NCBI GenBank assembly: GCA_030167865.1 | Contig: JALAGF010002752.1 | Span: 1-58,711 of the forward strand | DNA from: Craspedostauros australis | Taxonomy: Eukaryota | Direction: 5' to 3' | DNA length: 58,711 nucleotides | Shown: positions 1 through 58,711 of the stretch, piece after piece | How positions within the stretch are numbered: the first letter of the stretch is position 1 | Layout: each line of letters starts with the position of its first letter | Notes under the pieces: generated by a model | Databases searched by the model: none | The model's input: only the letters and a program-made list of their open reading frames with translations | Told to the model about the DNA's origin: nothing | Position numbers and translations under genes: made by a program

Positions 1-1
1 G

Positions 2-175
2 AAAGGCAAGAAGAAGACGTCCAACAAGAGCAAAGCCGAGATCAGTGAGCCTCACAACAACAACAGCAAGACCGAAGCAGCACCAACCATGAACACATTC
101 GAAGTGGCCATGTTCGCTGGCAAGGACGAGCATCACAGCAAAGCAGGGCAGGATACCAACACAGCAGAGGTGTAG
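2..175 (+). CDS. 3' end of an unidentified CDS entering from the left edge
   Basis: Frame 2 is open from the edge to TAG at 173-175 (KGKKKTSNKSKAEISEPH...QDTNTAEV*) with coding-like codons; no family recognised. Confidence 0.45.
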   Translation, partial: KGKKKTSNKSKAEISEPHNNNSKTEAAPTMNTFEVAMFAGKDEHHSKAGQDTNTAEV

Positions 176-362
176 CTGCAAATCGAAGTAGTAGTGATTA
201 TATGTTATAGGCACACCTGTGATTCGAATGGTTGTGTGCACATCGTCTGCTTGATGGCATGGAGGATTGTGGTGTGATGTGTTGTGTTTGAGTTTTTTTT
301 TGTGACGAGGACCGTAATTTTTGTGTCGCGGTTGGTGCGCGTCGCCACACGATCGGTGTGTT

Positions 363-488
363 GTGTCGCGGAGCCGTCACGTTGTGTTGTGGCACGGTCC
401 GCGTGTGTTGCGGCGCGATTGGTGTGTGCTGCGCAGCCATCACGTTGTGTTGCGAAGCAAGGGCCACGTGCTGCAAGACGCACTCGCA
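363..488. repeat. Degenerate 21-bp tandem repeat (about 6 units)
   Basis: Units begin GTG(T/C)(T/C)G at 363, 384, 405, 426, 447 and 468. Units 1 and 4 are very similar (gtgtcgcggagccgtcacgtt / gtgctgcgcagccatcacgtt). Confidence 0.75.
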
Positions 489-939
489 TCTTGTGTTGTG
501 AGTGGTTTCGCATGACGTCGAATCCGTCCTGTGACGTAGAAGACGGATCATGGAGAAACAACACGAAATAGCTCTAAATGTACAATCGCCGTTGCTCCCA
601 AAAGCAAGCAAACCAGTGGCAACAAGGGGCCAAAACTCTACAACTAGTGCTATCGTGACCCCATTTTACATTCTCTGCAGCTAGTAGATGGAGTATGGTG
701 CGGCTGAAGATTGGCGAAAGACACACAAACAGGCAGGGTCACAAAAGCATGGACCAAGCGCACGATCTACCTTCACAGATCCTGGCATAGCCCGAAGGCA
801 CAAACGAGTGGTATGTACCCACCACACCTCATAGCTCGTATTATACGATGGAAGTACTCCAACCGGCATTGTGCGAGTTGTTCCTTCCGCGGGCAAAACG
901 ATAACTTGCAGCTTGGTTTGCGAAATCGCGAAAAGTATG

Positions 940-1013
940 AGCTTCATCGCGGATTCGAACCACGGACCTCCTCATTACTAATGAGGTGCTCTAACCAACT
1001 GAGCTAATGGAGC
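940..1013 (-). tRNA. tRNA-Thr(AGT)
   Basis: Minus strand reads GCTCCAT TA GCTC AGTTGGTTA GAGC A CCTCA TT-AGT-AA TGAGG AGGTC CGTGG TTCGAAT CCGCG ATGAAGC T. Full cloverleaf with A and B boxes, followed by a TTTT Pol III terminator a few nt downstream. Confidence 0.96.
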
Positions 1014-1410
1014 TGCCACTGTTGAGGACGTTGCTGCTGGTGCGTAACAATTTTGGATTCAATTATATACTTTTCACGCCATGTGGTTTGGACAGTGTTC
1101 CTCTCGACTCCTCATCCTGATAGTTTGGCCCAATGCGAGGTGCACTGCGTCTTTGTCGTCAATAGAATAGGGCAGAGTAGTACAGTGGGATACTTCTTTT
1201 CGATAGACAAGGGGCAAGGGACAAGGAACCACCTTGAGTGCATCATGCCATTCATGTTAGGAGTTATTTCATGCTCCCCGCTTGGCTCTCTCATCAATCT
1301 TCTGCGTCGAAAGATCATGAGCACAGGTGTGACTGTTGTCACCCGAAACAACCCAGGACAGTTTGATGTTGCAAACATGTCGCACTATGATAGTCACGAC
1401 AGTGCTTTAC

Positions 1411-2316
1411 TCATTTAAACAAAGCCTTCAAGTCATCCGCCCCATCCTCGGTGGCGCTCTGTCGAGGCGTTGTCCCATCACTGTCTGGTTTGTCAGGATC
1501 CGCCCCCCTTCCCAACAGGAGCTTGCAGGTGGGCACGCTCTCGGCGATGACGGCAAGGTGGAGAGGAGTGAATCCATCATCATCGCTGAGGTGGATGTCC
1601 GCGCCGGCATCCAGCAACACCGTCGCGCAGTCCACGTGACCTCTGTCAGCCGCCAGATGCAACGGTGTCTGGCCATAATCATCCAAGGTGTTGGGGTCCT
1701 GATCTCCCTTGTCCAGGAGCATCTTCAGAATTGTAGGATCCTCGTTGCTTGCTGCCATGTGCAACGTCCCCTCTGCGTACACGTCGTCCTCTCCGTTTTC
1801 GCCGTTAATCAATGTGCTTGGTTTGGACCCACCGAATGCCTGCATGAACATCCCATCCTCGTCCTCGTCAGCATCATTCTCGTCATCCCCAACAGCTCCA
1901 GATAGAATATCGGAGGCAAGGGCATTGTACAGCATCGCTGCCACCTGCTTTGGCATATTCCCCAGGTCTTTCCATGCGTTGTGCTTCGCCGTCGCAACGA
2001 GGTTGAACATGGAGGGCTGCGGTTCCTGGCATGGACCCACCGTGATTTGCTTGAACAGACCATAGAGCTGCAGCTGATGCAATTTCTTCATCGATTCCAC
2101 CGTTCGGATCTGCTCCGCCATCTCCCGAAACTGCGCTTCCAGCGCCGTCTTTGGCTCTCCATCGAAGTCACCATCGCGACTGCCGGACTGTCCACGTCTG
2201 CCTTTGCTGGAGCTCCTGCGATAAACGTAGATGGAAATGCCAACGACCGCGATCGCCGATATCACGCTCATGACCAACTGCCGTTGGGATGGTTTCGTTG
2301 GTGAAGCTGCAACCAT
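1411..2316 (-). CDS. Acyl-CoA-binding domain + ankyrin repeat protein with N-terminal membrane anchor
   Basis: Hydrophobic VISAIAVVGISIYVY; ACBP motif LQLYGLFKQITVGPC...AKHNAWKDLGNM; ankyrin repeats GQTPLHLAADRGH and GFTPLHLAVIAES. Single exon, 301 aa. Confidence 0.92.
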   Translation of the reverse strand: MVAASPTKPSQRQLVMSVISAIAVVGISIYVYRRSSSKGRRGQSGSRDGDFDGEPKTALEAQFREMAEQIRTVESMKKLHQLQLYGLFKQITVGPCQEPQPSMFNLVATAKHNAWKDLGNMPKQVAAMLYNALASDILSGAVGDDENDADEDEDGMFMQAFGGSKPSTLINGENGEDDVYAEGTLHMAASNEDPTILKMLLDKGDQDPNTLDDYGQTPLHLAADRGHVDCATVLLDAGADIHLSDDDGFTPLHLAVIAESVPTCKLLLGRGADPDKPDSDGTTPRQSATEDGADDLKALFK

Positions 2317-2793
2317 GATGCTTGTTCCCTTCCTTCCTCTCTTTCTTTGTTGTCCGAGATGCGCTTGTGAGTGGTGATCCTCCTTGTTAGATTGATTCGT
2401 GTTAGCGTTGGTGTTGGCGTTGCGGGCACGTTTGTGTTGGTCTCATCTTTGTCCAAGCGCCGCGGAACATCAGGTTTCCCGATACCGACGAACTCCACAT
2501 GTTTTCGCTTTCTTTGCGGAAGCGCGACTCTTCATGAAATCAATGGAATCGACCCCATCAAACATTGAAAAGACCTACCACTGGCCGTACTCCACAGACG
2601 GGTACAACAAATGCCCAAAGGCAACGCGTTGCATGTCCACCCAGTGCACTTCCCTCCCATCCTGGCGCGCTCTACCATTTGCTCTTTCACTCCTCTTACT
2701 CTACTCTATTCGTTTTTTTGTTTCGCTAATTTTATTCATTTTTATTGCGTGTATGTATTTGTTTCATTCCATGCCCGTGCACGTACTCACTGC

Positions 2794-5700
2794 CTACGGG
2801 GTGCTGCTGCCTCGGCAGGATGGGCTGTCAAGCCAGAACGTTTCGCTTTGGATTGGCAGATTGGCGCGATGCGTGCCATCCTTTCCGCACAACATCTCCC
2901 ATCGCTCATGTGTCTCGGTGATGATGCTCAATGCTTCGGTTGCCGTCTTCGGAATTTCAGATGCCAGAGTGTTCTCGGCCTTGCCGCTGCTGGTCTTGTA
3001 CCTTTTCAACCAGGTCTTGAGCTTGTTGGTGTGACCTGGCTTGACATGGTCCAAGTCATTCGTCGAGTAGATTTTGTGCGCGTCCGGATCCGAGAGGGCA
3101 ATGCAAAGGATCTTGTAATCGGTCTCGCCTTGATCGATGAGCTCGAGCGATCCAATCACGCGGCACGGAGTGATGCTTCCCATCTTCAGTGGGCCAGAAC
3201 CCAGCTCGATGACATCCAGCGGATCATTGTCACCGAAATGACCCTCCTCAGACATCACAGAAGGATCCTCCCAGGTTTGCGAGATGAAACCGTAGTTGAA
3301 GAATGGCGATCCGTACGTGTAGTACCGAGGAGTACCATCGGAGTTGATGTCTTGGCCGATGGCGTTGTGTGGGTAGTCCTTGTTAAGCTCCATCTTGGCT
3401 GCCATGAACATTGGGATCTCGGTCACGAGGTTGATGATGGTTGGGTCGCTGGCGTGCTCCTTTGGTCTCATGGGGACGTCGTGCCAGAAGCTGTTGTACT
3501 TGGTCGACGAGAGATGGAAGTCAGAGCTTCCCATTCGTCCAACGAAGCTGGTCATGGCATCGGCAGGCGGTTCCATGAACTGGCGCGACCACGGGATCCA
3601 ACGGTCCGTCTCGTCGATGTTCTTGTAGTAGTCGACGACCTGCTGCCAGCCCTTTGGCACCATGAAGCCAGCTGGGATGCAGTTGGCTGACAGAAGGTCC
3701 GTTGGGATGTTGTGCAATGGGCATGGCACAGCACCCTGTCTGGCAAGCGCTCTCATCTTGGTTCCCGAAATGCTGATGAAATCATCCATCCTGGACTTGT
3801 CTGGGACCTTCATGACGTTGTCGGTAATGTCGTACATGACCTTCACGAACGACAGCATCTTCATGTCACCGATTCCTGGAGAGTTTTGCAGGACATACCT
3901 TCCATGGTCACCGTCGTAGAGATCGTCATCAGGATGGGCGACAGCGATCGAGGATCCCTTCATGCCAGCCGGGTCTCTTCCCACCACGAAGTAGGAGGCG
4001 CCTGCGCTGCGTCGAGACTTGGCATGGAATTCGACTTCTGTTGGGCCTGCGTAGATCATCGGTGATGGCCAGATTGCCATGACGGTGGTCTCGGGATCCA
4101 AACCGCCTGGATGACTGGTTCCGGCCTCGAGGACGTATTCGTGCTGCTTGACTCGCACATCGAGAGGCACATCATCCGACTTTGTCCATCCACCGAGTGG
4201 GCTCAGCCACAGCACGGGGTTGCGGTAGCCCTGCGACTTGAGGTCTTCTCCGGCCGAGCGCATGAGGTAGGCATGGCCAGCATGTGTCGGGTTTCTCGTC
4301 TGATGGGGCAAAAAACACGCGGGCGCACGAACGTGCGTACATTGATAGGAAAGACAACGAAATAGGAATGACAAAGTCAGCATCAAAGTTTGGGAGTGGG
4401 GAGGAAGTTCGTTGCCGAATGTGACAATGAATACGCGTGATACGTAGGTAGCGGCGCTCCAAAACTCCGCTCCACTCAATCAAATTGAAAGCAACACGGA
4501 ACAGTGCAGTGCAATGAAAATGCGGGTGCAGATTTCTCACTCCACTCCACCCTCCTCCACTTTGATTGTGCGATTACACCACTTCTTACCTGGAAGGCGT
4601 AGACAGTGTCGGCACCCTTCTGCTCGAACTCGTCCATGAGCTCCTTGGCTGTCTTTCTCCACTTGTCCAGCCCGTCGTTGTACCGGATGCGCTCCAACAG
4701 CTCGATCTCTCCTCCGATCAAGAAGTCTCCGCCCATGTAGATGTTGTGAATGTATGGGTGTCCCATGTCGATGACACCGTACGTGCGTGCGACGATCTCT
4801 TCCTTGCGGTTTGGGTAGATCTCGATGTTACGCATGATGGCGAGGGTCTTGCCCATGCGATTGGTCAAGGCGACGTCCAAGAGGCCGGAGTCTTCGATGG
4901 ATTTCTTGGTGAACTCGGTGATGGCCAGCGTGATGGGGACGGACATGGAGACGCGATCGCGTGGTGTGGTTGGTGGGAAGTTGGCAAAGTCAGTGATGGA
5001 ATCCAACCGGTCCTTGCTGCCAGTCACGTTGAATGGGTCCACGAGGATGGAGTTGAAATGGATGGTCTCCAGCAAGGTTCCCTCGCGCATGAATCCCTTC
5101 AATGGTGCGGCCCAGCCTTCTCCGATGGTTTGCAACCAGTTGACATCGATGTCGGTCAAGAGGACCTTGGGAAGCGTCATGGCCTCCGCCTTCTTGGCGG
5201 TCTGGAGATGCTCTGGCACAATAAGATCGATGATCTCGTCACCATCTGGGTTCGGCAGACCTGGCGGGGTGACCTTCGGTGCGCCAATGAGAATGCCATC
5301 GCGTTCCAGCTGACGGAACAATATCTCCACCGACTCCTCGATCTTGAGCTCGTGAGTTTTGAGGATCAGCTCTGGGTGCATTGGTGCCTCGTACGGATCG
5401 TCGATGCAGGTGAAGTGCTTGAGCTCTCCGCTCTCGACACGTGCGTACTGTCCCTTGGGGTCGCGCTTCTTGAGCTCATCCACGGGGACATCCAAAAAGA
5501 CCTCGTAGAATGGAATGCCCTGATCCTCGTGGCGCTTTCGGGCTGCGTCGCGGTCGGCAATGTAGGGGCTGATGAGACCGACGAGGGTGATGACTCCGGA
5601 ATCACTGAAGAGCGCGGCCAACTCCCCCGTGCGCCTGACGGATTCGGCACGGTCTGAGGCAGAGAAGGTCAAGTCGCGGTTGATTCCTGTGCGGAGGTTG

Positions 5701-6873
5701 TCACCGTCCAGACGGTAGACGTGCTTGCCGTGTTCCTTGACGAGCTTGTCCTCGAGTGCCGTGGCGATGGTGGTCTTGCCAGCACCGCTGCAACCGGTCA
5801 TCCAGATCGTGGCGCCCTTCTGTCCAAGCGAGGCATAGCGTTCCTTGGATGGAAGGTGACACGCCGCCTGATTCTCACCGTCGGCAGCCTTGTCGCATTC
5901 GATGATGTGCGGTGGCGTGTTCTGCAAGGCCTTCTCGCGCAGCTGTCCCATCAAATCTCCCGTGTCATTAAGAGTGGGGCAGTCGCAATCTGCTGGCTGT
6001 TGCTGGACCTCTGCCGGCATGGTGTACTGCTGTTGCTGTTGCTGAGGCTGCGTTGGTGGTCCCTGTGGCTGCTGGGGTGCGCTGTTCGTCATCGTGTTGT
6101 ATTGCTGCGGTGTTTGGTTGGCGTTGACCTGCGGTGGAGGGTAAACGTTGGATTGGGTGTTTGGGATCTGGTTGTTGTTCATCATGGGGTACTGCTGGTT
6201 GGTATTCTGCTGTGCCCCGTAGTAGTTGGTGTTAGCATTGGCGTTGGCATTGGCGTTCATGCCGTTGATCATGGGTGCGGTGCCCTCCGGAATTGAGCTG
6301 CCTGTGTGCGGTGGTCCGCTCGCACGCATGGAACCGGCTGCTGGGTTTGACAGACTCTCGGTGTCACCAGCGCGAGACAGGACGAAGACGATTGCCAACA
6401 GGACGCAGATCCCAACGCACATTGGCATGCGTTCATGGACGAGGTTGTCCTCGTCGCGATCATTGCTGCTGCCATCATGAGGGTGTCGGCGGTTCTGGTC
6501 CTGTCATTTTGGGGAGAATGAGGAGAGGCACGATGTCGAAGATGATGTGAGAAAAGAGGACGGCGGCATGTTATTGTTGGTGTCATCCATACACTATCCC
6601 ACGTTTTGCAAGCTGCGCTTTGCAATCCACGCTGTCCGATATCGTAGAGTGATGCGCAAGCGATGTGAAGAGCACATCAAACGCATCAAACCCATCGGAA
6701 TGGTGATGGACTGATGGAAAGATGACTCCTGTCATCGCGAGAGAGGGCGAACCAGCAATCTGCGAAACTGAAGAGACGACCAACGGAGCCATCGGCATGG
6801 CATTCATCCACTTCGCCTCTCGATCGGTCATTCCACTCACCACCGACACCGGAGCGTACGCGTACTTGGCCAT
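2794..6873 (-). CDS. Trifunctional APS kinase - ATP sulfurylase - inorganic pyrophosphatase (PAPS synthase fusion) with type II signal-anchor; exons 6873-6841, 6500-4590, 4299-2794 (about 1149 aa)
   Basis: APS kinase motifs GCSGAGKT, LDGDNLR and RDPKGQY. ATP sulfurylase FQ|TRNPTHAGH (joined across a phase-0 GT-AG intron, 4589-4300) and VVGRDPAG. PPase GDNDPLDV and IDQGETDYKI. First exon MAKYAYAPVSV|gtgagt joins in phase 0 to cag|DQNRR... Confidence 0.93.
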
Positions 6874-7644
6874 GGTGAACAGCGGCGTATCGTTTTGAAG
6901 AGAGTAAAATATCTGTGTGTGATGCTTCTATCTGCTCTATCGATGTGACTACTTGCTTGCTTTCCGCAATCACGTGCGGTACAATGACATCAACAGAATC
7001 TTATGACACGATGAACCGTTGGTGTTGTGGACATGTCCTCCATCTCCTCCATCTCCTCATGTCTGCTTACGATGGAGACGCATTTTTGGCGTTGGTTGGA
7101 TGGAAGGGAGGAGCGATTCTTCGCTCAGATTTTGTTCCTTTCTCAACGCACACGCATGAGCCAAAGAGGAAAAGCCAACCCCGGTCATTGCCATCGACTC
7201 GTGCGAATGAGCGGGAACAAACTCAAGTCTTGGATGAGTACTTATGTTCGAATGAGTCCACAACGGTCTATCGAGTCGAACAATGGATCCAACAGGGACG
7301 CAACTTGACACGGGAACGAAAAGAGATTCGCATCTTGTGTCATCTCTTGTTTGTGGTTCGTCTCGATTCTCTCCCTCCGTTGTTCCACGAGACGCAATCG
7401 TGTTGGAGTGGGTGATGCGCGAGGGGATGGCGAAGATCGCATCTCCATCACCGTTGCCGTCGCCGTTGCCATCGCCGTTGTTGCGAACAAGTGTTGCAAC
7501 TGTCGCTTCCATCCAGGAAGACACAGGAGCAACATCGACATCCACAACGTCCACAAATCCGCAGGATCAGCCCAAGCCACTCGCTCACTCACTCGCTCGC
7601 TCGGCCACACCAACATCAACATCTTGATGAAGCAGAATCAAATC

Positions 7645-9442
7645 ATGGATCTCCTGTCCGCAATCGATCCCAAGATTGCCGCCATCGTCGTGGGCGGATC
7701 ATTCACCGCGATCTTCGTCACCAAGGCCGCTTTCACGCAGTGGGGCAAGTCGGCCTACAAGACCATCAAGGACTCGCCCAAGACGGAGTGCGACATCGAT
7801 GCCTTCGTCGGTGACCGCAACCCCGCCAACGCCTTCAAGATCGCCGCGGCCCATAGGTTCCGCCTGGGATGGCGCAAGGCGCGCACGGAGATCATCCCGC
7901 TCGAATGCACGGAATCGCCGCACTTCGACGGGTTGTATGTGGCGCGCAACATTACGAAGGACGGCGCCAAGGCCAAGCCCCTCGCGGATCTCCTTCCCAA
8001 GAACGGTGACAAGCCCACGGTCATCGTCGCCACCATCCGCATGGGATTCGGACACCACCGCCTGGCCTACTCCGCCTGCTCCTGGTCCTTGGCCAACGGC
8101 TACACCACCATCTTCCATGACATGCTCAACGTCAAGTCCGAGGAAGCCGATCTCATCAAGACTGTGGACGAATTGTACTCCAAGTTCTCGCGCATGGCAT
8201 CTGAGATGGGTGGCACCTTCGAGAAGATGTGGGGATCTGCCATGAAGTCCGGTGATGCGGACGCCCTGCGCATCGCTGCCCTCACTGCCGCACATCTGCA
8301 ACCGTTGCTCCTGGCCTACCCCAAGGATATTCCCATCATCACCACGCATCAGCTGGTGGCATTGACAGCCGCGGCGGTTGGTTTCACCAACGTCGTCAAC
8401 CTCGTGGTGGACAACTACCCGCAATGGTGAGCATTGGCTGTGCTTGAGTTTGTGTTTGCGTGCGGATTGCATTCCATTCTCCTCCAGAACGCTTGCTTTC
8501 AACACTCTTGCTGATGTTTCAAGTCTCACATGCCGTCGCTCTGCTTGACTCTACTTCATAACATTCCATTGTGCTCTCTTAATAACCACAATGGCCAACA
8601 CAACCACTATGATGTGCAGGTTCCTCGTCGTCCCACGCACTCTCAACCTTTGCCAAGGACCGGTCAACTACCAGAGCTTCCTCAACATGGGCGTGCCAGC
8701 CAACGAGGTTGCGTACGCCGGACATTGGATCGGTCACGAGATGGTTTCCAACATCCCCGCCGACTGCAAGCGTCGTGTGGAGCGTGCCAAGCTTGGATAC
8801 GGCGACTCCAAATCCAGCCAAGCCGCTCGTCGTCTGTTGATCCCGGTCGGTGGCGCAGGCGCGCAGCGCAAGTTCATCATTGGTCTCATCGCCAAGCTGG
8901 AGACGCTGGTCAAGAACGGACGTGTCCAGCTCCTGCTCAACGCTGGAGATCATGTGCACATGAAATCTGCCTTCGTCGGAGTCCTGGAGGAATGCAAGCT
9001 GGATTACGATCTCATCACCACCACGCAGGGCGTGTACGACTTCCAGAAGAAGCTGCTGAATTCCTCCACGGCAGAACCGGCCAAGGCCGTGACGCTGTTT
9101 GCCTTCGACGAGTACTTCCCTGCCGTTGCCACCACCGACATCCTCTGCCGCGTTGCCGATGTCCTGACATGCAAACCAAGCGAACTGGCATTCTACCCCG
9201 TCCCAAAGCTGCACATCCGCCGTGTTGGAGACCACGAGGCCGACTCGGCACGCCGGTCCGCAGAGCTTGGCGATGGCAGTCTGGAGGCGCGCGAATTGGA
9301 CGATGCGATGGCGAATGTGAAGCTCTTCCTGGATTCACCCGACTGGCTCGTACAAATGAACGAATCCATCATCGAGAACAACACCATCGGCATCTACGAA
9401 GGCTGCAAGAGAGCAGTGTCGTTCGCCGTTGAAAAGAAGTGA
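7645..9442 (+). CDS. GT-B fold glycosyltransferase-like protein (MGDG-synthase/MurG-like features); exons 7645-8426, 8620-9442 (about 534 aa)
   Basis: TIRMGFGHHRLA (GxGH acceptor loop), LIPVGGAGAQ, DVLTCKPSELAFYPVPKLHIRRVGDHE. Intron gtgagc...tgcag splits a Trp codon to give DNYPQW-FLVVP. N-terminal hydrophobic segment. Confidence 0.75.
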
Positions 9443-10377
9443 AGCGAAGCGAATGGAGTATGAACGCCGCGAGATGCGCGCCCACACGGAAGGACTGGCC
9501 AGTTGTTGAGGTCGATTGCCATCTCCAAAATGAAGTACCCCACCGCAGAGTCTGTAATCGTGGAGCAAGTGCAATACTCCGACTCTATGATTAACTCTGC
9601 TACTGTTGCATACATCACTCTGCAGTATTGGATTGAATATCATGCAAGTGACGAAAAGTTGCGTTGGGAGGCGAGAGATTGCATTTTGGCACGGTCGTTG
9701 TGGATGAAGTTGCTATCTCTTCACCTTCTAGTCTAACGTCAAATACTTGAAAGCGTTTTTGGTTGTTGTTCCGTCAAGTTGATTCATCCGACCACAACGA
9801 ATGACGCAAGAACGCCAACGACACACACCAAACACGTTGACGGCACCAACTGATGACAACGAACGTCGTCAACCACAACGAGTGCAACAACGAGACAGCA
9901 AAGAAGAGAATGACAGCTGTTGCCGACAGAGTCAGCGCTCGAGAGACGCGCTCTGATACGAAGAGAGAGAGCTTCAACACCAGCACCGAAGAATAGGAGT
10001 CGGCGTTGGCAGCGGTTTCCTTTTCGCATCGGCATTGCAAGTGTCTCTCTTCCTTCGAAAGAACCACAACCGAACCATAGCGGAAGAAGGCACTCACCAA
10101 GAGAACACGCTGATCATAGCAAAGTAAAGAATAGCATCACAAAGAACAACACAATAACACAAAAAGAGAGAGGCATCAGGTGCAAAGGCGAAGGTCTCAT
10201 TCATTCGGCACCATCCATTGAAAGCAGCACGTTTGTTCTCAGAAACAACCGAGTACTCTGCTGCACTCTGCGAACAGAGAGGTGTGAGAAAGCTCCGCGC
10301 AACTTACAATACGGGTGCAGAACACCACCGATCCGTTCGTTCCCTCATTCACGCACCTGCCACAAACACACACCGTG

Positions 10378-11560
10378 ATGATGACGGCGACGACAACAAC
10401 AATGAAGCCAATCAAGCAGGACAGCCAAGGCCGATCAATATCAAGAATCGCCACGTTCACGACGTTGCTGTGCGTCTTCGTGCAGGTGGAACAGCTTCAT
10501 GCATTCATGTTGCCATCCTCCAGCCGGTGCCGATTCTCAACACGCGATGGCACCGACAAGAGATTGTTTTCCTTCGTGGACGATCAAGCAACAGTGACTG
10601 GCACGGCCAATACCACAGCAAGTGGAATGGCAACAACGATTTTCGACACAACCACGACCTTGCCTGCATCCAACGCTGCGCAATTCGGTGAGGTCGTCTC
10701 ATTGAAAGGCCCGCGCAATGAGAACAGTGTCGACATGATCGACGATGAAGACAACGACGCTCTCAAAGTCCTGAAAATGAAACGTCGCAATTTCATCGTC
10801 GCCGTTGCTTCGATTGCGCTGGCATTGTTGAATTATTCATGGGAATACACGCATCCCATCACGCCGATACAGCTGTTAGCTACTATGGAACAGCAGTCGG
10901 CATCCATCACGACGATCGGAACGAATTCCAAGCCAACGGTGGTGGACTTTTGGGCGCCGTGGTGAGTCAAGTGAAGTGGAAATGACACTGGCGATGCCAT
11001 TTGCAATGCCAACGGCATCTGTGAAAGGGAATGCCTTCTTTTTCGCGATGTGATGTGATGCGGTTTGGTTTGGTCCAGTTTTGTTTTGTTTTGTTCGGTT
11101 TGCTGGCGCGGTTGATCGCTGCGAGGTGGTACTGGTACCAACAGCGCATGAACTCATTCATCTGCTTACTTTTGCACTCGTCTGCATCCAACACGCGCGC
11201 AGGTGCGAGAACTGCAAAGTCATCGCGCCCACCCTCCAAAAGGTGGAGGAGGAATATGCCGGCAAGGTGAACTTCGTGATGGTGAACGGCGACCGACCAG
11301 AGGCCTGGCCACTGATTGAGCGATTTGGCGTCGACGCCATTCCTCATCTGGCGCTGATCAGCGCCGACGGCGACGTGGAAACGGCCTTGATCGGTCCGGT
11401 CCCCAAATCGGTGCTGGAACGAGATTTGGATGTGTTGCTGTCCAACGCGGCGGCGCAGAATGGCGATGTGAGCAGCGTGCAGCAACCGCTGCCGTATCAG
11501 ATGCTGGACGTCTTTGCCAACAGACCCGATCTGAGACGGATCAAGTTCAATTTGGATTGA
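10378..11560 (+). CDS. HCF164: HCF164/TxlA-like plastid membrane thioredoxin; exons 10378-10961, 11203-11560 (start approximate)
   Basis: Splicing restores DFWAPW-CENC, followed by FGVDAIPH (cis-Pro loop). TM segment FIVAVASIALALL precedes the Trx domain. Signal-peptide-like LLCVFVQVEQLHA-FML resembles the diatom ASAFAP cleavage motif. Confidence 0.85.
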
Positions 11561-12111
11561 TGGGTCCTTGGTCGGCATGGGTTGACGAGTGCGATCATGA
11601 GATGGAAACAGCGGCGAATGCAGTAACGAACGAACGTAGTAAGAAGAGTATCGTTTTTATTGTTACCCATCACTAAATACGAAGAGGAACATCAACCTCA
11701 TAAATTCGAGCGAACGGATCATTGCAACAGTGGCTGTGCACTGAAATGGTGATTGTGTGGCATCAGTACTAGGTATGAGTGTTCTGCACGCCATTGCGTG
11801 TTACCACAATTCTGATGACATTTCGAAAGCACGCTGAGCCTCACAAACGATACAGAACTGTCCCAACAGAAGATGATCTAAAATTCCGTCCACAAAAAGA
11901 CGGTGGCAACGTGTGTGTGTGTGTGTGTGGAAAAATGTTGTGATTAGATTCTACGAATTGGCTTCAGTTGATGTAAGGTGGGGTGAGGGAGGACTACATT
12001 GGTCGAGTCGTCGGTTGAGCAACAACAGCAGCAGGAAGCGCTGCGTTCGGTTTCATCTGATTGGGCCGGGCATTGCCCTGAGGCTCATACGGCGCGAAGT
12101 TCCGCAGAGAT

Positions 12112-12657
12112 TCAGTTGTCCTTCTCGGCGACGTCGAGCGTCCGCGTGATGCCCTCCTGCGCTTGCTTCTTGGGCGCCTGCAAGTAGAGCATGCCCTGTG
12201 AGATGGTGGCCGAGACCTTCTGGCAATCCACGGAAGGGCCGAATTCGAACCGTCTTGGGATGAAACGATTCGGGTTGTGGTTGTAGGTGTCGTCGTCGTC
12301 GGTGCGGCTGCTCTTGAGGTGAACGACGCACGAGGTGGAGGGCAGCTCGTTGACGGTGACGTTGAGATCCCGCCGGCTCATGCCTGGGACCTCGAGGGTG
12401 ATCTGGACCTGCTCCGGATCCTCCTTCATGTGCATGGCGGAGCGGAATTGGAAGCGGTCGTTGGTGCTGTTGAAGAAGTCCTCGGCATCGCGGAAGGGGT
12501 TGCCGAAGAAGCGGTCGTTGAAGAAGGCGGGGAAGTAGTCCTCCGCGTGGTCCGCTTCTTGGTGGTGCTTTGGCTGATGCATCTCGCTGATTTCTGGTGG
12601 TTCTTGGTTGTCTTGGTGGTTGCGTCTTGGTTTGAAGAAGTTGATGTTGATGGGCAT
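12112..12657 (-). CDS. Small heat shock protein (HSP20 / alpha-crystallin domain)
   Basis: ITLEVPGMSRRDLNVTV...RRFEFGPSVDCQKVSATISQGMLYLQAPK, C-terminal LDV (IxI-like), Phe-rich N-terminus; 181 aa. Confidence 0.9.
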   Translation of the reverse strand: MPININFFKPRRNHQDNQEPPEISEMHQPKHHQEADHAEDYFPAFFNDRFFGNPFRDAEDFFNSTNDRFQFRSAMHMKEDPEQVQITLEVPGMSRRDLNVTVNELPSTSCVVHLKSSRTDDDDTYNHNPNRFIPRRFEFGPSVDCQKVSATISQGMLYLQAPKKQAQEGITRTLDVAEKDN

Positions 12658-12725
12658 TTTTATGAGCTTTTCGTGGGACCTTTCGAGATTGACTGGTATT
12701 GAATGGCGTCAAGCAGTTGCGTGCT

Positions 12726-12770
12726 GTGTGTTGCCGTGTGTTGCCGTGTGTTGCCGTGTGTTGCCGTGTG
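12726..12770. repeat. 10-bp tandem repeat (GTGTGTTGCC) x4.5 upstream of HSP20
   Basis: Perfect copies directly visible. Confidence 0.9.
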
Positions 12771-12895
12771 CTGGCCGGTGCTGGGTGATACGTGATGCGT
12801 GTGGTGGAACTCTGGCCGATTGGGAGATGAAGGGTCGAGACGAACAGGCGAGGAGGCGAGAGGCGCAGAGAGAGAGAAAGAGAGAGAGGGTGGGT

Positions 12896-12910
12896 GTTCC
12901 AAGATTTTCG
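12896..12910 (-). promoter_or_regulatory. Possible imperfect heat-shock element upstream of HSP20
   Basis: Minus strand cGAAaaTCTtgGAAc (nGAAn spacing, middle unit degenerate), about 240 bp upstream of the ATG; also TTCaaGAA at 13417-13424. Confidence 0.3.
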
Positions 12911-13907
12911 GTGCAGCGCAGCAGCGCCTTGTCGTGGTTCTTCCCCGTTGCCGACAAGAGCACCCTGTGCCTTGTTGACACCAAACACAGAGCGTGCCCA
13001 ATCATGCGTCGTTCCTGTTCCTGTTGTGGTGGTGGCGTTGACACTGCTGTTGGGTCTCCCCGGTTCGTGCGCAGCGGTTCCGTGTTGTTGCAGTTGACGT
13101 ACGAGGATGGACGACTCGATTCCTTGACAAGCATTTTAGCCGTGACCAATCGTACCCAAACGCAACGTCGACGATCGACATTGGTGGCCGCCAGTTTTGG
13201 AACTGCAACGGACGTTGCGCGTCCATTTCTGCCCTGTCTCTGTCGTCATGATTCTCTCCGAACATCTTCGAAAGAAGAAGACGACCGCTTTTCGCGTCAT
13301 CAAACACAGTTTCGTGCCTTGGCCGGTGTTCTCGTTGGGTCAAGATTCGTTTCTCTTCGCCTTCGAGCACGTGATTCCTGACCATTCGTCATGATTGCGA
13401 AAGTCGCCACACCATTTTCAAGAATTTGCGGTTTGCGTGTTCTGTTTTGTACCGCCTGCTCCAAGCGAAATTGCAAACGTCCCACGAATCAACAGCATTT
13501 GTGCAAAGTCGAAGCATGAATGAATGTCGGGACTCGAGTTTATCCGAGAATCGGGACTGGGTGATGTACAGACATAAAATAGTACAATTAATACAGCAAG
13601 AAAGGCTGGAATGAGACACAAAGGCCTGTCCGTCTTTCATACGTCCGTGTAGGATGTCGACTCCATGGACTCAAGAAGCGGGTTTCGTGGATCTGGAAGA
13701 TCCTTCGCCACAACACACACAAGAGCGCAACCGAACAACAGAGGCTGAGAAGAGAGCATACGACTGGTCGCACCCACAACCATCGCAGTCACCAGGTCTA
13801 CTATCCGTATGACCATCGCACATTCATTGATTCATTGACGCACCCGTCGATTCATCAACCACGACGAACAAGCAAGCAACAGAGGAGAAGAGGATTGTTG
13901 CAGAACC

Positions 13908-16900
13908 ATGGCTTCGAATTGGCACAAGAAGAAGGCCAAGCAGGCCGAGTTCCAGTTCGAGAAGGATCTGCAGGACCGCAGGGATGAGGAGATCGATGTC
14001 TCCGTGCTGGTGAAAGACACGGCCATGGGCGGAGGCGACGAGCAGGTGTTTGAGAAGAAGATGACCAAGGAGGAGAAGAAGGCGCTGGCCAAGGCCAAGC
14101 GCGAAGCCAAGCGCAAGGCCAAAGGAAAGGACAAGGGCAAGGGCAAAGGGAAGGACGGCGAGGAGGAGACCAAATCCGCAGTCGCCGTTCTGGCAGCGGC
14201 CAAGGACACGTTGGAGAGCGGCGGCAAGTCGGGAACCGGCGATGATGGCATCGATCATGACAAGGCGGACCAGCTTGCTTCCGAGGGCACCATCTGCACG
14301 TTCGCCACCAGCCGCAAGGGAGTGGACGCGCGCAGCCGCGACGTCAACGTCACCAACTTCTCCTTGCAGCACATGGGCGCCGTGCTGCTGGATGAATGCG
14401 AGGTCGTTCTCAACCACGGCAATCGCTACGGTCTCATCGGCCGCAACGGATGCGGAAAGTCGACCCTGCTCAAGGCCTTGGGCGCCAGGGCCATTCCCAT
14501 CCCAAATTCCATCGACATATTCTTCTTGAGCGAAGAAATGGAACCCTCCGACATCACCGCCATAGATGCCGTCATGTCCGTCGACGACGAACGTCTCAAG
14601 CTGGAGCAACAGGCCGAGGATCTCAACAGCATGCTTGCCATCGCCGCGGAGGATCCGGACTCTCTGCAAAGCGGGGAGGAGGACGACGTCAAAACATCGG
14701 ACGAATTGTCGGAGGAGATTATGGATGCGCTCAATGCCGTGTACGAACGTCTGGATTTGCTGGATGCCAGCACTGCGGAAGTCCGTGCGCGGTCCATCTT
14801 GGCCGGCCTTGGTTTCACGCATGCCATGCAGTCCAAGGCGACCAAGGACTTCAGCGGTGGCTGGCGTATGCGAGTCTCGCTGGCCCGTGCTCTGTTCATC
14901 CAGCCGATCTGTCTCCTGCTCGATGAGCCGACGAATCACTTGGTGAGTGCAGAACATGTCAGAGTGGCATTCGTGCTGTACAGTACGCTGCTCTACTTAC
15001 GTGCGAACATGCCGTGTGACGAGAATGCTCTCGCCGCATTGGTGTTGACGCTGGCATTGGCGTTGCTATTCAAAGATGTTGCTCTCGTTTTTGTCATGCG
15101 AAATCAATACTACAGTACCAGGTGGATGAATAATAACGATGCCGCAACGAGCGTCAATGGTCACAGTTGGGGCGCTCGCCACTGCCACACTCTTGCATCG
15201 TCAATCCATTCCTCACACTCGCCCATTCTCTGAACTCCACACTCAACTTCTACGAACATGCACAACCGCACAACTGTACATCCCTCTCCCTCTACTCTAC
15301 TCGACTCGACTCTTTGTGTGTTTCACTCATGAAATTCATGACAGGACATGGAGGCAGTCATTTGGCTGGAGGACTACTTGAGTCGCTGGGACAAGATCCT
15401 CCTCTTGGTCAGCCACTCGCAGGATTTCTTGAACAATGTTTGCACGCACATGATCCACTTCACCAACAAGCGCAAGCTGGTGTACTACGATGGAAACTAC
15501 GATCAGTTCGTCAAGACGAAGTCCGAAAAGGAGGAGAATCAATGGAAGCAATACAAATGGGAGCAGGATCAGATCAAGTCCATGAAGGAATACATCGCAC
15601 GATTCGGTCACGGTACGGCCAAGAATGCCAAGCAGGCGCAGTCCAAAGAGAAGGTGCTGGCCAAGATGGTCCGTGCGGGTCTCACGGACAAGCCCGAAGA
15701 GGAGAAGCCGCTGAATTTCAACTTTGCCGATCCGGGACACCTGCCGCCACCCGTCCTGGCCTTCCACGATGTCAAATTTGGATATCCTGGCTGCGAGCCG
15801 CTGTACTCTGGAATCAACCTCGGAGTGGATTTAGATTCGCGCGTTGCCTTGGTGGGACCGAACGGTGCGGGTAAGACCACGCTGGTCAAGCTAATGGCAG
15901 GCGAGCTGCAACCCACGTTGGGTGACATTCGTCCGCACGGACACTTGAAGCTCGGGCGGTTCACGCAACACTTCGTGGACGTCTTGGATTTGGAGCAGAC
16001 GCCGCTGCAATTCTTCGAATCGCAATACCCCGAAGATCCACGCGATGACCAACGCAAGTACCTGGGCCGCTTCGGTGTGTCTGGAAAGATGCAGGTTCGC
16101 AAGATGAAGGAGCTCAGTGATGGACAGCTCAGTCGCGTGGTGTTCGCCAAGCTTGGTCGAGACGTTCCTCACATTCTGCTGCTGGATGAACCCACCAATC
16201 ACTTGGTAAGTGGTATTGAGACTGCTGTGAAAATGTGTCTGTGCGACGGATGAATTGTTGCGGGTGGTGCGTTTGGCTTGCGATTGGCTTGCGATTGTTC
16301 AATATCAATACCCTTTTATACATGGCATGGCATGACATCACATGCATGGTGGTCTATCAGGCACTCACGCTTACATACTCACACTTCACTCGATTGCTGC
16401 TCTCTCTTTCTCTTTCTCGCTTCGGATAATGCTGCTTGATTGTTGATCTTCCGATGATGCCATTGGGGTTTCCCACTTGACTGCAATGGACTGCAATGAA
16501 TCGCAATGGACTGACCTGGACTGCGCAACACAACAACAAATGACACCAACAGGACATGGAAAGTATCGATGCATTGGCCAAGGCAGTGAACGAATTCGAT
16601 GGTGGTATGGTGCTGGTTTCGCATGATATGCGGCTGATTTCGCAGGTGGCCAACGAGATCTGGATCTGCGACGACAAGACCATCACGAAGTACAAGGGCG
16701 ACATCCAGAACTTCAAGATGGACATGAGAGCGCAGATGGGCATCGGCGAGGAGGCCTCCAAGCTCCGTGGTGATGCGAGCGTGAAGGCCACAGACAAGCC
16801 AGCCAAGGCAAAGCCAGAACCCAAGAAGCAAGCCAAGCTGGAGGTCGTGGCGCCAAAGCCAGCACTCACGGAAATCAAGGAAGAGCCAAAGCCGACCCCA

Positions 16901-17107
16901 CCACCAGCGGAACCCAAGCCTGCCGTGACTCCGGAACCAGAGAAGCCACCGGCGGACGACTCCACGGCCACCACGAGCACATCGGCAACGACCACAGCTA
17001 GCAGCAGCACGGATTCGACGAAGAGCAGCGGTTTGGCTGGTGCTTTCGGCGGTTCTGGCCCGAAGAGGTACATCCCGCCACATCTGAGACGAAAGATGGC
17101 GAAGTAA
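13908..17107 (+). CDS. ABCF2: ABC-F family translation factor (ABCF2/ARB1-like); exons 13908-14942, 15345-16205, 16553-17107 (about 816 aa)
   Basis: Two NBDs and no TM domain: [27 protein letters not shown] and [24 protein letters not shown]. Linker [21 protein letters not shown] is typical of ABCF2. Confidence 0.95.
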
Positions 17108-17613
17108 ACACCACAATGTTCACCGAGAGTGTGGTCGAGTCCCACTCTGCTCAATTAGAGAGTGTCAGGCGTACTCGGAATTCGTTACTTTTAGGAAACA
17201 GACCATCGACTGAAACTGGCGCATGTGTGCCATAATAGTCCATGTTGCTGCATGGTACAATGCCATGCGTTGTGAAATGCATCACCCTCTGTCTTTTACT
17301 GCTGCGTTGCCAGCAATGGTCATGGCCAAGATGTACGGGCACCTACGAGCTATGCGGATACCATGCACCATGAACTCCAGGTAGAGTACTCTGATACATT
17401 GGCCTCGGTTGATTTCATGATGGAGATCCGGGAAAGCGCCGAAGCTGTTCGTCGCCCCAAGCCCTTCCGTCTCTTTCACTCTGACCGGTCCGGGTACGTG
17501 TAGAACAGTATCTCTGTCTGCCTTCGGCAGTCAACAGGCATGCTGCTCTTGTGGTAACACATTGCAGAGTACTCTGCTTGCGCACACGTCCAAGATGAAG
17601 ACAAAAGCAATCG

Positions 17614-18121
17614 TTACGACTGCTCCGAGGATGCCACCATCCGCTCGTAAGTGGATCCAACCGCCATTCCCACGCCTGTTGCGATGCTTGCCGATCTCCA
17701 TCCACCTCCGGAACGGAACATGATCATGCCGACAACCCCACCCGCGGCTGCGCCAACTACAGATTTGATCAGTCCTGCATGTGGAATGTACGAAAATCAA
17801 TAAGGTCAGTGACGTCGATGGCAAACGATCCAGCGGGTGGGCAGGTCGACGAGCAAGAAAGGATGGGTTGTGCACGCGTTAGATCCGCATTGTATTGAAT
17901 TGCATTGTATCGGAGCGACGCGAACCGAATCCGTCATCAGACAAGATCGTTGCTCCGATCATGTCCAATTAATATCTCCTCCATACATACTCGCATCACA
18001 AATCAGCGCAATACAGACGCCGTCATGTACACGTACCATTCTCGATGTGATCTTCAATGCCATCCGGGAGCTTCCACTTGGGAGCGTCGCTTGGTGGATC
18101 CTGCGGTGTTGAATCAGCCAT
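17614..18121 (-). CDS. MIC10: MICOS complex subunit Mic10-like; exons 18121-18037, 17774-17614 (81 aa)
   Basis: Spliced (gtacgt...tgcag, phase 1): MADSTPQDPPSDAPKWKLPDGIEDHIENGLIKSVVGAAAGGVVGMIMFRSGGGWRSASIATGVGMAVGSTYERMVASSEQS*. Two Gly-rich TM segments with a short basic loop. Confidence 0.85.
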
Positions 18122-18553
18122 CGTGGATGCACAAAATCTCTTTTCGTTTTTTTTTTTGTGTTTGGTTGCTTCGTGTTGTGTTGGCTGTCTCTTGCGTTTC
18201 TGCGCCATGATTTGTGGTGTTCGCTGTTTCGGTTTGGCGGTCGTTTTAAACCGATTATATATTTATCCGCAACTCCCATATCTGCGGGCGCTGAATCGAA
18301 AGCAAAAGAATTTCGCATCTTGACACGCAACAGAACAATGGTGACACAACACAAAAGCGATCCACCGTTCCATCACTGGAAGACACCACATGGGCTCATA
18401 AACTGCTCCAAACAGAAAAAAGGAAGAGGAAGACAAAGACAAAGACAAAGGCAAAGGACAAACCGCAAGGCACTCATTTCTGGAGAGGTGAAGGCAGGAG
18501 GGAGAGTGTAGAGGCAGTGGCAGAGCACAAATAGAGCAGAAGAGCTTCGCAAA

Positions 18554-21500
18554 ATGAGGAACAACTACTACGCCCGAGATTCGTGGCAACGGGGGCTGCC
18601 CGACAATGGGCGCTCCCATCGCGGACAACCATCCCGTCACCATGCCAACCGATCTCGTGATAACGGAGGCAACTTCGTTTCTGGACTGCCGCCAGGCTTT
18701 CACCACGATCACAACCAAGATCACAACCGTCATCCTGGGCAGCATTATGGGCATAATCGCAACCAGCATCGCAACCAGCATCGCAACCAATCGTCCAACG
18801 AGCATTACGGCAACAACGGACGTTACGGCGACAATGGCCACAACAACAACGGCCCCAGCAATCACTACAACAATAACCGTGACCATTACAATGGCCACCA
18901 ACAAGGCCACAACAACGTAAACAGCGATACCAACCAGAGAAATATCCATGGCAATCACAGCACCGGTGATGGCGAGAGGCGCGATCGCGTTCGATCTGAA
19001 CCACCTCAGCATGCCCCCCAAGATGTTGTGCAGCCTCCCGTTAAGATCAAACGCGAGGCCAACGATCCTCGGCCTCCCGAAACTACTTCCCTCGACCAGA
19101 GCACGAACAACAACAATGCGAACAGCAACAACAGCAACAACAGCAACAACAACAACAGCTATGACAACGACCCGCGAAACAAGACGATTGGTGGATTGAA
19201 GTTGGCAGAGTGGGATGAACTCTCACGCATCGATGCCATCAAGAAGTTCGATGAGCTCTCGCAAGACGACAAGTTGAATCTCCTCATTCCAACCGACTGC
19301 GTGTTGGCCGACGTGCCACCACAAATCTATCCCGCGGATTGGGATCAACGATGCCAACGAGCCGTGAAGGAAACATACGTGGACATACTGGACAAAGTAT
19401 CGATCGACGACCCCGAGCTGCCTGAATTCAGACGATTCCTGCAGATGCTGCCCCGATGCCCCACCATGACGATGGGATTCAACATCCCGGACATTTGTGA
19501 TCCCACCTATGAGAAATGGTGCGCCTGCCCATGCGGAACGACTCGCTTCTCGAAACGATGGCAATTCTATTTTCGCACGGAAGGATTCGTCGAAGACGAC
19601 AGACACAATGTGAAATGCACGTTCAAGGATGCCCGTCCTGCCGAATTGGTTGCGCATCTCAAAGCCCAGGCGTCGAACCATTCGTTCATTCATGAGATCA
19701 CATTGAAGTACTTGGAGCACCTCTACCAGAACCATTACGGTGAAAACATTCCGCATCTTGCCTTCTGCTTCCAGCATACAGAACAGCATGTCAAAGCTCT
19801 GAAGGCCAAGAACAGGCGCATCGATCAGCAGATGACGCAGCTCAAGGATATCGCAGACGAGGCCACAAAGAAGCTCCGGGGTATGGAAAGAATCGAAGCA
19901 GAAAAGGCGAGGCTGCAACAAATCAACTCCGATTTGCTCCGCAAGTCCAAAGAGAAGGACCTTCTCCTCAAGCAACTCGAGGAGGAGAAAAAGGAGGAGG
20001 AAGTCTTCATCAACGAGTTGCGAATGAAGGAGTGGAAGCAGCACTTCGACAACACCCTCACGGTCTTGCACAGCCTCCATGCCAAGAAAAACGGTACCTT
20101 CACGATCCATGTCGATCCTGACTTCGATGCCAATTCGCTCTTCAAGAAGTTTTACACTGAAAAGAGCAAGCATCCCCTGTTCGACCCAGACGTTGCTCCG
20201 GGCACCTTCTTTAAGCCGCTCAAGGTTGTGTACAGCGGTACGTATTGTGTTGGTCCAGACATGTACTTGTCTGCCTGCCGATTGCCCTGTCATGTCGTAT
20301 CATGCCATACTTGTACCTCAGGTCGTGCAAAGCGCGCAGTGGCTATCACAATAGCAACAGTAGTCACAGCGATAGCGGCGACAACCAGGCCACGTCATCT
20401 GGCATATGATCTCACGTTCCTCTCACTACTCCTGCCATTCACGACTTTTGCTCTTGTTGCACCACCATCCTCACGCAAACACACGCCTCGTGATGTCACG
20501 TCACATCACCTCACACCATCTCGTGTTACTCAATCAGTCGGCACTGACATAAAACTGTTGAGCAAGGTAAAGAAAGAACTTCAAGCGGTCGACGAAGGAG
20601 GCCCGACTCGGCAATTCTTCAGCACCTTATGGAAGACGTTGGGCGATGTAACCGTCAATATCTCTAAAGGCAAGGGAATCTCCAAGGAATTGAAGTTGTT
20701 CGAATCTTCCGATGTCGGTTGGTCGCCAACCACAGACGACAACATCGCCAATGCGTGTGGCATCAGGGACCCGTCGGATATGGACGCCATGCACCAGAAC
20801 AAGTGGGTGAAAAAGGCCATGACTTACTACCGAGCCATCGGCCGTTTGTTCGCTCTCTGTATGCTCTCCTGCAATCTTCTAAAAGATGAACCTGCTGGTG
20901 GAGGCAAGCAATCGGCCGGGTTGTCCATTCAGATGTCCACCGTACCCAAGCTCTTCCGCAATTGTAAGTGACCAACTGTGCATCGAATGTGCGAGTCTTG
21001 TGCGCAAGCGCGAATGGGTTGAGTCTGCGCATGAGTATGGCTTTGGGCATGACGAGATCATAGGTGCTCCGGAACTGCTGCCATGCGCTCTGGTCTCAAC
21101 ACGTGCTTGACGCAATCATCTGTTTGACTCTCTCTCTCACGCACATACATACACACACCATACATACACACGCACATACGTTCACATCCACATACACATC
21201 ACCGGCGTGCAGTCTTGTTTCGTGGAGTCAAGCCATCCAATCCGTCATACTCGACGCGCGATCTCATTCTGCATACGTTGGAGCTTCTTGTGGTTGAGAA
21301 AAATGACAACGATGAGGGCAGCTTACTATTCAGAAGGCTGGGCATCGACGAGGAAGAATGCAAGAATGAGAAGAAGGACAAATGGAAGGTGGCACGACAA
21401 ACGATCGAAGAGCTCTACATCGATGGTCGCAGCATTGCATTGACAGCGATACAGGACGGCTTGACATTGGGAGGTACGTGCGCTTTCATCGTAATTGCCA

Positions 21501-22192
21501 CCGTCGTCAATACTGTTGCTTTTTGTGGCGCATTGTTTGGGGTGCAACGAATATGAAATGGAGCGCGTTTGTTGTCGCACCATCAGATATGTATGTGAGA
21601 GCAAATGAGCAAGCTACTCCACACTGTTTACACTGTCCACCAACATCACCTAACGAGCATGCATCCTTTGCGAATCGCAGGCAACATTTCACCAAGCTTG
21701 TGCTTTCCGATGTTCTGCCCACCGAAGGTGCTGGACTCCTTGCTGTTTGCGCGTGATACGGTCACCATCGATGACTTCTTGGGTCCCAACAATGAGCATC
21801 TATTGCTCGAGGGCCGCGTGCCAGCCGACGGCGGGATGTACCGAATCCCTGACGAAGAGGCCGCCGCCTACGCGGAACGTGCGGAAAAGTTCATGCAGGT
21901 CTTCGCCACTCTACTACGATCCAAAAGCGAGACCGACAGCGCCTTCCTCTCTCGCTTCTTGCTCTACTGCACAGGGCAGACCTTTTTGCCTGATCTGAAC
22001 CATCACAGCAATTTCCGCATTCACGTCGAGATCACGAAAGAGAACAGAGACAGCGGCAGCCTTCCCACCGCGCACACCTGCACGCAGGACCTGCTGATTC
22101 CCTACAGCGCGTACGGTAACGATATCAAGGTATTGGAAGAGAAGCTGGACCTCGCCTTGGAGTACTCCATGTCGGCATGGAACATGGAATAA
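18554..22192 (+). CDS. HECT-domain E3 ubiquitin ligase; exons 18554-20237, 20538-20963, 21213-21473, 21681-22192 (about 960 aa)
   Basis: AVDEGGPTRQFF (HECT start), YYRAIGRLFAL, FLLYCTG, LPTAHTC (catalytic Cys), LEEKLDLALEY. All three GT-AG introns are phase-compatible. Confidence 0.88.
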
Positions 22193-22661
22193 AACATCGC
22201 GTATGGTACTGTCATGACATGGAGGACACGAGGCGGAAATAGACGCGAGGAATGCATGCTCCCTTGGAGGATTGATTACTCGTACCGATGCTTCCCGGCG
22301 AGCGGAATCTTGGTCCAAGCAAGAGGGGAATGATTCGGGAACGGATGATGACTTCCTGGAGGGCAGACATGCAATTGGCATTTGAGATCGACGGCTGTTG
22401 GTGTTGACGTGCAAGTTCATTTTTTATTGTTTTTATTTTCGTTCCTTTTTTGGTAATGCGTGTGGAAGCTCATGCAAGATTGCTGTTCCTGGTTGGCTGT
22501 TGTCTGTTGCGAATGCACTTGTCATGCACAGCATCGGACTGAAAAATAGCAGAGTATTTCGGAGCCGTGCATCTTTGGTTGCGCGTGTATGTTTTGGTGT
22601 GTGTTTGCTTTCCCCCGTCGTCGTTGCCAATGCAACAGTGTGATGGTCAGAATATTGCACG

Positions 22662-23864
22662 CTACTTGAGGACCACCATGACCGGAGTGGGTGTTTGGGT
22701 GGTAGCGTGTGTGTTGGTCATTTGATGCTGCTCTGGTGCCGGACACGTTTCCGGAGTTGATGTGGAGTCATTGCAATATGATTGTTGGTACCATTTGACG
22801 GTTCGTCGGATGCCCTCCTCGAAGGATACGGTGGACCTGTATCCCAGCAGCTTGCGTGCCTTGGAGACATCGGCGCATGTGTATGGGACATCACCTGGCT
22901 GGTCTGGTAATATCTGGATGACGGCCTTCTTGCCAACGTGCTTTTGGACGAGGTGGATGAATTCCTTGAGGGATGTGCCGGAGCCCTTGCCCAGGTTGAA
23001 GATCTGGTATGGATGCGGACGGTCGATGGATCGGACGACGCCGTCGACGATATCGTCGATGTAGGTGTAATCACGGCTGGAGGTGCCGTCACCGAACTGC
23101 TGCATCTGCACGCCGCGGCTGACGCGGTCGATGAATTTGAAGGGGGCCATGTCTGGGCGGCCGCGTGGTCCGTAGACCGTGAAGAAGCGGAGGCCGGTGA
23201 TGTTGAGGTTGTAGAGATGGTGGTAGGTGTACGCGAGAAGCTCACACGTCTTCTTGGATGCGGCGTATGGTGAGACTGGGTGGTCGACGGCTTCGTCTTC
23301 CGAGAAGAAGGTGGATTTGGATCCGCCGTAGACGGAGGAAGAGGAAGCGAAGACGAAGTTCTTGACGCCGAATTTGTGAGACAGCTCCATCAGCTGGGTT
23401 GTGCCGCGGATGTTGGAGTGGATGTAGACGAATGGATCCTGGATGGATGGGCGAACACCGGCGCGTGCGGCCATGTGGCACACCCATTCTGGTTGCTCCT
23501 TTTCGAAGAGGTTCGTGACAAACTGCGTGTCGCAGATGTCCCCTCTGTAAATGGCGACGCGGTCGGCGCCGTACTTGTTAAGGAGGAGCTTGAGGTTGGA
23601 TTCCTTGATGTTGAGATCATAATAATCATTTAGCTCATCGACGATGACGACATCGTCGCCGCGTGCGAGGAGGTAATCGGCAACATGGGAGCCGATGAAG
23701 CCGGCTCCTCCAGTGACGAGAACCTTCTTGTAGCCGACGTGTGGTTCGATTGGCTCCTGTTCAGTCCAGGAGCTGGACACCGATAATGTGTCGGAGTGAC
23801 GGTCGGTGCCCTCGATGGTGGAGACGGTCGCGTCGGAATCGGTGTTGTAGTCTTGCTTATTCAT
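22662..23864 (-). CDS. UDP-glucuronate 4-epimerase (extended SDR, GAE/CapI-like)
   Basis: VTGGAGFIG, HMAARAGVRPS, ASSSSVYG, SPYAASKK, LRFFTVYGPRGRPDMA, QPGDVPYTCAD. First in-frame ATG (MNKQDY) taken as start. Confidence 0.93.
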   Translation of the reverse strand: MNKQDYNTDSDATVSTIEGTDRHSDTLSVSSSWTEQEPIEPHVGYKKVLVTGGAGFIGSHVADYLLARGDDVVIVDELNDYYDLNIKESNLKLLLNKYGADRVAIYRGDICDTQFVTNLFEKEQPEWVCHMAARAGVRPSIQDPFVYIHSNIRGTTQLMELSHKFGVKNFVFASSSSVYGGSKSTFFSEDEAVDHPVSPYAASKKTCELLAYTYHHLYNLNITGLRFFTVYGPRGRPDMAPFKFIDRVSRGVQMQQFGDGTSSRDYTYIDDIVDGVVRSIDRPHPYQIFNLGKGSGTSLKEFIHLVQKHVGKKAVIQILPDQPGDVPYTCADVSKARKLLGYRSTVSFEEGIRRTVKWYQQSYCNDSTSTPETCPAPEQHQMTNTHATTQTPTPVMVVLK

Positions 23865-25463
23865 GGTGGATTGTATTTGTGGTGCTGTGGTGTTGGTGTT
23901 GGTGTTGGTGTTGGCGTTGGCGTTGGTATCGATGCTCACGTTTTGTTGTTGTTCGATTTGGTTTTTGGTTTGATTGAAATTGTGAATGTTGGATTGTGAA
24001 TGTTCGATTGTGATTTGTGATTTGCACTTTGCTTCTCTTGAATCTGTGATGTGATGTGTGTGTTGATGTGGGTGTTGACGTGAGTTGAATCGAGTTGGTG
24101 GTTGTGTCTCTTCTCTTTGACCAGCAAAGGGGGTTGCGAACAAGAGGTCGATGTGTTGGGCGATGACAAGGCGAAAAAGTGATGGGTGGCGACCTCAAAT
24201 TACGGTGGTTCTGACGTTGTTTCCTGATGGGCTGGTGAGTTGCGTTCCCACTCCACATTTCTTCGCCGCACGCGCCATCGATCCCTTTGCAGGCGGATGA
24301 GAGCACAGGAAGGGAACCTCCGCAAGATTCGTGTTTGAGGTGGTCGAGAGGTCTAGAATTGTGAGCGCTGATGTGGATTTTCTGGGCACTGGACAATCCG
24401 TGCACCTCCTCGACCAATCAGAAATCGCCGTGAGTAAAAGATACCATTCGACTCTCATCGCTGGAAGCCTCTTGGTCAGACAAGAACATCGTCGAACGTG
24501 GTCGACTTGGTCCATCGCTCACACACTTCGCATGATGACGTCACATGTGATGTGAGTTGGCGGAAGCTTGGCTCAGACAAACTGCCAATGACAAATCATC
24601 GAAACAAACCTCGCCGTGCTGGTTCTGAAACGTGTTCGCCATGAACATGAGCCAACGGTCATCCTCGACCACAACGCAGTTTGGTAACAACACATGCCTC
24701 GCGCACACCCCGAAGATACGGGAACCGGACATCGCGGACAACGCAGAACCACAGAGACAAACGACCTCGCAACTCGTGGCGGCACCAATCTCAACACGTG
24801 GATCTGTCGTACAGGTAGAACCAGTACCATGATGTACCTGCGTACCGCACGAGGTCGCATGCGAACTCGTACGAACAAGAGCGAAAACAAATGAAAGATT
24901 CCGTCGTGGTTGGAGAAGGAATCGCTCCTGAGCAACATGACGTGAGGCAACGTGACACAGTCATCCCGCTCGTGCAGTGACGCAGAACTCGTGGTTCGTG
25001 TTGTTCGCAGTTCGGAACGGAACGAGCACAGACAGATGAGAAAACGGGATTATGCACGACTTGACAATAGTAGACTTCTTGAGTGGTCGGTGTGGTCGTA
25101 CGCGTATGACGGACAGATGATGGCGAATTAAACTAGACTAAACTGATAAGCCTAACATCCCCAAGATCGTCCCAACCTCAGAAACGAAAATCAAGCACAA
25201 GATCGTGACATGTTCGTGGACGGAGGCGTCAGGAAACAAAGAGGCAGAGCCACAACAAGGCTGGGAGGCATGCACAGATCGGCAGTGCAGTTGAAGTAGT
25301 TCCATTGCTCCACGATCTACTCCACCCCGCTCTACTCTACTCTGCTCTGCTCTACTCTACTCTACTGTACTCTGCAGTATCCACACAAGCACAAGCACGA
25401 ATTTGAGTAGCTCGTACGCGGAGGAGACAGAGAGAAGAGAGGGACAGAGAGAGAGCAAGGAGG

Positions 25464-27236
25464 ATGTTTGACGCTGCAATCATTGCCGCCACAACGTTCA
25501 TGATGGTCTCGATTGCAATGCTGTCAAGGATGGTGCCAAGAACAGCACAAAGAGCAGTGCCGACGGTGATGAGATCGGCTTCATTGACATCGAGGTTGAG
25601 AGCTTCGGAAGGAATGAAGACACGGACGCTGCCGTCGTTTCCCATGTCAACGGTACTGGGAATGCTCACGGCATCTTTCACATCATCTTCACCAACCTGC
25701 AGTTCGAGGATGGTCGAGGCATGGACGGTATCTCCTCGGATGCCGTCACATGGCCGGGCTTGGAACAGAGCAGGCGCAACTTCTCTGTCCGTTCCACCAT
25801 CCGCACGGGAGTACTTGGATCTTCACGATGGCAACGCAGGTTGTTCGGTGCAACGTCTTCCACCCATGTCGAGGTCGTTTCATTCCTCATTGTCGCTCTG
25901 CGTGCAGTCACGATCATCTGCTTCGTCACCTCTGTCGGCCGCATTGCAACCAGATGATGTTGATGCGTTCCAGTCGTCCGGCGATAGCAGTGCGTGGGAT
26001 GAAGAGGAGTTCATTCTGGAAGACGACGATTCTCAAACCGATCAACAGAATCCTCGAAGCGATGATAGTGACAACGATGACGACGATGACGATGACGGGG
26101 AGTTTGAAGATGCAGCCAATGAGATTCTGCTGGAGTATCAGGCATGGTGCAAAGCGGTAGATTCCTGCCGTACCGCCATGGAACGCAAACGCACGTCCTT
26201 GCAATCCGAGCTGACGAAGGCGCAGAACGTCGAGGGGACAGTGTCGCGCGCGCAGCTCCTCGTATCCAACCTCTACATGTTCACGCCGGGCGTCAAATCC
26301 GTCACGGTGCAAGATTGGGAGAACGATGGCAAGGAGGTCACTTTAACGTGGAACGATCAGAAGTACTCCACTGCCTCCGAAGAAGCCGACGCCCTCTTCG
26401 CGCAGGCGCGCAAGCTCAAACGCGGATCGCAGGTCGTCCAGGATCTGTTGGAAGACACGGCAGGTGCCTGGGACACGCTGGTGGAGCTGCAGCAGGACTT
26501 GGAATCGCTGCATTCGCAAGATTCCTCCGACATCGACGAAGGACGGTTGGGTCTCATCCAGGACCGATTGCGCCGCACATCCCGCAGGACCAACTTCAAG
26601 GAGCCGCACGAGATCCACGATCCTTCCAGCAACAAGCAGCAGCGCAAACGCAGCAAGCACCAAAAGAAACCAGAAATGGGCACGCCGGCATCGAACGTCC
26701 GCAAGATGCAATCGCCGGGCGGTTGCACTGTGCTGGTGGGACGCAACCGACGCGGCAACGAGTACCTGAGTCTGAACGTCGCGCGGCAGCAGGATGTCTG
26801 GATGCACAGCCGCGGCTGTCCCGGAGCCCACGTCATCGTCATGCATCGCCGCGGCGGACCAACGCCCACCGAGGCATGCTACCAGTTCGCCGCCGATATC
26901 ACCATATTTTATAGCGACTTCCGCACGGAAGAAAAGGCGCCCGTGGTGTCGGCCCAGCCCAAGCATCTGCTGAAGCCGCGCGGGGCGCCGTTGGGTGCCA
27001 TCAAAGTCCGGGAAGAATGGCGGACCTTCGTGGGCAGGCCCGATCGCGTGCCGCAGGAGCTGAAGGAGGCAAGGGAGGAATCGGGGCAGATGAAGGAATA
27101 CCGCAATACGGACAAGGCGAAGCATCGAAAACGCACGAAGAAGGCAACCTCGCAGGCCAAACAGCGAAGGCGGTTGGAGAAGAAGCAACAGCAGCAGCAG
27201 AAGACGGAGGATGCATCGTTGCCGGATTTCTATTGA
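25464..27236 (+). CDS. NFACT RNA-binding domain protein (partial RqcH/FbpA-like), organelle-targeted
   Basis: AQLLVSNLY...ADALFAQARKLKRG coiled-coil/M region and VLVGRNRRGNEYLS...DVWMHSRGCPGAHV...KPRGAPLG (NFACT-R); long presequence. Confidence 0.88.
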   Translation: MFDAAIIAATTFMMVSIAMLSRMVPRTAQRAVPTVMRSASLTSRLRASEGMKTRTLPSFPMSTVLGMLTASFTSSSPTCSSRMVEAWTVSPRMPSHGRAWNRAGATSLSVPPSAREYLDLHDGNAGCSVQRLPPMSRSFHSSLSLCVQSRSSASSPLSAALQPDDVDAFQSSGDSSAWDEEEFILEDDDSQTDQQNPRSDDSDNDDDDDDDGEFEDAANEILLEYQAWCKAVDSCRTAMERKRTSLQSELTKAQNVEGTVSRAQLLVSNLYMFTPGVKSVTVQDWENDGKEVTLTWNDQKYSTASEEADALFAQARKLKRGSQVVQDLLEDTAGAWDTLVELQQDLESLHSQDSSDIDEGRLGLIQDRLRRTSRRTNFKEPHEIHDPSSNKQQRKRSKHQKKPEMGTPASNVRKMQSPGGCTVLVGRNRRGNEYLSLNVARQQDVWMHSRGCPGAHVIVMHRRGGPTPTEACYQFAADITIFYSDFRTEEKAPVVSAQPKHLLKPRGAPLGAIKVREEWRTFVGRPDRVPQELKEAREESGQMKEYRNTDKAKHRKRTKKATSQAKQRRRLEKKQQQQQKTEDASLPDFY

Positions 27237-27946
27237 AGGGGACAACGCGCGAGTGCAAGTGCGAGTGCGAGTACAAACGTTTGGTGTATCAACAGTTGAT
27301 GCGGATAGGACAACAGTACTCGTACTTTTCTCAGATGTTGGATTCGTCAGCATGATCTGCCTACTCCGAGCGCGAGATATTAAGATTCGCGCACAGGGCA
27401 CGTGTAGAGGAGTGACGAATTGATAGTCCACGAACCACGACGTCGCCTCCTTGCCATGAGAATTTGATTCCGCGCATTCGTATTCGTGCAAGACGTATCG
27501 AACCAGGATATGATTCCGAAAGCAAATGGAACTGCTTTCGTCGAAGTGTTTGTGATGCTTGTGTGAAAGTCTGCGTACGCACGCATGGCGTGTACCAGTA
27601 ATGCCTAAATTTGAATTATGTGTAAATCAAACGTTGATTTGGATATGTGTACTCTATGTAGATATGGACCGTTGTGTATGCAGTGTACGAGTAGTGTGAT
27701 GTGGATGTGCATGTATTCTTGCTGTATCGTGATGTGGATGCTGAACTCTTGTCTCTCTCCCCGTTCGTTCGTTCGAGAGAGTGGATTGTTCCACGAGGCT
27801 GCATGGCATGGGGAATGCCATCCAATGCCTGCCGTCGCCGTTGATGAAGGTTCTCGTATGGGATTGTGCATTTCCTATGGATCATCGATTCCAATCAGAC
27901 CAAAGGGTGCCACCCAACAAAGGAACCGGGATTGCAGGGATGTATC

Positions 27947-28759
27947 TCAGAGATGCGGACGATGGTAGATGCGACCATGGAAGTCAACGTAGACGTCGGA
28001 TGTTGTGGTGGGCAACGCCACCCAATCATTGTTGGTCTCTTCGCGGTACACAATATGCTCCGCGACTCCCACCATCTCCTCGAAGGAACTCCAGCTCATC
28101 TTGGGGATGGACGAGGAATGGACGAGGTTGCTGTGCTGTGGGACTTGGGATGTGGCTGATGCGAGTGACATTGGGTTTGACACTGATGTTGACGATGTGG
28201 AATGGAGCGTGGATTCGGATGCAGATACGGTTGGGAACATGGATGATGATGGTATGGACTCCAGCTTTGTTGTTGTTGAGGGTGGCACAAGTGGTGACCA
28301 CGTTGGGTTGGAGTATCGTTGTGGATTGGCCACAAGCCTGGAGAAGGCCGATGGTTCGTTGCAGGCATGCTGCGGTGGATGTTGGGCATCTCTGTTGTCG
28401 AATTCCGACCCCCGCGTTTGTGCCCGCGTTTGTGCTTCTGCGGAAGACGACGCCGTCGATGAAGACGATGAAGAGGAAGAGGATCCCGATGAAGATCTCC
28501 TGGATGGATAGTATTCGACTTTGGGTGTCTGGCAGTGCGGGAAGTGGGATGCGTGCTTGCTCTTTCGTCCCCATCGAGGGTAATGGCTGTTCGTGCTGCT
28601 GCCGCCGCTGAAGGAAGCTGAAGCGATAGATACACCTGCACCGACCCGACGCATGTCCATGGTGACTGAGGATGCGAACCTGGCGCTGTGGAACTCCATG
28701 GGTGATTTGGGAGAGGTCATCGGCAGACTCGGTCCGCTCTTTTGCGTGTTGTCCATCAT
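27947..28759 (-). CDS. Ser-rich low-complexity hypothetical protein
   Basis: 270-aa ATG-started ORF with poly-Ser tracts and a less biased C-terminus (WSSFEEMVGVAEHIVY); no family recognised. Confidence 0.4.
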   Translation of the reverse strand: MMDNTQKSGPSLPMTSPKSPMEFHSARFASSVTMDMRRVGAGVSIASASFSGGSSTNSHYPRWGRKSKHASHFPHCQTPKVEYYPSRRSSSGSSSSSSSSSTASSSAEAQTRAQTRGSEFDNRDAQHPPQHACNEPSAFSRLVANPQRYSNPTWSPLVPPSTTTKLESIPSSSMFPTVSASESTLHSTSSTSVSNPMSLASATSQVPQHSNLVHSSSIPKMSWSSFEEMVGVAEHIVYREETNNDWVALPTTTSDVYVDFHGRIYHRPHL

Positions 28760-31167
28760 GTTTGAGAATGCGTCGTGTGGGATGAGCCCAGCTTGATGTG
28801 GTATGGCTTGATGCGGTATGGCTTGCTCTGTTCTGCTTTGCTTTGCTATGAGATGAAACAGAGTGGACCCTCGGGACGGAGCAGAAAGAGGCAGTTGCTG
28901 TTGGCTGCCACGCCGGATGTCTCTGATCTACTCTATGGTACCTATGGCACGAGGACGTGTACGCGTGGTATCTGCAGGGAGATGCGTGTCTCCTTTGCTT
29001 TGTCTGTGGCTGTGACTATGGTTGTGACTATGGTTGCGGGTGCGAGTGCGGCTGCTGCTGGTTGTGATTGTGATGTGGCTATGGCAGATTCCTTCGACCT
29101 CTGTCGACGCAGCTTCTTGTCTTTGGAGGTCCTCCTGCCACTGCGCCTTCCGGTGGTACTGCCTTTCTGTGTTGTTGTTCTTGTTCTTGTACCCCTCGTC
29201 GGCGTCGTCACTTCTCAACGTTGGCTTGGCCTTGGTCGTGGGCTTTTGTATCAATGCTGTTGCCGTTGTTGTTGCTACTGTTGCTGTTGCTGCTGGTGCT
29301 GCTGCTTCGCTCTGTTCTCACTCTCTGTTCTCACTTTCTGTCCTCGCTTCTGCCTCTTCTCTTGGTTCTACTTCTCACCGGGAGATGGAGCCATCAAACG
29401 TGCCATTTGCAACAACGTACGCGCGTGTATGCCACAAGTACGAGAGTGCGGGCGATGGACAACAGTCTGGAGAGTACTCTGCGGGTATGCCATGTGCTCA
29501 TACGCGAGCACCTGCGAATGCCGCTCCGAACATCAAGCAGGTGCAGATGGAGTACAAACATCACAAACATCACAAACCACGCAATGTACATGGCCAGAAA
29601 CACTGTGGAACAACAGGGAGCAAAGCGGAGACGAAAGCGCCAGGACAACGAAGAAGGAAGGAACCGGGCCCAAACACTACTTCTCACCGAATTCGTGAGT
29701 TCTCGATTGGGAATGCGATTTATTTATCCATTCGTCGCCTACATCACTTAAACACATTGAGGTTATCATGTCGTACAAGACAAGGCGTCATCGTCAGACA
29801 TGATCGTGACGATCACAAAAAGTTGATCGTCACCACAAACTCGTTTTCGCCAAACGAACTCACCAAATCAAGTCCTCGCATGAGGGCCTCTCCGTTCTTG
29901 GTTTGCTCAATCCAAACTCCCTGCACTTCTTGCGACCCATCCGCCTCGTTGTTGCTGCTGCTGCCCTGCTCTATTCGCATTCGGAGACTCCTCTTTCCCA
30001 CGTGTATTTCTTCTCCATACCTTGTGGGGCACTTGCACGACACCAAATGCTCCATCATCTCCTCCCAAATAGCATCACGATCTCAACGAGCAGCAACGGC
30101 CATGAACCCACCATCGACGATGTCAACACATGTCACATCGTCGGCGCAAAAGACGGTTGCCACGAACGCGATTCCGTCCGCAAAGCGAAAGATCCATCCA
30201 TGCGAACCGCAACATCCGCACATCACGCGCAAATCTTCTTGGCACACCATTCAACCCGAAGCTCGAGATCGCCTTGGATGCGTTCTTGTCGCCGTCCATT
30301 GTGGAAACCAGAACCGTGGGCACGAGACGAACACGAAGACAGGACAGAACGAGAAGGCTTTGCCTGCGGATGAAATGTCACTGGTCTGTTTCACGGCGGA
30401 AAGAATCCGACCAGTCGATCGTCATTTCGCGTCGATGCTCCCGTCCACCTTCCTTCCATTCCTCCTCTCCGTTCATGCCGTCGGAATGTGCGGTGTGTCT
30501 CGTCTGTTCCTCGCGCAGGTGTAGTCGTACAGTAGAAGCGAGCGCGCAGTGCGGTCGTAGCTTGGATCCAACGAAGCGCGCTCACAGACTGTGGAAAGAT
30601 ACCATGGCGCGCATTGCTCGTACTCGCACCAGCCCACATCCTGCACGCTACAGATACCATGGACAGCGACACCATTTGCGTTTCACGACGGTGGCTAATA
30701 CGCCGTTCTATTTGTGCACATTATCTTGAAAGCTGCTTGCTTCAGTTTTTGTTTTGTGTTTTCTGGTGATGATGTGTTCCTGGACTATCTCGTATTCATC
30801 TGAATAGATTTGGTTTGATTGATTTGTTGGTGTTGTTTCTGTATGTTTTCTCTCTTTGTTTTCTTTTTCTTGTTTGGGACTGGTGGGGTTCGACACTGGG
30901 TCTTGTGTGGCACTTTTTGTTTTGCTACAGAGCACGGGGCGACAGGACAGCTGGCGTTGGTTGTTTGGGGTCTCGCTTTGTTTGCCATGATTGTTGCTGT
31001 TCTTCTATCGTCGCTACCCTGTGCTATGGTATGGCAGTGGGGGATGACATGGAGGGTGTATCGTCAGGGCGGCCGACGACATGGTTGGACTATTGGGGGT
31101 GCACTTGTTGAATCGCAGCATGCATACTTGCAGCGATCGCAACAATGCTCCTTGGAGACGACGCAGC

Positions 31168-33116
31168 CTATCGGCCACCCCCTTGGCTTCTTTGCATCGC
31201 GGCCTTCTGTGCTGCGAGTTTCTGCTCGTACTTGCGTTTGCAATCCATCTCGTGGACGCTGGAGACGGCAAATCTCATGGAGAGCTTGTCGGCAGGCTTC
31301 ACGATGGGAGTCTCGAAGAAGTACTCAGCATCGAGCGCCTGCACAGCAGACCATCGTTTGTCGGGATTCAGTTCCATCAGCTTGACGAGAAGCTGGACGG
31401 CATTGTCCGTCATCCATTTTGGATGCGGCAGTTTGTCTCGCAGTGCCTGTGCAAGGCGATTGGGACGTCGCGTCTCACCGGGCTTAGGTTCGAAGCGTTT
31501 CCACAGTCGACAGCGTTTGCGGATGTCAGGCCAGTCCTCTTCTGTGGGGTGTCCGCAGGTTTGGAAGATGAGATCGAGCTGGGTAGCTTCGTTCGCACCT
31601 CTGAGGAAGCCTTTGCGTCGGAACATCTCTGCGATGATGCACCCTGCGCTCCACATGTCGATCTTTGAGCTGTAGTCCATCATGCCGAGCAGCAGTTCGG
31701 GTGGGCGGTACCAGAGCGTGATCACCTTGTTGGTGAGACGCTTGGTGTCGCTGCTGTAGCTGCGCGCCAGCCCCCAATCTGCGATCTTGAGCTCTCCGTT
31801 CCGACTCACCAGCAAGTTCGAGGCCTTCAGATCGCGATGGAGCACCTTGTTCGTGTGCATGTAGTGCATGCCATTCAGGAGCTGCTGCGACCATGACTTG
31901 ACGTGATCTTGGGTGAGCCGAATCTCAGGCGTCTCCAGCACGCCGGTCAAGTCATACTCAAGATACTCGAACACCATGAACACATTCTTTGGAAAGGCAC
32001 CACGCTCTGTGATCGAAGTTGAGCACACGAGCGAATATCCCAATTTGTTGCGTCGCAATCGATCGTTGGTTCATCCAACAGCGTAGGTTGATTGCCGCGA
32101 GTGTTTCCACCAACGTCATGATAGTTGCAAGAGAGGAGACAACGGGAGAAAGGTGGACGGTGAGTGAGATGAGCCTCTTGCGAATCGGTGGGATGAATCA
32201 CGCACTTGATTGCAGGTTTGACACGATCTGCCTGATGACATGCAAAGATGGTGATGCGCCACCCACTGCGCGAGTCAGTTGTCTTGTGCTGTCTTGTTTG
32301 ATGATTGATGTCCCTAGGCCGTTTATACGAATCGCACACGGGAAGAGTACGACGCGTGATAGTACCATGGATGTTCATATTGGCGGGTTGAACAACGCTA
32401 CAACTCATGTGGAAAATGGAGCTGTGCGCGAAACTGAGAGTCCGCCGGTGCACGCTGAGCACATTGTGTGCATTAACTTGAATCGCCCCAATACGATGCG
32501 CAGTGTGGAGAAAGAGCATGTGCAGAATACATGCTGGTCGAAGCATGGCAAACAGGCAGCGCAATGTGCTGGAGACCGTCGGCAACTCACCTTTGGATGT
32601 CACGATTTCCTTGAGGTTGACGATATTCGGATGGTTCAGCGCCTTCAATATTTTGACTTCTCGAAGCGCAGTGATAGGGAACCCATTCTCCTCCTGTTCA
32701 GTGTTGATGCGTTTCAACGCGACGATCTCCGCCGTTTGCTTATCCTTCGCAACAAACACGCTTCCGTATGTTCCCTGCCCAACCTGCCTCTTCTTCTCAT
32801 AGACATCGACATCGCGCAGCACGACCGGCAAACGGATGGACACCTTGCTGCGCCTTGGGACGATGCCAGGCTGCTGCTGCTGCCTTTGCTTCTTCGCTGC
32901 TGGCAATGCATTTGATCCATTTGTTCTGGAAGCCGAGCTAGCCAAGGTTCTTTTGGCAGGTCCAGAATGAGGACCACGAGGTGGTGGTGGTGGCCTCTTG
33001 GGTGGACCCGGCGGTGACTTGAACGGTAGCTTACCGCCCGCCCTCTTGGTTGGAGGACCTCTCGGGGGTGGACCCTTCGGAGGTGGTGGGCGAACCATTG
33101 TCTTTGCAATCGCCAT
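31168..33116 (-). CDS. CDKC: Cyclin-dependent kinase, CDK9/CDKC (PITALRE) type; exons 33116-32591, 32006-31168 (about 454 aa)
   Basis: VGQGTYGSV, VALK, GFPITALREVKIL, HRDLKASN, IADWGLAR, TNKVITLWYRPPE. A 584-bp phase-1 intron (gtgagt...acag) joins TSKE-RGAFPKNVFMVFEY. Confidence 0.94.
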
Positions 33117-35254
33117 TACTGTCCCTCGCTCTCTCCTTTCCGCAAGTGTTCAATGCACGCGCTTTGGATTGGTCAGATGCGCGTCCCAAGGTTTGGTCTT
33201 GTGCCTTCGTCTACGTTTTGATCTCGGTGCGTCCGGATACGGATGCGGGCACGGGATGAACGCCGTCGAACTCTAGTATTCGCAGGGATCTCTCACGTGC
33301 AATCTTGTCGTTCGATGTTTCTGTGGTTCCCCAGTGGTGCAAATGCGAATGCGTGCGGGTTTGCGTTTTGCAAATGTTCACGTGGGATTGTGATCGTATG
33401 ATAACAAAACAGGGTGTGAGAGTCACGCTCTGCAAATGCTGCTGTCACTGTGCTGTTGTCGCTGGTGCTAAGTTGGACCGCAGAGTTGGGAGCAGGTGGT
33501 GGCGCTGGCGGTGGTGGCGATTGTTAGTCTTTGAGTGTGTGTCGTATTGGCTGCTGCTGTGGTGTGGTGCGATGCGATGCAGCCGTGTTGGTTGTGCGGT
33601 GCCTCTTGTCTTGGCCAGTGTGACTCTGAAAAAGTCTTTTGGTGCTCCTGCGACAAGAGGTCGCCCGCTTTCTGGTGTCATGGTCCTCCGCGCCCCTGTC
33701 GACGTGGCCATCGTGTCATTGCTGTCATCGTGGCTGTCGGTTGTCGAGGCGTCGTCGCCATCCCAAACACCAAGTGCGCCCAAAATTATTGCGCTTCTCT
33801 TCGCTCCGCGGAATTAAAAATGGGACCAACACACCAGACCCACCCACGCCACCTGTTGGCAGCGTGCACGCACCACGCACAACCACGACACTCTGCGGGA
33901 ACGTTGGCGGCACAACGATCCGCCTGTTCGGGAGGAACGGTGGACGGACAGACCGCCACGCGAAGAAAAAAGAAGAAAACCCAAAACAAGACCAAAAAAG
34001 CAAGGAGCCGAATCAAGGCCGAACAGCAAAAGAGGGACGAAACCGCCAAGCACGCGACTGAGCGCAGCGCAGCCGATGCAGCGGAAGTGGTTTCGCCCCT
34101 CGTTTTGCCTCCTCTGCTGGTTCCGCAGTGCACTTCGGTGCCCTCTTTTGCCACTTGCAGAACGCTTTCCGAGCCGAGACCACCTACATTTTGATCCCTA
34201 AGGTCAATGATGAAGGATGCCAAGGGCGTTGCCCTGAAGGAACGGTGGAGTTGCAAGGTTGGAAGGTCGAAAGCACGAAGGAAGAAGACAACAGAGGAGC
34301 GCCGCCAACACTCTCTGTTGTGAGCCCGCCGCGTTGCTCCACCACTCCAACCAGAGCCAGCTGCAAAACTCCAAACACCAAAACCTTTCGTGGCAAAACA
34401 CGACACAGCACAAGACACGAGACAAAACAACGAGAAGAAGCCAAATGAAACGTGTCGATGTGCGAACAACAGCAAACAAAAACAAGAGAGACAGCCGATC
34501 GATTGACACTGATCAAGTACTTCTCTGACCACGATTGGGTTGTGGTCGATCAAATCCATCCGACCAAACCAAGCCATCCGTGATGCATGTGCGTCGTGAA
34601 TCCCGGGAGAATGTCAAAGATGCAGAAAAGAACGAAAGCGTCAAGACAGAACGTTCGCTGGTCGGACAGTTCTGTTTCGTCCACGATGGTGGTGGCAACC
34701 GCCAGCGACATGGCTTCACATGCTTCGGAACTCTGGAATGGAAGCACATCAAGTACGCAAACCTGCCAAACTTCGCCGGAGCAATCAGAGCAATTACCAC
34801 CACAGAATGCGGGTTCTTTGTTGATGTCATCCTCTCTCTCGCTCTGGTCTACTTGACACATCACACTCCCCTCCCGATCGTGCGATGAGCAGCCGCTTGT
34901 ACGACTATTGGTCGCAACGTTCTTCGTCTTTTCATTCCTCTTTCGCCTGTGTCCACGACGACCACCACAGCGGCAAACACACAACAACTGTGACAACACA
35001 ACAACGATCGTCAGTACTCCTACGATCGTTGGGTAATGCTGGTACTCTGGTCACACAATCCAATACTGTACTACTACAAGGGAGCAGATTGGAAGGGAAG
35101 ACTCTCATCCATCATCGTCATTCGCAGGACACCATCGTCATTCGAGCATCGTGCCATCATTACGTGTTCATAGACTAGAATCCACGCTCAAACACATCAC
35201 CCAAATATTATACATCCAGAGTACAGCACAGCACGAGCACAACACGAGCACAGC

Positions 35255-36238
35255 ATGTCGTTCCAAACCGTTGTCAGACAGTACAGACACCGCCTGGTGA
35301 AGGACGTCAAGGCGACCTTTTCGTTGCCAAGGACGGTCGGCACTCCGAAACGGGGGGCGAGGGCGTCGACGAGTGCAAGCGCTGCGGGTGCTGGCGCCAG
35401 GAGCGCGGGCAAGAAGCAGACGCTGTTCGAGTGGTACTCTGAAAAGCTCGAGACACATCCCTTGATCACCAAGGGGATTACCGCAGGGTTCATATCGTCG
35501 ACCGGCAATCTGCTGGCCCAGCGCATCGCGCACGAGAAGGAAAAGGCTGGCACACTCGAGGAACAGGAGCATGCAGCGAAAGACCCATCCCATCCACAAC
35601 ATCGGCAAATGGCCATGCAGGAGGGGGAGTTTGAGATCGATTGGGCCAAGACTGGACGCTTTGCATTCCTCAATGTTGTCTTGGTCGCACCAGTGCTGCA
35701 TTACTGGTACCAATTCATCAATCGGTCCGTTCCGGGATCCTCTCTCACACGCGTGCTGCAGCGTGTCTTCTGGGATGAGTTTGTTTTCACGCCTCTCTAC
35801 CTCCCCGTCGTGCTGGGGTCGCTGTGGACGTTGGAAGGCACGTCGCCTCCGAAAGTGTGGGAAATGATCAAGAGCGAGACCATGAAGCTTGTCATGGCGG
35901 AGTGGGTGGTCTGGGTGCCCACCATGTTCCTCACATTCCGTTACGTCCCTGTCAAATTCCAGGTCCTCACCATCAACCTAGTGGGAGTGTTCTGGAACAC
36001 ATACCTCAGCTTCATGGTCTCGGAAGCGCACAAGACGACCAGCACTGACAAGGTGGCGACTGAGACTGACACTCACACGGCGACCACCGTCCCCACGAGC
36101 ACCAGCCACAACCACGGCCACGGCCACAACCACGGCCACAACCACACCCATGACAACAACACGCACCTTGTTAGCAAAGTGATGGCCGTGGCGCGCGCCG
36201 ATACCGCCCGCGTCGCAGCGCTCAAGGAGAAGAACTGA
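35255..36238 (+). CDS. Mpv17/PMP22 family membrane protein
   Basis: WYSEKLETHPLITKGIT, GNLLAQ, HYWYQF, WVPTMFLTFRYVPVKFQVLTINLVGVFWNTYLS. Confidence 0.93.
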   Translation: MSFQTVVRQYRHRLVKDVKATFSLPRTVGTPKRGARASTSASAAGAGARSAGKKQTLFEWYSEKLETHPLITKGITAGFISSTGNLLAQRIAHEKEKAGTLEEQEHAAKDPSHPQHRQMAMQEGEFEIDWAKTGRFAFLNVVLVAPVLHYWYQFINRSVPGSSLTRVLQRVFWDEFVFTPLYLPVVLGSLWTLEGTSPPKVWEMIKSETMKLVMAEWVVWVPTMFLTFRYVPVKFQVLTINLVGVFWNTYLSFMVSEAHKTTSTDKVATETDTHTATTVPTSTSHNHGHGHNHGHNHTHDNNTHLVSKVMAVARADTARVAALKEKN

Positions 36239-36586
36239 TCATGGGAGCACGGTTCTGCTGTATCCTATTTGCCATACGCCATGTGCCCCGCTGATGGCCA
36301 CTCGGAGCTCGATGGCAGCATGAGCTCTTGGCAGTTGGATCCCACGGTAACTGGGTCAATCCTCGAATGTACAATATATCGTACCATACTCAAATCTTAA
36401 GTCAGGCAGTGAATGCAAGAGTACATCAGGCATTTTGTAGAACTACTCGTACATTCCTTCAGCTCCATGCTCTATTCATGTCATTGGAGCATCAGCCGCT
36501 ATCATGCAGTAGTGGCTGCCGACTCGTGCAGACGGTTGATAACGCACGAGTGTGAGACGCTCGTCGGTCACCAACCACCCCGTCAA

Positions 36587-38074
36587 TCAGCAAGCAACAT
36601 CCAGCCGCTCCAACCGCTGGTACTCACGATCAATCTTCCCCAGCAGGTCCTTCTTCTTCTCCCAAGGATTGCGTCCGCCATTGAGCAAAGCGAAGGATTG
36701 CAACAGCAACGTCGTGATGCTGTGGACGCACTCGAGCTGCAACCATGGCCGTATTGATCCCAGCTCATGATCTTCGCCCTCATTTGCTGACACCGACCAC
36801 ATTTCGCGTGAGTAGGTATTCCACAACGCCTCGGCTTGTTCCAAATTCGCGCAAACCTTCCGGCCAAGCAACAGCAATTCAAACCTTGGATCTGCCCATG
36901 CCGCTTCTTCCCAATCCAACACAGAATGCAGAAAGATGCCCGCAGAGTCTGAGCTCGTAGATTCTCGCCCAAACATCAAGTTCTGTGGCTGAAGGTCCAT
37001 GTGCACCAGCACGTGCGGTAGCTTGGATATCATCGAACAATGCTCCTGCAACCGATGCACGGCTTCCTCGAGTTTGACCACGTAGTTGGAAAGGATCGTG
37101 CCTGGTATTGTTGTGGGCGTTGTCGCAGAGAGCGCCGTTGTGGATATCGCGGTCGTGACCGTGGAACTGTTGTTCTCTTTGGCAAGCATCGCAGTGTGCG
37201 GTTTCAACCTCTCGGCCACTGTTGTTGCGTACAGTCGGACCATGTCTGCGAAGCAAATGCCACCGGCGCCACCACGACCACCATCACCGCTCGCATCATT
37301 AGCATTATCATCCGGTTCTTCCTCCATCGTTGCCGCCGCTGCTGCCACCACGCGACGATGCAATGGAATGATGAACGCCCGCAGCACCATTAGAGCATAT
37401 TCCAACGCATCATCCACCGGCACGCGGCCCCACCTCGGATGAGGTTCTTCGAACCCAAATTCGTATCGTTGCAAAATCATGCCCTTCAGCCACGATTCAT
37501 CCCAAACGGCAACGTCGCCGTCATCGAATCTTGCGCATTGCGATCCGACGTATTCCAAGACGGCCCAATTCTTCGATGGTTCGTAGTGCAGTACTTGCGG
37601 AATGACGATGGTGCATCCGGCTGCCATTGATGTTGGCCGAAGATGATCTCCTTGATCTTGAGCCTGACGCTGGGTGTCAACAAATGCTCTTCTCGCTTGT
37701 CGATATCCATGAATCTCGGCCTTTGCAAGCTGCCCGATGTTATCATTCTGATGCAGATTCCACCACCGACATCCACCCAACCATTGCCGCACGACGATGT
37801 GGTTGCGACCGCGCTGCAACGCGCCCCTCCAATCGAACGCTGCGGCGACGTTGCCTTCCTTTCCGCGATGGATCGCAACAGACCCAGACTCAGCGAGATG
37901 AAGGATCCACACGCGTTGCTGTGCGGACTTGGCATGCTGAATGGAATCGATCATGTATCGGTTCTCCAGAATCTCATCGAGCTCATTGGCGATGTGCTGC
38001 GGAAGACCCTCTTCTGCTGTGGCGTTCGCACCATCGCACTCGACGTCGTCATTCTTCCTGTCCGCAGATGGCAT
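36587..38074 (-). CDS. APH/choline-kinase-like phosphotransferase
   Basis: Brenner-type motif LVHMDLQPQNLMF and VLDWEEA...DPRFEL; IPQVLHYE...AVLEYV. Confidence 0.82.
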   Translation of the reverse strand: MPSADRKNDDVECDGANATAEEGLPQHIANELDEILENRYMIDSIQHAKSAQQRVWILHLAESGSVAIHRGKEGNVAAAFDWRGALQRGRNHIVVRQWLGGCRWWNLHQNDNIGQLAKAEIHGYRQARRAFVDTQRQAQDQGDHLRPTSMAAGCTIVIPQVLHYEPSKNWAVLEYVGSQCARFDDGDVAVWDESWLKGMILQRYEFGFEEPHPRWGRVPVDDALEYALMVLRAFIIPLHRRVVAAAAATMEEEPDDNANDASGDGGRGGAGGICFADMVRLYATTVAERLKPHTAMLAKENNSSTVTTAISTTALSATTPTTIPGTILSNYVVKLEEAVHRLQEHCSMISKLPHVLVHMDLQPQNLMFGRESTSSDSAGIFLHSVLDWEEAAWADPRFELLLLGRKVCANLEQAEALWNTYSREMWSVSANEGEDHELGSIRPWLQLECVHSITTLLLQSFALLNGGRNPWEKKKDLLGKIDREYQRLERLDVAC

Positions 38075-38564
38075 GGTGGAAGCGCGCTATCCTCCACGTT
38101 CTCTATCTTCGATCCTCTATGATGTTATCTGATGTATTCTATGATGTATGATATTGCAAGGGAATGGAATACGACTGATGTGTTGTCGTATTAGTACATG
38201 CACTATTATATAATAGTATGGTCACCCAATCATGCCATGCAGACCATGTAGCAATTGCTTTGATCAGGCATCGAGTGGATCTTGTGGCGACTTCTGTGCA
38301 ACAGATTCCTCGCGCGGCAACCAGTGGAAGAAAACACGATTAGGTCTTTGCAAAACGAAGGCATCGAATTCATCTCAGCGTGTTTGGCAGTGCAATTGTT
38401 CATGAACAGGAGTTAAATCTCTCTCTCCGTTGGTGGAAGGAGAGTCTACTTGCAACATTCGATTCCGCAATTGCAGTCTGCTGTCTCGTTCGCGCCCTTC
38501 GCCTCTCTTTGTTCGGTACCTTGCTTCCCACATGCTGCAATCAAGACCTTGTAGCCAAACCTCT

Positions 38565-39843
38565 TCAGCGATTGTACCCTGGATTCCATGCTCTGAGTCT
38601 CAATAGTGCTTCCACGCAGTACCTGTCGGCATTCTCCTTGGCAGCTTCGTCAGGATCCAGACCGACCCACTTCCATTCCTCGCTGGTGTCATCGAGCTTG
38701 ATGTCTGCGCCCTCCTCTTCGAGCTCCACAAGAACAATTGGGTTGACGGTCTGGGTGCCCTTTTCCGTGTCCGTATCCCAGTGCGACGTCGGGAAGAAGG
38801 TGTTCCACACTCCGAGTACCTGGATTGGTTTGACTTTGGAGAGGCCAGTTTCCTGGATGGTCTTGCGCGTGGCCGCCGCGAAGAAGGTCTCACCCTGTTT
38901 GTTGGCAGCGCGCAGTAGTCGTGGCGAAAAGAGCGAAGATGGTAGAGCAGAGTCAGACGCAGAGTCGGTTTACGAGTAGCGTCCAGAAGATTTTCCATCG
39001 CATTCAAGTGAGAAATGAGAGAGCATCACGGGCTGACAACGTTGAATGCGGCAGCGCGTTGCCAACATGGGAACGGCGTTATCTCGTAACCGCGCAACCA
39101 GAGAGCCACGGACGAAGGTGCGAGTCGACAAGAAGAGGAGTGGGAGCTGCGATCCGTGCCCGTCTCTGACCAATCGTCGGCACGCCGCCGTTCAACGATG
39201 GCACCACGGTGGAACGACAGCCACAATACACTTCAATCATCCACATACCTTCAGTAGACGTCCGCCAGGCAACCACCAAAGGCCCTTGGCAGGTTCCGTC
39301 CCGCGCAGCACTGTAAGAAATTCCTTCCGATTGTTCTTGGCAGGGTTGACGCGGACGATCAAGGAATCGACGCAGCAGATGACGCAATCCCTCACCATGC
39401 GACCGTACAGATCGGATGGCAGGAATTTGCGTGATTTCGTGATGGTCGTTAGTGCTTTCTCGTCGCCGTAGAATAGCGAAAGATCATTGCCTTCGACGAT
39501 GGCGCCGGCTATTGTCATTGTCGTCGTCATTGTCGTCGTCAGTATTGTTGTCATTGGTTGCCGCCGCCCATTGATGTGAGCCGTGATGTTGATTTGTGAG
39601 GAACGATGGCGACAATGAGCGTTTGTGTTAGGTGAGTTGGGCGTTTGTCGTCATTGTCATCGTCGTTGTCATTGTCAACTTTACAACCAGCGGCAGCCAT
39701 TGCGGAGTGCTCACATGCAACACAACCGTGCTCGTACCATTCTTGCGGTCCTCACGCTTGGCGAACAGCTTGTTGACGATGGCCAACGAGGCCGCGCCTG
39801 CCAGGAAGGATGCAACTATCACCGCGGTGCTGTCTTTCGTCAT
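38565..39843 (-). CDS. Nudix hydrolase, GDP-mannose mannosyl hydrolase-like, with N-terminal hydrophobic anchor; exons 39843-39738, 39508-39249, 38894-38565 (about 231 aa)
   Basis: FLPSDLYGRMVR...CVD...EPAKGLWWLPGGRLLK|GETFFAAATRKTIQETGL...GVWNTFF parallels the Gmm/NudD layout. Both introns are GT-AG and phase-compatible. Confidence 0.85.
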
Positions 39844-40216
39844 GCTGGGGCCTACGCGTACTCGTATTGTGATGAGGGAGGTATTGGTGGCCTTGCGCTG
39901 TTGTTGGCGGTGCATTGATGGTCCCAATACGATCATTTCGCACCAAGGAAGACTCACCATCGTCAGCGCTTCCGCCACACCAAAGAGAAGCAAACTTGGT
40001 GCTGCTGGCATCGTGACCGAGGAAGAACATTTTCTCCAGTTTCGGTGATTTGTCGGAGAACAAATCCGCGTTCTTCGAGCGAAAGTCTAGGATGAAACGA
40101 GGATAGAGGGCAGCGTTTTCGCGGTGTTAGCCTATGTGCCACGCTCGTCGCCAAGCTTCAGCTCGTTAAATACGTTAAGACTCTGACCATGCTTAATGAA
40201 GACTGCACCCGGCACT

Positions 40217-40258
40217 TGACACATGACACCTGACACCTGACACCTGACACCTGACACT
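40217..40258. repeat. 7-bp tandem repeat TGACAC(C) x6
   Basis: tgacaca tgacacc tgacacc tgacacc tgacacc tgacact. Confidence 0.9.
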
Positions 40259-40425
40259 GTGACAGTAGAAGTCGATGCAACTGGAATAGTGTTCTGAAAG
40301 TGTTATCGGTACAAGGTAGGGAACAACAGGAATATGGAATAGAACACTATTAAATGTATTTTACAATACAATATTCGCACTGGCACGGATAGCATGTGCA
40401 ACATCTTCTCTTGGCATGCCTCTCT

Positions 40426-41661
40426 TTACGCAGCTGCGTTACAAATGACTGTGTGCTGCAAGTCGTGATTGGAGATCTTGGAGAGCGTGCCTGGGAATGA
40501 TGGAGCCTGCTTGCTCTGTGCTGTCGACTTTCCGGGCCTGGCATTCGGGTTGGTTTGCTTATTCTCTACTCGTACCTTGTGTGGCTGGTCTGTGCCACAT
40601 TCATCAAATTCGTGTTTAAGCATAGAATGGATGGTGGAATCACCCAGCGACCTGTCATCATCTTCGACCTTTAGTGCGGCGGCATGGTTTGCGTTCGTGA
40701 TGGATTCGTCGCATCCTCTCGCTCTCACGATTGAGGAGCGGATGGGAGCAGAAGCTGATGGTGCTCCTGGTGCTGCTGGTATTCTTATGGTTGCTGTGCA
40801 GAATGGGGATGTTGGCGCCGCGTAGGAGAAGCCGGCGATGTAAGACTTGATGGCAACGCGATCCTTGCGTCCCATCTCTGCCGCGATTTCTTGGCAGTCG
40901 TATGAAACCTCGAAGTGGTATAGATTGGCGATTCTTTCCGGCTGGCAGACGCCATTCTTCCATTGGTTTGCCTGCTCTTCGAGGATGAGGCTGTATGCTA
41001 GATCGCGGTTGTAGTGGACCTCCGCCCAGCGTGCCCCCAGCAGCTTTTCCAGGCCTCGCATGCAGTACTTTTTCTTTCGTTGCGTTGGTGTTTTGGAGGA
41101 GCTGGATGCGGAGTCATGGTTGCTGCTGCTGCAGGTGCTATCGTCGTTGTGCCTTTGGTGATGATGCTGACCGTGCTCATTCTCCCATCTCTGCAACAGA
41201 CGTTCGTACTTGTATGAGATCCGGTCGTACTCTTCTGCCGAATACCAGCAGTCGGCGATCTCTTCCTCGGTGTAATCATGCCGGGATATCGTTTCGCACA
41301 CCTCGTTGCAGGGTGCAAAGCGGAGAATCATGCGTGGTCGTTCAGCGACGGTCGCTGCTGCTGCTGCTTCGGCTGCCGATGAAGTTGAGAAGATATCGCT
41401 AGCCATGCTCATGCTTATGGACGTGTCGTCGTCGCTACGGTGGCTGTTGGTTGACCGCTGGCTGCGGCTTGCCTTCTTCTTTCGGAGTTGCTTCAAGGCC
41501 AAGTTGAACTGGAGCTGGTGAACGGCCTTCTTCCACTGACCAAGCTGTGGGAATCTGACCTTCTTCCCACCAGTTCCGTCTGCTTGGCTTTGTTGTTGTT
41601 GTTGTCGCAGAGGCAATCTTTGCTGCTGGCTGTGGTTGGCGCGTGGTTTGAGGAAGTTCAT
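40426..41661 (-). CDS. Diatom-type orphan family protein of unknown function
   Basis: Motif series LRF...ISRHDYTEEEIADCWYSAEEY...CMRGLE...ILEEQ..Q...IANLY..VS...AAEMG..D, recalled as a large diatom-restricted family. Confidence 0.7.
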   Translation of the reverse strand: MNFLKPRANHSQQQRLPLRQQQQQSQADGTGGKKVRFPQLGQWKKAVHQLQFNLALKQLRKKKASRSQRSTNSHRSDDDTSISMSMASDIFSTSSAAEAAAAATVAERPRMILRFAPCNEVCETISRHDYTEEEIADCWYSAEEYDRISYKYERLLQRWENEHGQHHHQRHNDDSTCSSSNHDSASSSSKTPTQRKKKYCMRGLEKLLGARWAEVHYNRDLAYSLILEEQANQWKNGVCQPERIANLYHFEVSYDCQEIAAEMGRKDRVAIKSYIAGFSYAAPTSPFCTATIRIPAAPGAPSASAPIRSSIVRARGCDESITNANHAAALKVEDDDRSLGDSTIHSMLKHEFDECGTDQPHKVRVENKQTNPNARPGKSTAQSKQAPSFPGTLSKISNHDLQHTVICNAAA

Positions 41662-41810
41662 GGTTGCTATCGTAGTGTACGAATATGATAGGTTGTTGTG
41701 GAATGAGCGTGTGTGTGGATTTTATGACTTCAAGTGTGGGTGTTGCTCTTCTTACTGTGAGGTATAGTAGTCGGTATGCTTGGTTTGCTGTGTTGTGTTT
41801 TGTTGTGTTC

Positions 41811-41860
41811 GTTGGTTGGTTGGTTGGTTGGTTGGTTGGTTGGTTGGTTGGTTGGTTGGT
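41811..41860. repeat. (GTTG)n microsatellite
   Basis: About 12 perfect tetranucleotide units. Confidence 0.95.
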
Positions 41861-42515
41861 TTTTGCTTGATGGTGCTCTGAATTTGTGAGCGTTCGGTGG
41901 TGACGGAAAACCATCACGAGAGCTTTTCAACTCGACACCAGCCAGATTCGCAAAACACCACATGATTGTTCTGGATCGGTTGCAGCAAGAGCAATGAGCC
42001 ACATCATGCTTCACGCATGCGAGGGTGCAAGTACTCTGCGCCGCTACGAGCGTTCCGACATTCCAGTACTCTATCCACGATGCCTATCTCTTTCGTTGTC
42101 GCCGTCGTTGATGTCGTCACCATCGTCATCATGGTCGAGAATAAAAAAGACAACAATCCGGTCGCCAGTGGCCGAGACCCGAGCGAAAGCCCAAAGAACT
42201 GTTCGTGGAAATCACGTCAACGCCGAAAGGATTTTCCTTTCGTGGCTGCAACCAACGTTGTGGAGGATGGGCATTGCTTTGTGCACGAGCTATGGTATGG
42301 GGGAGTGGGCACTTCCATCACAGTCTAGGCCTTTCCAAGAGAATAACGTTGTTTTGGAATGGACATGAGGGCGAGACCTCGGGCATTTGCGCGATGCGGA
42401 TGGCTTCGTGTTTGTATCAGCGCTTCTTCCCGATGTGGTCTTGGTCGCTGATTCTCCACAGCGCCTCGACACGGACAGATTGATTGGAGCATTCGACGCT
42501 ACGCTCGTCGTATCT

Positions 42516-42540
42516 AGAGAGAGAGAGAGAGAGAGAGAGA
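42516..42540. repeat. (AG)n microsatellite
   Basis: Direct observation. Confidence 0.9.
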
Positions 42541-44055
42541 CAACTCTATGTCCACGTGCGTGCACCTCTGCGACAATAATGTATTCAAAAAGATCGTTTG
42601 ACAAAGGAGCTGCACCAGCGGCCGTTCAAGGGCGATATACAGTCCCAGCTACCATATATGGTGGAGAGCAACGAGGGAGGAGAAGGGGTCCAGGCTATCT
42701 CTTTCCAGAACTCCAAGCAGATGGTTTCGTTGCATAATAGAGCAGTCCACGATCGTACTCGTATCCTGTACCGCGCCGCATTGTGTGTAGACCACGAGTA
42801 GAGAGGCATGGGGGCTGTGAACACGGCATTGCGCACTATTGAGCAGTGAAGAGGTGACTATACTATTATGCATCATGACTCAAGCCCATTCGCAGCACCA
42901 AAGCGCTCGATACCGACCTTTCACCCAATCATCCAACACAGGAACATCGCCGAGCACTTGACTGGTGATGCATGTCGCAAAGCATCTGCCAGCGGCGATG
43001 GGCGCTTCTGCGGATTAGCGCGTAGCGTAGTCTCCCTCCAGAGTTGCCCCTTGGCTGTGTCCCACTATGCTCTTGTTCCGCAACCAAAACGCACATGGTA
43101 CCGAGGGCGGAATATTGAACATCGCAGCGACCGCCGCTGTCGCTGCCACAATCTCCGCCGCCAACACCATGGATACACTACACTGTTACACTCGATTGCG
43201 TTGTATTATATATTACATGCTACTTTCCCGCTCCAGGATCAGCGAGCGCCATTGGCCCTTGTCTCCGCTCTTCTCCTCAATTCATCTGGCCTGTCGTCCG
43301 AGCTGCCGTCCGCTTCTCTTTGGTCGATGGAGCGTCGGACTTCCACTATTTCGTACGCATTACTATAGTGTGCCATCCAACTGCATTGCGCCAATAGATG
43401 TAGAGTGGGGCAGAGCAATTTGAATGGCTCTTTTTGGCATTGGCCGGAAATGGTCTATTCGCTCCTTCCGGTGTTGGACATGAACAAGCTCCAATTCTAT
43501 CCTGGTCCTTTTGTCTTCGCCAGGTTCGCCTTTGATCCAAGCGCAGTCGTGGTCCAGACTTGCAGAAATGATCCGCGTTCTGCCAATAGGCTGATCTGCG
43601 AACAATAGTTGTGGAGCCATGAACACAAAGATGTGCCCTCCAAGGAGAGACGCTCCCAAAGGATGATCGTTCCGCTTCCGTGACGGAGGCCCACACACTG
43701 TCAGGCACGTTTCCATCTGGAGTTGCGGTTTTCTCCATTTTCGGGCAACTGTTTTTTGGCGCGAAGATCCAACGTCCACGTCTCGCCTCCCGTAAACGGA
43801 CACACCATCCTGTTTGACGGACAAGCCCATAACCCATCCCATCATCCAACGAAAAAAGCGAACACGGTTGTCAACTCGAACACGATTCCTGCGACCGATC
43901 CAAAGAAACAACTTCCGAGGAGGAGGAAGATGGCGTGTGAATGGATGAACGAGTGGAGGGAGAGAGCTGGGGGGAAGTTGGATCCCTCGTGGCAGCGACG
44001 GCGACGGCGATAGCGATGAAACTGACGTGTAGCATCGGCATACGAGGACACGATC

Positions 44056-45489
44056 ATGACCGTCTCCGCAACTTCAACTGCAACGGCAGACGCAACTGGA
44101 ACTGGAATCACGGTGGGTGTCACCGGAGATGCTGCGCCGACAACATTTGAAAGCAAGGAGGCATCGCTACGAACCTTCTTGAAATCCAAACCAAGGAATG
44201 GCAAGGTTACCGCAGAGTTGGCAACGCTATTGACGGAGCATTCCAAGCTGACAAGCAACGATGCCTTACGCACGGAAGCCAGAGAACTTGCCAGACGTTC
44301 CATCGAGGTGGCGCCGCATCGTCCCTTCGGGTATGTGGCACTTTCGGTGGCATCCACGCAACACGAGGAACGCATGCAGGCACTGCACGATGCCATCCAG
44401 CGGTCACAAGAGCATATGATCCCACGCACAGGATTTTGGATCCGGTTGTTCATAGAGCCAAGAGACGAAGACGCACGTCGATGCAATGGCAGACTATCCA
44501 AGACTTCCTCGAATCATCCATCACGCAAGCAGATATCTACGCAGGAGTACGACATCTACAAGACCATCAAGGCGGGGTTGCTCGAGATCTTCGAGACGCT
44601 GTCAGAGATGGACGCGGCGCAAAAAGAGTTCGTCGGCAAGTACGAGTACCGGCTGGGCCTGTTCTTTCGCAAATTGGAGCCCTCCGTGATCAACCGACCG
44701 CGCTCGCAGCGCCATTTCGAAAAATGCATTGCCTACGGCTGCAAAAATTCAGAAATTGCCAAATTCTGGTTGGGGACCATGATGGGATCGATTGGCATTG
44801 CAGGTGGTGGGACTGGGAACGACGTCGACGGTGCGATACAAAAGTGTCCCGCCGAGTACGTGGTTGGGTTGTACTCAACATTTGCTGCCAACTTTGATGA
44901 GCTGCTAGTGGAGAAATTGAACTACCAGACGCCAACCAAGTTGCGGGAGTTGCTGGACGAGACAATGCAAGGATCCACGATCACAGCAGCGCAAGCGCTG
45001 GATCTGGGCTGCGGCACCGGATTGTCAGGATTGGCATTCGCCGAGGTGGTTTCCGACCATCTTGTGGGAATCGACCTGTCCCCCGAAATGATCGCCAAGG
45101 CCAAGGAAAAGAGATGCTACGACGAGTTGCAAGTCGGTGATGTGGTCGATGCCTTGAGCGGACGGACGCGGTACGATCTGATCTTCGCATGCGACGTGTT
45201 CGTCTACATCGGTGATCTGGACGCAACATTCGAAGGCGCCGCGCGATCGCTGACCCCACCGCACGCAGTCTTCTGCTTTTCCACTGAACTGATGCAGGAG
45301 TCGGCTGTGGACGAGCGGCCGTTCAAGTTGCACGCGAACGCGCGATTCGCGCACAAGCGGAGCTATCTGGAAACGTTGGCATCCAGGCATGGATTCACGG
45401 TGCTGGCGATGAAGCGATCCACAATCCGCAAGAACGGCGGGAAGCCCGTGGCAGGTCTCCTTGCGATCCTCGCACTCGCTCCACAGTGA
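44056..45489 (+). CDS. Class I SAM-dependent methyltransferase with helical/TPR-like N-terminus (COG4976-like)
   Basis: CPAEYVVGLYSTFAANFDELLVEKLNYQTP, ALDLGCGTGLSG, GIDLSPEMIAKA, DVFVYIGDL, RFAH. Confidence 0.88.
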   Translation: MTVSATSTATADATGTGITVGVTGDAAPTTFESKEASLRTFLKSKPRNGKVTAELATLLTEHSKLTSNDALRTEARELARRSIEVAPHRPFGYVALSVASTQHEERMQALHDAIQRSQEHMIPRTGFWIRLFIEPRDEDARRCNGRLSKTSSNHPSRKQISTQEYDIYKTIKAGLLEIFETLSEMDAAQKEFVGKYEYRLGLFFRKLEPSVINRPRSQRHFEKCIAYGCKNSEIAKFWLGTMMGSIGIAGGGTGNDVDGAIQKCPAEYVVGLYSTFAANFDELLVEKLNYQTPTKLRELLDETMQGSTITAAQALDLGCGTGLSGLAFAEVVSDHLVGIDLSPEMIAKAKEKRCYDELQVGDVVDALSGRTRYDLIFACDVFVYIGDLDATFEGAARSLTPPHAVFCFSTELMQESAVDERPFKLHANARFAHKRSYLETLASRHGFTVLAMKRSTIRKNGGKPVAGLLAILALAPQ

Positions 45490-46524
45490 GGATATTCAAA
45501 AGAGATATGATGACGACGACCGGGGAGTATGCCTTTGCTGAGGGGGAAGGCAAACGTGCCGGGTTTCTCACACGTATTGGTTGATAGGACTGTGAGCAGG
45601 ACCTGCAATGCAAACCTGCTATTATGGTATCGATCTACTGTGTGGTGCAATCAGTGATCATCTCTTCATCTCTCAACCATACTCGCACATATGATACCTC
45701 GTAGCCGTTACCTGGTTCTCTTTGCGTGCTGACTCCAATCATCTGCTTTTTCGCTTTGGTTCTGGTTCTGATTTTGGATCTGGGTTTGGATTTTGAATTT
45801 GTGAGGCTGGCGATGTCCGGATCATGGGTTGGACTGGATAGATCGCACGAGTGTCCGCAGCGACAGCGTAGCGTTCGCATGCGCTAAATGACACGGTTTA
45901 CAAGTGATTATCATCCAATCAGTGTTGACCAATCAAAAGCACTGAAATCATGCCACTTATGGTCCCAAAAAACACGCACAACCGGACAGACTGCGTTCCT
46001 GCTCACACAGCCACAATTTTGGCGCCACGCCAGAACCATCGGCTTTGTCCGTCTGGAGCTGCGACAAGGAGACGACACGTAGGCGAAGAGCAGCAAACAG
46101 AGAGCGGGACGCCAAGAAACAAAGGAGAGTGAAGCAAAACTTGCAACAAACAAGGGGCAGCAACAACAACACGAAGACGAAGGAGCCACGAAGAGAAACA
46201 AGAAATCAGCCCACGACAACAACAGCAACAGCAGCAACGGCAGTAATCAATAGAACAAGAGGGCAGCTCTCTCCTCTTCCCTTTTGCCTTCCTCCTCCTC
46301 CTTGTTGCCTCTCTTTTTGTCTTGTCTCGATTCGTATCCCTGCGATCAAGAAGCAAGCAACCCCAGCACAGCAGCAAGGATCCCAGATACACCCAGGTGC
46401 AACCAAATACAATAGAGCATAACCAAATATAACATAATACATCCCAAGACGAGCCATCAACAGCTCCCCCCAACACAAGCCACCGCACATGATTGAGGCA
46501 CCGTATCGGAGCAGCATCTGAGGG

Positions 46525-49500
46525 ATGTCTTCCACGAGAAACAAGCGCAAACGGCCTGAAAACGATGGTGCTGGGCCGTCAAACAATAGCGTGTCCCGCC
46601 GAAGTCGAACGCGCGCAGATCGCGCGGCCAATTCAGCCGACACCTCCGACAAAAACGCCGCCGCGCAACCCCAAACACAAGCGCAAGCACAAATGCCGCA
46701 GACATCAGCTCCTGTGTCAGCATCTACATTTACATCCATGTCTACGCCTGCGCCTACATCTACATCACCACCATCCTCTTCGTCGACGGCTGCGACTGCA
46801 CATGCAACCATACACACAGCAGGCAATACGAACGGAGCGAGCGCAGCGGCAGACTCCAAGCCTTCCGGCGATGTGCAATCGGGAGCATCATCAGCGGCAG
46901 CAACATCAGCGGCAGCCGCGCAACTGCAGTCACGAACACCGACTTCAGCGGCGGCGCCAGTATCCGCACCAGCTCGGACAGCAGCTGTGCAATCGCAACA
47001 CCAACACCAACAGCAGCCAGCCCAATCTGCCAGTCTCAATGTGACTGCGAAGTCAACGCCAGCTTCAGCCATGAAGGCAGTCACTGCCCCAGCAGCAGCA
47101 GCAGTTGCAAGATCATCCGAACAGGAAGTCAAAGCGTTGCCAAAGACAGAAACAAAGCCAGCAACAGCGTCGACGGAGGCAGCAAATTCCACCAACCTTC
47201 AGCCAGTGGCAACCAAAGGACGCAATCAAACGAAAGCAGCCGCAACGAGTGAAACAGATCAGAATGATTCAGTGGTGAAGAGCGCGCAGCCACAAATAGC
47301 CGCAGTGTCTGTCCCTGCTCCATCGACAGGAGGAATTGTTGCAAGTACAACACAGCAGGCGACGCAGCAGGCGACGCAGCAGGTACAAATGTCGAATAGC
47401 AGAGAGGCCAGAATTCGCGCGATTGTTGCACACAGACGGATGCTACTAAACCGAATGATGCTATGCCGAGAGGTCTCGCAGAGACGATTGGATGAGAATG
47501 CGAAAGGGGTCGCCCCATCCAATGTCACGACAACCTCTGTGACGGAAGATATCGCTATGTGGAAAGATCTCACGAAAAAGGCTTCCACCAGTCTCAAGAG
47601 GGGTCGGTCGGAGGACGGTCTTGCAGAAAAGCGGACGTCGTTGTCATTGAGAAGGGGTGCGAGTGTTGGCAAACGCATGAATGCTGCTCTCTCCTCGCTT
47701 GCTCCAGGGACGTCTTCGACCAGTATCACGACTGGCACCAGCTCGTCACAACCAGCGACAAGTGCGGTATCCAAACTGACCGGGACAGCGCAGAGGCATC
47801 AACCTTCAGCATCATCCAAGACGACCTTGAAGACGTCCACCTCCATGCAAGCGCTCAAGGTTGGCAGCAGCAGCAGCAGCATCATCCCGCAAGCGGTGAC
47901 TCCGAAGGCGATGCGGAAAGCAGCTTCAACTACCATCCTCAGCAGCAAAGCGTCAGGCAACAAAGCAGCGGGTGGATCCACAAAGCAGGACAAACAGCAG
48001 GGAGCACGGGTCACAAAGTCAGCATCGAACACAAAGCTATCCACGACATCGTCTCAGAAGGATTTGCAAATCATGCCGCAGCACGCCACAGCAGCACCAT
48101 CAACATTGCCTCAGAATTTGCTCGCGGAGCCGCCAGTCATCTTTCCGGAGGCCATCGCATTGCGCGAAAAGCGGGAACAAATTCTCGCCAAGCTCGGTCG
48201 TCTCATGGTCAAGCAGCAGCAGCAGAGAGACGTAGATGGACTGCTTTATGTTGATCGCAATGGCAATCCAATACCACACCCAGGGCCACCAACAGCTACA
48301 TCAACGGCAGCAACTGCACAGGGGAATCGGAAATCGACGGCGACAGCATCGTCAGCCACATCTGCGACGACAGCAGCACGATCGCATCACATGTCATCCG
48401 CATCGGCAAGAAATTTGGCGCATCTGGGCACAGCTACAGAGCCAGCACGGTTACCGGCACGACGAAAGACGCATTGGGATACCCTGCTGCAGGAAATGAG
48501 ATGGATGGCGACTGACTTCATCGAAGAGCGCAAATGGAAACACGTGGCAGCGAGATCATTGGGGAAGCATCTCTCGAAGCATCCTCACTTCACCACCAAA
48601 CCATCGGCACCTTCAACACCCATGCCAAGCACACTCGAATCGCCACAACCATCGATACGCAACGACGCCAACGGGAGCACGACGCGCGCCGCCACAGCAA
48701 CTCCAACCAAAATGCAGGATCGCGAAGATCTGGCTCGCACAGCATCTGCATCAGAAGTATATCCCCCGCCCACCGACAGCGATAGGACGGAAGCTCAGAC
48801 AGTTGCCAAGAACATAGCCGCGATGATGGATGAATTCGTTGGAGCCATGAAGAACGCTGGTTTTGCGCCGAGAAGCGATGAAGCGTACAGACAAGCCTTC
48901 CGTGAATACCACAGCCGCATTGGAAAACCGCTCCCGGATGTCGACGTCAATGCCGATTCAGAGGATAGCGAACATGGCAGTCGAAATGGCAACGCCAACG
49001 ACGATGACCAAAGTGACGACAACAAAAGCAAGGAATCCGATGACATGGACATTGACAACTCCTCGTTGGAGAGCGAAGACGACAACGCAGATGGCGATGC
49101 CGCCGTTGAACAAAAGGAGCTTTCACTGGAGGAAATATCAGACAACATCGAGAAGGTCATCGAAGGTCCAGTTGACAGCCGATCACGATCATCCTCCAAG
49201 GGTGAGAAGCTGAAAGTATTCGATACGGATAGCTTCAGCCTCTACGCAGGTCAAAAGGAGGCCATCCAAATACTGGAGGAGCTGTGGGGGCGGACGGAGC
49301 ATACACCTGGCGGTGTTCTGGCAGGACCGGCGTCCTCCGGAAAGACAATAGCGACGTGTACCTTGCTTTGGAAGCAACGCGCCCATGGTCCACAAGTGCT
49401 TGTGTGTCCCGCATCCAGCGTGGTAAGTTATGAATACGTACTAGTATGGGAACAGCGACGAAGATGACGACACCGCGGCGACGTGAACCGATGTACGTTG

Positions 49501-52500
49501 TATGTCTTGCCATCACAACACACACAAAGTGTCGTCAATTTTCTCACCACTCTTCACTCATTCCATCACTCTCTCGTCCCTAATTCGCGATTGGACTTAT
49601 CTCGCATGTGCGTGCACTCATCTGTTTCGCGCACTCTTCTGTTCTCCAACTCGTACCATGCCAAATCTCGCAGATTCGATGGAAGCACGAACTGAGTCGT
49701 TTCAAAGACATGGATGTGCTGTCGTTTGGGCTGTCGGGTGGTATCAGCAATTCCAACGACATCAAAGTGCATTCCATGAAGCTTGAGGCGGGTGATGTTA
49801 TCGTGTGCGAACTCGCAGCCTTGCCACGCATGAGAACAGTTCTTGGGAAGTCGATATCTCAATTCCATGCTGTCGCGATCGATTGCAGGCATCCAATCGC
49901 ATTCCAAAAGTCGCTACAGTTTGGTCTGGGCGGTCAGTTGCATCGTCGCGGCATGTCGGACAAGGACAGTGGTGAGCAAAGCAAGGCAATTTCGTGCGAA
50001 CTCATGACAGTGTCATGGTGGGACGAAGTCGTCCATTTCGCGCTGGAAGGGAATGCGAATCGTCTCATTGTCGAGTACACTGGATCGGACGATGCTGTCT
50101 TCAGCGCGCTGGGCATCACCGAGAAGCAACGAGTCGTGTTGCTGGCACTTCGAGCGGCCTTCATCCTTGGACCAAGGCTATTCAGATGGTCGGAACAGTC
50201 CATCAGCCGCCGTGTCCTCACTTGGGCTCGAAAGAGAGGTAAAAAGTCCACAGCCGACAAGGTGAAGCGCGTGCGGCATGTGCTCGAGGACATTTCGAGC
50301 CCATTCTTCATCGAAATCGAAGGCATCGTCACGGCGGAGCAAGTCACGTCCCGATCGCGTGGCGGTTTGCGATGGGAAACGCGTTCCTGCACAACTCCGG
50401 ACGAACAAAGAGAAGATTACGACGCATTCTGCGCTGTCGTGCGTGGCGCGCTGTCCGGCAAGCTCAATCGGTCTCCCAACGATGCCGAATTTCTGGGCGG
50501 GCAAACCAGTACTGTGGCATTGATGGCGCTGCGAAAGCTCTGCGTGCATTCTAAGTTGGATGAAGTCTTCGGCAGCACCGTCATCACATCCAAGCTGAAG
50601 CAGAAGCACCTGGCGGATCGGTTCGACAGCGTCACATTGCATGGATTGGACAGCCCCTCCAGCAAACCCGCAATCAGCGCCTCGCAGCCAGATGTCGAAG
50701 CAGCCAAGCTGATTCTGGAACGATCCGCCAAGTACAGAGAGCTGCTTTCTATAATCCGCTACGATTGCGGCTATGCGATGCAAGGAGAAGAGGAGCTGGA
50801 AGACTTGCTGTCCGCGGACAATCGGTGGAAGCCGAGCAAATCCAAGTCAAAGTCAAAGAAGAAGCAGTCACGGCCGAAGCGTATCGCGATTCTGGCAACT
50901 ATGTTAGAAGCGCGGATCCTCTCATCGCTTCTGCTTCATTCAGTCGGGATCGCCCATCGCGATTTGTCAAGCAATGCCATGAGCACGAAAGAGATACTTC
51001 TTGATTCGGCATCGCCCAATTTGGCGCATGGTGGTCAAGCGGCATCTCAAAAAGCAGCCATGGCATGGGCCGAAGTCCAACGCACGCTGTCCAACTTCAA
51101 TGCGATTGGCAACACGGGTGACAGCCACCCCTCGTCCAACATCGTCATCGCGTCACCTGATATGCTTGGTGGTGGTGCAGGAGGACTGGGCGTTGAATTG
51201 GCAGATCTAGTGATTTGCCTTGACGATGACTGGAGCGGGAGCGGGGAAATTAGCATGAAGTACATTGCGGCACGAAGCTTGGCACGGAACAAATCTGCAT
51301 CCGCGAGCGAGAGAGTGCGCCTCCTTCGCTTGGTCTGCAGCGACACAATCGAAGACACGTTGCTGGGGAGCGGCACGCCGACCAACCTGCTGGGGAATGG
51401 GACCATGCTGCGTTGGCCCGTGGATGAACGAAGTCGTCTGCAGCTGCCGGGGGCGTCGGCAGACGCCGTCAACCTCTGGAGGCAGAGCGCGAAGACCACC
51501 TCCTCCAGTTTCTTTGAATTTCCGGCATTGAACATTCTGCAACTCCGAGGTGAGCCACTATCGACCATCCTCGGAACGGAGGTTCCACTCAATCGGCTGT
51601 TCTCCCCGCGCGATGATTCGTCAGCGATCTTCTTTCCATTTGACGACGTCTCCGCACCTCCTGCGATGGCCAGGATGCACGATTCGGAGATGAGCCAGGA
51701 GATGCACTTCGTCACGACCCTCATTAGTCACGAAAGAGATGATGAGGATTCAATCGCTCTCCGCAGCACCCACAGTACTACCTCCAAGACCATGGTCATC
51801 CATCCCAACACACAAGCTGCACTCCAAGGTTATCTCCCTCCCGAAATCATCTCTAGAATGGATATGCCGTCAATGTGCTTGCGCATGTTCATTTACGACC
51901 TGTGCTTCGGCTCCAATGCCATTGCACGCACCACGCTCGTGTGCACAACAGCATCGATTGATCCCAATTCGGAGTCGGAAGCCGCTACCGCTGCAGGTGT
52001 TGCCGGCGATGCTTTGCAAGATGCAAACTATGACGCGGTCAACGGTTCTCTTCCGAATGCGGCAACATCGCTGGACTCGGATTCCTTGGACGATTCCGAC
52101 CCAACAGTGATCTTCTATGATCTTCCTGTGGACACTAAATCCGATGATCAGCAGCAGCAGCAAAGGAGCGACACAGCACCGTACAAGAAACGGCTGAATG
52201 CCTTCGTGAAGCAGTTCGTGGATACCACGGCCACGTTGGACACCGGGGATGGAAACCAAGGTTGCGAGGCTGTGATTTACTTCCCACCGTTGTTCCCAGG
52301 CCTTCGAGAGTCTTACGAAAGAGCCAAGCAGGACAAGCAGTTCAACGAGGAGACGTCCATCAATCTCCTGACACAGATCGAACCCACCCCGGTCATGATG
52401 AAACGGAAGGAATCGGACGGCATGATGATTGATGCATCTCCCCAGTCGAAGAGGCCAAAGATCGAAGATCCGACATTGGCAGATATGGACTTGTCCGATC

Positions 52501-55379
52501 TGACAACGCTGCTTGATGATCCAATGCCAGGAACAGAGGCCATCGACATTGCCCCGTCGTTAACCCTATCAACAGCATTGCCCCCGCCGACCAACACCGA
52601 TCTCACGACAATCACGCCAACACCATCCACGTCGCCATCGTTGCCAGAGATCAATCCAATCCCCATCACAACCATGCAGCAGCAACCACTGATGCAGCCG
52701 CAGCCAGAATGTGCCAACCCACCAGCTCCTGAAGCCGATGACCCCACATTCGACTTATTCGATGAAGACTTTGGCCTTCTTGCCTCTGGTGTGCTTCCGG
52801 GGGATGAAGAATCAACGATGATTGCATCGCAGACAACTCTCGGCGAATTCCCATCCCGATCGCTGTACTTTCGTGATGACGACGTCTTGTCGCCATTCGC
52901 GCCGTGCAGCGCAGAAGAACTGGATGCGGATGAGAATGATAAGAGGTTGGATTCTGTCCTTCTTTTCACCAAGCGTAAAAGGACTGGCCAGCAGCTGTAC
53001 GTCGAGTCCAACTTGCCAACGTTCAAGCAACCCGTTGGTGGGATGACCGATACTATGTGGGCAACCATGCAATCCAAGGCGGCATACTTTGCATCTGCAA
53101 CGGCATTGGGGAGGATCGTTTCGAATGAGCCTCTCGTCCCGGTTGGAGCAAAGAAGACGAAGAAGAAAGTCCAGGCCGCCCCGGCTGCGCCAGCAACAAC
53201 CACGTCGATGTCTGCTCCGACTCCGCATTCGGTCGTGTCCAATGGTGTGTTCATTACAAAGGGCAGCACAACCACCGCCACTATCACAGCCACAACCACA
53301 GCCACAACCAACAGCACCATGAATGCGAACGTGAATGTCCCATTCATCAAGATCACAGACTTTCACCAACAAAGGTTGCTCAGCTCCTTTGCATCTCGGC
53401 AGTACACTACAGGTCTATCGCTGTTTGAGTCGAGATCGTACCAACTAGCCGCCGGTCGCATCGTTGGTCGCGTAGCTGGACGTGCAGCAAGTCGTTGCTG
53501 GAAGCCAGGTCGACTGTTCGAAGAAGGCCCCGGTGCGTCACTGAAGGTGATGAACAGCCATCAGACGCAAAACAGTATGCATCAGTGGAGGCCGATTGGA
53601 ACACGGCTGGCCGCATCTGCACCTGCAACTACAAGTGAAGGAACAGATCCTGTGTTGGCGCTGGCGGATGAGCAACTTGCGACGTTGGAGCAGTCGATGA
53701 CGGCACCACGTCGCGTCGATTTTGGTCCATTCCGCGGCGGTTTCTTCGCATCCACGTTGGGGATGACGCAGATCGTGCACAGGAGGACTTGGGTTGGGAT
53801 TTCGCTGCCGATGGGGGTGAAGATACCCCAAGAAGCCTCCGGTGGAACACCTATCATGTGGACGAAGGAACAGGACGACATGCTCACCGGCTGCGTCAAC
53901 AAGTACAGCAAGAATTGGATCATGATCGCCAGAATTGTTTCCAGCCTTCCAACGATGACGACGATGGCGAGCTTGGGATCCACGAACGCCTCGGACTCAG
54001 CTCACTCTCTTAACCAAGTGCAACATTTGCAATTCCGTTCAGCGCAGCAGTGCCAGAATCGATGGGAAGCTCTATCCAATAAGAAAGCGTCGGATGTATC
54101 CCAACCTGACAGGACACAAACACCTTCAGATACATATCTACCTGCCACAGGAGCACCTGCAGCAACAGCAACAGCTGACAAGTCAACTTCGCAGGCTGCG
54201 TTACGGATTAGTTGCAACGATGCAAAGACTAGTCTACTTACGAGTATTCCGGCAAACATTCCGCCAGCTGATAGCAGCACCCAAACTGAGCCAATGGATA
54301 CGACACCGACTGGACTGAATGAAGGCGTACAAGCTGCCGCTTGCGTACCGCCATCGGCATCTCTGGCGACAGAGACAACGACGCGAAGAGGCAAGCCACG
54401 ACGTTCATTTGGGGCAATCAGAAGAGCGAAATCACGCAAACAGACGATACCTATTTCAATTCCTGGTGTTCCTCCTGGCAGTCCTGCAACCTTTGTAGGA
54501 ATCCATGCCTCGCATACGCAGTCTGTCCAGGCGACCATCGCTACCAGTTGGCCTGGAGGTCGGGCAGAGATGTGGCCACTCCAAATTCTTGATATGGCCG
54601 ACAAGCAACGAAGCGCCTCTGCCGCCGCTGCTGCTTCCAGCAACGCCACAGCCGCAATGAACGCCAAAGTCAAGGCCGTGACAAAGGCTGGACCTCCCAG
54701 TAAACGAGCAGCGTCAAAGTTGAACGGTGCGTCGAGCGCCAGCGCAAGGGGAGCACAAAGTTCGAATCGGAGACACACTGCAGCAAAGCCTTCCGCAGCA
54801 ACGATCCGCCGCCAGAAGGCAGCTGCCGCGAAGGCCAGTCAACGGGCTGCGCAAGCCAAGCAGAGATCTCAGCAGCAGCAGCAGCAGCAGCAAACCGCGG
54901 TCCGTTACGTAACTGCTCAGCAGAATGGCACGAGACCCGCGCAGCGTCGAACGATACCAACAGTGAGAGCGCAGGTGCCCGCACCATCGCCTGCTCAAGT
55001 GCCGGTGCCAATCCCAGCCCCAGTGAGAGCCCCTGCGCCTGTCCCAGCGCCAGTGCCTGTACCAGTGCCAATCGCAGCACCAGTACGGGCGACTGTGCGT
55101 GCACCCGTGCGAGCCCCTGCACCTGCGCCTATACCTGTCCAGATGCGTCCACAAGCGCGTGTTCCTGTGGCGGCGCCGGCACCCGTTCGAGCCCCCATTC
55201 CTGCTGCGGCTCCCGCTCCCATTGGAGCCAAGGTCGCCACGCAGGTTCCTGTCCAGACGTACGTACGTCCGCAGGCCACGGCAGTTGCCCCCATCCAGGC
55301 CGCATCACCGCATGCCGCAGTGCGACCCCAGATGAAGGTGGCGAAACCTATTCCGCCGGCTCCTCCCACCACGAAGTGA
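46525..55379 (+). CDS. p400/SWR1/EAF1-like chromatin protein: HSA domain, degenerate SNF2 lobes, SANT/Myb domain; exons 46525-49422, 49674-55379 (about 2867 aa)
   Basis: [43 protein letters not shown]...[60 protein letters not shown]...NWIMIA...[10 protein letters not shown]. Confidence 0.85.
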
Positions 55380-55554
55380 AGGCGCTTCGCCGAAGTCAGG
55401 GTAATGGTCGGCTCCGTAAGCCGATCTGATGCCATGCGTACAAGGACGTACGAGTAACATCTCAGCTCTCAATTTTTGATCCTGACGAACTCACGAAGCC
55501 CTGTTCGTTGTTGTTGTTGTTGTTGTTGTCCTCATGTGCTTCTCCCACATTTCC

Positions 55555-56427
55555 TTATGCTTGCTGTGTAGTTTCGGTCGGCAAACCTGGTACTTGTTGC
55601 GCTGCTTGCGTTTGGCCTTGTTGTTCACCAAGATTTGCTTGTGGGCCCGGTTCCGATGATGCCGGGAGCGGTTGGAGAACGCCCAGCCGTCGCAATTCCA
55701 CCAAGGTCGTTGCCGTCGAGGTGTGATGGACGAAGATGCCGCCTGCCTGCTCCCACGGCTCGCGAGCGGACAGCCGGTCATCGATTAGGATGTCCGTCGG
55801 CCGCCTGCATTCCTTCCACTTGAACTTGGACCAGCACGAGATGACGTTGACATTGCGGCCCTGCTTCCGTCCCGTCACGATGTCGTGGCGCTGCGGATGT
55901 TGTGCTGCCATGTCCACATGGTTGATGTACCCGCGGTCAAGCTCCCGAATGCACCACAAGGACTTGTAGTAGCCATGTCGGTTGGGTTGGTTGCTGGGAA
56001 CTCCAGTTAGGATGTCCACCTTGCGAATCGCACGCAGCGCATCCCACAGTTCCTGTCCATCCGACATCCAGTCCAAGGTCTGGAAGAAGTTGCGTTTGCG
56101 CGCGACGACCTTCCACATCTCCTTGAGGTTGTCGAGCTCATCCGGTGTTTGGCCGCACAGTGCCTGAACACCGCGGTCGAAGTCGCACAGCACGCCATCC
56201 ATGTCGCAGAAGATGTGGAAGGCAGGCTCGTCAAGCTGCTTGTTGTTATCTTTGTGGTTGATGTTGTGATGTTTCTTGTGATTGTCCTTGCGATTTTCCT
56301 TGCGATTGTGGCCCCTGTGCTTCTTCCCATCGGACCTACCATGTCTTGGCCGGTGGTTGCTGCTGCCTTTGCCACCGTTGGTCTTGTCGTTGCCGGATCC
56401 CATGGTTGCCGTTGGCTTTGCCTCCAT
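55555..56427 (-). CDS. HAD-superfamily 5'(3')-deoxyribonucleotidase-like protein
   Basis: IFCDMDGVLCDFD (motif I), FFQTLDWMSDGQELW, ILTG, ILIDDR...WEQAGGIFVHH. First ATG used; the track start at 56454 is TTG. Confidence 0.85.
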   Translation of the reverse strand: MEAKPTATMGSGNDKTNGGKGSSNHRPRHGRSDGKKHRGHNRKENRKDNHKKHHNINHKDNNKQLDEPAFHIFCDMDGVLCDFDRGVQALCGQTPDELDNLKEMWKVVARKRNFFQTLDWMSDGQELWDALRAIRKVDILTGVPSNQPNRHGYYKSLWCIRELDRGYINHVDMAAQHPQRHDIVTGRKQGRNVNVISCWSKFKWKECRRPTDILIDDRLSAREPWEQAGGIFVHHTSTATTLVELRRLGVLQPLPASSEPGPQANLGEQQGQTQAAQQVPGLPTETTQQA

Positions 56428-57352
56428 CCTGGTTGCGATGGTGATTGCTGACAATGGCTCCAGTTGGGGCTGAAGCTGAGACTCTGGCTGTAGTCGTACT
56501 CGTGGCTGGAGATGGTTGTGCTGTCAGTGTAGTATTCGTAGAATGTGTTGTTGACACCAACGATGATGGAAATGGACAGAGTAGACACGTACCTATTACT
56601 ATGCAGGCATTTGCGACGATGCCCTCCCTTTCTCTCCCCTTGACACCAGTCGCCAGAAGAACAATGACGGGAATTGACTGATGGGTGGAACAAAACGAGG
56701 AAGCTGAACGTGTGTGGTTGGTGATTCTCGTTCGAGAATCTTGGCAAATTCAACGAACGAAAATAGTCTACATGCACTGTCTAGATACTCTATCGATTCA
56801 CATCTAGACCTGGTTGAGGCTGAATGACGTATTATATTATAGATCGTATCTCTTCGGCCAAAACGCGCCTTTCTCCACTGCATCTGCCTCACACCAGAGA
56901 AGAGGATCACAGCACGCTTGCGCAGCGGCAGGTGTTGTTAGAGCTGCAATCCGCGGCGAAGGTGACCACCGTGGATTTGTCCAAGCGCGTGACGGCGCCA
57001 AGCAAGCCAAAGAAGCATGGGCGGCACTTCTGGCAATGATCGCGACCAGCAGGGCCGTCCTGATGGTCCGCCGTGTGCATTCCCGCCGGACCCTAACGCT
57101 ACCACACACTTTGACAAGCTGTATGGGGTTCCACCGCGCGTGTGGCCGCATTGGGCAAAATAGGACGGGTGTCAGCAGTCACACCACGAGCAGTATCAAG
57201 AACAAGCCCGTCACCGTCAGTCGTGAACTCGCCACAATACGAGTAGGGAGAATCACAGAACTCTTCAGATCCACAAATGCATTTACTCTTGGCCTTCTGT
57301 TCTATTCTATAATACGGTGCGCGCTCTGCTCCATGGCTGCACTTGCCTGTTC

Positions 57353-58711
57353 CTACTTCTCCTGCTGCTGATGTTGTTGCTGCTGCTGTTTCCGTTTAGA
57401 TTCGATCGTGTTCTTCATCGATTTGAAGGTCGGATAACGTCCCAACGCAGGTCGTCGGCTGTGCGGCAGTTTGTCGAAGCTGCGGATGGTGACATTGAGC
57501 TGCCGCGTGACTTGTCTCAGACACCAATACCAATACGCCTTGGAGGAATCGAGATCCTGGATGGATTCTGGCAATGGCACTGGCGCCGGTGATTCCCACG
57601 GTTTGGAATCGCCACTGAAATGGATGAAATCCCGATGCGGGGCATGATCCAAGAACATGGGGTGGCGGGTGCTACCATAGTGGTTGGGGTGCTCCATGCC
57701 GATTGGGAGGCATGTCTTGTGCTGCGACCACAGCCACGACGACTTGTCGATCGCTTCTTTTCGCAGCAGCTTGGGTTTCCTTTCCTTCTGACCATTGTGC
57801 TTGCCACCGCCACTGTCGACATTGTCTGCAACGACTGTCGTGATTGTTGCATTGGAGATGGTGGCGCCCAAACCAAACCCAAAACCAGTGTCATGACCAA
57901 GGTGAGAGTCAGGATGAGAATCAGAGGTGGATCCCCAATGCTCCATGTCATCGAGGTTGATGATGGTGACCTGTTGCTTGTGGAACTTGGTCCAATAGTA
58001 AAGCAAACCTTGATCTGCAAAGTCTCCGTGGAATGTCCAGTTGATGCCGTCGTACAGCTCGGATGGTGGATATCCTGGCAACCCTGTCCATGATCCGTCC
58101 TTGGATTGGATGACACGCCATGGATCATCGTTGGGTATGGGAGTGCCCCAACCAACGACCGGATCCCAATGCGGATACGGCAATCGCAATGCCTCTTCTT
58201 CACGTCTGTGAATGATCTCCTGTATTTGGGGATAGTGGGACACGGCGGGCTCCAAGAGGAAGATGCCACCATGGGCTGGTTCGTTGAACCATGCAAAGAT
58301 GACGTTGGGCTGCAGCTTGCCGTCGATGGAGGCTTCCAGCAGGTAATCGAGGTTGCACAACGGCATGGCATCGGAATCGAGGTAGAGAACGCGGGAGTAG
58401 TGATGCAGCTGCAGGATGCGGAACTTTTCCATTTGCGCAGCGTAGAAGTTGTCACGGACAGGCTTGGGGAGGTAGATGTACTTGACGCCCATGCGATGGA
58501 GCCATGTCTCGTCTCTGGCTGTGAGGGTGGTGTGGTTGGAGTATTTAGAGATCTGGAGCATGACGATGACATCGGCGTTGCTGCTGTGCGTCTGAAGGAT
58601 GAACTTGGAGACGAGGATGTTGTAGATGTAGTTCCTGTAGGACCATGGTTTGTCAGGATCGCAACCTGCAACAAGGAAGGCGTATGCGTACTTTCTCGTG
58701 GTCGAAGAGTT
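57353..58711 (-). CDS. GT8-family glycosyltransferase (5' end outside the window)
   Basis: Frame open to the edge (KYAYAFLVAGCDP...); EKFRILQLHHYSRVLYLDSDAMPLCNLDYL (DxD), GGIFLLEP, ADQGLLY, FIHFSGDSKPW. Confidence 0.88.
   Translation of the reverse strand, partial: NSSTTRKYAYAFLVAGCDPDKPWSYRNYIYNILVSKFILQTHSSNADVIVMLQISKYSNHTTLTARDETWLHRMGVKYIYLPKPVRDNFYAAQMEKFRILQLHHYSRVLYLDSDAMPLCNLDYLLEASIDGKLQPNVIFAWFNEPAHGGIFLLEPAVSHYPQIQEIIHRREEEALRLPYPHWDPVVGWGTPIPNDDPWRVIQSKDGSWTGLPGYPPSELYDGINWTFHGDFADQGLLYYWTKFHKQQVTIINLDDMEHWGSTSDSHPDSHLGHDTGFGFGLGATISNATITTVVADNVDSGGGKHNGQKERKPKLLRKEAIDKSSWLWSQHKTCLPIGMEHPNHYGSTRHPMFLDHAPHRDFIHFSGDSKPWESPAPVPLPESIQDLDSSKAYWYWCLRQVTRQLNVTIRSFDKLPHSRRPALGRYPTFKSMKNTIESKRKQQQQQHQQQEK

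Follow-up and report, generated by a model that had tools for sequence, protein, structure and literature searches.

In the textbook view, cells produce their universal sulfate donor, PAPS, in the cytosol, the nucleus or the plastid, and dedicated transporters carry it into the Golgi, where PAPST1/2 (SLC35B2/B3) import the cytosolic product. A gene in the window (the whole 58,711-nucleotide stretch of Craspedostauros australis DNA analyzed here) raises the question of whether PAPS might also be made on the lumenal side of the membrane. It encodes a fusion that joins APS kinase to ATP sulfurylase and a pyrophosphatase and carries a polar tail, a hydrophobic helix and a long stem ahead of the catalytic domains. 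Judged from sequence, it is rather likely to be a type II signal-anchor form of the stramenopile fusion with its catalytic domains in the lumen. The APSK–ATPS–PPase fusion itself is known; the literature searched proposes no membrane-anchored or lumenal form of it.

The gene lies on the minus strand (6873..2794), and its three exons encode a protein of 1149 amino acids. The start ATG (6873–6871) sits in an ACCATGG context and is the first ATG past an in-frame stop at 6930–6928. A sequence-only reading of this DNA had proposed a 33-nt first exon with a gtgagt donor at 6840 and an in-phase acceptor at 6501, and the coordinates and phase 0 agree with the present model; the acceptor AG occupies 6502–6501, and exon 2 begins at 6500. 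A second intron, absent from that reading, interrupts the catalytic part of ATP sulfurylase (..YAFQ / TRNPTHAGH..), with orthologues colinear over the junction, and the stop codon is at 2796..2794. The features of the 5' part of the gene are as follows.

Exon 1: 6841..6873, minus strand; 33 nt, ATG plus 10 codons, peptide MAKYAYAPVSV
Intron 1: 6501..6840, minus strand; 340 nt, GTGAGT...CAG, phase 0
Remainder of the tail: 6429..6500, minus strand; residues 12–35, little conserved apart from the juxtamembrane ..LVHER and a cluster of acidic residues
Hydrophobic helix M36–S53, MPMCVGICVLLAIVFVLS: 6375..6428, minus strand; flanked by R35 and R54, the proposed signal anchor
Stem: 5964..6374, minus strand; residues 54–190, Q/N/P/T-rich low complexity with C-x-C-P (C183, C185) near its end

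Without splicing, the exon-1 frame runs into a stop at 6583 and the exon-2 frame is closed immediately upstream of 6503, so the enzyme requires either the intron-1 splice or an internal start at M36 or M38. Orthologues, P0183 for one, align colinearly through the splice junction, as do transcript-derived proteins from MMETSP. Those from Chaetoceros debilis (P0164), Grammatophora oceanica (P0182) and Thalassionema nitzschioides (P0188), along with the P0205 cluster, which includes a Coscinodiscus wailesii member, open with the exon-1 peptide joined to the tail, and models opening with M..Y.YxP[LVI] make up 43 of 120 diatom homologues. These comparisons support a start codon that lies upstream of the helix. 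The sole sequencing run found, X1 (apparently of contigs, its kind being a guess), contributed one contig over 2709..3554 with zero differences and gave no coverage of the 5' junction at intron 1.

Constraint is spread unevenly over the N-terminal part. Across 19 orthologues with complete N-termini, mean identity is 84% for the exon-1 peptide, 0.21 for residues 12–34, 0.75 for the helix and its flanks and 0.13 for the stem. This pattern bears on whether the main product carries the anchor at all, given that a downstream start or a signal-peptidase-like cleavage would release a soluble cytosolic (or lumenal or secreted) enzyme, alone or beside the anchored isoform. There are in-frame Met codons within the stem, the sequence S-R-A / G past the helix looks like a cleavage site with small residues, and models P0359 (990 aa), P0353 (514 aa) and P0162 begin in or after the stem. 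The simplest explanation for these short models, however, is that they are truncated gene calls on short contigs, and transcript-derived orthologues labelled 'type:complete' begin at the exon-1 motif. That the exon-1 peptide (84%) and helix (75%) are under purifying selection beside a stem at 13% indicates that the anchored form is in use, and a main product without the anchor is very unlikely.

The tail ahead of the helix comprises 35 residues (M1–R35); a polar tail had been predicted correctly, at a slightly greater length of about 37. The helix is the only place in the 1149 residues where a 19-residue window reaches a Kyte–Doolittle mean of at least 1.6 (peak 2.34, residues 38–56), the runner-up at 1.58 being a buried APS kinase strand. 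In the AlphaFold2 model a helix runs through the anchor segment (exon-2 residues 13–44) with 10-residue block means of 65–84, in keeping with the single hydrophobic helix first proposed. The long N/Q/P-rich stem also holds up: residues 57–205 (149 aa) contain 25 Q, 21 N and 19 P, and pLDDT stays below 50 over residues 56–180 of a stem of ~135 aa. Elsewhere in the window, an NAD-epimerase gene (22662..24194) has no helix and is hence uninformative as an internal control.

Over exon 2, the window protein shares 60–79% identity with more than 100 diatom members of the fusion family. A hydropathy criterion finds the helix in 118 of 120 diatom homologues; it superseded a stricter first pattern that matched 95 of the 120, with a median of 34 residues preceding the helix core in those 95. 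Conservation of the helix in diatoms is far beyond chance. The tail-plus-helix layout also appears in the brown alga Cladosiphon (P0208), the pelagophyte Chrysoreinhardia (P0212), the oomycete Albugo (P0215), the diplonemids Diplonema, Flectonema and Lacrimia (P0015, P0216 and P0217) and the chlorarachniophyte Amorphochlora (P0020), so that helix and tail motif are conserved among diatoms, and the layout in distant protist lineages. Two full-length models, P0210 and P0211, are without the helix.

This distribution bears on another idea, in which the hydrophobic segment would serve as the signal peptide within a bipartite plastid or periplastidial presequence and the enzyme would be plastidial. 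The S/T/A/P-rich region behind the helix in many orthologues would suit such a presequence. The helix, however, begins at residue 36 rather than at the extreme N-terminus, behind a conserved tail of 35–60 residues; it is directly trailed by acidic residues and leads into Q/N-rich stems of up to 200 aa. Diatom plastid import is said, in work attributed to Kilian and Kroth in 2005 and Gruber and colleagues in 2007, to need an aromatic residue or Leu at the +1 position of the cleavage site, and the ASAFAP-type cleavage motif has an aromatic residue there; F, W or Y is found within 6 residues past the helix in 0 of 33 orthologues. Because of this, and because an oomycete (Albugo) and three diplonemids, all aplastidic, share the tail-plus-helix layout, the plastid reading is weak, and we regard it as highly improbable. 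Patron et al. 2008 proposed a plastid location for the T. pseudonana fusion (PMC2275785), while the available text of PMC4220642 advises that the plastid call 'be taken with care'.

Beyond the stem, Pfam domains are found in the order APS_kinase, PUA_2, ATP-sulfurylase, Pyrophosphatase, bearing out the APSK–ATPS–PPase assignment made from the letters alone. The remaining features are as follows.

Pre-kinase module: 5820..5963, minus strand; residues 191–238, conserved, with Cys pair C213/C225 (..IIEC..x11..CH..)
APS kinase domain: 5361..5819, minus strand; PF01583, E 3.2e-55, profile positions 1–151 of 152
PUA-like domain of ATP sulfurylase: 4689..5252, minus strand; PF14306, E 8.6e-33
Intron 2: 4300..4589, minus strand; 290 nt, GTAAGA...CAG (GT-AG)
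ATP sulfurylase catalytic domain: 3721..4299, minus strand; PF01747, E 1.8e-38
Cys-x13-Cys loop: 3679..3723, minus strand; C841..C855, inside a 16-aa insertion
Family I inorganic pyrophosphatase domain: 2896..3426, minus strand; PF00719, E 1.3e-35
C-terminal tail: 2794..2895, minus strand; carries the diatom-specific Cys pair C1119/C1143 and ends in the stop codon

The APS kinase domain contains an intact P-loop (GCSGAGKTT), and TRNPTHAGH and VGRDPAG represent the ATP sulfurylase motifs RNPxHxGH and GRDPAG. The best solved matches are 1x6v (E 2e-88) for exon 2 and 7fh3 (E 2.8e-54) for exon 3; the former, human PAPSS1, is the top solved match of the APS kinase, and the latter, human PAPSS2, joins soybean ATPS 4maf among the matches of the ATP sulfurylase catalytic domain. 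The pyrophosphatase shares one open frame with ATPS in exon 3, and eukaryotic PPases of the soluble and acidocalcisomal kinds are among its solved matches.

Metazoan PAPSS1/PAPSS2 likewise carry APS kinase and then ATP sulfurylase on one chain, but they are without the membrane helix, the stem, the PPase, the 16-aa Cys-x13-Cys insertion, the ~30-aa sequon stretch and the pre-kinase Cys module. These enzymes are described as cytosolic or nuclear in the available text of PMC2275785. The alignment with human PAPSS1 begins only at exon-2 residue 226, leaving the pre-kinase module unmatched, and is interrupted between exon-2 residues 486 and 517, where the PUA-like domain has a clade-specific stretch of ~30 aa holding the sequon N502-V-T; pLDDT is below 50 at exon-2 residues 469–501 and 511–520 of the same region. 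In alignments with soybean ATPS and human PAPSS2, the 16-aa insertion with C841/C855 is missing from both.

The catalytic domains could instead be tethered on the cytosolic face, by a reverse signal anchor whose N-terminus is translocated (of the cytochrome P450 or synaptotagmin type) or in another way, on the ER, Golgi or plastid-ER membrane alike, with PAPS made beside a PAPS transporter. Flanking charge divides the family on this point. Positive charge is N-sided in 19 of 22 non-diatom eukaryotic homologues, with 2 ties and 1 reversed, which argues against the cytosol-facing arrangement; these 22 were hand-picked for the count, and fragments without an N-terminus, the helix-less P0210 and P0211, P0023 and P0010 were omitted. 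Among 19 diatom-like sequences the net-charge difference leans the opposite way because an acidic cluster precedes the helix: in 13 the N-flank carries more negative charge than the C-flank, as expected for domains facing the cytosol, 4 are ties and 2 favor N-in. When K and R alone are counted in the same 19, 10 are for N-in, 3 are ties and 6 are against.

Further features of the N-terminus speak against the cytosol-facing arrangement. A signal-peptide-like N-terminus places the downstream protein in the lumen, and in the diplonemids Flectonema and Lacrimia, as well as in P0004 and P0124, the hydrophobic segment lies 3–6 residues from a positively charged N-terminus in just this manner. The window helix is followed by one Arg and then acidic residues, with no positive cluster. 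In addition, a conserved YxxΦ-like motif in the exon-1 peptide (Y6-A-P-V9) would end up in the lumen, where motifs of this kind are not known to have a reader.

The cysteines and sequons were compared by aligning 41 colinear homologues of 1000–1300 aa with the window protein. All four of the closely spaced Cys pairs first noted are present, with C248/C376 and C1027/C1047 in addition. C213/C225 (exon-2 C202 and C214) is invariant in 121 sequences, and both C841 and C855 occur in 42 of 42 full-length homologues. In the same 42, the pairs 213/225, 248/376, 1027/1047 and 1119/1143 are each co-present or co-absent; this pattern is statistically weak, since each pair may have been gained or lost in a single event in the diatom ancestor. 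The Cys number from helix to P-loop is even in 104 of 116 orthologues; after the helix it is even in 38 and odd in 78. Most orthologues carry a 13th Cys at a site that is Ala in the window protein, so 'all Cys paired' fits this protein and not the family, where Cys parity, used as a disulfide test, did not support it. Several homologues (P0004, P0054, P0197 and P0216) have Cys/Pro-rich stems.

The two sequons singled out in the sequence-only reading, NDT and NVT, both exist and differ in conservation. Of 42 full-length homologues, 37 keep the NVT at N502 (5030..5022), whereas NDT (N189), like NQT (N139), occurs in 1 of 30 diatom sequences, the window included, and in 0 of 12 others.

The odd Cys number in 78 of the 116 orthologues suits domains that face the cytosol, as does the position of C248 within the kinase P-loop, where a disulfide might hinder catalysis. 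The cytosol is also rich in ATP and Mg2+, and PAPS synthesis there is assumed in the available text of PMC4220642. A cytosolic orientation nevertheless offers no explanation for the conserved sequon or for the invariant Cys-x13-Cys insertion, and we consider it unlikely. A lumenal placement of the catalytic domains has the best support from comparative sequence features; it is favored but unproven, and the anchor probably holds the enzyme within the secretory pathway instead of leaving it in the cytosol. The original suggestion of sulfate activation in the Golgi or ER lumen is partly supported: the non-diatom charges, the Cys-x13-Cys loop and the sequon speak for lumenal domains, the diatom charges and odd Cys parity against them.

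With lumenal catalytic domains, the helix M36–S53 would insert in the ER membrane, leaving the 35-residue tail in the cytosol and turning the stem and the three catalytic domains toward the secretory or endomembrane lumen. There, ATP sulfurylase would convert sulfate and ATP to APS and PPi, the fused pyrophosphatase would clear the PPi, and APS kinase would produce PAPS for local use by lumenal sulfotransferases. The scheme assumes that ATP, sulfate and Mg2+ are available in the lumen and that the PPase is active at Golgi pH. The conserved tail motifs, Y-A-P-V/L with acidic residues behind it and the acidic cluster next to the membrane, may act as cytosolic sorting signals that fix a Golgi, TGN or endosomal compartment. 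Within the first 10 residues, stramenopile homologues present Y-x-x-[VLI] as YAPL/V, YAKV, YAKL, YSRV, YGRV, YSPL, YASV and YLPI, and as YRPV in Albugo. An acidic dileucine motif before the helix was also considered and was dropped because its pattern is not strict among aligned orthologues.

The tail, helix and stem with a C-terminal catalytic part follow the layout of type II Golgi transferases and sulfotransferases, such as TPST and the carbohydrate sulfotransferases, which have a short polar N-tail. The likeness is one of layout only: the Golgi sulfotransferases are unrelated in sequence to the window protein and consume PAPS imported from the cytosol, whereas the window enzyme would make it. 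The PAPS transporter route serves the same end, PAPS for lumenal sulfotransferases, but the window enzyme would need import of ATP and sulfate instead. Precedent for PAPS synthesis in an organelle beyond the cytosol and plastid comes from the mitosomal sulfate activation of Entamoeba histolytica, a different organelle, with no membrane-anchored fusion reported in the available text (PMC3149026, PMC6801973).

A stramenopile/haptophyte APSK–ATPS–PPase fusion was reportedly described by Bradley and colleagues in 2009. The published triple fusion has the same three domains in the same order as the window protein (PMC2275785, PMC4220642), and its PPase has been interpreted as drawing the sulfurylase reaction forward (PMC2275785; Prioretti et al. 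2014, PMC4220642). In the available text of PMC2275785 and PMC4220642 the fusion is located in the cytosol, or in the plastid for T. pseudonana, with no mention of a tail, transmembrane helix or stem or of a lumenal reading; the word 'transmembrane' has 0 occurrences in the two papers. Among the papers that the literature search could reach, none proposes a membrane-anchored or lumenal PAPS synthase.

The breadth of the layout invites a larger proposal, to which we give somewhat less than an even chance. Lumenal PAPS synthesis by a type II-anchored APSK–ATPS–PPase may be ancient and widespread, spanning diatoms, brown algae, pelagophytes, oomycetes, chlorarachniophytes and diplonemids. Imported ATP and sulfate would then feed lumenal sulfotransferases in place of a PAPS transporter, and adaptor complexes would direct the enzyme, by its YxxΦ-acidic motif, to the TGN or an endosomal compartment.

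If the lumenal reading is true, such a PAPS synthase would be a second route to lumenal PAPS. Transporter needs would change, with ATP and sulfate moving in and AMP/ADP and phosphate moving out, and the fusion to PPase would be explained by a lumen without access to cytosolic pyrophosphatases. The published cytosolic and plastidial assignments are corrected at least to the extent that the fusion is a conserved membrane protein, and the claim is directly testable in transformable diatoms. Sulfated products are abundant in these organisms, among them diatom extracellular polymers, silica-associated proteins and brown-algal fucoidans. For this reason, a lumenal PAPS synthase would matter for the cycling of carbon and sulfur in the sea as well as for the engineering of sulfated polysaccharides.

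The minus-strand gene at 6873..2794 encodes a PAPS synthase that is a member of the known APS kinase–ATP sulfurylase–pyrophosphatase triple fusion (APSK-ATPS-PPase), which excerpts of two papers place in diatoms, haptophytes and oomycetes (PMC2275785, PMC4220642). Its start ATG (6873-6871) lies in an ACCATGG context and is the first ATG past an in-frame stop. The parts of the gene are as follows.

Exon 1, from 6873, minus strand: 11 codons (MAKYAYAPVSV)
Intron 1, minus strand: 340 nt, from the GTGAGT donor at 6840 to a CAG at 6503-6501
Exon 2, 6500..4590, minus strand: 637 codons in phase with exon 1; Pfam APS_kinase (E 3.2e-55) and PUA_2 (E 8.6e-33)
Intron 2, 4589..4300, minus strand: 290 nt, GTAAGA..CAG
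Exon 3, minus strand, up to the stop codon at 2796-2794: Pfam ATP-sulfurylase (E 1.8e-38) and Pyrophosphatase (E 1.3e-35)

The spliced product is 1149 aa long. A sequence-only reading had proposed the short first exon with its donor at 6840, the in-phase acceptor, the hydrophobic helix and the catalytic domains, and all of these are present; it did not mention intron 2, whose removal links ..YAFQ to TRNPTHAGH.., the signature of ATP sulfurylase. Left unspliced, the exon-1 frame hits a stop at 6583, and the exon-2 frame, followed upstream, closes just past 6503, so the enzyme requires either the intron-1 splice or an internal start at M36 or M38. Among proteins of solved structure, the best matches are human PAPSS1/2, soybean ATP sulfurylase and family I pyrophosphatases from eukaryotes.

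Residues 1-35 form a polar tail (net charge -2, computed on residues 1-37), followed by a helix, M36-S53 (MPMCVGICVLLAIVFVLS), with an Arg at either side. This is the sole 19-residue window in the whole protein with a Kyte-Doolittle mean of at least 1.6, peaking at 2.34; the second-highest window, in a core strand of the kinase, reaches 1.58. With an alignment of 121 sequences as input, AlphaFold2 predicts a helix over the hydrophobic segment (10-residue block means 65-84), residues 56-180 under pLDDT 50, and folded kinase and PUA parts thereafter. The stem is rich in Q (25), N (21) and P (19) in a sampled stretch of 149 aa, residues 57-205. At 6235-6275 (minus strand) it contains an alternating run of Asn and Ala codons (NANANANAN), a microsatellite-like tract consistent with stem evolution through repeat expansion.

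The one run found for the organism gave a single contig covering 2709..3554, so the 5' end of the gene is uncovered by RNA, and a start upstream of the helix is backed indirectly, by orthologue sequences. Proteins derived from MMETSP transcriptomes open with M-A/P-K/R-Y-A/S-Y-A-P-L/V-S fused directly to the tail; they are the homologues from Chaetoceros debilis (P0164), Grammatophora oceanica (P0182) and Thalassionema nitzschioides (P0188), and the P0205 cluster with one Coscinodiscus wailesii member (P numbers are handles for homologous proteins from database searches). The additional "type:complete" entries P0249, P0304 and P0318 have the same start. In the genomic models P0037 and P0199 these 10-11 residues are retained but translation runs on into an intron of unrelated sequence, which shows that the exon is conserved and the intron is not. 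Of the 120 best-scoring homologues with lengths of 350-1115 aa, in which every named one among those listed is a diatom, 118 carry the helix or begin inside it, and the other two are truncated downstream. The exon-1 motif opens 43 of the 118; 46 begin at the helix or inside it, as gene calls initiated at an internal Met, and 29 have different upstream sequence. In the 19 sequences whose N-termini are complete, the exon-1 peptide averages a pairwise identity of 0.84 and the remaining tail 0.21, the helix with flanking residues averages 0.75 and the stem 0.13, and kinase, sulfurylase and pyrophosphatase average 0.86, 0.83 and 0.64.

The homologue search also found a polar tail, a single hydrophobic helix and a variable stem ahead of the kinase outside diatoms, in many environmental sequences and in the following organisms.

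Brown alga Cladosiphon okamuranus: P0208
Pelagophyte Chrysoreinhardia: P0212
Oomycete Albugo laibachii: P0215, within an over-long model
Diplonemids Diplonema papillatum, Flectonema neradi and Lacrimia lanifica: P0015, P0216 and P0217
Chlorarachniophyte Amorphochlora amoebiformis: P0020

The helix is absent from the full-length models P0210, P0211 and P0023 and from the shorter P0010. P0210, P0211 and P0214 are extended at the C-terminus, and the extension closes with a four-Cys motif, C..C....CV..CV.KYGRR; P0214 has an N-terminal Y-S-R-V motif and a helix. The P0215 entry (1964 aa) includes a carboxypeptidase domain (PF00246) and belongs to a cluster whose listed members include at least 28 near-identical entries of 1926-1986 aa; the model probably merges genes, with many alternative versions predicted. 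The chlorarachniophyte-type proteins P0020, P0218 and P0023 have an APS-kinase-like domain with a degenerate P-loop (no GxxGxGK[ST]), which may be inactive or regulatory, as in fungal ATP sulfurylase.

We favor, with moderate confidence, an orientation that places the catalytic domains in the lumen and the N-terminus in the cytosol (N-in). In 19 of 22 hand-picked non-diatom eukaryotic homologues, the 15-residue flank on the N-terminal side of the helix is more positive than that on the C-terminal side; two homologues are tied, and in one the N-flank is less positive. A signal-peptide-like N-terminus translocates the part of the protein after it, and in the Flectonema and Lacrimia proteins, P0004 and P0124 the hydrophobic segment follows a positively charged N-terminus at a distance of 3-6 residues, which is counted for lumenal enzymes. 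A tether holding the enzyme on the cytosolic face of the membrane is unlikely, though net charge favors it in the diatom-like set: of 19 distinct helices, 13 point opposite to N-in, four are at zero and two are N-in. This arises because an acidic cluster precedes the helix; K+R alone gives 10 for N-in, three ties and six against. Stramenopile homologues keep Y-x-x-[VLI] and then acidic residues at the extreme N-terminus, which resembles an adaptor-binding sorting signal and might function as one; such signals work in the cytosol, and the motif is counted for N-in.

Cysteines also bear on lumenal orientation. C841 and C855 lie inside a 16-residue insertion missing from soybean ATP sulfurylase and human PAPSS2, and both are kept in 42/42 full-length homologues, which is counted in its favor, as are Cys/Pro-rich stems in several homologues. 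The remaining cysteines outside the helix form sequence-neighbor pairs (213/225, 248/376, 1027/1047 and 1119/1143), each whole or missing in all 42 sequences; paired gain and loss may reflect single events in the diatom ancestor. All of 121 diatom sequences keep C213, C225, C248 and C376, and the count from helix to P-loop is even in 104/116 orthologues. Against the lumenal reading, or neutral, are the location of C248 within the P-loop and an odd count after the helix in 78/116 orthologues, most of which carry an additional Cys at a position that is Ala in the window protein. The sole conserved N-x-S/T is N502 in DPFN[VL]T (30/30 diatom and 7/12 other sequences), in a stretch that is unaligned to human PAPSS1 and has pLDDT < 50, and thus is predicted to be an exposed loop; this sequon is likewise counted for lumenal enzymes. 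The stems of P0004, P0054, P0124, P0197 and P0216 consist of repeated Cys-Pro units (CPxxxCP..) reminiscent of disulfide-linked hinge regions.

Plastid targeting and anchor-less products, taken together, are improbable, slightly more so than the tether. Patron et al. (2008) propose a signal peptide plus a transit-like region at the N-terminus of the T. pseudonana protein (PMC2275785), and Prioretti et al. (2014) urge caution on the plastid call and treat the remaining diatom and haptophyte fusions as cytosolic (PMC4220642). A plastid presequence is at odds with the conserved tail of 35-60 aa ahead of the helix, the acidic residues immediately past it and the lack of an aromatic residue within six positions after the helix (0/33 orthologues have one); moreover, the aplastidic oomycetes and diplonemids share the layout.

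The neighbors in the window are ordinary nuclear genes, encoding an ACBP-ankyrin protein, a DUF6937 protein, an ABCF-type ATPase, an NAD-dependent epimerase, NFACT, a kinase, a methyltransferase and an HSA-domain protein, with no sulfur gene among them. The open frame at 1411-2442 (minus strand; Pfam ACBP, Ank_2) has a hydrophobic stretch, ..LVMSVISAIAVVGISIYVY.., upstream of its acyl-CoA-binding domain and looks like an ACBD-type membrane protein adjoining the PAPS synthase gene. The divergent DUF6937 frame (7309-8430, plus strand, E 3.5e-25) runs on into more open frames to about 9440. The interval from 6874 to about 7630, between the PAPS synthase ATG and the DUF6937 gene, may be a shared promoter, and short GGAGATGGAGGA-type repeats occur near 7040-7060. 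Two adjoining frames at 13839-16253 (plus strand), each with ABC_tran and the second adding ABC_tran_Xtn, look like parts of a single ABCF-type gene, divided by an intron or a change of frame.

The portions of the full-text literature searched describe no PAPS synthase as lumenal or anchored in a membrane; there, the Entamoeba mitosome comes nearest as a precedent for PAPS synthesis confined to an organelle (PMC3149026, PMC6801973). The conserved signal-anchor architecture of the triple fusion appears undescribed in that literature. An anchored triple fusion facing the lumen would challenge the accepted site of PAPS synthesis, and the proposal is readily testable.
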